A DNA stretch of 64,000 nt from contig NW_026250411.1 of NCBI RefSeq assembly GCF_024521635.1, forward strand, positions 310,001-374,000, given 5' to 3'. Origin of the DNA: Tricharina praecox. Its lineage: Eukaryota. Under the pieces are notes generated by a model. That model did no database searches. It saw only the letters and a list, made by a program, of their open reading frames with translations, and was not told the DNA's origin. Position numbers and translations under genes: made by a program. Positions 1 through 64,000 of the stretch are shown piece by piece; the stretch's first letter is position 1; every line of letters begins with the position of its first letter.

Positions 1-620
1 TTGCCTATGTGGTCTTTTTGATCGCTCATCCGCAGTGGATCTGTTATCCCCTGATGAGGAAGGCGGAAGATAGGTATGTTGCCGCAGCGCCGTGACTTGG
101 GGGGTTGTGGTGGGATGTGTGCTGAAAGATATCACTCGTGCAGGCGTGTGGCGGCTCGCTGGTTGTGGCCATCCCGGAGGGATAACCTGGACTTGCAACC
201 GCCTAGGAGGGTTTACCAAAAGTCAGAGTAAGTGCTACGGTGGGGGATGCACGTACCCGTAGGCTGGTCGGTATGGGTTTGGTGTTGCTTGAAAGGATGG
301 TTCTACTTCCCTATGCGATCTCATCCGATTGTGATGCGAGAATGGGAAAACTTACTCATGATGCATCATTTTCGCCGCGAGTTTATGAAAGTGGATTCCT
401 TTTGTGTCCCGATACTGAGTATGATCTTAAGATAGTTTGTAGTCAAGTGCTTACATTTTGCAAGTAGAGATCGCGGGGTCAAAATCTAATCACAAGATTG
501 CACTCGTGCTAACCGTAAATGACGCGAACTCCGTTAGTTTCACTCCTCTCCTCTGTCCCCACCGCCACAAACGTCTCCACTACCACCAAAACATCTTCCC
601 CCCGACGCACGACAGCAATC

Positions 621-1843
621 ATGGACGGCTCCTCCCCCGTCACCTCCACAGACGCTCGCCGCTACAGCGATAAGCGGGACTATAGTAAATACCGCCGCAG
701 CGTTCCGGACCATTCAAATGATTTCCCGCCCGCGCTCATGTCTTCTTCGCCCCAAGAGGAGAAGCCCAACCCATTCACCGAAGCTGAGGGAGACTCCGCT
801 ATCAAGCCAGTTGCCTCGCCGCCGTCCCCCGGAGCATCCGGAGCTCATCAGTCGCAGGGAGCATCCGGAGCTCGTCAGTCGCAGGATTACTTCGATTCCA
901 AGGCCCGCAGGGCTTCAAATGTCACGGATACCTTCATCCGCACCGTGGAGCAGCTGAAATCGAGTGGTACCATGTATCCGACGATCCTCTCGAGCCCGGA
1001 AACCCTATCGGTTCATGTTCTGGACAAGGCCGCCCCGGTACTCTACATCCACACCGCGATGTACCACCTATTTGAATTCAAGATGCCGATCGTGGACGAC
1101 ACGATCACCTTTCCGACCATCAGCATTGATGCCACCTCGATGGTGCTCCGCTACTGCTACAACAATGCGAAGCTCGCTAGTCAAGATCTGGAGGGCCTCC
1201 CGATCGGCACCGTCACGGAGCTTTACCTTCTCGCTAGCCGTCTCAAGCTCACCCAGTTTGCGTATTGTGCCCTCAATGTGCTTGAGGCAAAGCTCGACGA
1301 TGCCGATATCGCGGAGCTCTGTGAGTACACTGTCGCCAAGATCCGTCTCGACTTAGAGGAAATCCCGGACTTCTGGGCCGATATGATTCCCGCGCCCATT
1401 GAGGTTTGGATGGACAACTGTAAGTGCTATAATTCAAGCTACCTATCCGTCATCGTCGAATGCATGCTGATTCGAGTATAGACCCCCTGCTGTGTGAAGC
1501 TTTCAAGATTGCCAAGATCAATTCACCGATTTTGCGCATCATGGAGACGTACCCCGGCTTCGCCCTCGGACTTATTAACGGCGTTCACGAGAAGAAGAGG
1601 CAAGACAAGGAGGAGGCTATGGAGGCTGCTGCTGCGAGGTTAGAGGCAAAGGCCAAGGAGGATGCCCAGAAGGCCGCCCAGAAGGCCGCCGAGAAGGCCG
1701 CCGAGAAGGCCGCCGAGAAGGCCGCTGTGAAGACTCCCCGGACTGGAAACGGCAAGGCCCCCGGTCGCAACACCGTAAAGACCGAAGCCTCGGGTGCCGA
1801 CAAGCAGGCAGGTAAAAAAAGGAGGTTGGCCCAGAACAAATGA
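621..1843 (+). CDS. BTB/POZ-like domain protein, about 386 aa; exons 621-1419 and 1482-1843
   Basis: Intron 1420-1481 (GTAAGT...GCTGAT...TAG) joins ORF 519-1481 to ORF 1460-1843 in frame (T+AC = Tyr). The segment LYIHTAMYHLF...ITFPTISIDATSMVLRYCY...TELYLLASRLKL resembles a BTB fold. The C-terminus has AAEK repeats and a KKRR basic signal. ATG 519 probably lies inside a 5'UTR intron (GCTAAC 508, TAG 537), so ATG 621 is preferred. Confidence 0.65.
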
Positions 1844-2204
1844 GCCTTCTTGTGATAGGGGACTTACCCAGTTTCAATGGGCTTTCTTGTGATATGGTGG
1901 AGTTTGATCGGTACCTTTTGTCTGCTTCAAGTGATTGATACTTGGGGGTTTCGGGACTTCTTTCTTTATTCTTTCTTTCTTTTTTTCTACATGTACTACC
2001 GTATCTTCTGGTTTGAGGTTCAATACAGACAATTTTTCCCAATGTAAAATATAACCAATACAGCGAGCGACGGCCGGAGTCGTAGAGTCCTCCTCCTTTC
2101 CGGCGCCGAGCTGCTCCAGGAGTTGTCCGCGAAAGTGTATCACGGAAATATCACTCGATTCACATCAAATTGTACCGAGTGACCGTGAGCAAAGCCTGGT
2201 AGAC

Positions 2205-2307
2205 GAAAGTTGAGCGGGTCAATGGACACGGAAATGGAGTGTGTGTATATTACCATGATCTAGGTAGCTAGGTCAGTTGCAATCAATGATAAAACAAAAT
2301 AAAACAA
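2205..2307 (+). mobile_element. 3' tail of a non-LTR retroelement (5'-truncated LINE or SINE-like), copy 1
   Basis: GAAAGTTGAG...GGAAATGGAGTGTGTGTATATTACCATGATCTAGGTAGCTAGGTC...AATCAATGATAAAACAAAATAAAACAA matches the copies at about 4.5, 13.0 and 31.2 kb and ends in an A-rich tail. Confidence 0.65.
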
Positions 2308-3017
2308 TGCCTGGCAAGAAGCCATCTCCAGCCCGTAACGGACAGCATATAAAAACCAGACGTTATCAAAAATGCGTATGATAGATCCAACACGGCGGCA
2401 TCGCCAAAACCACCACAACACCCACGAAATTAAAAGAAACCACACAACGTAATACCTAGAAACCACCCGGGGTGAGTTATGACTCGTGACAGGGACATCC
2501 GGCCGTGCCCCGCCGTAGCAGCCACGGTATGATACCTATCGGTATATGCAGCGCGAGGCGGGCGGCGCCTCGTTCTTGGGTGTGGGATGTGACATGTCGG
2601 GACGTAATATGATGGTATCGTGGGTGGTTTGCGGTTCCTGTACGTAAGAGGATCCGTGATGATGTGAGGAGACGGTCGGTCGGTTCGATGTTGCTATTAT
2701 CATAGACCGTTTTCGGCCTCGGGGCCTGAAAGGATGTGCGGATCCGATCCCAACGGCCATCAAAACCCATCTCGGTTCAGTGAGATGTGCCGAAGACGGC
2801 CATTGACCGAGACATTGAATGCGTAGTAACTTTGATCCACCTTCGCAGTCAGTTATTTCGTCGAGAACGTTCCGTGTAGCTATAGTGGACTTACATAAAA
2901 AGATCTCAGCAAGGAAAAAAACACTTATAAAACTCCAAACCTCCAAAACTCCAAAAAGTGCTCCGCCGAAACGCCCAGAGCCAAACCCAGGAGCGCGCAG
3001 CACAATCCGGTCGGTAC

Positions 3018-3731
3018 CTACCTGGCCACCGCACCCGGAACAAAAGGCTTAGCCGTGGGATTCAGCTTGAACGCAGAGCTCGGTGGCGACGGTGCATCCT
3101 CTTTCGCCCCCAGCTTTAACTCCGCGGTCCTTGCCGGAACCACCCTGGGGAACCCAAACAGATCGACACCCTCCGTTAACATGCGCTCTTCCTCCTTAAC
3201 TGCAATCTTCAGCTTCGCCTCCAGTATGTCCATGTCGAGGGTAAACAGTCTCGACTCGAGCCACTGAGATTGATCCAGCGCAGCGAGGGGGGTATCGGGG
3301 TTCCGATCGGCGGTGGTGATCCAGCTGTCATGCTCTGTAGTCCACAGCCTATTTCTGGGCTTCTCGTACTGGTTGCTATCCACAACGGCGATGCATCCGC
3401 GAAGATCGTGCACCTTCACCAGCGGGCCATCGTCGGGCTCGGCAAATATCTCACCGTCGCGCAGGATGTAGCGGGCGAATGGCCCGCGCGCGGGCGAGCG
3501 AGTAGTAGCTTTGGCCGTTTCTAGGTTGTCGCGCACGCCAGGCTGGAAGGACGGCGAGATCTCGTGAAGAGCTGTGCGGATGTATGATAGCTTTTGCTCT
3601 TCTTGCGCCCAGTATTGCGTGCTGGTTAGAGAGCCGTCGGGTACGCTGTCGGCGAGTAATTCGATGTGTTGCGCTTTTCGGCGGTCGTCCGAAAGGTCCA
3701 TAGGGGCTTCGATATTTGTGGTGGGAAGCAT
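3018..3731 (-). CDS. Hypothetical protein, 237 aa, with a C-terminal PAM2-like (PABP-interacting) motif
   Basis: Intronless ATG ORF ending in FKLNPTAKPFVPG, which fits the PAM2 consensus LNxxAxxFxP. Confidence 0.6.
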   Translation of the reverse strand: MLPTTNIEAPMDLSDDRRKAQHIELLADSVPDGSLTSTQYWAQEEQKLSYIRTALHEISPSFQPGVRDNLETAKATTRSPARGPFARYILRDGEIFAEPDDGPLVKVHDLRGCIAVVDSNQYEKPRNRLWTTEHDSWITTADRNPDTPLAALDQSQWLESRLFTLDMDILEAKLKIAVKEEERMLTEGVDLFGFPRVVPARTAELKLGAKEDAPSPPSSAFKLNPTAKPFVPGAVAR

Positions 3732-4449
3732 AGAGTTGGATTTACTGGATGGTATGTTAGTGACTGATAGAGAAAAGAGTGGAGGAGATGACCCACCGAG
3801 TGTAAGTTATAAAGATATGTTGTAAAGATATGTTGTAAAGATATTGTGGTTTATCGAAGAGATGGTTGCGAGTAGTCGAGGAAGAATAACGGAACCGATG
3901 AATGGAGTATAAGAAGAGGAAAAGATCACAGGTGGACACACCAATTCACTGAATATTCCAAGCGTGGCACTTGAATATCGAGGTAAGTAGAAACCATTTC
4001 GAGCTGAGTCTTAGTATTCCATCCTCTCGAGTCTAAAATTCTCACTCAGCATTAGCTGGCTATTCACGTTGAGGGTGTAATTTCCGCATCACACCTTCTC
4101 ACTCTGTGTTCTGTCGGCCCTAAGCTGAGCGGCTCATGGATAAGACTTTGTAGCCCCAGACCGCCTACTGAAGGCAAGGGAAACACCGTTAAGCCATCGA
4201 TTCCAGCCGCCGAGCCGCGCCGCATTAATTTCTCCCGCAGGTTCTCCTGCAGGTTCTCTCGCAGGCTCAGACCTCGCCATGGCTGCCGCTGCTTGTCGAG
4301 ACTCGAGGCGGATAGGATTGAATATGCTTCCGATCCACCATCCACCGCCCGACTCGAGCCCCGACGGGGCCCCTCAAGCGACCCTGTGTGGCTCATCATG
4401 CCCTACGCCCTCCGTCCTCCGCCCTCCGCCGTGACAAGAAGACAACGTC

Positions 4450-4545
4450 CTTTTTTTTGTTCATTCATTGATTGCGTGCGACCTATCTAGATCATGGCAA
4501 TATCTACCCGTTCGCCCCTCTGTTTCCCCGCCACTGTCCAACAAG
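4450..4545 (-). mobile_element. 3' tail of a non-LTR retroelement, copy 2
   Basis: The + strand reads TTTTTTTTGTTCATTCATTGATTGCGTGCGACCTATCTAGATCATGGCAATAT...CTGTTTCCCCGCCACTGTCCAAC, which aligns with the copy at 31215-31330. Confidence 0.6.
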
Positions 4546-5560
4546 AAGACAACGTTTCCGGGAGCTCATGTTGTTACGGCGGCCATGTACGAGTGACACC
4601 TGAAGGCCGAAGTTCTACCCCGCCACGCTACGTCTGTTGGAAGCACACTCTCCTCCTATTCAGGTCGGCCCGCCGAGGCCTTTTCTGGCAAGAAAACCTT
4701 TGGACTGGCAATACCTACCAGGTATGGCCATGTACTAAATCCAGAAGCCTCATATGTAGGCCGTATATAAGCTGAGGAAATTATTTAGGCCTTCTATAAG
4801 CCACTCATAAGCACGTGCAACCCATCAGGTTTTCGTAAGAGTTATGTCAAAATAAGGCTAATGTTCTCATAGCCCTAGAATTTTCGTAACTCCTACATAA
4901 ATTAAGTAATAGTCATCGCCATGTGAAGTGCATCACCAAGTGATAAGTATTATATGAGACTTGTATGGTGCCTGCGGTTTTGTGGGCCCATGTTTTTGCG
5001 GTGCCTACCTATTTCAAGCCAGCTAGCAGCCGGCAGCAGACATGAAACTCATGGTTTGGAAAAGTCACAGGTTATGTACCTCCCCCCATCATTTTAGATT
5101 CCTGGACCGATGTTGGTGTGAAGTTCTTTTACAAGATGAAGCACCGAGTTTTGTATGGAAATAATCCTCGTGTACATTACTCTAAACCCCCACGTGATAG
5201 CAACTGATTTTCACTCTAAAAAGTGTAATGGTCACGACTCACATGTACTCGGTTGGAATATGAACTTAAAAGTTCGGAGAACTTTTCGGACCCGGAACTC
5301 AGCTGTTCAACTACCGTCCGAGATACGGGCCGCCATCCAGAATCAACCAGTCGATAGCCTGTCCCAGGATATGTATAGTCAACCACCTGCAGTGATTGAC
5401 TCTCATATTTGAAAGGAACGGGTGTACCTATACTAGTAATCGCCGAGTAGTGAAGTTGCATGTTCGAGAGTTGTCAGGTGATCGTTTTTTGTTCTTTTTG
5501 GTGGGGTCGGCTGTTGCCATGTAAACTTTTCGGGTGAAGGGCTAAAAACTACTGTGCCTT

Positions 5561-5770
5561 TCTAGACCGCAGGCTTTTTGCGTGTCGGCCTGAGGCGGAT
5601 GAGCAGGGGAAGTGGGGCGCCGCATCGGACTGGCCGGCACCGGGGCTTTCACCTCCACTGGCCAGGGCGGGCAGGAAAAGGAGTTCGTTGGTTCGCAATA
5701 GTCTAGATAGGCTGCATGCGAAATAAAACAGGAAGATCTCTCTCTCTCTCTCTCTCTCTAGACCGCAGGC
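5561..5770 (+). mobile_element. 182-bp retroposed insertion (5575-5756) flanked by a 14-bp target-site duplication
   Basis: TCTAGACCGCAGGC occurs at 5561-5574 and 5757-5770. The insert ends GCAATAGTCTAGATAGGCTGCATGCGAAATAAAAC plus a (CT)n tail, related to the TCTAGATAGGTCGCA core of the other tails. Confidence 0.65.
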
Positions 5771-5862
5771 ACCATAACACTGGTATGTACCTAGGTCCTT
5801 CTTCACAAGCTCGCACTCGCCAAATCACATCCTCCCGCCCGCATCCGTTGTTATACATAATG

Positions 5863-6225
5863 TTCGGCAAACGCCTATAGTTAACGCTATAGTTTTTGAC
5901 ACTGTAGTCTAACATGCCATAGTTTTGTTCGTCGTTTCAACCCCACCACCACTTAAACCAACCACCACTCAAACCAACCATTACTCAAACCCACCACACC
6001 ACCCACCACGCAACCCGACTGTAGTGAGCAATGGAAGAGCTCCTGGCGAGAGGAGAAAGTTAAAGAGCATTCCTGTCGGCCTGGGTTGGTTTAGGTGGTG
6101 ATGGTGGGGTTGAAACGTGGAACAAAACCTATGCATAGCATTTTAGACTTTTTTTTCTTCCAAACTATGGCATGCATATTAGACTACAGTGCCAAAAACC
6201 ATGGCATCATAGACGTTTGCCGTAT
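5863..6225. mobile_element. MITE/foldback-like element with long imperfect inverted repeats
   Basis: Left arm ~5865-5963 (CGGCAAACG...ACTGTAGTCTAACATGCCATAGTTTTGTTC...TTTCAACCCCACCA...AAACCAACC) is the reverse complement of right arm ~6084-6222 (GGTTGGTTT...TGGTGGGGTTGAAAC...AAACTATGGCATG...TTAGACTACAGT...CGTTTGCCG). No coding capacity. Confidence 0.6.
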
Positions 6226-6497
6226 AATTTTAGATCCACCGTTTGTCTCAACTGATGACTCGGAGTATGTACCACGAACATTCAACGCAAAGCTTCAAGC
6301 CCACAATACCTTTATATTTAAATTTCCTGTATGTCCATAGGATGTATAAAGCCCCTCCTCCCGTACGGAAATCCGCCAGTGTGGACGATCCAGTTGAGTC
6401 TCTGGTGGTTATAGCACATGATCTCCTGCACCCCGAGTATCATACCATACCATCATCTTGAACACCGCCGCAGCATCTCGAAGGTCCAGATTCCAGA

Positions 6498-7358
6498 ATG
6501 GTTATGATGGACACTTCAGGACCATCATGGTCGACACTCTTATCAAACCCAGCCTCACCGCCTCCATCCTCCCCATTCATGTATCGTCTTGGTTCTTCGA
6601 CACTCTCCGCACAAATCGCACAGATGTCTATCGAAGACTGGAAAGCCGAAGTGAGAACCGCAGCGCCAGCACCAATATTTGCTCACACGTCCCTGCAAGT
6701 CTGGGACAAGAGGGGGGGGTTTAGGTATTCGAAAGGTCTTGCTGCCAGCCATTTCTATTCCTGTATGTCTGCTGATTATCGAATAGCATGCGCGGAGTTT
6801 CTCGTGGCCTCGCTCCCAGTGCCGCTGGTATGTCACATCGACGTAGCCGACGTCGCCTGTGTGCTATCCTCGCTGCCACAATTGACACTCGCCGCGGCCT
6901 CGCTGGCCGGGCTAATCCTGCAGCGAGTGCCTCCCGCCACGATCGGGAAATATCCGCGTTCGTGGATCCGTGCATGGAAGCGTAAGTGGCCACTTTTTTC
7001 CGCCGAGAGGAATATTGCGTTCGCGATGGTGCTGGCAGCGCTGTCGCTGGCCATAGCATGGGAGGAAGATGACCTGCCGGATCTTAACAGCCGTAGATTC
7101 GGCGTGGGAAAGCGCGTGCTGGCATTCACGGAGATCACCCTGCTCCAGTGCGTCGACTGGAATCTGATGCGACTTTGGCGCGGCAGCGACATGGGCGCGG
7201 CGAAAGCGGAGATCGCGAGATTGGAGAAGGCGTGCAAGCGGAAGGAGTTTGCGGCTGCTGCTGGGACCGCTGCTTGTGCCGATGCCATGGTATTCTCACA
7301 AGAGGAGGTGGAGATGTCGCTTGGGGTCGAACTGATGAGGATTGTCCGTGGCAACTGA
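6498..7358 (+). CDS. Divergent cyclin-fold protein (Pho80/Pcl/Clg1-like), 286 aa
   Basis: Intronless ORF. VLAALSLAIAWEEDD...LAFTEITLLQCVDWNL resembles cyclin-box helices 3-5 (ALxLAxKxxDD...ExxxLxxIDWxL). Confidence 0.55.
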   Translation: MVMMDTSGPSWSTLLSNPASPPPSSPFMYRLGSSTLSAQIAQMSIEDWKAEVRTAAPAPIFAHTSLQVWDKRGGFRYSKGLAASHFYSCMSADYRIACAEFLVASLPVPLVCHIDVADVACVLSSLPQLTLAAASLAGLILQRVPPATIGKYPRSWIRAWKRKWPLFSAERNIAFAMVLAALSLAIAWEEDDLPDLNSRRFGVGKRVLAFTEITLLQCVDWNLMRLWRGSDMGAAKAEIARLEKACKRKEFAAAAGTAACADAMVFSQEEVEMSLGVELMRIVRGN

Positions 7359-7779
7359 TCATCAGCATACGGTACTTGGCACCACTAGGTCGGGATTGAG
7401 GCTATACGGTACCGGCAATGGACTGGTCGTATCTCATACATAAAACAGAAAACTCCGAGTGATACGAAACGACGAGCACGTGCGCTGCACTGGGATGAAC
7501 GGAAGATGGTTAGTTACCGACTGGTCGGTGATCCACATGTCAGTCACGATTCCCTAATAATCTACATCCGTTATTCCCGGGAACGCAGATCTGCCAAGAC
7601 CTTGTCAGAACTGTCGGCGAGTGACGATATTATGATGTCATAGGGTATCTCCTCCATAAAACATAAACATTACGCACCGTGCACTGAATTCGTCAGACAA
7701 TCGAACTTTCGTCAGACAAAAACGCTTCACTTTCACATCAATCATACCCAGGCACTCCAGTACCTCCACATCCATCGAA

Positions 7780-8450
7780 ATGTCTACCACTCCTACCGCC
7801 AACACTCTGCTTCCACCGGCTGTTCGCGTTGCGAAGCTGCTCGGTGTCGTCGGGTCCGCTTATGCTGCCGGTAGAATCCTCTCCTTCGTGCGAGACGAAA
7901 TTCTGACTGACAATTAAATGCAGGTGCTTACCTCACGATAAGCGCACACACGCTGCCATCTCTCTCCACGTCTTCGGCACGAGACCTGGCATTGACCCTG
8001 TCAACGCTCCGTGAACGTCTCTCCAAGCCCCTGCTCTTCGTCACTTCCGCTTCATCGAGTGCGTTCGCGTTCATCGCCTACTACCTCTACTCAACACCCT
8101 CCCTCACCATCCCGGTGACATCAGTCCAGTTCCACGCCGACTCATTCCTTCCCCACGCTGATCTGACGGCGGTGGTGGTCGGCGGAGGGTGGGAGGTGTA
8201 TGCGGTTGCAGCAGGAGTGTTGGCAGCCGTGGTGCCTTGGCAGATGTTGGGCGTGAACCAGGTTGAGAAGAGGATTGCGGCTGCGGGTGAGGGTGTTGCT
8301 GCGGCGGAGGACAAGGGGCTGCAGACGGAAGTGGTGGATGCAGAGAGCATGAATGCTGAGAGTCAGAAGTGGGCTAGAGGGTGGGGCGTCAATGGGCTAC
8401 TCGCCGCTGCTGGTGCGGTGGTTGGAGCGTACGCAGGTGCTTGGTTGTAG
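7780..8450 (+). CDS. DUF1772/anthrone-oxygenase-like membrane protein, about 205 aa; exons 7780-7870 and 7924-8450
   Basis: ATG 7780 and intron 7871-7923 (GTAGAA...ACTGAC...CAG) splice in frame to ORF 7992-8450. There are four hydrophobic segments, a VVPWQMLGVNQVE segment and a terminal KW...LLAAAGAVVG, as in this family. Confidence 0.6.
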
Positions 8451-8941
8451 AAGGTGTGTGCGCCTGCTTAGTGTTTGACCATGCGAGGGTGGTGAGCGAA
8501 ATGTTTTTTTCTTTTTTGTGCAGATGGACGGGATCAATGAATGAAAGACTCAATAAGAAATTGCCCGGTGTGGATCTCCCCAGTCAACGACGATCAGTGA
8601 CCAGAGTATGCAGTGGCTTGGGGTGCAAAGGAAGCAGACCACGTGTGCTTCCTTCACGGACTGGAAGGCAAGCATGAATGTTCCGAGGAAACCGGAGGGC
8701 GACGAGCTTTTGATCCGCCATTTGTTGGCTGGCCCACACGATTGTGCGTTCCTGGCTGCGTCGGCCGAATCGGCCACATGAGACGTCGGCCAGATGCTGC
8801 GGCTTCATACGATTTGAACGTAGCGGGTCTCTCTAAACGTCGATGCATTGCAGGAATGCACAGTCCACGGCGCTTGATGGTGGTTTGCTTCACAGATCCA
8901 CCGCCTTCATGTCTAGGCGAACACGATCTGAGCCCAACAAG

Positions 8942-9070
8942 GCCATGGCCGGGTGGGCAAAACAACCAGCTCATGCCTGCCCTTGCCATGGCCGAGTAAA
9001 CAAAACAACCGGCTCATACCTCCCCTCGCCATGGCCGAGTAAACAAAACAACCCGCTCATGTCCACCCTC
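8942..9070 (+). repeat. Three tandem 43-bp units in the promoter of the secreted peptide gene
   Basis: Units start GCCATGGCCG at 8942, 8985 and 9028 and share CAAAACAACCnGCTCAT. Units 2 and 3 contain GTAAACAA. Confidence 0.9.
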
Positions 9071-9150
9071 GCCAGCAGGTTCCCTCCCCCCCTCCTCATC
9101 CTCCTCCTCCTCCTCCTTCTGCACGAGCGGCCAATATTGGCCGCCCTTCC

Positions 9151-9159
9151 ATATATAAA
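9151..9159 (+). promoter_or_regulatory. Putative TATA box
   Basis: ATATATAAA followed by a pyrimidine-rich tract, about 190 bp upstream of ATG 9342. Confidence 0.5.
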
Positions 9160-9341
9160 CCCCTCCCTCCCCTTCCCCTTCATCCGCCATATTCGCTCTC
9201 ATCCTCTCGTCCTGCACCCTACGTTTCTCTTTGTCTCTGAATCAAGTCCCGCTACTTCAACTTGCATCACCGCTGCCGGCCCAGTGCTGATACTATCGTC
9301 CTCGTTTGAACTTTCCTCTCTTCTCTCATCAATCAGTCCCG

Positions 9342-10131
9342 ATGCCTTCCTTCTCTTCTGTTCTTTCGGCTCTGCTGGTCGCCATCTCGGTCTGGACCAC
9401 CTGCGTTCGGGGTGGTAAGTCATCCTTCCCTTCCCCTTCCTCCCCATCTTGATGGATCGTGCTAACTCTATCCTTCAAAGCCTCAACGGATTTCCCCCAA
9501 GACCGTCTCCGACCTTGCCCCGACGACTGGTCTCCAGCTGACTGGAACCGCTACCAAGACTCGATGATTAACACCTTTAAGGGCTGCATGCCTCGGTGCT
9601 GTGGCAACAAAAACTGCTGGACCAACCCCGCAGGATTGAAGGAGTGCCAGGATCACTGTATTCAGATGGGTAAGCACAGATTTCTTCTCCAATTTCCCGG
9701 AACAACTCTAAATTATCTCTTCTAGGTTCCAATAACTATAATGCGAGAAATCCCAAGACTGGAAAAATGGCTCCCCCTCCTGCTCTGATTCGTCGAGGTT
9801 TGTCATGTCTTCTGCTCTCCCCCTCGTTGATACTTCTACTAACCTATGTCTGTAGGCATGTATGACTTCCCGCCGAATCTCCTCGGCCCCTGCCCCGTGG
9901 CACCAGCCGACTGCCAGCGCTACGAGGACACGGTGAAGGCGGGCTACAAGAAGTGCATGCCCTATTGCTGTGGCTTCTCCAGCTGTCACATCTACCCCCC
10001 GGCAATCAAGAAGTGCCAGGATAACTGCCTTGATATGGGTGAGCACTTTAACCACTAACTCTTGTCTCTCAAAATATAACTAATATTGACTGTTTCTAGG
10101 CAAGCGCGCGTGGGCAACAGGGAATCTTTAG
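9342..10131 (+). CDS. Secreted Cys-rich precursor, 182 aa, with two homologous domains and dibasic sites; exons 9342-9414, 9481-9669, 9726-9797, 9856-10038, 10100-10131
   Basis: Four phase-1 GT-AG introns of 56-66 nt give an open frame: signal peptide MPSFSSVLSALLVAISVWTTCVRG, domain 1, linker ending LIRR, domain 2, then GKRAWATGNL-stop. The branch point of intron 2 is weak. Confidence 0.8.
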
Positions 10132-10744
10132 GACGTCGATTGCAAGGCAGTCCGTTCGAAAAATGATGCGACGGTTATCAATTCCGACAGACGGATGATG
10201 ATGGCGTTAGCATTGGTATTCCTGCTTATGTGATTGTTGTCTTCTAGCTCATGTGATGAACGAGTCTGTATGATATCGCTACTTGGAAGGGGAAGAGCAT
10301 CGGTGTGTTTCTGGAGAGAAAGATTGATTAGCGAAGGAGGGAACTGCGGGTCAGAGGTGTGTAGTGTTTGTATGGTCTACCTGTTCGAGTGACATTCACC
10401 TTGTTGGAGTGAGTAGATTCAGCTGAATTGATTCAATTGCTTCAAATGGCTCGATTGACGTGACTGGAGTTTGATTTGGCTTGACTTGCACATGACATTG
10501 CTCTTGAATCGTGACAACTCTGTTCGACATTACTGTACTCACCCACTATCTTCTGAGGTCTGAAGGTTATCCATCATGAGCAAAAAATCACAGCACGAAA
10601 GGGGTAGTTCATGCATGCAGCGACTCCATGGCCAATATCAATAAACACGATAAACTACAAAACTTTTCCCTATCCCAAAACACAATCCAAGCACACCCAA
10701 ACGCCAAAGTGCCCAGTCCCATATCCACCCCTCGTATCGTCACA

Positions 10745-11791
10745 TCACAACCTTCTAAAAACCCTAACGAAGTATCTCATATTCTCCAGTGCCAACGGAT
10801 ATCTCAATCCCTTGCCCTCCCCCGGTAGTCTGAACCACTTCGCATCATCTCCCTCAATCTTCTCCCAGTCGCCATCTGGGCCCAGCAGTGTATGTTCCAG
10901 CAGCATCCCCATCGAGAAAGTCTTTTCGCCGACCTGGACGGTACTATAACTCCCGGCACTCTCGAGGACAAGGAGCAAACAGCCCTTCTCGACGATGCCC
11001 GCCAACGACAGCAGCAGCTTTGTTGTCGCGGCTCTCGACTGCGTGTACAACTCGTTCGTCGTGAACAGCAGCGTGATCAGCCTCGTCGACGCCGGGATCA
11101 GGTTCTCGAGCGGCACGCTGGGCGCCAAGATATCCTCGCGGTAGAAGTCCGCCGAGAACACGCCCGGCTGCGTGTTGGGGATGTAGTTCTCGCAGATGTC
11201 GTTGGTCAGCGCGCTGAACGGCTCGTTCCACTCCGCGATGTCGATAGCAGTGACGTGGACCTTGCCTGCAGCGACTTCGCCGCGCGGGAGGAGGTTGCGG
11301 GTTGCGGCGGCGGCACCCACGAGTTCGGCGCCGGCTCCGCCGCCGATGCACACGATCTCGCTCGTGCCGGAGACATCCGCCGTCTGGAAAACGTCCGTTA
11401 TCTCGTCACAGAGGCTGAGGAATACGCTGCGGTAGCAGAGGGCGCGGCTGGGCGACCACCGGATCACATAGGCGTTGAGGTGCTCGACTGTGCCGAAGGC
11501 GGCGGAGAAGTCGCGGTTGTAGAGGTGGCCTTTTACGGTCTGCAGGACCTGGTGCAGGTCTGGCCGCGAGAAGGGGATCGAGAAGGTGCGGTGGAAGAGC
11601 GTGAGGATGTCGTTGCTGGCGGTCAGGGTCGCGGCGGCGGCGACGGAGGCGGCAGTAGGCGGTTGCGTGCGCGGCTTGAGCTTCGGTGCGCGCTTCTTGG
11701 TCGGTGCGGTTTTCAAAGGGCGCGGAGTCGTGTGCTCGAGGACGTTATCGGCCCAGGCGCGGTTGCCTTGCTTGGGTGCACGGTGCGACAT
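10745..11791 (-). CDS. BMT6: 25S rRNA uridine-N3 methyltransferase, Bmt6/DUF3115 family
   Basis: Motifs LQTVKGHLYNRDF...AYVIRWSPSRALCY, SAM motif IVCIGGGAGAE, LLFTTNELY, ESAGSYS and C-terminal LRYPLALENMRY. Likely start is MSHRAPK at 11791. Confidence 0.85.
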   Translation of the reverse strand: MSHRAPKQGNRAWADNVLEHTTPRPLKTAPTKKRAPKLKPRTQPPTAASVAAAATLTASNDILTLFHRTFSIPFSRPDLHQVLQTVKGHLYNRDFSAAFGTVEHLNAYVIRWSPSRALCYRSVFLSLCDEITDVFQTADVSGTSEIVCIGGGAGAELVGAAAATRNLLPRGEVAAGKVHVTAIDIAEWNEPFSALTNDICENYIPNTQPGVFSADFYREDILAPSVPLENLIPASTRLITLLFTTNELYTQSRAATTKLLLSLAGIVEKGCLLLVLESAGSYSTVQVGEKTFSMGMLLEHTLLGPDGDWEKIEGDDAKWFRLPGEGKGLRYPLALENMRYFVRVFRRL

Positions 11792-12077
11792 TGTGTGTTG
11801 TTTTTGGGGGTGTGGTGGTGCTTTTGGGTATGGCAAGTTTTTGCGTGGTGAGGGGCTTGGTGGGGTGAAGTTGAAAATGTGGATTGATCTGCAGGTAGTG
11901 CAGCGGTCAGATGGTGGTCTGTGCGGTAACTAATCCCTGATAAGCTCAAATTTAGCGGCTCTGTAAAATGCCCCACCACCCCACCACACCACCCCACCAC
12001 ACCACCCCACCATACATATTCCGGAGGTGTCATCGCATCTGTCATTTTTCAATCTACCACCGCGCGCCGCTGCAACG

Positions 12078-13004
12078 ATGTTTGACGACAGCGACTCAGA
12101 TTCCGAGCCCATTCCGCTTCTTCCGGACGAGCCGGAGGACTTCCTCCCCCCGCCGCCGTCGGCCACCACAACAACGTACTCTCTCACCACCGCCCCGCAC
12201 GAGTCCCTGACGCTGCGACTAGTCGGCCACAACCCACTGTGGGGCCACCACCTATGGAATGCCGGACGCGTCACCTCCGAGTACCTCGAAACCCACGCCG
12301 CGCGCTTGGTCGCCGGCAAGACCGTTCTCGAACTTGGTGCCGGCGCGGGCCTGCCGGCGCTTACCTGTGCTCTACGGGGTGCTGCGAAGGTGGGCGGTTC
12401 TTGCTTGCGAGAAGCAGGGAGGGAGCGGCACAGGACTGATGGAATGAGGGACCAGTAGGTAGTAGTGACCGACTACCCCGACGCCCCTCTTATCGACAAT
12501 CTCCGTATCAACATCTCCGCGCTCCCCTCTTCCTACGACGGCACCGGCAACGGCAACATCGTCGCGGAACCGTACCTCTGGGGGAACCCGCTCCCGGAGA
12601 TATTGGCACACCTGCCGCCACCGGCGGAAGCGTTCGATCTGGTCATCCTGTCGGACTTGCTGTTCAATCACTCGGAGCACCAGAAGCTGCTCAAGACGGT
12701 GCTGCTTACGCTGAAGAAGACGGCGCGGGTGAGGGCGCTGGTGTTTTTTACGCCGCATAGACCGTGGTTGCTCGAGAAGGACTTGGAGTTTTTGAAGATT
12801 GCTGAGGAGGCGGGATTAGTGGTCGAGAAGACGGTCGAGAGGCTGCTGGACAATCCTATGTTTGAGGAGGATATGGGGGTAAGTCTGCCTTGACGAGAGG
12901 TGGGACGGACTAGACATGCTAATGTGGTGATAACTTAGGACCGAGATTTGAGGAGAACGGTTTTTGGTTATGAGATTTCTTGGAAGGATTTGGGGAGCAG
13001 CTGA
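12078..13004 (+). CDS. EFM7: Protein N-terminal/lysine methyltransferase Efm7 (Nnt1), about 265 aa; exons 12078-12389, 12459-12878, 12939-13004
   Basis: Motifs LRLVGHNPLWGHHLWNA, VLELGAGAGLP, TDYPD, DLLFNHSEH, VFFTPHRPWL and MFEED...LRRTVFGY. Both introns are canonical and in frame. Confidence 0.9.
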
Positions 13005-13019
13005 GAATAGGATATATCT

Positions 13020-13105
13020 TGCATGTGGACCCATCTACCTAGATCATGGCAATATATACAAACGCCGTTTCCACGTCCACTAGATATCCAACTCAACTTT
13101 CGTCA
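13020..13105 (-). mobile_element. 3' tail of a non-LTR retroelement, copy 4, just downstream of the EFM7 stop codon
   Basis: CCTAGATCATGGCAATATATACAAACGCCGTTTCCACG...TCCAACTCAACTTTC matches the copies at 31.2 kb and 2.2 kb. Confidence 0.6.
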
Positions 13106-13558
13106 AGCGGTCCGATGCGGCTTCCCCTGCTCGCTCCTGCCCGTAGACCGGACGGGAATGGTCATCTACCTACTACAGAAATACTCCTTTCTATCTATAT
13201 ACAGCTTTTTCTTTTTTTGCCTGTTATGTCGTGACGTCTCATTCTAAGTACAGTAGGTATGCTGGGCTCAGGCTGCTCGGGGACACAAATTGGCTCGTAG
13301 GCAAATTCATGGTAGTACAACGAACGAGTCGTAACCTCAACTTCGATAGAGCTCGTAACCTCCCCCACTCCCACCACCAACCACAACTACCTCTTTCTCA
13401 CCTCCCCTACTCATCCTTACCCTTTCACCTCCTTCAACATCCCTATCCTGCGCTCGGTCCCTTCGCATCCTCTCATCACAGAGCTACCGTCTCACCGTCT
13501 ACCCTCCCCCACCTCCGGAAACCGCATCTCCTCTGCCGTCACGAGCGGCGGATCTCTC

Positions 13559-15022
13559 ATGGCAACTACACCGGCGAGCGATTCTATGTCGACCATCCCT
13601 GACCCCCAAGACCCGGTGCTCTTTCCCCTGCTCAGGCTTCCAAGAGAGCTCGTCATAAATGTCGGACGATTTCTTCCCCGAATCGACCTTGCTGCCTTGG
13701 CATGGAGCAGCCGCCATATGTGTGACCTGCTAAGCCCAGACCTATATCCCTATGCCAGCAGGCAAACGGCCCTCGTTAAGGCTACCAAGTGGTGGAAGCC
13801 GCAGCTGATGCTTCAGCTGATTGAGAAGCTCGAAGTCGACCCGCGGAAATTTCCTGAGCTATACATGCACAAAGCGGTTGGGAACATCCCCGACTACTTG
13901 ACCATGGATTACGACTCGGAATCGCTCATGAAGACCTTGCGTTTACTGCTCGACAAGGGAGTTTCTATCAACGATATTGATCTCAGGTACGGCGAGACAG
14001 CGTTGATTCACATCGTGAGGACTGTCGCATGCAGGGAAAACTTTCCAGGCATTCAAGATCTTGTCGAGCGTGTTGTTATCTTTCTCCTGAAGGAGGGCGC
14101 AAACGGGGATGCGAGGGATTCCGAGGGTCGGACTGCGGTACACCATGCGGCGGGAATGGGTTATGAGCAGCCGTTGCGCTTTCTACTGGGGGAAGGGCTT
14201 CGGGCTGATGTCTTAGATGTGTGGGGGAAGGCACCTATTCATTTGGCCATCGAACGCTATATGGCGAGCCAACAGGTGTGCTTGGCGTTCGATGTTCATG
14301 ACGTCCCTGGGGATAATTTCAATATACTTAAGGTTCTGTGTATGTGGCGACAGGGCAGCACTATTAACATGAGGACCAAGATGGAGGGAAACACGCCGCT
14401 GCATTGTGCAGTCGAATTTAACCCCCACTTCCACCCTTGTTTCGGACAATTTTTGATCTCTCAGGCCATCGTGCGTATACTTCTCTATTACGATGCCAAC
14501 CCAAATGTACTGAATTGTCATGGAGAGACCCCATTGCACATGGCTGTGTCCAAGTCGGATGTGGAGGTCATTCAAATGATCACCGAACACCCTTCAACCG
14601 ATATAGGAATACCTATAAACAACCAGCTTGGGGATATGCCTTTGCATCACGCAATTCGCACCAGTCTATGCGGGTGCGCGTCTATTGCCTACGATCTATA
14701 CGAGTGCCCTCGTGTGACTGTCGTCAAAGCTCTGCTCAGAGCCGGTGTGAGTGTGGATCAGCGGAATCGGGATGGAGACACGGCTTTGCACCTCGCAGTC
14801 GACACACCCTGGCAGTGTAGGAATAGCATCATAACCCTCCTTTGTGCCGGTGCTCGCCCCGATATCTTGGATAGGCTCGGCGAGCCTCCATACGGCATGG
14901 CGCTGAGACATCAAACGACAGACGTTGTGAGGATGCTGTTGACAGCCCTCTCCAACAGGGTTTTTGGCATGTGTACGCGCGAAGTAGAGCTGCTACGTGA
15001 AGTAGAGGAGCTAGATGATTGA
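13559..15022 (+). CDS. Ankyrin-repeat protein with an N-terminal F-box-like motif, 487 aa
   Basis: Multiple ankyrin motifs (GRTAVHHAA, GKAPIHLAI, GNTPLHCAV, GETPLHMAV, GDMPLHHAI, GDTALHLAV). N-terminal LLRLPRELVINVGRFLPRIDLAALAWSSR is F-box-like. Confidence 0.85.
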   Translation: MATTPASDSMSTIPDPQDPVLFPLLRLPRELVINVGRFLPRIDLAALAWSSRHMCDLLSPDLYPYASRQTALVKATKWWKPQLMLQLIEKLEVDPRKFPELYMHKAVGNIPDYLTMDYDSESLMKTLRLLLDKGVSINDIDLRYGETALIHIVRTVACRENFPGIQDLVERVVIFLLKEGANGDARDSEGRTAVHHAAGMGYEQPLRFLLGEGLRADVLDVWGKAPIHLAIERYMASQQVCLAFDVHDVPGDNFNILKVLCMWRQGSTINMRTKMEGNTPLHCAVEFNPHFHPCFGQFLISQAIVRILLYYDANPNVLNCHGETPLHMAVSKSDVEVIQMITEHPSTDIGIPINNQLGDMPLHHAIRTSLCGCASIAYDLYECPRVTVVKALLRAGVSVDQRNRDGDTALHLAVDTPWQCRNSIITLLCAGARPDILDRLGEPPYGMALRHQTTDVVRMLLTALSNRVFGMCTREVELLREVEELDD

Positions 15023-15619
15023 CGAGCCTGGCTCACTTTGCGGTTCGTGGGTTGCGCAGTTGCAGCCCCTCTAACGTGGGTAGCGTTGGATATGTGGTTG
15101 TTTCTCTGGGGTTTCCGTGTATCTGGTTCTTTGATTGACTGATAATTACTGACTGGGTCTTCTACTTGCTTTTTTGCTGCTGGAAATGTTTTTACGTGTA
15201 CTGTTGTTTCTGTGCTATCTCGGACATTGGCGTAATGGAGTTGCGCAGGAATTTGGTTGGGCTGTGATTGTGCCGATACCTCAACGACGATGATGGTGTT
15301 ATGGATTGGGATTGGCATTGTTTTAGCCAGACTGTGTGTTCTTTTTGTTTCTCGCATTGAGTGCGGGCTCAATAGAAATGTATGTGACTTTATTGTCATA
15401 CTCGTGACGGACGGATGACCACTCGTGACGGAAGGATCACAATATTTCACTCGATGCGGCTCTGCCCTCTGCCTAGACTAGCCAATTACGCGAACCAGTT
15501 CGAGAGCTCAGAGCTTCGTTTTTACCGCCGTCTCACCACCGACAACCGCCAACAACCACTGTCATCCATTCCATCACGACCGTTGCCTCCATTCATCTCG
15601 ACAAACTTCCCAAGCCATC

Positions 15620-16638
15620 ATGAACCACCTTCCCGAAGCCTGGGGTCGCGTAGGTTTTTAGCTACCGATTCGGAGGAAAGGTGAAACTGACGGAATTGCT
15701 GTAGCCCAGAGACGACATCTACGGAGCCTACGACCACTCCTTCGTTGCCGCCTCGCAGCCAAACACCCACACGCAGTCCCCGATCGTCACCGGTACCTCC
15801 GTCGTCGCCCTGAAATTCAACGGCGGAGTCGTAATCGCCGCCGACAACCTGGGTATGCTAACACTCCCTTCCCCGTCCCCCGTCCTCGCACATCTCCCCG
15901 CACCCCCACTAAACTTCCGCCACCACCACCATAGCATCCTACGGCTCCCTCGCGCGCTTCACGGACATGGAGCGACTGCGGCAGGTGGGCACGCACACGG
16001 TGGTCGGCGCGTCCGGCGACGTCTCGGACATGCAGCACATCTTCACGAAGACGCTCGAGAACCTGACGATTTCGGAGGAGTACCAGAGCGACGACGGGCA
16101 CCGTCTGCGCGCGAAACACGTCTACAGCTACCTCTCGAGAGTGCTGTATCAGCGCAGGAACAAGTTTAATCCGCTCTGGAATGTGCTGCTGGTCGCGGGG
16201 TGGGATGAGGGGAAGCCGTGAGTTGTTCTATGGGGAAGCGGGAGGGGGAGGGGGAGGAGACAGTGGGCTAATGAAGGCGGGGATAGGTTTTTGGCTTCGG
16301 CGGATCTGCTGGGAACTACTTTCTCGGCTCCCGCGCTGGCGTCCGGCTTCGGTGCGCATCTGGCCATTCCGCTGCTCCGCCGCGTGGCCCCCGACGAGGC
16401 GGCGGTAGAGGGCATCACGCGCGAGCGCGCGATCGAGGTGGTTGAGGAGTGCATGAAGGTGCTGTTTTACCGCGACGCCCGGAGCATGAACAGGTACACC
16501 ATGGCTGTCGTCACCGGTTCAAAGGACGAGGCCGGAAAGGAGAAGGTCGATATCGAGTGGAGGAAGGATATTGAGCTTAAGCAACAGAGTTGGAAGTTTG
16601 CGGAGGGGATCAGGGGATACGGTGCGCAGACTGTTTAG
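15620..16638 (+). CDS. PRE4: 20S proteasome subunit beta type-7, 270 aa; exons 15620-15649, 15705-15852, 15935-16217, 16287-16638
   Basis: Motifs [61 protein letters not shown] and [15 protein letters not shown]. Three canonical introns, all in frame. Confidence 0.95.
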
Positions 16639-18374
16639 ATTTGCGAAGACCGATAAGAGGGAGATGCGGTTTCTCTTTCTCGCGCTTGCTTGTTTGATAG
16701 CTGAAATCGACATATCGTGAATGAGCTGAAACAAAGTACACTACTTCTTCGATGGGTAATAGAATGATACTAGCTGTCGATCGCTATTGAATTGACTTGA
16801 TAACGCTTAAATATCACGGACTTGATTTCCACCCCAGGTCTCTCACATCCAGATCACATCCCACGGAATTGATCCGATCACCTACAGAGCATGAGCACAC
16901 CAATCCAGGATCAGCACCAGCGACGGATACGGAGCAGACCGAGTGCAACGCAATGAAGCAGTCACGAGACTCACCACCACGCCACCACGCCACTACACCG
17001 CCTCAGCGCCTCACCACCACACTACCACACCACCACACCGCCTCAGCGCCTCACGAAAACTCACTCACCCGCAATCCCGAATCCTGCCATCGCATCACGC
17101 AAATCCCCGGTCGAGGGTGTGTGTGTAGGGGGGGATGATACTCCCCCAACGAGGCGATCAACTAGGCGTCCGTAGAAAGCAGGATAAGGCTGCAAGTTCA
17201 GTACCTACAGTCCTAGCGCCTACAGCACCCACGGTAGGTGCCAGGTACTAGGTACTGTCAGATCCAGACGGCCGCCTAGAAACATAGTGTACCTCCTACC
17301 TCCTACCCCCGAGATACCCACGGAACAAAGAAAAGAACAAAGGAACACCCACCCCGGATCACCCCGGATCCCGGATCCCAGGGATGCTCGAGACACAGCA
17401 CACCACAGCATCATCTCCGATCATCAAGACCCGGCGACTAGGGACTGGCATACATACCTCATACGTACACCCGGTCGCCCGGGGCGGTGCCACTAGGCAA
17501 TCTCGCGACCTCGGTGTCCACACCGTCCACACACGCCCTGGACACCCATCCCACCCAGCCGAGCAGCCGGGTTCGGCACGGTTAACTGCGCCGCTGGAGA
17601 CAGCAGATCACGAGACTGTGCCGCAATGATCAACAGCCAGCTCCATCGTCGCTAAGACTCCGATTGGTGCCAGCGGTGCCAGTGGTAGGGAGTGGGTGAT
17701 TTCCCGCCCAGCACGACGACGCCGAAATCATCCAAAGACGGAGCCGAGCCGGGCGCCTCAATCGCGTTGCATTGCGTTCCGGTCTGGTCTGGTGCACCGA
17801 TGATTGCAAATATATATCTCACGCAAGCTCCTCGCGAGTCGAAACCGTCGGAAGTGGATTTCATGGAATTTCATGAATCATTGCCCGGGCACCTCCCCTC
17901 CCCCCCCTCCCCCCATCCGCCTTACGTACACTTCGTTTCGGCAGATATCCCGGACCGGAAACCAACCCCCAGTCCAGCCCTATACCAGCCTACCCAACCC
18001 CAACCCAACCCCAACCCAACCCATAACACCCCGAAAACAACCCGCACCACCCAGAACCACAGAGAGTTAAAAAGACAACCTGGACATACCTCCTGATGGA
18101 GTATGCAAGAAAAGAAACTATAGGGGGAAAATGAAACGAGGAAGAAGGGAAAAACTTTTGCTGTCTTCGAAATGCAAGGCACATACCTGGATCAGAAGAA
18201 GGAAAAATGTGGTAAGAAACGAAAGAAGAAGAAAGAAAAAAAAGCCCAGACGAGAAGGAAGATATCAAAAGAACATCAGTGTTATTGTACAGAGAGCAAC
18301 GATATGCACAGTTGAGATGGCCTGTACTCGTCAGTACGGGCGGACTCGATTTTTCCGGGAGGGCACCAATGTGT

Positions 18375-20323
18375 CTAGGACGTGTAGCGCTTAGAGACAG
18401 CCATCCACTTCGCCATGCCGTTCGCGAAGCCGAGAATAAGCTGGATATAAGCTCGGACATTCTCCCTAGGGACGGTGCCCCTGTTGGGGTGAGCCTCACG
18501 AGGATGGCCGAAAACACCAAAGACGTGGGGGCGGAAGTTCTTCGAGGTGTGATGGGTGCCGCTGTCGCCGTTGAGGAGCCTAACATGCTCGTTTGGATCG
18601 TCACAGACCGTGCCGGCATGCTGCACGCAGCGACGGACGAGCTCGTTGTGCGTGTCGATGACACGGGCCACGGCGATGTTGGGCTTGGATCCGCACTTGA
18701 TGAGAATCTGGATGGCGGACAGAGGATTCTCTGTTTTGTAGTCTTTCTCCCAGCCTGCATTCAACAAGAACTGGTCAGCCTTGAACATGCGGTATGATTC
18801 GGCACGTAACAAGGTACTTACCCAGGATATCGTTCTGCAAACCCATAATCAACTGCAACATGCACTCCACCTTGCGGAGGTTAGACATATTCGCCTTGTC
18901 AATCGTGGCTGCGACGTCGAGGTATCCCGAGTCGAGGGGGTTGCCGAGATGAGAGATGACCGGCATGAGACCCAGATCGGCACGGGCCAGGATAAGGAAG
19001 GGGCGGACTAGTTAAAGGTGAGTATCTTGCCCAAAACTCGGTAGGGATGAAGCACTGACCAGAGATGGTGATGGCTCTAACCCTCATCCACTCATACATC
19101 GCGATCCTGTTCGTCTCGAGGAGAGGGCGTTCTTCTCTGAAACCAGTAAGGACTTCGCAAACAGCATCCATAAACGCCTGTCTCCACGGAGCCTCCTTAA
19201 CACTATCGACCACACCGGTGCAGATGCTGGTCGAATGGATGACGTTACGGAGAGCCAGAGAGACACGGACGGCCTGGTTGTCCTTGTCATTGAACAGGGA
19301 CTCGTCGACATCCTTCGAGAAGGCAAGGAACAAATCGGCCTCTGTATCCCGGTATCAGCAAGAGAACACGCAAGAACTAGTGAGGAAAGAACGTTACCAC
19401 AATCGTCCCATTCCTTTCCGAGAAGATTTTCAGTCAGATCTGGTGGAATGTTAGTACCCGCCGACACCCATCCGACCGAAAGTGCAATTACCATCGACGA
19501 TGCAAAGCCAGATCCAGAAGCACGATCCGACGTATCTCGCTCCCTTAGAGATAAGGCCGTGGGGCAGGAGTTTCGGGACCAATCCGAGAGGGCTGGCTTT
19601 TTCAGAGACCTTCCTGCAGGACGGCGGGAGGGAGCCGATGAACTGATCGCAGGTACCGCCGACTCCCTGCTCCTCAATATCGCCAAGGCCGGGAAGGTCC
19701 AGGTAAGGCGGAAGAACAATCCTGAAACCTTCGGATAGCACAGCCATCTTGATGTTGAGCTCCTGAAGCTCAAACATCTGGGCGATTTTTTCGGAACCGA
19801 CCTCGCAATGATCGACACAGGCAAGCTCGAAACAAATCTTTTCGAAAGATTTTTCATCGGCGGGGTGAGATGTTTCATGCGAGAGTACACCGGTTTCACG
19901 GGAGCGTGAGGGTTTTTTGACACCACCAAATCTGAACTTGAGGCTCTCCAAGAAATGCTGCCTCGGCTTGACGTTGTTCTGCATAACTTCCAGTGCTATG
20001 AACGGGGGTCCACGGGCGGGACGAAGCGAGAAGTACCTCTTGGCGTCCGGGGGTCCGGTGGTCTCACGGCTGTTGTTGGTGTTGACAACTCCAGTTGGCG
20101 TGACGACCGAGACTCCTGAGTCCTTTGGATAGGCGGTTGAGCTAGCAGTCGAAACATGAGAGGAGGAGGCTGGATGACCGGAGTATCCGTCAAGGCGATC
20201 ATGAGAGTGGAAAGCCATCAGACCTTCCTTGTGGTTGTCGTTTGGACCAAGGTTTGGGTTGCTACGAGGATGGTACAGCCCTCGTGGGGGCTGTAGGTGA
20301 TTGTTTTCGTTCCTGGAAGACAT
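18375..20323 (-). CDS. Class I terpene synthase, about 573 aa; exons 20323-19492, 19439-19398, 19341-19060, 19007-18822, 18754-18375
   Basis: The spliced protein has WLCIVDDLTE (DDxxE), WMRVRAITIS (diphosphate-sensor Arg), LQNDILGWEKD (NSE/DTE-like) and WMAVSKRY (WxxxxxRY). Four GT-AG introns of 52-67 nt have branch points. A 5'UTR intron ends 2 nt before the ATG. Confidence 0.85.
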
Positions 20324-20957
20324 CGCTGTAATTTTGGTTAGGCAGATGTCGAGGATGTATATGAAAGCGAGAATGAGCTGCATATCCGGGAACTTACACT
20401 ATAGGAGTAATGAGTGACGAGCTGAACGGTCAAACCGATTGAGAAGGTCTTGCCAAGCAGGAAGCGTGATGAACAATCAACCTGGTATAGGTATGACTGG
20501 ATGTAGAGAGGTATGTAGACCTTGGAGAAAGAAAGAAGCTATTCAGGATGACTCAATCAAAAGAGTGGTTATGTGCAGAGCGGGGTGTGTGGATGAGGCG
20601 TGAATATGAACAGGGTGAGGTTGAATGCCTTGACGGCGGGAGCTGTAAAGAGGAGGAGAGAGGGGGATGGATGAGAGGAGTAGAGTATGAGAGGAGGAGA
20701 ATATGAGAGTATGAGAGGATGAGAGTATGAAAGGATGAGAGGACGGAAGGTGGCGGGGGAGGGGGGGAGAGGGGAAATATAACTGCGGTTTAGCGGCTGC
20801 TGAGAGTTGGCATTTGAGTGAAGAGGCCCGCCCAAGTCTAGAGGGCTTTGTACGTATGCAGGAGTTTCATCACTTTGGTGGAATGGAGGTGATAGTTGCA
20901 GCTCTAATTAGGTGCTGCTGCGTGTGTTGATGATTGCGGTACGTCACAAAGGACTAC

Positions 20958-21117
20958 CTGGAGGCTCCTGGAATTTTCGAAAAACATTTCACCACCGCCC
21001 ACGGCGAAACGCTGGTCCGAAACAGGCAAAAAGCCTGCCTGGAAGCTCCTGGGATTTTTAAAAACATTTGCCCAGCGTCATAAAGCAAACCGCTGGTCCG
21101 TAACAAGGAAATCATGC
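20958..21117. repeat. Two diverged ~80-bp tandem units upstream of the terpene synthase
   Basis: CCTGGAGGCTCCTGGAATTTTCGAAAAACATTT...CGCTGGTCCGAAACA versus CCTGGAAGCTCCTGGGATTTTTAAAAACATTT...CGCTGGTCCGTAACA. Confidence 0.75.
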
Positions 21118-24100
21118 ACCTCAAGAATTCCAAGTTTTAGCTAAGCGGAGACTCAACCGTAGGAACAGGGGGCTGCATTTCCGGTGTGAACTCGAAGTCG
21201 ACAAGCCTGCAACACGGGTGAGTGTGATCTTGGTGCTGGAAAACGGGGTCCCGGGAGACTCATTAAAGCACTAGGCGCAACGAAGATGACAGGATCAGGC
21301 GGAGGCAAGGAGGCAGAAGAGCGGAGCACGATGGATGCTTCCCAGTGAAGGGGGTACTTTTGCGGGTAGATAGCTGTTCCGGTAAGCTGTTCCGGTAAGC
21401 AGAGCCGATCTCACAATGCCGCAGTTATCGATCTTTCGGTTTGCTTCCCCGGAAAACGACGCAAGCTGGGGTCTCAGCGGCTTCGCGCCTGAAAACGAAA
21501 GAAGTTCACTAGAATGCCTCAAGAAGGAAGCTTAGTTTCCCGAACGATCGATGAATATGGTGTCGGACGTCAATCTCGTTGCGAATCTTCGGGCACCGAT
21601 TGCGCTGTTTTCGAACGCAAACATCATTATAGGAAACGGATGGTTGGCCGAGATGCCTTCTTCTCCAGAGGTCTCCTTCTGCTAACGAGTTGACTTCTTC
21701 AGCGAGCTTGGAATCCTTATATCCGCCTAACTACCCTAGGCTACCGACCCACCGTCGACGGCAGCACCTTCCCGGTCCCACTCCACGGCTATCGAGACGC
21801 AAGAACCGAAGAACTCTTCAGTCGTCTTCGACCCCTCAGGATGGCTCTGCCAAGGCGTCCCTCCCCAGCATTGGGCAAGAGCCGTTTTCGTGAAGCGCTG
21901 CCGTCTGGCAGTAGTTAGTTGCCGCTACTGCGCGGCAAGGCTCCCAGAGGCTGGCTCGAAGTGCTGACGGACACCTGCAGATCCCTCCAGCGGGAGCTTG
22001 AAGCCCGTTTCCCTTAGGTTCGCTTCGTACCACACGACCTATGTTGGGGAAGATTGTGGCGCGGCAGAGAATCCCACCATGTGATACCTATGATAGACAC
22101 AATCGTGTTAGTTTCGGGTGGGGCAGTCGTTTCCCCAAGTTCTGATTACTTGCCCACATGTCAAGGGATCTCCTATTCCTTCTTTCGCTCACAGCCTCTC
22201 TACAATGCCAGAACACACCAGACCTATTGGATTCGTGGCCGTGACTTGATGAAGTGGCCGTGAAGTGGAGGATTTTCGCTGTCACACATCTCACATCAGA
22301 CCACCGCCAAATTCGATAACTCCCCTCGCCCCTACATAGGAATGGAATGCAGGTCTCACCACCGGAAGTACTCAGTAAGTCTATTTCGACCCTTAGAATT
22401 CGGAGGGGTTGCACGCAGCACCACCATACTAAAGTCCGCAAGAATTGCTGATCCACGTTCAGGGCTAGCCGTTTTTGTGTTTTTACGGTTCTTTTTTTTT
22501 TGAGTCGGCCTGTGATATCTGCAAGCAGTTAGCGATTGAGCCGTGCCAAGCGTTATAGAAGCATTTGGTACATGTCCGCTGGAAACCGGCTTTGATTCCT
22601 TCGGTATGGTGATCGTATGGGCGCAGCATCCACCGTCGATGAGCTGAAGTCGCTTGTGAGGGGCCCGGGCCGCATGGATCATCATGTGCAATAGAGGCCT
22701 GGTATGCGCATCGTGCCTCGCGTCCGCATGCTTTGCTGTGGGCGTGATAGAGGGTCTTGTATACTGGGGTCTCTGGCTATGCCGTACAAGGAGATAAATC
22801 ATAAAGTCGACATGTCTCGACTCTCGACCCACGGTTGTGGGTTCGAAGTCAAACATTTGTCATTCTCAAAGTAGCCGGGCCCACCGAATGGCTTGTGCAT
22901 AAGCCTGAACCCTAAAGAAGCAAGTACCGATCCACAATACTGCGCACTCGAGCACAGATCTTGGGTCTCCATCTCCCTCTATGTATCTATTCACTCGATT
23001 GGAGTGTCCCGAGCTCGCATTCGCTCCGCAGCTAGCTTACCCGCATTGAACATCACCACAGGTCTTGGTTAATGGATGCAATTCTGTTTAGATGACAGTG
23101 GCGAGGAATGCTATCGATTCGTACAACATCAACTCTTCACACCCTACCCCCACTAAAAACCCCGGTCAGCATACACACCAGTTCTCTGTTAGCCAGTCCT
23201 TCGCCGGCAAGCCACTGAGGGTTGTTTCTCACGGGACGAGGAAGCGGATTCTGTTCTTCAGCGACTCCCTCCACACGCTGCCGCCTGTGATAACTAGCGC
23301 CATATGCACGCGTCACTCCTTACCTGCGTGGAACTATCTGGCGGTGAAGGCGGCCTCTCCACGAACTCAATTCAGAGAGACTCCTCGGCACCGACATCCC
23401 CACAGCTTCTCAGCAGTTTCGAGCTATGGTCACTCGCCGCGCCGTCGCCGTGCATACCTGCATTATCTCCTTGCAGCGGTCGATGGGAAAGGGCGGATTT
23501 GACGGGTCAGGGCATGACCGGAGAAGCACAACATGGAGTCTGTGGCATGGGGGCACACGGAAGACGCTGTCATGATTATCTGGAGAATAGAGGCGTGCCA
23601 TTGGACACACTTTAGCGCGTGTTGCCGACGGGCAAGTGTCTGTGTGGATGGGCGCTAAATGCGTGCAGCAATGGCACGATAGAATACTCAACATCATGCG
23701 TAGCACCCGTCGAAATCGAGTATATGGCCATCGATCAAATGTCTGCGGAGAGGTGCTAAGATGATCGATAGGGAAACAGGGAAATAACCCACTCCGTTGA
23801 GTCTGATCCACATCATGCACCACATGCGTCGAAATCGAGCATGAGTCTGGCTTGATCGCATCACACGAATAGTGCAATTGCCCGCCGATTGGTGTCCCAT
23901 TTTGGCACCCATCCTCGCAGACAGTTGATCGTTGGCTGCGAGCACTCAGCTTTTCAACGGATAGGCAGGCACTGGGACTTACGGCTGCACTCTCTACCGT
24001 CGGTCTCTTTTCATGCAAACAACCATTCTGGCTTTCATGGTGTGCATTTCGGGCCGGGTTTCTCGAGGTTTCTGAAGACTTCATTGTTCGCTGTAACGGT

Positions 24101-27100
24101 ACATGGTCAGACGAGTCGGAATATGCACGGTCGCTTTGCGCTGAGCTTCGCCAACCCAGAGACCAACGGCTTCGCGCGCAGAGAGATATATATTTCGGCA
24201 GCACCGCACCTGCATGCCTATGCAGGCCTGAACCTCCGGCAAACGATGGCGAAGATCTCCTCAGCATCGAGAGACACGGGCTTGACGTTGAACCCGTTCC
24301 CCCGAATACAGAACGTTTCGAAAGGAAAAAGGTGCCACGCCGTACTGGTCTATTCCTTGGATTGCGGCGAGGTTCGCATCCAGATGGGAGGAGGGCGAAC
24401 GTGTACATACCTGCCCTACACGTGTGGCGGAGGTTTTACTTTTTGTGTCTCACGGGGAAACGGCACTTGTGTGGAATCCACGGGACGAACGGTTCGATTC
24501 GCCTATCCAATGTTGCACCGCTTGCATCTGGACTTCAGGGCAGTCGTGCGATTCCTGTTGACTTTATCTATACCACGGCGACCTATATGCAGGGGCGAAG
24601 GCAAGTCACTCGTATCGGGAAAGACTCAAGAGCGAGTCTAGGCCACACAGGAGGACTCTGAAATCGCTAGGCGGCGTCACTCCTTCGAGGCAAGAAGCTT
24701 ACACATCTTTGCTTGTATGTGCAAGGCCGGCGAGTGGACCCATACTTATGCTTACGTATGAATTGACCGTCGTAGAAGTTTAGGGATCAAACGGAACTGC
24801 GATCGTCAAATGGGCCGCGGCCACCACGTCTCCGACACAGGCTCAATCGGAAGCATAATTTCAGGATTATCGATACGATACATAACCGCGCAGGTCGAGC
24901 TCTCTCACTAGGGACGATCCCTAGGATTTTGGTAGTTGCTGGGTACACATCCGACGATTCGACTGATACGCAATCTCGCTCCGCCGTGCGTTTCGAGCGC
25001 ATGTCTTCCACATCGAATCACTCGCCGTGCCGGCTGCTAGCGGTGTCTGCACCCTGCGGCCTTGGCCCACGGGTGTAAGCCACTTCTCGTCTAGCCCTGG
25101 CGAACTGATTCCTTCTGAATTTATCAAAACCCGCCACAAACTTCCTCCTTGCCTACATCCATTGATCAAAGTCCAGGTCTTTACGCAGGGGAGGAATCAT
25201 CCATCACCTCTTTTAGGATGCAATCTAACGGAGAGGAATCTTCTCTTAGAAGCAAGCCACATCAAAGACGCGGGTAAAAGGCAGAAATACCACCATGATT
25301 CCTCAATGCTCATGGCAACAGGCTGTGCCCCTCATTCTTCACTCGTCCCCTTCTGGCGTAAGCGCCATACAAGCAGAGGGCTCTTATATGAAGCCAACTT
25401 AATGCAATTGAATTACCGTCTAACCCCGTGATACTTTCAAGCTATTCTCTCTGAATGTCATTTGGCGACCGGATGGGAGCATGAAGAAATTGCCTGTGCC
25501 AAGTGGCGGCAGATCTTCCACAGCATCCAGAACCGGCTTTGAGCGTCCTGCAGAAGTTGCAGCTTTTTCGGTCAGCTTATGCGCTGAGCCGGCGTCCGCC
25601 GCGGGTACGGGCGGCAAACAATGTATCTCAAGGCTCACAGGTATGTACATAGCGATAAACCGACGCCTGCGACAGAAGGAGGGAACTGCGGGGGATCCAA
25701 TGTCGTATACAAGATTGTTGTTGGTACTGACTCCTGAGATCGAGCACGTCCTAGATGGCCTGAGTATCGGGCTGCGGGTTTTGCTTCTATTTTCTTCTCT
25801 TTACATGTCGATATCCGCGGCAAAAAGATCCGAATCTTCATGAGCTTCTCGGCTTCCCACATGTGACATGTCTGCTGAAGGATTTCTCCTCACATTGTTC
25901 CACAAGGAAGTGCTAGACACCGGGTTTCCAGCAGGACAGTTGATAAGACAAGCCGTTAATGGAGTTTCCCAACTATATATTTGCATAAAGAGTGGCTGAG
26001 GCTCTCTCGTCGGTACCTAACGTCCGTTCCTCCCCAAGAATGACCGAGTTCGCACCCTGGCATCACCGCACTTACATCCTATGGAGGAATCGCCACCGAA
26101 ATTATACAACGTGCCGGCCCATATAGGTGTAGTCATTTGTCTTACCAAGTTCCGTACATACGCTCAAAGGTTGTCGAAGTGAGTAAAGTGCACTTTGACG
26201 GACCCGTGCATGGTGGCATTTTGACGGTGGACTCTGTTACCCAATAACGCCCAAGCTTCCAAATGTGCAGTTACCCAGTACTGTAAGAGTACACGGTACA
26301 CACAAACACTGATCTCCATTTCGCCTGTTTCTAATCTATATGAAGAGGAATTCAAATATCAACCTCGCTTCTGTCTGCCGAATCGAATCGAACCGGATGG
26401 GACGAAAAGCATCCCGGATTCGCGGCTGCGACGGAACTTCGAACGGCGCCCTATCACCCCACTGCACAGTGTACGGCGAGTCCATTCCCGGTTTCAAGCA
26501 GGTATCATATCATACAGTACATACACATATCAACACTTCAATAACTGCCTGCCTCCCTCCTCGTTTCTGCACCCAAAAATATTGTTTTCCACCCGGGGGC
26601 CGGTAGCTCACATTCTCATTGACATGGTGCTTTTTTTTTACCACACCCATGAGACGGATTTAAGCCACCTCCCCCCAGGGGCCGGCGCTCGCCTGGCTGC
26701 CGGAAAGTTCACGTATACAATAGATCGTGGAATAAAACTCCGGCTCCCCCCAAAGCGTCCAAGGGGGGCTTGTGGCTTGCTATGGCGTATACTGAATGGA
26801 ATTCTCGCTTGAAATCTGGAAACGGCGGCGGACCGTGATGATGTTTCAAAGCACAATAGCAACACGGAATGGGCTGAGTCCCTATTCTGAGGATTTTGAC
26901 TATATACATGCCTACGTGCCTACATACTCTGCCGTAGCTGGACCGCGGCAGAGACGCCGCGCCACGGCTCCGCATCAGCCACAGATTGCGCTGGAGTGGC
27001 TGAACTTGCATGTGGCAGGTGATAGTTTGTGACTCGCAATTTCTACCCAACGGGAATGTACCTGTGACGATCAATAGTGATTTGTGTTGAATCAAAACCC

Positions 27101-27148
27101 GTTGAGCTACAAAGTAAGTAAAATACAAACACCAACCGATTTTATTCC

Positions 27149-29080
27149 CTAATCACACTGGATGCACAGATTCTCCAACACAACGAGCTCATCCCCCCCG
27201 TCTTCATCATCCCCATCATCGTCATCGTCATCGCTATCATCATAATCATCATCATCGTCCTCATCGCCGTCCTCATCGTCTTCGTCGTACTCGCACCCAC
27301 AGTCATCCAGGCAATCCTGGCACAAAATCTCATGGGATTCGGGAAGCTCCACCAGACCCTCGTCGTCTAACTCCTGACGGCGCCTGATCGCGGCGATATT
27401 CGCCTTCAACTTCACCACCGCATTTCTTAACATGGAGCTATTTTTTCTGAGTTTTTCATTCTCCTTGAGGAGCTTGACAGTTATGCGGTATTCCTTGTTG
27501 AAGTGTTCCTTAAGGAAACGATTCTCCATACGGAAGCTCTGCGCCATCCTGCCCGCATCTCTTACCTCCCGTGTCAACCCTTCGTTCCTCTCCAAGGCGA
27601 GGCGGACTTCGTCCCGCAGTCGTACTTCGCTGTCGCTGATTCCCGGAGCGATCTCCTCCGGCGTCTTAATCCTCGACTTTAGTGCTTGCGGATCGGACAC
27701 GGGGACGGTGCCGGCGCCGAGCCGGGCTTGGGCGGACTCGGGTCTTTGCGCAGGGTGCTCCTGGCCTGGGCGCGAGGGACATCCAAGGCTTTCGACGGAT
27801 TTCGCGAGCTCGTGTACCGTGCAGCCGTTCTTGACGCTGGGATCATGGCATGCCTTGATTGCAATCGCCCACTTTGCTTCGCATTCGGCCTCGATCTGGC
27901 GTATTCTCTCGTCAAACTCGGCACAGAGGATGTTCTTCTCGCGGTTCATGAAATCGAGCATCTTGCGCTGCTCGACCATGTCCGTTGCGAGCGCGGCGAG
28001 AGCGGAATCCTTCAACTTCATCTGCTTGTCCATCTTCTGCAGCTCTTGCCGCTGCGCTTTCGTCTGCTCCAGCAACTGGTCTCTTTGCTCCTGGACCGCC
28101 TGCAGCCCCTTCTCCAACCCCTCGTATTTGATGCCCATCCACTCGTCGGCATCCTGCAGCTTCTCAAGCAACTCCCCCACCTCGACCTTCGCGCCGTTGT
28201 CCCGCTGGACCTTCCTGAGCTCCGCCCGGAGCCGCTCGTTGGTCGTATACGTCAGCTTGAGGCAGTCGTGGATGCTCTTATTGTGGGCATAGAGCTCCTC
28301 GCGCGAGTACTGCGTGGGGGGGAGGGCCGCGGGGCTGTAGCAGTGCTGCGCGAGCTGGTAGTGCGCGTCCTTGATGTTCTCGATCGCGACCTGCAGCAGG
28401 TCCTCGTTCATGGCGGAAATCATTTCGAGGTCGACCAGCCGCTCGCGCCCGTGGTCGTTCTCTTTGTCGTAGAGTCGGATGCCCAGAGCCGTGGCGATGC
28501 GCGCGATGAGTTCCGCGGTGGGCACGTAGTGTGACGTGCTGGAACGGCAGGAGGGGAATTCGTCGGCGTCGGTAGCGGCAGCGGGAGCGGCCTGGTCGGG
28601 GAATTCGTCGGCAGTGGGAGGGGCCTGGCCCTGATGTTCGGCGGTGGCCGCAGGGTCCCTGCCGTGGAATCTATCGGCATCCGTGGGGACCCTGCCGTAA
28701 ACCCGATCGTCATCGGTAGGGAAGCTGAAGTAGGTCTCATCGGCGTCGGCAGGGACTCCGGGGTAAGTCCCGTCGCCATCGGCAGGGACCCTACCGTTGA
28801 ACCTATCGGCCTCAGCAGGGATCCTGCCGTAAAATCTCTCGGCATCGGATGGGGCCCTGCCGGGGGCTCCATCGGCATCGGCAGGGACCTTGCAGTACTT
28901 CAAGGGGGGCAGGCTATACATATTGGTGAAGTAGGCTCCGGTGAACATAGGATATCCTAGGGGAGATTCTTTCTGCTGCCGGAGGTCTGTCCGAGAATGG
29001 TGGGTGTGAGGAGGAGGAATTCGGACAGATGGAGGAGGGGGCCACGGGTTTCCTTTTATACGCAAGATCATGCTGTCCAC
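27149..29080 (-). CDS. Hypothetical coiled-coil protein, up to 643 aa, with 11-aa tandem repeats and an acidic tail
   Basis: Long intronless ORF with heptad-like E/K/Q/L segments, repeats such as VPTDADRFHGR and a poly-Asp tail flanked by CxxC motifs. The start codon is uncertain. Confidence 0.75.
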   Translation of the reverse strand: MDSMILRIKGNPWPPPPSVRIPPPHTHHSRTDLRQQKESPLGYPMFTGAYFTNMYSLPPLKYCKVPADADGAPGRAPSDAERFYGRIPAEADRFNGRVPADGDGTYPGVPADADETYFSFPTDDDRVYGRVPTDADRFHGRDPAATAEHQGQAPPTADEFPDQAAPAAATDADEFPSCRSSTSHYVPTAELIARIATALGIRLYDKENDHGRERLVDLEMISAMNEDLLQVAIENIKDAHYQLAQHCYSPAALPPTQYSREELYAHNKSIHDCLKLTYTTNERLRAELRKVQRDNGAKVEVGELLEKLQDADEWMGIKYEGLEKGLQAVQEQRDQLLEQTKAQRQELQKMDKQMKLKDSALAALATDMVEQRKMLDFMNREKNILCAEFDERIRQIEAECEAKWAIAIKACHDPSVKNGCTVHELAKSVESLGCPSRPGQEHPAQRPESAQARLGAGTVPVSDPQALKSRIKTPEEIAPGISDSEVRLRDEVRLALERNEGLTREVRDAGRMAQSFRMENRFLKEHFNKEYRITVKLLKENEKLRKNSSMLRNAVVKLKANIAAIRRRQELDDEGLVELPESHEILCQDCLDDCGCEYDEDDEDGDEDDDDDYDDSDDDDDDGDDEDGGDELVVLENLCIQCD

Positions 29081-30089
29081 AGAACTCTGATCAAAGCTGT
29101 ACTCACGGATTCACCTCCAAAAGTTGGGCCAAGGGTTCAACAGGCCTGGAAGAGTGGGTCGCGGCTAACCTTCCCGATGGTAGCCATACCCCTTTCGTGG
29201 GAACTCCTTCAGCGGAATAAGCTCAAAGTACAGCTCGGTATCGACCGAAATAGCTACCTGTTTCGTGACGATGTCTTCGTTTGGAGGAAACAAGCTCAGT
29301 TTATATCTGGTATACGTGAGCTTTATTTCTTCAGTTTAGGGTAACTGCACTGAGTCTGTGATATCAGAGAATCCAGCCCATGGCGATTGGGTGGTTGGCA
29401 GCGAGAGCATCAAGGTGGAGCAATACCATAACTACCTCATTATTATCGTGCACAGCAGATGACAGGACAGGAAAGGTAGGCGGTCCAGCTGTTCATCGGT
29501 CTCCGGTGTTGCCCTGAGGATCATAGAGCAGCAGGCAACAGCGGGGGGAAACAGCGGGGGCTCGCAATGGCTACATATCTACAGCAAACCTCACGGAGCA
29601 ACCAACATTTCCCAGGCCAGGATTAGGAGGACAGACCATTACGGAATCCAATAGCGGACTATCAGACCTAGACGTCCAGATACGGTTTTGTCAGGGGATT
29701 CTACGCAGGGCAGTCATACCCTTCGCGCTGGGACGCGGCAAAGCTTAAGTTTAACGGTTGGGCTTCACAACTCAACTCGAGGACTAGATGCATGTGGTCA
29801 GATAGCACGTACAATGTATCAGGTAGTGGTTCCTCGGCCCGACGGGAAGGCGAGTATCCTCCCTCTATCTCTTTTCCCTGGCAGGTATATTTAGTTGTAA
29901 GCGGTGCAGAATGGCGGTATCAGCCGGACTAGCCGGATCGAGTGACATCGAACGTTGCAGACAATGGCTTTTCGAGGTTGAATACAACCTCAACTTCGTC
30001 ATCATCATTCATTTTTGCTGTCTCCCTTCCAGGACTACGTCACTCCTCTCACTCTCTGGTATAGCTGCAACGAGAGCACCACGTCCACG

Positions 30090-30310
30090 GCGAGGACAGC
30101 AGGTTATTCACAGCTAGGCAGGCATGATACTGTAGGACGGCATGGGAGGAGGGTATCTGCTGCGTGAAGAGAAGGGGCTGCCAGACAGCGAAGGACAGCG
30201 AGGACAGCGGGTTATTCGCAACGAAAAGAATAGGGTATCCGCGACGAGGCAGGCCTAGTACCGTGGACGGCATAGGAGGAGGGTACCTGTTGCATGAAGA
30301 GAAGGGGCCA
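30090..30310. repeat. Diverged direct duplication (~90-110 bp units)
   Basis: GCGAGGACAGCRGGTTATTC at ~30090 and ~30199, and GGACGGCATRGGAGGAGGGTAYCTGYTGCRTGAAGAGAAGGGGC at 30135 and 30265. Confidence 0.8.
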
Positions 30311-31214
30311 AAATCGGCGGTAGTTACCGAGTGACGCGTAATGAGTGGCCACGCCTTCAAGCTGCGCATCACAGGGGGTGGTCGGCCATTTGTGCATCGT
30401 TTCGAATGCGATCGGCAAGATACAGGATACATATAGGGTATCGTAAGTTTCATCCCTGGCCACGAGAGTTTGCTAGGGTATAAAAGCTTATGTGTACTCT
30501 ATTATAGTTATTATAACGGTCGTAGACAGGTGCTTAAACGGAACGGTCACTGATTGCCTGGCCAAGGACTGGAAAACAAGTTCAAGAAAAGCTTGTTGGG
30601 TGGAGATTTCTGGCTATTTATAATGTACAAGGTATGCATAGATATCATATACCTTAAGGCGCTCAACCGGGCTGATCTAAGCGGCGGGGCGACGCTTGGA
30701 CAAGGTTTTCGTTACTGTATGTGGTATGTATGAGAGGAAGAACCGCTGTTCAAACATCTAGTACACACCTACATGCCGTCGAGATACCACGTGACCTGAA
30801 TTTACCAGCGGTCCGAAAGGACTTTGATGCTGGTGATATTTTGGACCGAATCCGTACACCCTCAGAGCCTACTTGGGGGGACTCAACTCTCTTCCTTTCT
30901 CCCTGCGGCTATTTACCAGAAGTGGAAGAGAATGTGGATGGGAGTGGCAGAGCCCAGCCAGCTTGGTATGCATAACCATGAGGATGAGAAAGGATAACAG
31001 GGTGAGAGTGTGGGGGAGAAGGGATTGGGACTGGGGCAGATTGGTTGGGGTACATAGAAAGAAGGTTCGGGAAAAAACAGCGGCAGCATCGGTGCTCACT
31101 TCTACTTCAACTTCTGCAAGATTCTTTCGCTCACTCGTCTCCACCCGGCTATACAGCAGTATACTTTCTTTTACACGAACTCAGTATTCCGAGCTGGGCC
31201 CTCGTGAGGGTAGC

Positions 31215-31570
31215 TTTTTATTGATTGTATGCGACCTAGCTAGATCATGGCAATATACACACACACTCCGTTTCCACGCCGCTGTCCAACCCGACTTTCA
31301 TGAAGCGGCCCGATGTGATTTTCCCTACCCTCCGCCCTGGTCTTTCCCGGCGATTCCGAGATTCCGGTAAGCGATCGACGGGGGGCGGTACTATAGTGAT
31401 ATGGTACCATACTAGTTCAGATAGTGGGGGACCCTCCACTCCGCGGGCGGTGGAGTTATCGGCTGCTATCTTGACCCATTCGTCGGCCTTCTCGTTTCCG
31501 GCGACACCTTTGTGTGCCGTGCACCACCTGATCTCAATGGTGACCTCGGGCTCCATCCGGTGGCCTCGCG
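31215..31570 (-). mobile_element. Degenerate LINE relic: RNase H fragment followed by the 3' tail (copy 5)
   Basis: VTIEIRWCTAHKGVAGNEKADEWVKIAA is the C-terminal RNase H motif (W.P.H.G..GNE.AD..A) seen in fungal non-LTR elements. Downstream on the same strand is ...TATATTGCCATGATCTAGCTAGGTCGCATACAATCAATAAAAA. Confidence 0.8.
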
Positions 31571-32585
31571 GGGTAGCTACAAATACACGCGTCTTTGTGC
31601 TTTCATCAGCCGAGTGATGTACTGTGAGCGAGTGTACGGTGCGCAGCTGGCCCGCCGGTAAACCCATTGTTTGCCGGGGGCCTGATTTCCGCCGATTTTG
31701 ACTGGCGGAGGCGTGGAATAAGTATCGGCGGCAAGGGCGGTATTAACGACCCCTCTTTTCGTGCGGCGAGTGAGGGCCCAAGCAGTGGATATCACGATGT
31801 AGCATATAGAGGTGGTGTGATATATGACTTGATGCCGGGGTGGTTTCAGGCGATGGCACTGGGAGCCGTCGATTGGGCGCCCGCCTTACGATGCTCCATC
31901 TGTCTGCACCCGCATCAGCATTCTTGTTTCCAGGACGACCGTTGCCACTAGTTTGCTGTTTCTTTGGGTTTGCGTATGCACAGTGAGTTGGACCGCAGGG
32001 CCATGGTGACTCAAGCATAGCTCTTTGAGGATAACATCCGCTGCGCCCCGCGGAGGAGGTATCGAGTACTCTACACAATCAGCACTCCGATGGTTTCTCT
32101 TGCCGATCATCATGGTCGTCACCGTCGCCTTGTTATTGTAGCACAGGCGAAGCGGAATCCCGGCAACATTTGAGAAGAAGAGGGTATTGACGGAAATGCG
32201 CTGTCCACTCGGTCCGGAGATAGGAATCGGTCCGTCGGCGCCCGATTGCTGAGTGTGTTCATCCGGAGGTATGGGTGTTAGGCGACCGCGTGGTTTGGAG
32301 GGGGTTTTGGTGGTCGAGAGAGGAGCCGAGCCCCGGATGAGAGTCGAGCGGAGGGCATCGGTACTTAGGTAACTAGTGGGCCTGCCATCGTCACACCAAA
32401 AAAAAACGTCTTGTCGCTCACACCGCGCTCGCTCCCCCCCAACAACAAACCCCACCACCAACGACCAGCGGCCTCCCCCACCCCTCCCTCCCACCCCCAT
32501 TGCATCTGCCAGCGCGACACCTGCGCGCATATCACCCCTGCGACGCTCGAGCCTCTCCCCGCGATCTCGTTGCCATCTTATTTAT

Positions 32586-35500
32586 ATGCGCCTGGTTCCC
32601 CCCGCGAGCACTTCGAGGGCGCTCAGAGCAGTTGCATTCTCCGACGTCATCGCAGCACCTCGACCTCTTTGCGCCCGTATCCCAATATTCCGTACCACCA
32701 ACAACCAATCCCGGCGCAGCTTCTCGAACACCCTTCACACAATGTCCGGTACTCAGGGAATGTTGGCTGAGGCCTTCAGCGCGACCGTCAACGCCGCCAC
32801 AAATCCACCCCCGAATCCCGAGGACCACGGCTCTAAGGCCCACCACGTCAACGGCGGAAAGGGAGGCTTCGTCAATCCATGGGATAGGTTTGCATGAGCC
32901 TCGTCGACCGCGCGCGGGGGAAATCACAATGCTAATGATCGTAGTTGGCACGACGCGGGCATCGTGGCCATTCTGAAGGGGATAATGCAGTAAGACCCCC
33001 CGCCCCCCACCCCACTCTCCCCCGGACTTGCCGGATGGCCCGCTTCATTTCTCTGAAAACGCGTTGCAGTTACCGCAAGACGCATGGCGTGACGGGCCCC
33101 AAGACCGACCCGGCGCCAAACGTTGTCAAGCCAACCTTCCCAACCACCCGCTCCGCCACCGACACGCAGTTTCGTGCCACATGGCTCGGCCACGCTTGCT
33201 TCTATGTCGAGTTCCCCGGCGGTCTGCGAGTGCTCTTCGATCCGGTTTTCTCGGATCGCTGCAGTCCGGTGCAGTTCATGGGCCCGAAACGATACACCAA
33301 GATTCCGTGCGAAATCGCCGACATTCCCGTAGTCGACATCGTTTGCATTAGCCACAACCATTACGACCATACCGACTACGGCACTATAGTGAAACTCCAG
33401 GAACTTCACCCGAAAGTCCACTTTTTTGTCCCGTTGGGAGACAAGCAATGGTTCGCGACTCGAGTGCCGAATAGTGATGGAGGGAGCCGCATGCTGATCA
33501 CAGTACACCAGGTTCACCCGCTCCGGTTTCCACAATTGTACCGAGCTTGACTGGTGGGATGTGCGGGAAGTCGTGTTGGACCCGTCGAACGAAGGACAGA
33601 AGACCACCGTCGGGTTCCTACCATGCCAGCATACCAGTGGCCGCGGGCTTACGGATCGATCCATGACATTGTGGGGCAGCTGGAGCATTGAGAGCGGCGG
33701 GAAGAAAGTATATTTCGCTGGGTAGGTCAGAGTGCGCATCTTATCCCTTTTCTTGGATTCGGAGAGCCTTCCGGAGAGCGCGGCGCGTGATTTGCTGTGA
33801 TGCAAGGTTCGTAAGGCATCACCCCGACACGGATTATCAACCAATGGATCGGAGGGCCAGCGGTTCGAGGTCGTCCCTTGCTTTTGAGAAACCTCATACC
33901 GTCAAAACGGAGGAACTTTATAATTATACATTGCATTCGCATTGTATCTACTGTGTCCGACAAGGCGGCTTTCCGTCGAGATCGACCGGATCGTGCTACT
34001 TTGCCCTATCGTCTCGTGCCACGATACTCCAATCATCACCAACGTGATGGACTCTCTGGGATGTCGTCAGTCCCGCTGACAATTTCCGCGATGAGCGACG
34101 GAGTCGGTTACTCGACCGGTTCGCCTGTTGTTACCAGCCTGTGCATTTGGATGAAAGTCAGACTGATGCGAGATGTGCGGATAGTGATACTGGTTACCGT
34201 GCCGTTCCCCAGGAATCGGCAGGAAAGGACGACTACGCTGAGGAATACAAACACCTCCCTGTGTGCCCGGCGTTCAAGCAGATTGGAGAGCTACGAGGTG
34301 GCTTTGATTTGGGTTTAATACCTATCGGCGCTTACGTTCCCAGATGGTGAGTGTTCATGTTCTCGGTGTTTGCGTGCTGTTCGACTTTCCGTTTCCATCG
34401 CCCGTTCCCCCCTTTAGTGTCCGGTCGGCGCGAAGCCGGTCGGCACGTTGTGGAATCTGTGTGGTCGGCTTTCCGAGCCTATCATTGTTCCACGGTGACG
34501 GGAAACTAAGGCACCACACAACAGCTTGAGCTACGGACACGCCCCTCGGGGCACTTATTCCTGGGGGATGGTGCAGAAGCTACGCTTTTGATACACGTCG
34601 CGTTTCTTGCTTCATGAAGAATCACACCAAGGTTGATGATATGTTCCCCACCTTCCTTATCCCATCTCCTCCTTCAGCTGTCGTCTCACCGCGCGATGAT
34701 TGGCTGCCCAGTTGCTCGTCCTGCCTGTTCCAAATGCGATCGCTTGCGCGGCGCTATGCATGCAATAATCGTGTGACTAGACTGGGCACACCCTCCTTCT
34801 CAAAAGGGTGTGGGAGGAGATTTTGATTCAGACCAACTACTGGTGTCGAATAAATTTGTTTCCTTTTTTTTATCGTTATATTTTTTCTCACTTTATTCCG
34901 GTTGTTTCGGGGCGTCCTTGACCACGATCAAGATGAGAAGAATACGGCTAACGGACGCACAGGATCATGAGGTACATCATTGCCCCCCACATCGGCGACA
35001 GCTGAGATGAATGGGCGGCGCGCTGACGGAGTGATCGCGAATAGTCCTATGCACGCCGATCCGAAGGACGCGGTCAACATTTTTGTCGATACGAAGTGTA
35101 CGAAGGCGATAGCAATGCACTGGGTAAGTCTGCTTGCGTTCTGCTCTCTATTGCTTTACCCTTTGCTTCGGTCCGGTTTTGGTCGTGGTGGAGTGGGATG
35201 CAGGAGGGGGTGTGGGTGAAGGTGGTGGTGGTGGCGGCCGAAGGGATGGGGCTATGGAGAGCCCTGGTTGCATCGCACCGACGGAAATGACGATCCCGGC
35301 TTGGGGGGTGCGAACCTGGTGGGGTCCGTCGTGAGTAGTCGGTTCGGTCCGGCTGTGTGAATCCTCATGGTTGGTTAGGAGGGGGGGTGCTGTCGCACTC
35401 TGTGGTTGTTTCTTCCTTCCTCGGTGCGAGGTGGGGAAGGCGGAAGCAACACTCGTCCCGCTTAGGAAGAGGAAAATACTGTGCCCTTCCATAGCCTTCC

Positions 35501-36042
35501 TGACGAACCGCACTACCGTTCACGAAGGGGCCGCTGCCAGAAATCCGTTTCATTCCGTTTCCTCTGCGCACATTCTTCCGTCCTTGTTTTCGCTTCGCGC
35601 TTCCCCCTCCGCGAGCTACACTGTCTGCGCAGAGCCTTATGCCGAGCAGGGATATACCATTCCCCTCCCATCGCTTTTGCACTCGTTCTAGCCCAACAGT
35701 TTTTTTTTTCTGGTTTTTTTTCTTTCACAAGCTGCATCATCTCTGGCGTTGAGCAGCGGCAGTCTGGCTCGGTCTTTTTCGTTCAACTCCCTCTCTCAAA
35801 CACGCAGTAACCTTGCAGCCGATTCTGCTCTGGACACTCTACGTCTATCACTTCACTTCGCTTTATGTAGCTGGTCGCTGATGGTTGCTGATGGTGTGTG
35901 TGTGTGACAGGGAACTTGGGTGCTCACTGACGAGCCCGTTATGGAACCCCCGGAGCGGTTGCGGCGCGCGTTGAAGGAGAAGGGGATCGACGAGACTGGC
36001 GTGTTCGACGTGCTGGATATCGGTGGCAGCAAAGATTTCTAG
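32586..36042 (+). CDS. NAPE-PLD/Fmp30-like metallo-beta-lactamase-fold hydrolase, about 439 aa; exons 32586-32887, 32945-32989, 33070-33450, 33512-33721, 34185-34346, 34963-34971, 35045-35123, 35911-36042
   Basis: Motifs [68 protein letters not shown] and [13 protein letters not shown]. All seven introns are GT-AG and the frame closes (1320 nt). Confidence 0.92.
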
Positions 36043-38357
36043 ACGAAGCTGCCTGCGCTGGCTCTGGCTCTGGCCGGACCGACTGCGAGATATGAAATGG
36101 GATGGGATGGGAGGGATGGAAGGGATGGATGGATGGGATGAAGGGATAGATAACCCAGCATAGAGTCTCCTGTCCTGGATGGTTATACATACGATACGGC
36201 GGACGGCGGACGGGCGTTTGAAGGGTTGATAACGTATGGTGGTAGATATTCTCTTCTCATATAAAGATAGACATGTTTGTCGTACTCTACCTAAGTTACA
36301 TACTCTAAGGAATTTCGTACGGAACTGGGCAGTAATGAATTTGCATACATACCTCATACCTTCTAGTATGTATGTGGGCGATGGTATCCTCTGATTGGCG
36401 CGGATTACCCGTAACTACAGTAGTTATGTACAGTAGGCACAGTACAAATTATCTGGAGTACATGAACTAGTTAACGCATGGTAAGGTAAGGCCGAGAGTG
36501 GATCTCTTTCGTTTTTTTTTTGATTCGCCGACGTCCCGAATCAGAGACGTGGGCTTGAGATGAGATGGAGTTCGAGACTGTGCTGGGCCAGACATGTGTT
36601 TTGTGTCTCGAGTCGAGAAATCAATGTAGAGTAGAGTTTGCGGAGGTGGAGAGCGGAGAGGATCTGCGGAGGCGGAGGGTGGAGAGCGGAGGGCAGCGGA
36701 GAGTAAAGAGCGGTGAAGGAGAAGGAGAAGGTCCAAGAGGGATGAGATTATGTACCTACTCTACTAGTATGGGGAAAGATTCGAACCAGACAGACGGCAA
36801 GACATACAGCCCTGAGACAGACAGCCAGACAGCCAGCCAGCCAGCCAGCCCTGAGACATACAGCCAATGTGCTGTAGTTTGTTGCCGCGACTGCCGCAGT
36901 GCAGTGCAGTGCAGTACAGTGCAGGTTTTGAGTTTACATTCGCTTTGTTCTGTGTTTTCTTTTATATGTGTTCTTTTTGTAAGGCGGGGAGGATAAGCAT
37001 GTGGGTATTGCGACTCGCAAGAGGGGGGTTGCGAACGAGGTGTTTCTTTTTGTTTCTTTCTTGCATGTGCAAACTGCAGCCGTGTGCTGGAGCTGGAGCC
37101 ATTACGCCGGTCTTTGGGTTCTTTCACTTTTTTTTCTTCATCCTCCATGAGGAGGAAGCGGAGAGAGGGGCCGTCATGATACCTGGGTTTTCTCTTTCTT
37201 TTCTTTTCTTTCTATCTTTCGTTCTTTTCGTTCGTTCTTTTCGCGTGAGAAGCTCGTACTACTGCTCGAGTACTCTACTCCAGCAAAGCTTACAAAGCTC
37301 CGTGAGCTGCAGCTAAACAGATAGACAGATAGATGATAGACAGATATAGAGATATAGATAGCTGTAACGATACAGCTGTAGCCACGGCGCACGCAGATCA
37401 TCCTTCTCCGGCTACTAGTTACTGGTTACCTAGTAGAGTGTCCAAGGCAGCGCAGGGGGAGAATGTTCGCCTGTCCTGAGTGCCCAGTGCCCAGTGCCCA
37501 GTGCCCAATGCTCGTTGCATGTGGCTTCACCACGAGATACCTAGAATCTCGATACCTACGGTACCTATGTCTATATGTGTCCTTACCTACCTTACTATGT
37601 GACTATTATAACTGCCGCGGTACTGCAAGTCTCCACGATTCAAGACACGGCTCGCCCGTACCGTACCGTGCTCTACTAACTAGCAGTACCTAGTAGTAGT
37701 AGTTACCTCATACCGTACCGTACCGTATCGTACCGTGCCGTGGTCGATGCTGATTCACCCAGGCACGCTGCGCTGTATACTGCGCTGTCGACGTAGCATA
37801 CATAGGCCGCGAGACGGGCCAGGACGGTACCTAAGCAAGTGCGTTCCGGGGGAAGCGAGACCGCGCGAGCGAGCGGACGGGTAGTAACCCCGCCGGCCGC
37901 TGTCTCTCGCTCTCTTGCTCGCTCGCTTTTTCCTCCACTTATTCTAGTTTCCCTTTTTGGCGGTCTTCATTATTTTTGCATGTGCATCTATTTTTGCGAC
38001 CCTTTCTCGCGCCGTGCACGGCGTGCAGTCAGTGCTGAGTGGCCACTGCAGTGTGCAGTGCAGTGTGCACAGACTCCGGAGCGCACGGACTCTGGAACGC
38101 ATGGTCGGTCACTAACTTTCGGAGAAAAGATGTCGTGCTCTGCAGTCTGTGCCGCCGCCGCCGCCAACGACGACGACGACACACTGCGACGACATAGGCA
38201 CATTCGGCGGCGACATAGGCACATACGGCGACGACGACACACGGCGACGACCAGGGCGACGACGACGGCGACGGGGATGATAGTGATACATACGGCGACG
38301 GTGATGACATGCACAGCTGGCACAGAAGGCACAGAAGGCTCGGATTCAGGCGCAGGC

Positions 38358-38502
38358 TCAGGCAGGCTCGGGTTTAGGTTCGGGTTTTCGGGTTTTCAGG
38401 CTCAGGCAGGCTCGGGTTTAGGTTCGGGTTTTCGGGTTTTCAGATTCAGGCAGGCTCGGGTTTAGGTTCAGGTTTTCGGGTTTTCAGATTCAGGCAGGCT
38501 CA
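38358..38502. repeat. 44-bp minisatellite, about 3.3 copies
   Basis: Unit TCAGGCAGGCTCGGGTTTAGGTTCGGGTTTTCGGGTTTTCAG(G/A)(C/T) starts at 38358, 38402 and 38446, with a partial copy at 38490. Confidence 0.9.
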
Positions 38503-41500
38503 TGCCCAGGCTCAGGCTCAGGCTCAGGCTCAGGAAGGCTCAGGTTCAGGCTCCGGCTCGCGCATGAGGATTTGGAGTGGGAGTTGGGGAATGCCGGTGG
38601 CTGTTGCGCGGTGGGCACTAGAGTAGGCAGTGGGGAGGCGTTCAGCCCGGCGAGTGCTTCAGTCCGAGCGAATGCTCGTGTGCTGGATATCCCCCTCCAT
38701 CCCCCTCCATCCCACATCCCTACAGACAGCTGCTGCTGCTGCATATGAAGTGCGAACACTGAGCACTCACTCACTCTCGCCGTCGATGCGTTGGGGGGCT
38801 GAGACCCCACTACACCCATTCCTTCCTGATCCCCATCCTGCTCCTCATCCTCGTCCTCGTCCTCATCCTCGTTCTCGTCTGTCCCATCTATTCCATCTAT
38901 CCGTCTGTCCACTCTGTTCCATCTATCCCATCTATCCGTATCCCATCTATCCGGCTGTCCCCTCTGTCCGGATGTCCCCTCTATCCCTCTGTCCCTCCGT
39001 CCGGCTGGAGGCTGGGTGCGGATTGACATTGATAGGGATGAAGCCTGGGAATACGAATGGAGCCTGAGCCTGGTATGCGGATGGAAAGGATAGCCGTGGC
39101 TCTACATACCATGCCGTATAAACCCCACCGTACAAACCATACCGCCCATACCAGGAATGCATACAGCCCATCATCCATAGCCCATCATCCATAGCCCATC
39201 ATCCATGGAGGGAAGCAATAGTCGCGAAGTGTGTCGTGATGCGCGGCCTCGACGCCATGCAACTGCACAAGGCAGTTATGCATGCATGCATACAAGCATA
39301 CATACACGCATGCGTGATTTGGAAGGCCCCGGGGCCGCGCCTTGTGTGTGCGCACTGCGTGCATCTATGTGTGCATGAGTTATGTGCGAGAGAGAGAGAG
39401 AGAGGGAGAGGGTGTGGGTGTGGGTTAGGATGAGGATGGTTAGGTAAGCAAGCAGGTACTTGGCTGGGCTGAGGTAGAGCATGGTACTTCAGGAATGATT
39501 CGAAACTTCGAAACGTCGAACCCCGAGCGATATCAGCCCAGCCGCGCCCTGTCCTGCCCTGCCAGCCTAACTATCCCAGCCCGGTCCAGCCCATCCCAGC
39601 CGAGCCGTGGCCGTGGGAGATACACAGGTACCGGTAGGCACTTCACAAGGAACGGCAATCGACACTGGGATTTCCATGCTACTGCTACTCTGATAGCATG
39701 GTATGGCATGGTAACTACGGTACTCTACTCTAGCCCAAGCGTGGCCACTGGCCAGAACACCGAACACGAGGCTTGTCCTGACCTGTCGCACGGTCGGCGG
39801 AAGTATAACTCTCGTGTTAATGTGTCATCACATCACCCGAGCGCTCACCACCACCACCACCACCACCACCACCACCACCACCACTACCATCACTCTATAT
39901 AAAATCTCGACCGATAGTTATTGCCTGACCCTACCCACCAGTGCTCACGGGATTCAGTTTCGGGTTCGTTTCGTTGCGTTTCGTTTGCAGAGCTAGAGCT
40001 AGAGCTAGAGATCAGCATCATCATCATCAGCATCAGCGTTTCATCTCCCACGGCTACCCAGGTGCGACCTAGGTAGGACCTGGGTATGTATGAAGGCGGC
40101 ATAAACCTGGGAATGCATTCTATCCTCCCTCCCATCGTCCCTCCCATCGATATCGACACCGATCAGCATCATCATCGCGACCAGCCCGCCAAGCCCTACC
40201 AGACAGCCAAGCCGTCAGCCAAGCCATCCACCCACAAAAATATAGTACTTCACATACCTACATGTGCATTGTGGATGGCAGAAGGTGAGATGGTGGGGAT
40301 TAATATATATCCGGGTGAACTTGACACAGCGCCTCCGAGTCAGCGCTCCGCACGTCGGGAGAGGGTGGGTGGGATATTGGGTTGCAAACAGAAAAAAAGC
40401 AAAAAGCTAAAATCAATAGCTCGAGAGAGAGGAAACTGTATGTATGTAAATATCCGGAATATGGGATGTGTGGGGCATGCGAGCTGTGGGTTGATGTAAG
40501 CTCTCTATGGATAATTGTGGGGAGGGGGTGGTGGGGAAGGGGCGAGGGAGGGGACGATGCGATGCAATGGTGGTGGTGGTGATGTCGGGTAGCTGTCAGT
40601 TCGAGCTTGAGAAGCTTGGGCAGCTAGGGAAGCTCTGGTGGTGGTGGAGCTGGAGGTGGTGGAGCTTGTGGAGGAGGAGGGGGAGGAGGGGAAGGTGTAT
40701 GTACACAAGTATCTACACACCAGTATATACCAGTACAATCTACATACCGGTACATACCCGGGAGTCCCACCTAAGCACATAGGTTTACACATCAACACCA
40801 TCATTCAACACCATCAATCGGTAAGCAAGCAACCAATATAGATATCATTGCCCCATCGTCGGGACCAAGGTCCGAGCTACAACCGGCGGACAGCCGGCTC
40901 CATCCCCTTCCCATCCCCTTCACATTTCCAATCCCAATCCCAATCCAATCTCAATCCATCCATCACGTTCTCGCGCGCAAAGTACCTCGCGTGCTGCGTG
41001 GGTGCTGCGTGCTGCCTGCGTGTTTCACATCATGTGCACGATCGGGGGGCCATCGCTCTGTCTCCCTCTCCCTCTCCCTCTCCCTCTCCGAGGGTGGGGG
41101 AAGGGGGGGAAGGGAAAAGGTAGAGTACGTCGGAGGTACTCGGATCTCGGGCGGATTTTGCGGTGCGGTAGATGTATCGTCCATAGAGTGGTCGAGTAGC
41201 AGCTACCTGGAGAGCCCAGGGAAGACCCTGCGTTTCGAATGTACTTTGTCGTCACTGCGCTGCGCGGTATGGTGCGGTGAACGGTGCGGTTTGGCTGCCG
41301 CAAATACCTATCATCGCTGCTCATCGACGACGTGATGCAATCGGATCGATAGTTAAAGAACTAAAGCTCTCGAGGCCCCCGCGACCCCCGACCCCCACAA
41401 CCCCTACTCTGCACACCTTCGATTCGATGTGGGCGGGCGGGCGGCAATCCGACGAGTCGAGACGATGATGATGCCTGCCTGCGCCCCTCCTCCCCCCAAC

Positions 41501-42525
41501 CCTCGTATGTCTGTATGTCTTCCGTGCCCGCGGAAGTCGGGAGCGGTATGCGGTCGGTCGGAAGAAAAGGCGCGATTCGATTGATTCCTTTTATTTTACT
41601 GACGACAACTCGATCCATCCATCCATCCAGGTCGCGTATGATAACTACGGTGGAGTACCAAGGTCCACGCGAAACATGGCATGCTGAGTGCTCCCCCCCT
41701 CCCACCACCCCACCCCACCCCACCCCACCACCCGCCACCCACTTGAAAGTTGGTACGGTACTCTAGTTACCGTGCTCTGCCGTTATTTGTCGAGAGCCGA
41801 GTGCCCGCTTCGTCCACCCCGAGAGTCCAGACCCCCTCCCTCCCCGCAGCCCGAGAAATTCCGTGACAGCCAGCCAGCCAGACAGCCATGACCAGCCTCG
41901 GCCCGTTACATAGCTGGGCTGAGCTCATCTCGGTGTGTAGGTAGGTATCCATCTCATACCCCATAAACCGCAGCCCAAACGCAGCCTTCATCGCTCAATA
42001 TCCGTAAGCAGTCTACCTATAGTATAGCCACAGCTACCCCACAGCTCACAGCTCACAGCTCACCGAGAGATGGATAGAGATGGATGGATAGGGTGGATAG
42101 GGTGGATAGAGTAGATGGATGCCGCAGCTTTTCTGTGGAGACTGCGGAGACTGCGCGCTAGATAGTGGATGATAGTGGATAGACGCCGTAGCTCTCTGTG
42201 GAGACTGCGCGCTGGATAGTGATTAGATGGAGCTGGAGGGCATATGTACCTACGGGTAGCATAGAGCATAGAGCATAGCGGTAGCATGTAGCATAGAGCA
42301 TGTAGCATATAGCATGAAGCATGAAGCATGAAGCATGAAGCATAAAGCATAAAGCATAGAGCATAGAGCATAGAGCACAGAGCATATATCATCTGCCGGC
42401 CATCGATTCGGAAGTGACGCAAGTCGCGAGGTGAGGTATGATATGTACGGTATGTACGGTGGGCATGTATGTGTGTATGTAATGCAGGCGCACGCCCCAC
42501 ACGCAAGATAGAGCAATGCATTCGA

Positions 42526-42588
42526 TCGATAGTATCTACCGTAGTGATGAGTACCGTCGATAGTATCTACCGTAGTGATGAGTACCGT
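42526..42588. repeat. Exact 31-bp tandem duplication
   Basis: TCGATAGTATCTACCGTAGTGATGAGTACCG at 42526 and 42557. Confidence 0.9.
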
Positions 42589-44292
42589 AAGTAGTATGTA
42601 GTATGTAGTATGTAGGAAGTATGATATGTACCGTATCATCTACTGAACCACAGTTAGTTTGACTCGGAGACACACACCGCTCGCCCGCAGCACCACACAG
42701 CAGCACCGCACTTCTTCCCGTCTGCAAGCAAGCAAGCAAGCAGGCAGGCAGGCAGGCAAGCAACTTGAAAGCAGGAACTACTTGCCATAGAGTGGAGAGC
42801 ATCCATCGAAAGGCTCCCAGCTCGGGTCCGAAAGCCTGTCGAGAGATAATCCGGCAGCTGTCACGGAAGGAAGTAGTGGTCATTCACACACACACATGTA
42901 GAGTACCTCACATGCACCTCGGCACTCACACGGTCACTCAGACTCAGAAACCGGGCTGCGAAGTGCGAACCTGCGAACGTGATGATTCTGATAAATACTC
43001 CAGGTAACCAGATGGTTGCTTTTTTCTATGCAGCAGCTAGGAAGAGTAGCATATGTAGACACTTGAGTTCGCATGCAAGTCTCACAGTTCACAGCCGACC
43101 TGACTCGGTGATGCTGATGATCCGTATAGGTACTCTCGAGTAGTAGGCCAAGAATGTGTGCAGCCAATGGTATAATTCCGTTTCGATGATGGAATATGAA
43201 TCATATCAGTCGAATTCTGAATTCTGAATTCTGGCCGTTTCCTTGTTGGTTTGGTTTGGATTGGTTTGGATTGGCTGTGGCCCTGTGGGCCGGAAAGGCA
43301 GCATGACTCAACAAATGTCAAAGGGGGAAGGAAGGGAAGGGGAAAGGGAAGGGTCCTTGGGAGGAAAGGAAGATTCCAGTCCCTTTTTTTTGTTTCCTTT
43401 CCTTTTCTTTTCTCTAGTTTCTTTTCTTTTTCTTCATCTTCTCCCTCTTCACGATCCAGGCCAGCCTCGTGATGGGTATGTATCACGGCGGGATCATTTC
43501 CACGATGATCGGGACAATGAGACATACCTACGGCAGCGCGTGTGATGGTATATCTCATTTCTTCCAGAGCTCGGACGATAGTGAACGCGGTCCGGCTGAA
43601 GGAACGGGCTCTGAGTGGTGCGCTCCGAAGGGGGGGTTGTCGATAGAGTACGGTAGAGTAGAGTGTCGAGAGATGATCTCTGGGGGAGGGGGGGGGAGCG
43701 AGCTACCGGGCTCGGGATGCTTGCACTCTGCAGGACGTCATCGCCTGCACGAGCCTTTGTTTGGTTGGGGAGGAGGGAACGGGGAGAGGGGGGGTGATGG
43801 TCGCGAATGGTTGGTTTCTTTTCGTTTGTGTCCGCCCCGGCGCCCCCCCCTCCCCCCAAGTTTGAACTCTGGAGAGCTCTCTTCTTCGATCCATACTCAA
43901 CCCCCACCACCTCCACTGCCGCCCGGCCACTCAGAGGTTGCATGATCATGAGTGATTGACATGTATTTGGCGATCGATGGTATTGGAATTTGGGATGGTT
44001 GGGAAGGGTTGGGGATAGTTACCGTAGCGAACTACACCCCACACGAATACATTCCAGTGACCGGCCGGACACTCACTCACTCACTCACGAGCCACACGAC
44101 GGCCACACACACATTCCAATCACACACCACACACTCCCATCACACACACACGCACAGGCAGAGAGTTGACGGTTGAGACGAGGACCGGTTCGCCTCGCAT
44201 GGAGTACGCGTTCTCGTTCTCGCCCTCGTTCTCGCCCTCGCCCTCCGCCACACTCGTAACTCGTTCCTTCCGCCCTCTCGTCCCGTCTTTTT

Positions 44293-44323
<31 letters not shown>

Positions 44324-47300
44324 GGCGAACAAGGCAAGTGCGTGAGCATAGGCACCATCGATACCGGCACTCAAGCCATAGCCTTTCTCGCTCGAGAACG
44401 GTCCCTCGCGCCGGCTCGTGAAAGAGACGAGAGAAAAAAAAAGGCCTTTAAACCCCGCCCCCGCACTTCGCGACAGGGGGAGGAACGGGGTCGGGGGTGG
44501 AGGGACAGAACACTCAGCTCGCACGTCCTCGTTCCGCCCGGCTGGTGTTCGCGAACCATCCCCCCGTCCCCCCGTCCCCCGTAAGCCCTTCGATCGGAAA
44601 GATAGAAAGAAAAAGGGTCTCCCCTCCCCATCCCTCCCCATCCCTCCCCTCCTCTCCCCTCCCCTACCCTACCCTCCCATCTGTTGCAGTGCTGTGTTGA
44701 GTTGGGGGGTCGGGTGTTCACGTCCGTGCGGCCGGCCGGCGGGAAAAAAGGGAAAAGGGAAAAGGGAAGTCAGGAGCGATGGGTGTGGGGAGATTTCGCA
44801 AGATCTAGATGGGAAATCTCGATGTCGGGCGTTCTGTACATGTATGTATGGTATGTATGATATGTGCGGTATGTATGTAAGGTAAGGTAGTTCGGCGCGG
44901 TGGGCAACTGGGTAAGGTAGGGGGGGCAGCAGGCAGCGCGCGCGCGGGAACGAGTGTCGCGTCGCAGTCGCCCTCCATACATATATGTACCGACTGACCT
45001 CAGGTCAGCCTGCAGAATGCAGCAGCAGCGAGCAGCAGCAGAACCTGTGCCTGTCGTTCCGTGTACATACAGATGTCGTGCCTAGGTGGAGTGACATTCG
45101 TTACCATACAGCAGCTATGGTTATGCTGTAGTTATGCTGTAGATGTGTGCGGATATGTGTGGATATGTATGAAGATATGTACATAACCCCACGACGCCGG
45201 CGGTGACAGACCACTCAAGAGTCAATATGGGTATGTACGCTGCATATGACATGTACCTACGGCGCCGAACTTATGCTCCGTTACTCTAGACTACCATACA
45301 CACCTTACATTAGAGTAGGTACTCTATTCTACGACCGGCACTGGGCAAAATCCTAGGTACTCTAGATCGAGAAGCTGCTTTGCGGGGGAGAGGGGGACGC
45401 GGGCGCATGGCGTTTGATTACCGTACCTATGATATGGCGGGGAGCGATGTCGATGTCGATGGCTACCTGTGGAACCCCGTCGGCGAAGGCGGAGGCACCG
45501 CACCGCACGATTTTCCGGTTCGGTTTATCCGTCGAAGTACTCTACTCGCTCTCCGTACTCTATCTCTACGCTCGTCTCCGGTTGGCCGCCCGGCCGGCTC
45601 GGTGTCAGAGCGCTTCGAATATGCAGCGTTCGCCATTCGGCGCAACCGCAAGAAGGGGTGTGATATGTGCCGTATGCGCTCGGCACAATGCGAAGGCTGC
45701 TTCGTGGGGTTGCGTTTATGCCCTCCTTTTTCTTTCCTTCTCTTTCTTTTTTTCGTTTCTTTTCTTCTTCTCCTTCGTCTTTCTGTTTCCCTGCTTTCCC
45801 CCACCCCACCCAACCCCACCAGCTCTAGCCCTAACTAGCTCTCGTCGTCGACGATCCGGCTCGTTGTTCATGACTCGTGGGTGTGCGACAGAGGGTAGAG
45901 CAGAGTAGACTCAGTAGAGTGGTGAAACCTCTGCTACCCTAACCGCAAAGGGGCCTCGGGGGCTCGAGATGTTTCACGGCAACCTCAAAGAGGAAGGGAA
46001 GGGAAAGGAAAAGGAAAAGGAAAAACATTGCACTTTCCTTTCTTCTTTTTCGTTGTGGATCAGTCCCAAAGGGGAAGGGAAAAGAAAAGATGGCTGCCCT
46101 TTCCTTGCTTCTTGCATGTCGTGAATCGAGCTCAAAGTGGAAAGGAAAAGATAAAATCCTTTCTTCTTTGCCTGTTGTAAATCAAATCAAATCAAACACG
46201 CAAGGGAACTTCTCGCCTTCTCGCCTTCTCGCCTGAGGATCCAGAGCGAGCTAGAGTATCATGCCCACTCTACGGTAGAGAGCTGTAGGCACTCTGGCTA
46301 CATGGAGTAGAGTGCCGGTACTACTACATAGAGTGGAGTGGAGTGGAGTGGAGTGAACCACTCTAGAGTACATATGATATAGGCAGGCCACAACTGGACT
46401 GCAGAGAACCCGTGGAAGAATGTATGTATGTGGATATGTGGGTAGAGTATGTAGGCAAGTACCTGTGCAGCGATCTTTGGTGGTGGGATACAAGGAGCAT
46501 CCACTGCCGCGGGTCTTATTGCTATGCACATGGCATTCCATGGTAGGAGGAGTATCTATGATACCTAGCAGAACGCCCGGCCGGCCGTCATGCTCGTCGC
46601 AGGTTATTGTTCGGAGTGCCCTTGCCTTTCTGCCCCTTCTTCCGCCTTCTGTCCCTTTGCCCTTACTCGTGGATAATGATGCTGATGCTGCTAATGCTGA
46701 TGCTGATGCTGATGATAGGCTCAACCTCCGACACAACCAGCCAGCCGGCCCTTCAATCTCTCTCTCGCCGACACAGGACAGGAGTTCAGTCAGTAAGCCT
46801 CTCGTGCCGAGATTCTCGTGTCGAGTCGGGAGTCGGTGTATGGGTGTTGTATGGGGGGTGTCTGTACTTGAGTGGGCGTCGTATGCAGTGGCGTCGTCTT
46901 CGTCGTCGTATATAGGCGTCGTCGGAGTGTTCGCGGCTGTGTTAGAAGCTGGAACCAGTGAACCACCCTCCCGTTGGCGTAACTAGTAGTTTCGGTACGT
47001 AGGGTACCAGCGGTATCAGCCCGGCCTTCCGCAAGCACCACCACTACCATTACCATCGCCATCACCGTACCATGTTCCCCGTCGCTCCCCCCCGTCGCTC
47101 CGTCGTGAGCGGTTAATTGTTTCCTCGAGACCAGGAGGAACCATGTCATGTTCTCTCGAGGGAGGAGGGAGGGAGGGCAAGAGTCAAGACATCTGTCTGG
47201 GCGTGTCTACCGCACTCGACTGTCCACCACCACCACCACCACCACCACCACCACCACGAGCCATAGCTGGCCACACCGCGTAGAGTAAAGCCCCCCTTCC

Positions 47301-49968
47301 CCGCCATGATCATTGGTCGACTCCGACAAGGGATAGCGGGAAAAAAAGAAAAGAAAAAGAAAAAAGAAAAGACAAAAGACAAAAGCATGGATCATCCGTG
47401 AGAAAGATAGAAAGAGAAGGGGTGGTGCCCCGAAAAAGAAAAGAAAACGGACGGATTTAAATTGCTGGAGATACCTACAGGCTACATTCGGTACAGACAG
47501 ACTGGTAATCATATCTACAAAGTGGCATAGGACGAGCGAAAATAAAGGGTTGCTCCGGGGAGGGGGGGGGGGCGGAGGGATAGAGGGAGGAGGGACAGAA
47601 CGGGCGCCACAGGAAGACTTCGGGTTGAATAATAATGGTCGTCGTAAAGGCGAAGGGGGGTGCTATATGGCAAGGACGAGGGATGGTGCGCGTGCAGAAT
47701 GGCTGCAGAAAATAAAATGCACGGCTTCCCACCACCACCCACCACCAACCCTCCTCTGCTCGTTTCTTCCGTCCTTCTGCTTGCTTGCTTGCTTGCTTAA
47801 GGAATCCCTTCTCCATTCATACGACTGCATACTACCCACCCCAAACCAAACTCGCCGTATATTCGCAAGGAGACAGAGCCAGAGACTGAAAGAAAGGCAA
47901 AGAAGAAGAAGCTGAAGAAGTACACGAACAAGAACAAGATCACGATCAATAGGAAGAAGAAGAAGAACACAAAGAGAACAAGGCCAGGAACAAGCAGAAC
48001 CAGACATATCATAGGATTCGAGATTCGGCCCGTTGAACCCCATAGCCCGCCAACCATACCGGTACCCTCCTTGAAATCATAGCTCTCGTCCAGTAAGGCT
48101 CTCGGAATCGTCCCGGGTTCCTTCCTTGGTTTCAGAAATCTCTCCGTCAATCATTTCATCGGCCGGCTCCTGCTTAACGCTTCGCCATCCCCCCGCTTGC
48201 ACGCCCACGCCGCCCGTCGCCTTCGGTCCAGTAGCATCGGGAGCTTTGTCGCTGGTTTGTTTATAGGGCATTTCCGGGCTGTGTTTATGCGTCATCACGC
48301 AACGACAACAACACCAACAATAACATCAACAACAACAACATCATCATCATCAACAACAACAACAAAAACCTTCACGGATCTCCTGCTAGTGCCATTACTG
48401 CTACCACTGCTGCGGCAACTGCTATTACTACCCTCACCGTTCCCGCTCCTGGTTTCCTCGTCTGCTACTACTGCCTTCCACCTGCTACTACGACTCGACT
48501 CGACTTCGGATCCTTTGCCCCCCCCGGCTCCGACAGCACTTCTACCGAACGATATCATCATCTCCTACAGTCGCACATTCTGCCGCCGGAGCTACCACTG
48601 CTACTACTAGCACCACTACTCCTGCCTACCTCGGGTGTTAGCGCTCTCGACGATCCACCTCCCTACGGTTTCACCTAGCCCGAGAACTTCGACGCCATCT
48701 TCTGGAAATCTGCAGCAACACGGACGTTCTCTCTCCCTGTGGCGAACAGACGTGGAGGACGCTGGTTGAAAGAGGGGGGCCCCGCCGTGAAGCAATTGCT
48801 GTGCACGCATACCACCGTCCACCTATTCCCGTTCCCGAACGAGTGCAACAAACAAACAAATAAACAATAAAAGCCAATATATCAGAACCCCACACTCATC
48901 GCTCTCAGGATAATCAACAGCCGATCACCTTCTTGACCGATACTACCTGCGCTGTGCAGCCACCGAGAGCTCGGCCACAAATAAAGGTATGTCGTGGACT
49001 CTCTTACCTGTCTCGAAGATTCTATGATACATGCTCTATTATTGCTTCTTCTTCTTCTCCTCCTCCTTCGTCGCGTCCGCTCCTGCTCGTTCCTGCCACC
49101 CCTTTGTCTGCCTGATCCTATTTCCCCCACCCCCGTCATTGTCGCTCCCTCGTATGTATGACTCCGCACCCTACCCCCCCCCTAAATAACCAACCACTAT
49201 CACCATCATCATCATCATCATCATCATCACCGGCATCATCATCATCGTCCCACACTGCCTCAGCCTTCTTGACTTGTCTCTCTCCCCCGGGCAAGCAGTC
49301 ATGTCATATCCCTATTCTTTCCCCTCCGCCCCAATCATATCCCCGCCTCTCCCCAGGAAAGCCGGAAGTGTACATCATGCACACTTCGCTTCTAGCCACT
49401 CAGAGCCCGTCGTTTCGTTCCGTTTTTCTGGCCTCTCTGCAGCTCGACTCTGGTTGCGTGCAACTCCGCCAGGCACCGTCTGGGCAGCTGGCTGCAGAGA
49501 ATTTCCCAAGAATTAATTCCCGCCATCCCCCCCTCCCTCCTGCCCTCCCTCCCACAGCCCCCCCGGCCCTGAAAGGCCAGGCTGTGACGCTTGCTCCCTC
49601 AAATCCTCTCATCGCAATTCACTAGCCATTTCTCCCGCGTCCCTCCCGCATAACCAAAGCCCACACCCCCGTCCCCCCTCCCTCCTTCTCTTTCCTTCTT
49701 CTCTCATACATACCCGCACACATCGCCAGATACAAAAAAAAAACCACCCGACTATCATCCTATCTCATATCCCACGGGTCTCCCTTTCATATCGACGCGC
49801 AGCTTTCATCTTCAATAGCAGTCGTTCCGATTTGTGGACGCGTTGCGTCGTTTGCAAGAACAACAAATTAATATTAAAGTGGCGACAGCTTGCATCGGCA
49901 TCTCATCAGCATTTCCATCGCGAACCCACGTTTTCAGTCGGCGAGCAGCGCCTCCGATACGGCCCGAC

Positions 49969-52900
49969 ATGTCCGACACGGACTACTCCCGCCAGACGGC
50001 GGATCTGTTCTTCATGAAGCACGACCAAACCCAGGAGCTGCGCCAGTTTCGCAACTTCATCCCCGAATATGTGTTAAAAACATTCTGCGGGTCGGGCGAT
50101 CCTAATATGTTGGTGGTCTACGAGGAGAACCAAATGTACGCGCGCGCAAGGAGCTTGACTTCCTTTGTTTCATTTTCACACATGTTTGCTCTTTCCGTTT
50201 CGACTGCGACGGTCGCGAACATTTTTTTTTGTAGATTAAGAAGCAATACTGACGGTTCTTGTCGCTCGAATCAGGCACCTCATCGGTGATGGCGAACTCT
50301 TGACCCTTTTCCACCCCGAACAACAAGAATTCGAGCCGCAACACTGGCGAAACTGCTTCGGCAAGAACGACATTTATGCCTCCTACTTCGAGAACCTCAC
50401 TCGCCAGGCCTTCGAATCCACCGGTGTTTCCAAGTTTCTCTCGCTACAGCGAGTTGATCGGGAAATTTACACCCAGCTGGCCGATCCCATCTGGCAGATT
50501 CACGGAAACCAGCCTCTATCGGAGGTGCCGTTCCCACGAGAGGACATCAACACGTTCCGCAAGTTTTTGTATTTGATGACTTCGGTCGGAAATAGGGAGA
50601 GGAACATGCACTTGCTCGCGCACCACGAATTTATGGAGAATGCGCGCATCAGGCGAAGGAAATTCATTGAGAACAACGATCTACAGCATGCGAGGGATGT
50701 TTGGCTGCGGAATGTCGATCGCATGTTGGATACTCCGCACCACCAGGTTCCCAGCACCACCTCGATCTTTGACCTGGACCGAGCAGATTACAAGGCAAAC
50801 GCGGTTGAGAGGTACATGGTTTTCTGGGAGGCGATGCCCGGCGATGAGTTCATCCTCACCGACTCGGCGTTCGGTGGCTTTGAGGGTGGTCAGATCGGGG
50901 CGAAGAAGAACTCGAAGATCGACATGACTCCGTTGCAGATGGAGCAGCACCTCTACACCCGGGATTTCATGTGGCATCAGATTTATGTCCTTTCGCCGAC
51001 GCTGGTCGTGGCGCTCTGCCATCCCACCCTGATGCATCCCGACCTCACGGCGCGACAGCGAAAACGGTGGGGACTGCGCAAGTCCCTGCTTGAGAGCCTG
51101 CCCCACGAACTCCCTCACCGCTACTACAAAGACATGAAGAGGAACGACATGAACTTTACGAAGGAGGGTTGGCAGCTTCCCGTCGAGGTGGAGCAGGCGT
51201 TCGCGCCCGCCAACGCGAGGGGCTTCGACCGGCGGAGGGATGAGGATGTTGTTTTCCCGATGCACCGTCTCACGTCGAGCCAGGTCGCCATGGTCAACAG
51301 CGTTCTCCTGCACAACCAGGAGTTGGGTGCTAAGATTCAGTCGGTATGCGTGCGACCTCCGCCGTCCTACCGATGCTTTCTGCAGTCTCTGCGCCAGTTC
51401 CAGCACGATCCGTGGCCAAAGTACTCGGAGGAGACGCAGAACGATTACAACCCTCTCCTCCAACGACTGGAGGAGTACCTCCAGGCGACATTGCCTCCGA
51501 CGCCGCCCAACCTTCCCTCCAACTACCCGTACCACTCCCACGAGATTCCCGTGTTCGGCGCACCCACCTTCGGAAACATGCACTATTCGGCGCTCTCCAC
51601 CAGCGATGTTCAGAGGTACGATGAGCAATTTGATGCCGGGCATCCCCAATCATCCACGCAGTCATCGCTGACATCGTCTTTCGCCCCGTCTTCGCAATCG
51701 GCTTATAGCTTCTCATCAACTTCTAGCCAATCTTCTGCTAGCACCAAGACTACAAGCCTCGATACCCCACGGTTCGATCCCATGCACCTCGAGCACCAAC
51801 AGCGGAATCGGTCTCCGACGAGAAGGGACAGCGGCCATATAGATCGCGGCCTCGGCGATGGGTTCGTCCGCCGCAGCAACACCAATCCCAAGCGATCGAA
51901 GCCCGACGTCAAGAGTCTGAACTTCTCTGTCGAGAAGTCCCTTCAGGAAGGCGAAGCGCTGAGCCGACAGGCTGCTGGCTATCTGAGCGCCCCCCATGGT
52001 CATGACCACATGCATCAGCACGGAAACTACCAGATCCCTCCCAGCCGCGGACGCAACACTGAGGTCCGGAGCAACCCCCCATCGAACCCTCCATCCAAGC
52101 GAGCCAGCCCGAACCCTTTCATGTCGGAGCCTCACAGGATGCCTCAGATCATCACACCTCCCTCCTCGAATAACAGCAGCATCCCTACGAAGAAGAACTA
52201 TGCAACCGAGAACGGCCGTCCCGGCCTATCGCACCGGCAAGCCGAGCCATCTCCTGTGATTCAGGCTCGTCCCAACGTGCATGGCCATCAGAATGCCCAA
52301 TACGTTCCCGAGATGCAGGCACCGCCGCCGCGACGTATCAACCGCTCGCCGGAAAGACAGTTCGTTCCCGACCTCCCGCCGCCACCCCAGCGACGAGTCA
52401 ACCACAGCCCGGAGGGAAAGGAATACCGGGAGCCAGTTCGGCCCACCGTGAGGAGGAGCGCTACCATCTCGGAACCAGTCCTCCCTCCCCGTGTCGAGCG
52501 TTCTCCCGAGCAGAACGGCCCGTTGGTAGATGCTAGGGGACGCAGGTACGAGCCCATCAGACTCGAGCCGGCGCTGCCCCTGCCCGAACCGGTCCGGGGC
52601 CGGCCTCAGCACTCCATCCGCTCTGAGCAGTCGCCTGCTGCTGCTGCTCAGCCTCAGCCACAGCCTTCTCAGGAGCGCTCGGTCCCACAGCAAGTGATCG
52701 ACAGCGTACGTGAGCGTCTCAATCAGGTCATCAACTCCGAGGTAGCTCCTCAGCAGGTCAAGCCCCAGCAGCAGCTGCCCATCCAACGGAGCGCCAACCG
52801 ATCGGCCGAACGCAAGCAGGAGCCACAGACTCAACCACAGCGCAACACCGTGCAGACCGCGAACGGCCATGTCTACCAGATGGTTGCACCCTCGCAGCCG

Positions 52901-53725
52901 CCGACACGTGCTCTTACGGCAGGAAACCCATTGCCTCAGGCCCAACCCCAGCCCCTAGTTCAGCAGGCTCCCATCGCCCAGCCCCAGGCTCAGGCTCAGA
53001 CTCAGCCTCAACCAAAGCAGCAACCCCAGCCGGAGCAGCGCATCCCGTCGTCGACGAACACGTCAGCGACCACCGAACATCCTACCCGCTTCGGTGTCGA
53101 GATTGTCCGTGGTCGTTCTCTGAACAACAGTCAGACATCCTCGCAGCCTCAGAAGTCCCCGGTTACGGTCGAGAACCTCGAGCACAATGCGCTGGCCATC
53201 ATGCCTTTCCAAGAGCCTGTGCAACAGGCTCCCGTTGTCAAGCAGCTGCGATTCGAGACTCCAATCAAGTCCATCTCCCGCAGATACTCTGACCGCTCTT
53301 TGGCCGAGTCCATGATGGTGCAAGTCGGTGACACTCCTTCGCGTCTGGAGTCCGAGTACGACGAGTCCGAGGAGTCTGAATCTGACGATGATTCGTACGA
53401 CGATGAGGAGGACTCCGAGTCGGAGGGCGAGGATGATGACGATGCCTCCTGGGAAGATGAGGGGTTTGCCGAGGCCGAGGAGATTGCCAACAAGTCCAAG
53501 GTAGTCCGCTTTGCCGATAAGCCTTTGCCTTCTCCCAAGCCGCTGCAGATTTTGCCACGCAACGTCAACTCGATTTTCGAGAAGGCGGCGCTGTTACGAA
53601 AGGGATTGGAGATCGAGCGACCCAACTCCAGACAGGGACGACGTGTCGAGATCGCCAGGCCATTGTCGAGGAGCGGACATCGCTTCAACCGCCACTCCCT
53701 GGCTGCACCACCTCGCAGGCTCTAA
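49969..53725 (+). CDS. DUF4238-like domain protein with a long disordered P/Q/S/R-rich C-terminus, about 1205 aa; exons 49969-50135 and 50275-53725
   Basis: Intron 50136-50274 (GTACGC...ACTGAC...CAG) joins in frame to the 1141-aa ORF. QFRNFIPEYVLKTF and DEFILTDSAFGGFEG...WHQIYVLSPTLVVAL resemble fungal DUF4238 motifs as I recall them. The CDS is more certain than the family call. Confidence 0.75.
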
Positions 53726-56700
53726 TCCTGCATTTGCTCGACATCTCTAATAATCTTTTTTTCTTACGACTTTCCTACATTCAACATGGCCTCTGTTTTT
53801 ATTTTGTTCTATTTTTTTTCTTTTTTCTTTTTCTTTCATCGGCCGGTAGGGAAAACAAGAGGGGGAATCGTGGTAAAGAAAAGTTTCTGTTATATACAAG
53901 GGAAGGCGTTTGCATTATGTGTTTCTCGACGGAGAGAAGCTAAAAGTCATGTATTTTTTTTGGGTCGGGAGGACTTTCGGGTTTTTGGGAGCATATCAAT
54001 CATGTATCTGTACGAATGTTGGGATTGTATCTGTATTGTTATATTTCCTTTGTTTCTGGCATCTATAGTCCCTTTTTTTTTCTTCCTCGGCTCGAGCTGT
54101 CTGTATCACATCCATCTTCTTTGCATTTGGTTTTAACATACCCGGAGGAAAGCGTTCATGATTATTGTTTTTTCTTTTCTTCTTTTTCTTTATCTTTGGC
54201 GGCAGATGATTATGATACCACTTTTTTCACACCCTGTTTTCATGTATTCTTCACGGTTGTGGCTTTTTGTTTCCATTCTTTCTATCTAGATTTTGGATGT
54301 TTGTGTTTTTTTTTCTTCTCTTTCTTTCAGATACAGAAAACGAGTACGTCATGTTAGTTTTCTTGGGGGAGTTTTGTCGATGCGGTTTTTTTCTTTCTTA
54401 CTTTCTGGTTTCTGGTTTCTGGTTACTGGCATAGGGTCCGGGCATTCGTTCTTTCGGGTGAAGGGGGGTTGGTGGTTTTGTTGGTTCGAAGTTTTTAGGA
54501 TGATGAGGATGGAATGCCACAGGGGCTACTACTGCGAATTAAAATCGTGAGATTTGGTTCTCTGGATTTTGGCAAAATACTCTCTTGCGACTTGGAACTG
54601 TAACAAAAATTTGAGCGAGGACATGTGCGAAGGAATGGAGGAATCGGTGGGAAATAGGCGGAGGTGTTGGGACGTCGGCGGAGCATTTAATCGGTAATGT
54701 GCTTGGAGGTTTGCTACAGAGTCGTTCATAATATCTCACTCGATACGCTCATTTGGAGGGCGATTCGACAACCAGAAACGATGATCCAAGCCTCAGCCTT
54801 TAGGTATGGGTATGCTATGAGAACAACCCGTCCATCAGATTCCGAAGGCATTCGTCGTTGGGCACAGCTCTGTGGCTTAATCATTGCACGTTCCACCAAC
54901 GAGCACCAGACTGGACCTGATTGGACTGAGACGAACGCGAGTAGTCGCAAGAGCTGGGAAGAACACACCAGATCACACCAGATCACCACGTGCGGATGGA
55001 TGAGATATCGACCGAGCGACCTCGGCCATCCGGCGCCGCCGCCGTCGCCGTGCGAGGGGCGGTCGGTCGGGCAGTCGGCCGGGGGTTCAACCGACCTGGG
55101 CGAGCGCGCGGAAATACCGGCCACCGGGTCAGCGGTCGTGAATAGAGCGCGAAGACGTGATGTAGCGATCGCTTCCCCCGGTGGATCACCCGGCCGGGAA
55201 CGGGCTTCAGGGCTCCAGAGATCGTAGACTCGCAGTCGTCCGACAGTCCGACTAGACCCATTTACCCCGGACCTTCGGGGGGCGGAGGGCGGGGAGCGGG
55301 GGCCGACCTGGAGTGTTTACTACATAGTAGTTTCTTCTCGGCTACAGCCGTACGGGATGTCCAGGCTAGTGCTATCACTCGTGGCGGGGTGCAAGAGGGT
55401 ACGGTGGCCCCGGCCGGGCGAATCGTGTGGCTGGGTAGGTATTCGTCCGTTCCAAGCGCTTCGATGTCCCGTTACCGTGTTACGTTGTTGCGGCATCTGC
55501 TACGCTGCGCGTGTTCTTCGCGTTCTCCGTGACTCGGTCGGTGTTCGGCACGCTGACTGCAAGAAACCGGTACCCGTCCCGGCCGTGTAACTGCATCGGA
55601 TATCATTCGTTCGTTCGTTGGGCTCGAGTAGTTGGCGTCGATTTATTGAGCAGTGCGTGCTATGTACTAGTATGTGGATACCAGCAGTCCATCCACAACT
55701 CAAGTTCCCGTCGACGGTAGCCTACCTACCGGCGAGGGAGCTCATCGAGACGGAGAACATAGGTACATGCCTAGACCAGAACCTCGCCGTAGAGCTCATC
55801 CGATTCCCCGGAAGCGGCGGCGGGTGTTCGCGGAAACTTGAACTCACCGGTCTCAAACCCACCCCGGGGCGCACCAGGCTTCGTCAGGACTCGGGAATAG
55901 TGAAGCCACCTGAAAGGGCGGGTACCCACTTCGCCAACGGTGCACCGAGCGATCCAAATGGACTCCTACTATCTATATCTATACATAGACGAGTACCTAC
56001 CACCTACTACCCACCGCAGTCGCACGGTGCACCGGCACTTATCCCGCCCCACCTTCCTATAGGCTACGGAGGGGACCAGTGTGCCGTGGCCTGTGGTCCC
56101 AGAGACGCGGGCAGTCGGGATACTTCCTGTGGCAGACCAGCTTTAGAGTACGTACTCCGTCTTGTGGCGGCGGTGGTCTAGGTATCATACATAGTCGGCC
56201 ATGCGGGGATCAATCATCAATCATCTCAGCCATTTAGGTACATAGATCCGTCCCAGTCGGCTCTAGGGCTAATTCCAGCCTCGACGCACCAACAGCCCTC
56301 AGACTTCAGTGATGCGAACTGCATACTCTAGAGGGGCCGACATGCTGCTAGCTACCGTCACCCGGGAACCGAAAGGCTGGTACCGGTAGTGTTCTCTTCA
56401 GCTCTTCAGCTCTAACTACCGGTGCATATGTGTCCTTGGATGAACCAAAGAAGTAGCTCCGTCTTGAAGACTTGCAATTTCCACACCCCACTCCAGAAAG
56501 CAATCGCTGAGCTCGAGTGACGTACTCGACATTCCCGGGACGCTGATCAGCAGAGCAGGTGGGGCGAGTAGTTACTATAGATATCTGCCGAGATTCTCGT
56601 TTATTAATCCCGCCCGCCGTCCCGTGCTCTCGGGCCCTCAACCTCCACGTTCGTTTGCAATGTTGGTACATACCTATGTAAGGGACGGGACGGGATGAGT

Positions 56701-59700
56701 CTCGGCTCGGGTCGGCTCGGCTCGTCCCGCTGTTCCGCTGTCCCGTCCCGCTGGCCCATGTACGGAGATTATCTGCGATTTCGGTGCGGAATATTCCCGA
56801 AATAGGCAGGCCGCTGCCCGGGAACATAGGGTTGAGTCGCGGAGTGATTTTATGATTTTATGCTTTTTATGATACAGATGCCATGGCCTCCGGAGATGGG
56901 CGACGCAGTTCCAATTGACTCAGGACTGTGAGATGTACTCTACTGGATAGTAGACCCCGTGTTATGGAGGATAATGGAATAAGTAGGTGCCGTCGCATAA
57001 ACCCTCACTCAAGTGCAACTTGCAGTCGCTTCGGCGGTAATACTACATACAGGTATACCAGGTAGACAGACGCGCAGGCTATCAACAAAATGTACAATAC
57101 ATAGTACCGCTTTCAGCCCGGTCCAGCTTGAGACACGTTCCAGCCTAGCATGGGTGGCATCACGACCGCTCACTCACGCAGTCAGCTGGTTGTCCCGGCA
57201 ACACTACGCGCTTGCACTAGCAGCAACCAGCAGCCACTCCCACCTCTCACCAATAGCACGGCCACAAATGCACAAATCTACAGTTTCCCTAGCCACCTAC
57301 TCTAGAGTACTCTAGCTAACCCCGCGCCGAGCACAGTTTAGCCACATGTTCACCTCCTATCCTATACGCACACAGTGTGCACGAGCCGAGTGGTGTACCT
57401 ACATAACGTTTAAGGATGCTGACTGTGGTGGTGAAGTCCACCGTGCGTTACAACAGGCGGGCGCCGCAGGATTTCGGTGGGGTCGCAGACTGGGCGGGCG
57501 GCTAGAGTAACGACCTACCTACATGACCACTAAACCAACACCCACGTTGTGCGAGCGATGCACTACACATGTATAATATATCTATCGGATCCACGGTAGC
57601 ATACTACCTATCACGGAACGGGGAAGGAAGGAACGAAGGAAGGAAGGGTAGGAAAGGGAGATGCACTTTCGAAACGTTGCGGATATCACGGTAGGGCAGT
57701 GTGGTCCGTTTTGAAGGAGCAATCACGGCCCGGTGGTTTTGCACATTCAGTTGCACGCGCGCGGAGGATGAGGGAGGAGGAGGAACATTGATTGTGGCTC
57801 GGCAGTAGAGATATGGTGAATAAGGTTCTGACTGGATAGATGGATGGATGAATGGTTGGTTGGTGGGATGGATAGATGGTTGGATAGTAGTTGTAAACTG
57901 GATAGCGGTAGCGCAAGCGAGTAGCGTGCGAAGCGAGCGAGCGATGCTTGCTTACTCTACATACATCCTATAGCAATGGCTGGAGAATTGGAAGGCTGGA
58001 GGACGGGGTGAGCTCCGGGGGACTGGTTTTTGGTTGTGGGAGCGGTTGGTGCAGATGCATGAAGTGGCTGTGTGCCGAGGGCTCACTCGGAGGGCGAGCC
58101 GGTGTAGCGGGAATAAGAAAAGAAGTACAAGGCAGAATGGACTTTGGAAGCTATGTACGGTGCGTGGAAGCTACGGTGCTTGGAAGCTCGAAAAATGTGG
58201 TGATGCCGACATACTGGGTTATCAACGAACGAGCGAGCGCCGAGCGAGGCTGTGTGATTGAGCATGAAGCAGCATACCTAGCCCAAACCAAACCACGGTT
58301 AACCCTTGTTCTGCTGGGGCTGAATGGCGAAGCGACACCTGCTGAGGCCAAGCTGCATGAATGTATGTAGGATAATATAAACAGCAGCAAGCAAGCACGA
58401 CAGGACTGGGCTCGTTTCTTTTCCCCGTTTTCCGAGTAAATCTCTGGATATAGGATGTATGTACGTCAGACCCAGGTTTACGTTTCCCCGCATGTCGATG
58501 ATATCCGAGTTTTCCAAGAAAGAAAGCAAGCATACTGCAGCAGGTGAGGCATTTCGTGTATATTAGTCACCGGAATCTGGATTCTGAACCCCTAGCATTG
58601 GCTCGGCCAGTCTTGACTCCTCTGTAGTCGATACGGTATATACGCCTCGTGCCCAGTCCACCGTCCCACCCAAGACATGATGCTTCCTCCAGAAAGATGG
58701 AGGGGAGCCTATGTATGTTATTGGCACATTTAACGATGGACGGGAGGAGAAAATATGTACCGTGACCGCCAGAAGACTGTTATTCTAAGTAGGTATTCCT
58801 TCCGGTCAGTCCTCCAGCGTCGATACGCCTCATGCCCACCGGCACGAGCAAAGACATCCTCTACGGATATGCCTCGTGCCAACCGCCAGTGTCTAGGTGT
58901 GGCGGCCCGCCACACCCAGATATATCCTCCACAAACGCCCGGTAGGTGGCTGATGCCCGTCATTTGCACTTTGCACATTGCACGATGAACGATGAGCGGT
59001 AGAAGAGCCCATCCACCGGGCTGTGTGTGACTGTCAGAATACCGCCATTCCAAATATTCCTTCTGGCTCAACTTCAGCCCTCCAGCCTAGTCCTCCGCCG
59101 TCGATATGCATTGATCCTACCGCCGTACCAAAAAGCCATCCTCAATGATGAAGGTATGGGGTGGGGAGGCAATGCTCGATACTGAGCATATTCCACGATG
59201 GACGGAAAAACTTGAAGGAACTATACACCATACACCATACACCATACGCCATACATCATACACCCTGACGCTGAACACCGAAAGACCATGGTTCCAAGTA
59301 GATATCCCTTCCGGTCCGGTCATTGACCCATCCACCCATCCATCCACCCATCCACCTCATCACCCCCTCACCTCCAGCTCCCTGCAAGCTACTCGTACTG
59401 ACCTCGAGCCCACTGCACAGGCTCGCTCGCTCGCTCATCATATCTCACAAACACACAAACCACCACGGCGTGCATCTGTAGTCAAACGCCTCCCGCGGCT
59501 ATGAACGCACATTTTGGTAATGTGACATCAGTGATCACCGATAGGCAGCGGTACGCCGGAATCCCGTCCCCCTCCCCCCGTTCGCCTTCCCCTCCTACGC
59601 CTGCTCATCCTACGCCTCCCCCGTCTCCCCGTAACTCGTTCACCTCGTTTACCGGCCCCAGCTAGCAGGAAAATATCTCATCCAGTGTGTGGTACTACTG

Positions 59701-62700
59701 ACGTGGCCAGTTATCCCACCCTTCCACCCACCCGCCCGCCTACGGGCCACACCCAAAGCCTAAAGGCTGGAGTATCCGTGGATGGAGCCCTGGCGTCTTA
59801 CGTTTTTCTTGGCCAGTCCAGTGCTCACTGCAGTGCTGTCATATCCTGTCCTGCACGCTCGCTGCTTGGTAATGTAGTCATCCAGTTAGCGTCCAGCGGA
59901 GTGGTCTGGTGCTCACTGCTCACTGCTCAAACCTTCGCGGCGGCGGCTGGAGTGAGGGAGTAGAGGTGAAAGCACCAGCACGTAGCATCCGGACACTTGT
60001 GCGGCGGCATTACCCCCCCACATGCTCGCAGTATGTGATACCAGATACGTAGTATGTAGTATGGACGGCAGCAGCGGCAAGCTGATTCGTTCATGAGGAG
60101 CCCATGGACCACGGTGGACCGGTGGTCCTGCTGGCTGGCTAGCCAGCTGGTACACCGTACATAGACCCCAATGGAACTAGACGTCGTGGCTTGCAGTGAG
60201 AACCAGATCGCTGGGCTGAACTCTGAAACGTATAGACATCATTCGAATCAGCACGATTGACGTACGCCCTTCTATGTAGCAGCCGAGCTGGCAGCAGCAG
60301 CAGCAGCAGCAGCAGAGGAGGCGGCAAACACCGCCCGTGGACTGGCTGGAAGGATCTCACCTGCCTGCCTGCCGAGGGTATCTTCGGTCGTGGAAGTCCG
60401 CTTTCGACCGAAAGAGAAGCTGCTGCAGTGCTGTGGGTGGTGTTGGATTCCGGAATGGGGTGATCGTCGATAATCAGCCAGCAAGACAGCTGGCTGAACG
60501 TGGCGGGTCACCACCACCGCCACCACCACCGCGGGGGTGCTGGATGGCTGGTGGGGTGGTGGGGTGGTGGGGGAGTCGTGTATCGCAAACGGAACTGAAA
60601 ATATGTATGGGCCTCTGGGCCAGACCAATGCGGAAGCTCTGGTCATGTTGTGGGGGGTTGGTTGACGTATTGGCAGGTTCCGAGAATGCGTGGTCAATCA
60701 AATGTTCCGTCGGAGTAAACAAGTTACATAAAACGTATAGTTGGCTGGAAGATTGCTGCAGCTACCCTGCGGTCCGGAAAGAAAAACATTGGTCTAGATT
60801 TGACCAAAAGTTAGCAGAGTACATATGAGGTCACCGGGTGACGGTGGCAAAGATCCTCCTACCAGAGGTCTAGTTACCATTTGGACCGGAAAACCTCGAT
60901 GGTTGACCAGCAGGCCAGACAAGAGGAAAATATCCGCCAGCAACACCGTACACCTACTTAGCCGATCCGAGAATATACTCCTAGCGCGAATAGCCGCTGG
61001 AGAAAAAAAAACTCTATATGGCCTTGCCAGGATGCAAGCTCGTCGGAACGCCGACACACGTCTTCCGGAGCCTTCATTTTCTCTGGTAACAAATAAGTCA
61101 CATGAATTATGAGGATATAGGGAAGGAGGATGAGGGGGAGAGGGAGGAGGAGGAGGCAAACCACAAGGAACATGATACGCGTAAGCGGCGCGGTAATGAA
61201 GTGGCTGGAGAGCGGACTTTCTGCCGGGCCCCGCGGTCGATCGCGAGAGCCTTCGCAGACGCAGGCGGCAATTCCCCTCGTTTCCACCGGCACTTTGGCC
61301 AGCCAGCCGTCGCAAGCGGCAATCCGTGGGTGAAGCGCAGAAAATTGTTCACTTGCGTCTAATCATCTATTTCGATCGCTGCGGCTTATGGGAGTGTGCA
61401 GGTAGGTAGGCCACCGTGAGCATCGGCCGTGTGTGGACGGAGAGTGTTGTTGCTAGCTTGACTGCAGTGCGAGCTGTGCGAGGTCTACATACCAGGCGAG
61501 GGCATCAGTGCTGTAGTGAGACGAATCATAGATCACACCGGGCGAGGGTGATTTCGGTGTGGAATGACCTGTTCGCAAAGAAGGCTCAGTAGGCTGCCAG
61601 CCATCTCAACTTCCATGTTTCCATGTTGCGCGATTATTAGCCTCCTAGATTACCGATGCCACATAGGGTTTTCCGATAGACGATCACTTTCTTCTCTTTG
61701 TGGACGCGATGAACTGTCGCCGAAACCGCCGTAAGCGATGCCACGACAGTGCTCTCGTTTCAATCTTCGCATCCCCCTTCGTATCAGAATTCTCCCTTGC
61801 CGCATGAATGCTCGGGCTGGTCGGCTGCGCTTGACACGTCGCTCTTTTTCGCTCTCCCATGCCAGCTATACCCGTTAGTAGTCAAGTCTAGGAAATGTAC
61901 TGGTACAGCACAATCTCGTATGTACCTCCGAAGCCTCGGTTTCAACACAGGACCGAGTAGCCAATGTCCCACATACGACATGGTTGTCGGTGCTTGTGTG
62001 GGAACGATGGGGCTGGAAACCGGACCCTGTCCAAAGAACATTATCAGCCAACCGTATGGAATGTTCTTGCGCATGTGCTGCCAGCACACGACGCGCTTCC
62101 TTGACTCACCCGTCGCATCTTTGCGCCTCGCTAGGCTGGACCCTGAAGCTTTGAGTATGGACTGGCAGTGGAGTCCAGTAGCTAGGCCCCGGCCCGGGGC
62201 TAGGAAGCTATGTACCATCATGTACCTCACGGCACGGACGACCCCTATTTTTCGCCCACGGACCCTCCTTCCGTCGTCGGCCACGGCATCAGGCGGCACA
62301 GCGCTTCTCAGCTTCCGCTTGCAAGCCGCTCGCCGGTCACCGGTGGAATGGAAGTGCACTTTCGGCCAAGGGCCAAGTTAGAGCGGGCTGGACCACGAGA
62401 AAGAAAGAAAAAGAAGAAGAAGCATGATGGAGGGTTCATGATCGTGACTTTTCTTTTTTTTCTTTTTTCTGCGAACCTTCGGACGAACAATGACCGCCTA
62501 CCAAGGGACAGATTGCAGATACAGGCGTCAGGCGCAAAGTGACAGCAAGCGCATACCTCATACATACTCGGGCAGACACTTTGTACCTGACGTTGAGCGT
62601 GTGTGTGTGTGTGTGTGTGTGTGGATGGGTCGCGGACTCGCGGTTGCGCTTACCTTGGCAAATTTCCTTCCAGAGTGGCCGTTGGAGAAGTGTTGTGATC

Positions 62701-64000
62701 AGCTTCCGCTCTTGGTCCCGAGAGGGAAATAACAGACAAAAAATAATCCTGGGAACGGTACTAAAAGTCTCTGCGCGGAACTCCTCGTTTTGCCGACCAA
62801 TATATGTATGATGTATGTATGTGCCCCCCCCCCGTAGTCTGTATGTATGTGTCTGCAAAGCCGGCCAGCCAGCTTGAGTAAAAGTGGGCGATGTGGGGTC
62901 GGTCAGCAGTAACTAGGTTTGGTGACAGCTCACATATTGCTTCTTCCCCCACTCCTGTCCGTGTGTAAGCTCCACCCAGCAGATCCGATCACCCATGCGC
63001 ACGGTGGTGGCTTGGAGGGGAATAGCCACTCTAGGTAAGTACGGTGAGTAAGTACTCTATGTATCCATGTGGTCACGACGCGGCCGATTTTCATCGACTT
63101 TCTCCTTTCTTCCACCGAGGTCGGGTATTTCTTTAGGGGCGTAATCTTCGTTATCTGCACTTCCGGTCTGTACTTGTGCACTAGTGAGTACTTGGTACCT
63201 GTGTCTTTGGCTGAGCACTGAAAGTGTACATTTAGTAAGTGAGTAGCTCGGGAGGAAGTAGAGTGGTTATGATAGGTACCTCACAACGTTTGCCTCTGTA
63301 GAGTAGATATGTAGAGTATTTGCTTGTTGTGATTCGCGTCCCAGAGCCGTGTCATTGGGGGAGGGTAGATACAACCTACTAGAAGTGAGGAAAGTAGACT
63401 CGTACCCGCGCTTCCCTATGCAACAAGACGGGCCATCATCATCACAGAGGTGGGTAATACGGTACATTGCGGCAAATTGCACTGTCCCAGACTCCAGTTG
63501 ATCCGAAACAACCAGCGACGAGTCAGCGACCGATCGGGTAGTTACCCCAAAATAAATCCACACGGCGGCGAGCGAGCGTGGAGACTCGAGAGAGCGACAG
63601 ACTCAGATCGGACTCAGACTCAGACTCCTCAGTAGGACACCGGGGAAGTAGGTATTCGTCCTGCGGAGAGTGAGCGTGAGGCGGCGCAGGTCTCAGCGTG
63701 TATGTAGAGTAGTTATAGTTTATAGTAGGTACTCTACATGAGAGAGGCGAAGCCTAGTCTCCTCAGTCGCGGCGCATATTGCGGCTAAACGTGACGAGGC
63801 TGTGGTGGGTGGCAGGATGGGATCGATTATCGTCGCCTTCCGTGTTTGTGGCGGGGGACAGGGCGATGGGTGGTGGTAGAGTGGTGGTGGTGGTGCAGTG
63901 GTGGTGGACCCAATGCAGGCGCAGGCGAGAGTGAGAGAAGGAGGAGGGGAGAGTCCTGAATGGAGCGCGGCTTGCAGGAAGGGGTGGGTCTCTGGGAAGA

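Follow-up and report, generated by a model that had tools for sequence, protein, structure and literature searches.

The stretch analysed here (hereafter, the window) comprises 64,000 nt of contig NW_026250411.1 of Tricharina praecox, a saprotrophic, fire-following cup fungus (Pyronemataceae, Pezizales). At positions 9342..10131 of its forward strand it contains a five-exon gene with a 182-aa reading frame, whose product is in our judgement rather probably a kexin-processed precursor of two disulfide-locked helical-hairpin mini-proteins; this estimate concerns the precursor and does not include the role of its products. The original prediction presented the gene as hidden. It is, however, already annotated by NCBI, the product being identical to the T. 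praecox hypothetical protein XP_051340312.1 (BZA05DRAFT_394637), and the locus is a real, spliced gene, uncharacterised rather than hidden.

All features of the gene lie on the forward strand. Exon 1 (9342..9414) carries the start codon and the predicted signal peptide, and exon 2 (9481..9669) encodes the first Cys-rich domain, a predicted helical hairpin. Exon 3 (9726..9797) encodes the conserved basic tail of unit 1 with the NPKTGK motif (from 9749) and ends in the putative kexin-type site L-I-R-R (RR at 9791-9796), while the second Cys-rich domain is encoded by exon 4 (9856..10038). The coding part of exon 5 (10100..10131) is limited to KR (10102-10107), seven further residues and the stop codon. 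The four introns (9415..9480, 66 nt; 9670..9725, 56 nt; 9798..9855, 58 nt; 10039..10099, 61 nt) have GT..AG ends and are all in phase 1, so that the length of exons 2, 3 and 4 is in each case divisible by three. CTAAC/CTGAC-type branch-like sites were found 14-20 nt upstream of the acceptors of introns 1, 3 and 4; intron 2 has only a weaker site of the CTAAA type. A CCAAT box at 9131 (mirrored at 9136) and a TATA box at 9152 form a probable core promoter (9131..9159), judging by the positions of the motifs. The 3' untranslated region extends over 10132..10424, the contigs of individual runs ending at 10350, 10409 and 10424.

The splicing was checked in contigs of four sequencing runs. In the contigs of three of them (X2, X3 and X4, from three studies), all four introns are skipped exactly and the junctions are used as had been modelled; in the soil DNA run X1, from which the DNA of the window may itself originate, the locus is unspliced. 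None of the runs is recorded as RNA (X2 and X3 were guessed to be RNA and X4 to be DNA). We infer that the joined contigs represent cDNA, since a search of the genome found a single locus for the gene and the spliced X4 contig, which spans 9186-10424, starts about 30 nt past the TATA box. There is no upstream ATG within 9186-9341.

The N-terminus of the protein is hydrophobic, with a core at aa 6-21 and a 9-residue Kyte-Doolittle peak of 3.0, as is typical of the signal peptide that had been proposed. Residues 1-24 are the predicted signal peptide, with a probable cleavage after Gly24; the N-termini of three related proteins (P0005, P0006 and P0010, see below) are similar. The two domains downstream are homologous, as had been claimed: they are 47% identical over 60 columns, with an alignment score of 160 (mean 27 and maximum 58 in 2000 shuffles). 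The ends of the introns flanking both domains also align, which, together with the likeness of the domains, points to the origin of the gene by tandem duplication of a two-exon module (a Cys-domain exon and a tail exon). Domain 1 contains seven Cys residues, namely one in a P-C-P motif and a six-Cys core at aa 60-84, and domain 2 contains eight, with the core at aa 145-169. These counts, the pattern C-x3-CC-x4-C-x9-C-x3-C and the dibasic pairs RR 110-111 and KR 174-175 are all as described in the original prediction. Judging by its long branch (1.28 vs a median of 0.11), domain 2 of T. praecox is fast-evolving. It lacks two otherwise conserved Trp residues, one of which is replaced by Cys131; this new Cys could pair with Cys124.

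Relatives of the protein (P0004 in our numbering) were sought in several ways. Among 20 candidates from the full-length search, four belonged to the family: the protein itself, the Logan protein P0005 (50%), the Trichophaea hybrida protein P0006 and the ENA fragment P0007. The Wilcoxina mikolae protein P0010 is a member of the P0006 cluster. The phmmer search with domain 2 returned four proteins at E<=0.001 among 1.84 billion representatives, and a domain profile identified five related proteins among 337 candidates of 110-2000 aa; neither search detected a relative outside the above set. Single-domain precursors shorter than 100 aa were covered only by the single-sequence phmmer search. In addition, 4 of the 171 pattern-matching metagenome stretches encode relatives (L003, L004, L005 and L006). 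The gene of L003 is close to that of the window, and the L004-L006 genes form a group (97-99% alike) similar to the Trichophaea/Wilcoxina type. All four stretches share the upstream gene with the window, the downstream ankyrin-repeat gene is also reached in L003-L005 and the methyltransferase gene in L003; the genes in these stretches are thus orthologues. The introns modelled in L003 and L004 are all in phase 1 and in homologous places (a comparison of gene models, not of RNA). The gene is present in one copy per genome. With relatives found in these searches only in Tricharina-like DNA, Trichophaea, Wilcoxina and metagenome contigs, this is a small undescribed family, so far represented in three named genera of Pyronemataceae and in the metagenome contigs. 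In the openly accessible literature searched, neither the locus tag nor the Cys pattern is mentioned by any paper found.

As for the neighbouring DNA, the small conserved upstream gene (7911-8450, forward strand) is syntenic in all four loci (82% to L003, 57% to L004-L006) and has a weak, sub-threshold Pfam match to anthrone oxygenase. Downstream, a Methyltransf_34 gene (10745-11929, reverse strand) is followed by the ankyrin-repeat gene (13316-15022, forward strand), which has a weak F-box-like match. The Methyltransf_34 match is absent in L004-L006, and in loci of the L004 type the distance downstream to the ankyrin gene is about 9 kb. Upstream of the promoter (8942-9074), a 43-nt sequence occurs in three tandem copies, the later ones being 81-83% like the first; scanning of the L003 and L004 stretches revealed no tandem repeat of this type. 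A short sequence at 31240-31742 matches L003 in three separate places (4471-4668, 18928-19089 and 20179-20331) at 50-67%, a pattern expected of a small dispersed repeat or a mobile element. In L004, two 42-nt arms (6015-6056 and 6354-6395) that are 86% complementary and separated by 297 nt form an inverted repeat upstream of the orthologue, possibly a small non-autonomous element. Immediately behind the T. praecox gene, the frame continues for 33 codons past the stop (10132-10233), the last of them coding for a hydrophobic segment that looks like an anchor signal. This segment shows no similarity to the anchor-like ends of the relatives, no variant of the stop codon was found in the four sequencing runs, and the extension may be a chance feature or a relic.

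The six core Cys are kept in all 13 units of the family, with the spacing C-x3-CC-x4/5-C-x6-9-C-x3-C. Of the 13 units, 7 have the additional Cys of the P-C-P motif; the others, including both units of P0006 and P0010, have Ala or Arg in its place. An intermolecular bond through this odd Cys, which had been suggested, cannot therefore be a family-wide mechanism. The tail with its NPKTG motif is near-invariant and recurs after domain 2 in four of the five other two-unit sequences (P0005, L003, P0010 and L004). The repeat unit thus consists of a domain and a tail, and the segment taken for a linker between the domains is actually the conserved NPKTGK tail of the first unit. P0006 has no second tail, probably due to a gene model reading into the intron. 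In T. praecox, a gap of about 64 bases relative to L003 removed most of tail 2; the L003 orthologue has these bases at exon 5 and a full second tail, and by this alignment the coding part of exon 5 is a shortened remnant of that tail. The terminal KR of T. praecox stands where L003 has Ser-His. Hence, of the two dibasic pairs said to bracket domain 2, both are present and the RR-side site is conserved, but the terminal KR is lineage-specific. Rough counts gave dN < dS in comparison with L003 for both domain 1 (0.24 vs 1.04) and domain 2 (0.37 vs 1.04), with dS near saturation; at the sequence level both domains appear to be under purifying selection.

3D modeling using AlphaFold2 with a shallow alignment of seven sequences gave a moderate model (mean pLDDT 75, pTM 0.48), with which a single-sequence model broadly agrees. 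The pLDDT of 10-residue blocks was 80-91 over aa 31-100 and 69-87 over aa 121-180. Each domain is modelled as two helices (43-68 and 74-89 in unit 1, 128-153 and 159-178 in unit 2) preceded by an extended N-terminal arm, with one CX3C motif per helix: C60 and C64 fall in the first helix of unit 1 and C80 and C84 in the second, and domain 2 is arranged alike. According to the model, each unit is predicted to form a helix-loop-helix hairpin that carries this arm. The limits of the helices, rather than inspected coordinates, suggest nested disulfides 60-84, 64-80 and 65-70. The tail forms a short predicted beta-hairpin. Fold searches with the whole two-domain model as the sole query gave no usable lead.

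No Pfam cut-off was reached by any of six family members or by either single domain, including those of CFEM, hydrophobin, fungal defensin and other Cys-rich families, and the Cys domain, whose spacing had been reported as unrecognised, matches no described family in the libraries searched. In its arrangement, the precursor probably works like KEPs and like the precursors of plant alpha-hairpinins and, by the comparisons made here, is a member of neither. According to the available text of the KEP surveys (PMC6339444, PMC7329392), KEPs have a signal peptide and homologous repeats shorter than 100 aa with KR/RR between them, and are often restricted to few genera; the protein analysed here has such repeats and dibasic pairs, a narrow range and a predicted signal peptide. 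The repeat size required (8-100 aa between KR/RR) agrees with the 85 and 62 aa delimited by RR 110-111 and KR 174-175. Both surveys, however, require at least three repeats, whereas the protein of the window and every complete relative have two, and by the published definition the protein is not a KEP. The repeats also differ in being folded disulfide-rich domains of 62-85 aa, one per exon pair. The pipeline described in PMC6339444 further discards proteins with a membrane segment after the signal peptide; judging by hydropathy only, P0004 has no such segment, and P0010 and L004 appear to have one, their C-termini being anchor-like. The supplements of both surveys, in their accessible part, contain no mention of the genera Tricharina, Trichophaea and Wilcoxina.

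Alpha-hairpinins such as Tk-AMP-X, Sm-AMP-X and BWI-2c are, as far as described in the available part of PMC7191063, plant disulfide-stapled helical hairpins with antifungal or protease-inhibitory activity, released as several modules from one secreted precursor. They share with the units analysed here (on the predicted model only) the helix-loop-helix structure with two CX3C motifs on two antiparallel helices and a short loop. The fungal units differ in having six core Cys instead of four, a conserved 33-residue N-terminal arm, the basic NPKTGK tail and kexin-type sites. The strict alpha-hairpinin pattern C-X3-C-Xn-C-X3-C does not apply, two further invariant Cys being located between the two CX3C motifs. 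No sequence similarity to alpha-hairpinins was detected, and the likeness is likely to represent a convergent scaffold. In P0006, P0010 and L004, a KR pair in the short variable loop of the domain 2 hairpin sits where plant hairpinin trypsin inhibitors carry the reactive Arg; T. praecox has no KR there. Two other classes of precursors were considered and rejected. Units of 62-85 aa, with Gly-Met after RR instead of XA/XP dipeptides, do not fit an ascomycete alpha-type pheromone precursor, whose repeats are 9-24 aa long according to the part of PMC6339444 available. A ustiloxin-type RiPP was discarded because matches to UstYa/DUF3328 occur only on contig C61 and the window belongs to C94; the locus in question (G000:C61:942155-942743), the only one found in the genome, may mark a RiPP cluster elsewhere.

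Processing by kexin, which a precursor of this type presupposes, has its candidate enzyme, since the genome contains one kexin-type gene (Peptidase_S8 in frame with a P domain; a single P_proprotein match, contig C20). The predicted kexin-type site between the units had been proposed for T. praecox; in all six two-unit sequences (P0004, P0005, L003, P0006, P0010 and L004), which represent about two clades and not six independent events, tail 1 is followed by KR/RR with Leu or Met at P4. The aliphatic P4 fits the Kex2 preference reported for K2PP effectors in the accessible part of 10.1101/2020.05.27.120113. These effectors also resemble the family in the LxxR/KR/RR motifs and in the pro-region, which in P0006, P0010 and L004 precedes unit 1. 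They differ in that the part before the site in T. praecox is, in the model, a folded homologous unit and not a disordered pro-domain, and in that the hosts of this family are not plant pathogens. In the mechanism proposed, signal peptidase would remove aa 1-24, kexin would cut after R111 and R175, and carboxypeptidase would then trim the basic residues. The products would be an 85-aa unit 1 with its tail (aa 25-109, 9.6 kDa, charge about +2, 7 Cys) and a 62-aa unit 2 (aa 112-173, 6.9 kDa, approximately neutral, 8 Cys).

Whether these sites are used was weighed against the possibility that the protein is secreted uncut, with incidental dibasic pairs and the tail as a structural linker between the two domains. 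The conservation of the tail and its partial order in the model would fit such a protein, and the KR inside the domain 2 loop of three relatives means that a dibasic pair alone does not indicate a used site. Against this, every two-unit sequence keeps the inter-unit site with its aliphatic P4, P0006 and L004 have two copies of the site (MAKR ... IERR) on either side of a variable spacer, the site falls in a low-confidence stretch of the model, and the pro-region of P0006 and P0010 itself ends in a dibasic site before unit 1. An uncut protein is regarded as improbable. A joint action of the two units is also conceivable, since KP6, K1 and K28 are cut by kexin from one secretory precursor into two small Cys-containing products, and the same organisation (a signal peptide and two units with a dibasic site between them) is predicted here. 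The units might then re-associate, possibly via the odd Cys, of which P0005 and L003 have one to spare in each unit, and act on other fungi. However, this Cys is missing in 6 of the 13 units, unit 2 of T. praecox has an even number of Cys, and there is no sequence match to killer toxins. Moreover, with the exception of WmKT, the fungal killer toxins of known structure are alpha/beta sandwiches according to the available text of PMC13211469, whereas the model here is helical and has no strand of three or more residues, so that a KP6/SMKT-type sandwich was rejected on this prediction; a preprotoxin of this kind seems unlikely.

A more serious competitor, although still doubtful, is an ancestral protein anchored by a Ser/Thr-rich stalk and a hydrophobic C-terminus, from which kexin would shed unit 1 (in some species unit 2 as well) as a diffusible signal or recognition factor, the remainder being retained on the hypha; the anchor would have been lost in the Tricharina lineage, which would release both units. 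In P0010, the two units are followed by a stretch rich in Ser, Thr and Glu, a hydrophobic segment and a basic end; tail 2 and the stalk are not separated by a dibasic site. In L004-L006, H-V-K-R follows tail 2, and the protein then continues through a Ser-rich stretch to a hydrophobic C-terminus. Aligned to the hydrophobic region of P0010, the last 30 aa of L004 score 41, a value that none of 1000 shuffles attained. The C-terminal 19-residue hydropathy maxima, the only measure by which an anchor was judged, were 0.47 for P0004, 1.62 for P0010 and 1.97 for L004. These ends suggest a membrane or GPI anchor in the Trichophaea/Wilcoxina-type clade, and the syntenic single copy and the near-invariant tail are in line with this reading. 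On the other side, P0010 is an automated gene model examined at the protein level, no anchor-like segment is present in L003, P0005 and the gene of the window, and the comparison behind the proposed loss of the anchor is unrooted. The soluble two-peptide polyprotein of the original prediction accordingly keeps its splicing and its inter-unit kexin-type site, but not every member of the family appears to be soluble. The last alternative, a small secreted effector directed at plants during root colonisation, is unlikely. Trichophaea hybrida and Wilcoxina mikolae are described as ectomycorrhizal in the accessible part of PMC7550596, and Kex2-type sites are common in fungal effectors according to that of 10.1101/2020.05.27.120113; however, in T. 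praecox, whose genome is one of those named by a post-fire study (the part of PMC7055920 available), the gene is both intact and spliced, and no expansion of the family was found in its genome.

If the kexin-processed precursor is accepted, the released units would most likely act as stable binders of a specific extracellular protein target rather than as cationic membrane-lytic peptides, the near-neutral charge arguing against simple membrane lysis. Together with the single copy per genome and the purifying selection, this charge is unlike what is usually seen in an arms-race toxin family. Given such processing, an inhibitor or antagonist of competing microbes or their enzymes is the role we tentatively favour, a preference based on the analogy of the CX3C helix pair and the modular precursor with those of plant alpha-hairpinins. 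A self or kin signal, or a surface ligand, is possible with less confidence; it is suggested by the single copy, the conservation and the anchor-like relatives, and the C-termini of P0010 and L004 point to a surface role. A cell-surface or scavenging protein and a plant-directed effector both appear improbable as roles. A bolder reading, to which we assign a low probability, is a ligand both shed and tethered: one hairpin module would remain on a mucin-like membrane stalk while its twin is released by kexin, so that in post-fire and mycorrhizal cup fungi a single signal or recognition factor would exist in a contact-range form and a diffusible one. T. praecox would then make two soluble products, one diverging fast and probably gaining a fourth disulfide.

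The narrow range in which the family was found limits its significance, as does the frequency in fungi of small, secreted, lineage-specific Cys-rich proteins with kexin sites. Both KEP surveys would miss it, since its members have only two repeats and some look membrane-anchored. The predicted mature ends are precise, which makes the idea cheap to test. The family represents a fungal six-Cys scaffold of exon-modular build that had not been described. Should the units prove to be antimicrobials or inhibitors of enzymes, they would parallel the alpha-hairpinins of plants and be candidates for a role in competition in fungi colonising burnt soil and roots; should they be ligands of the shed and tethered kind, they would represent an unusual mode of fungal signalling.
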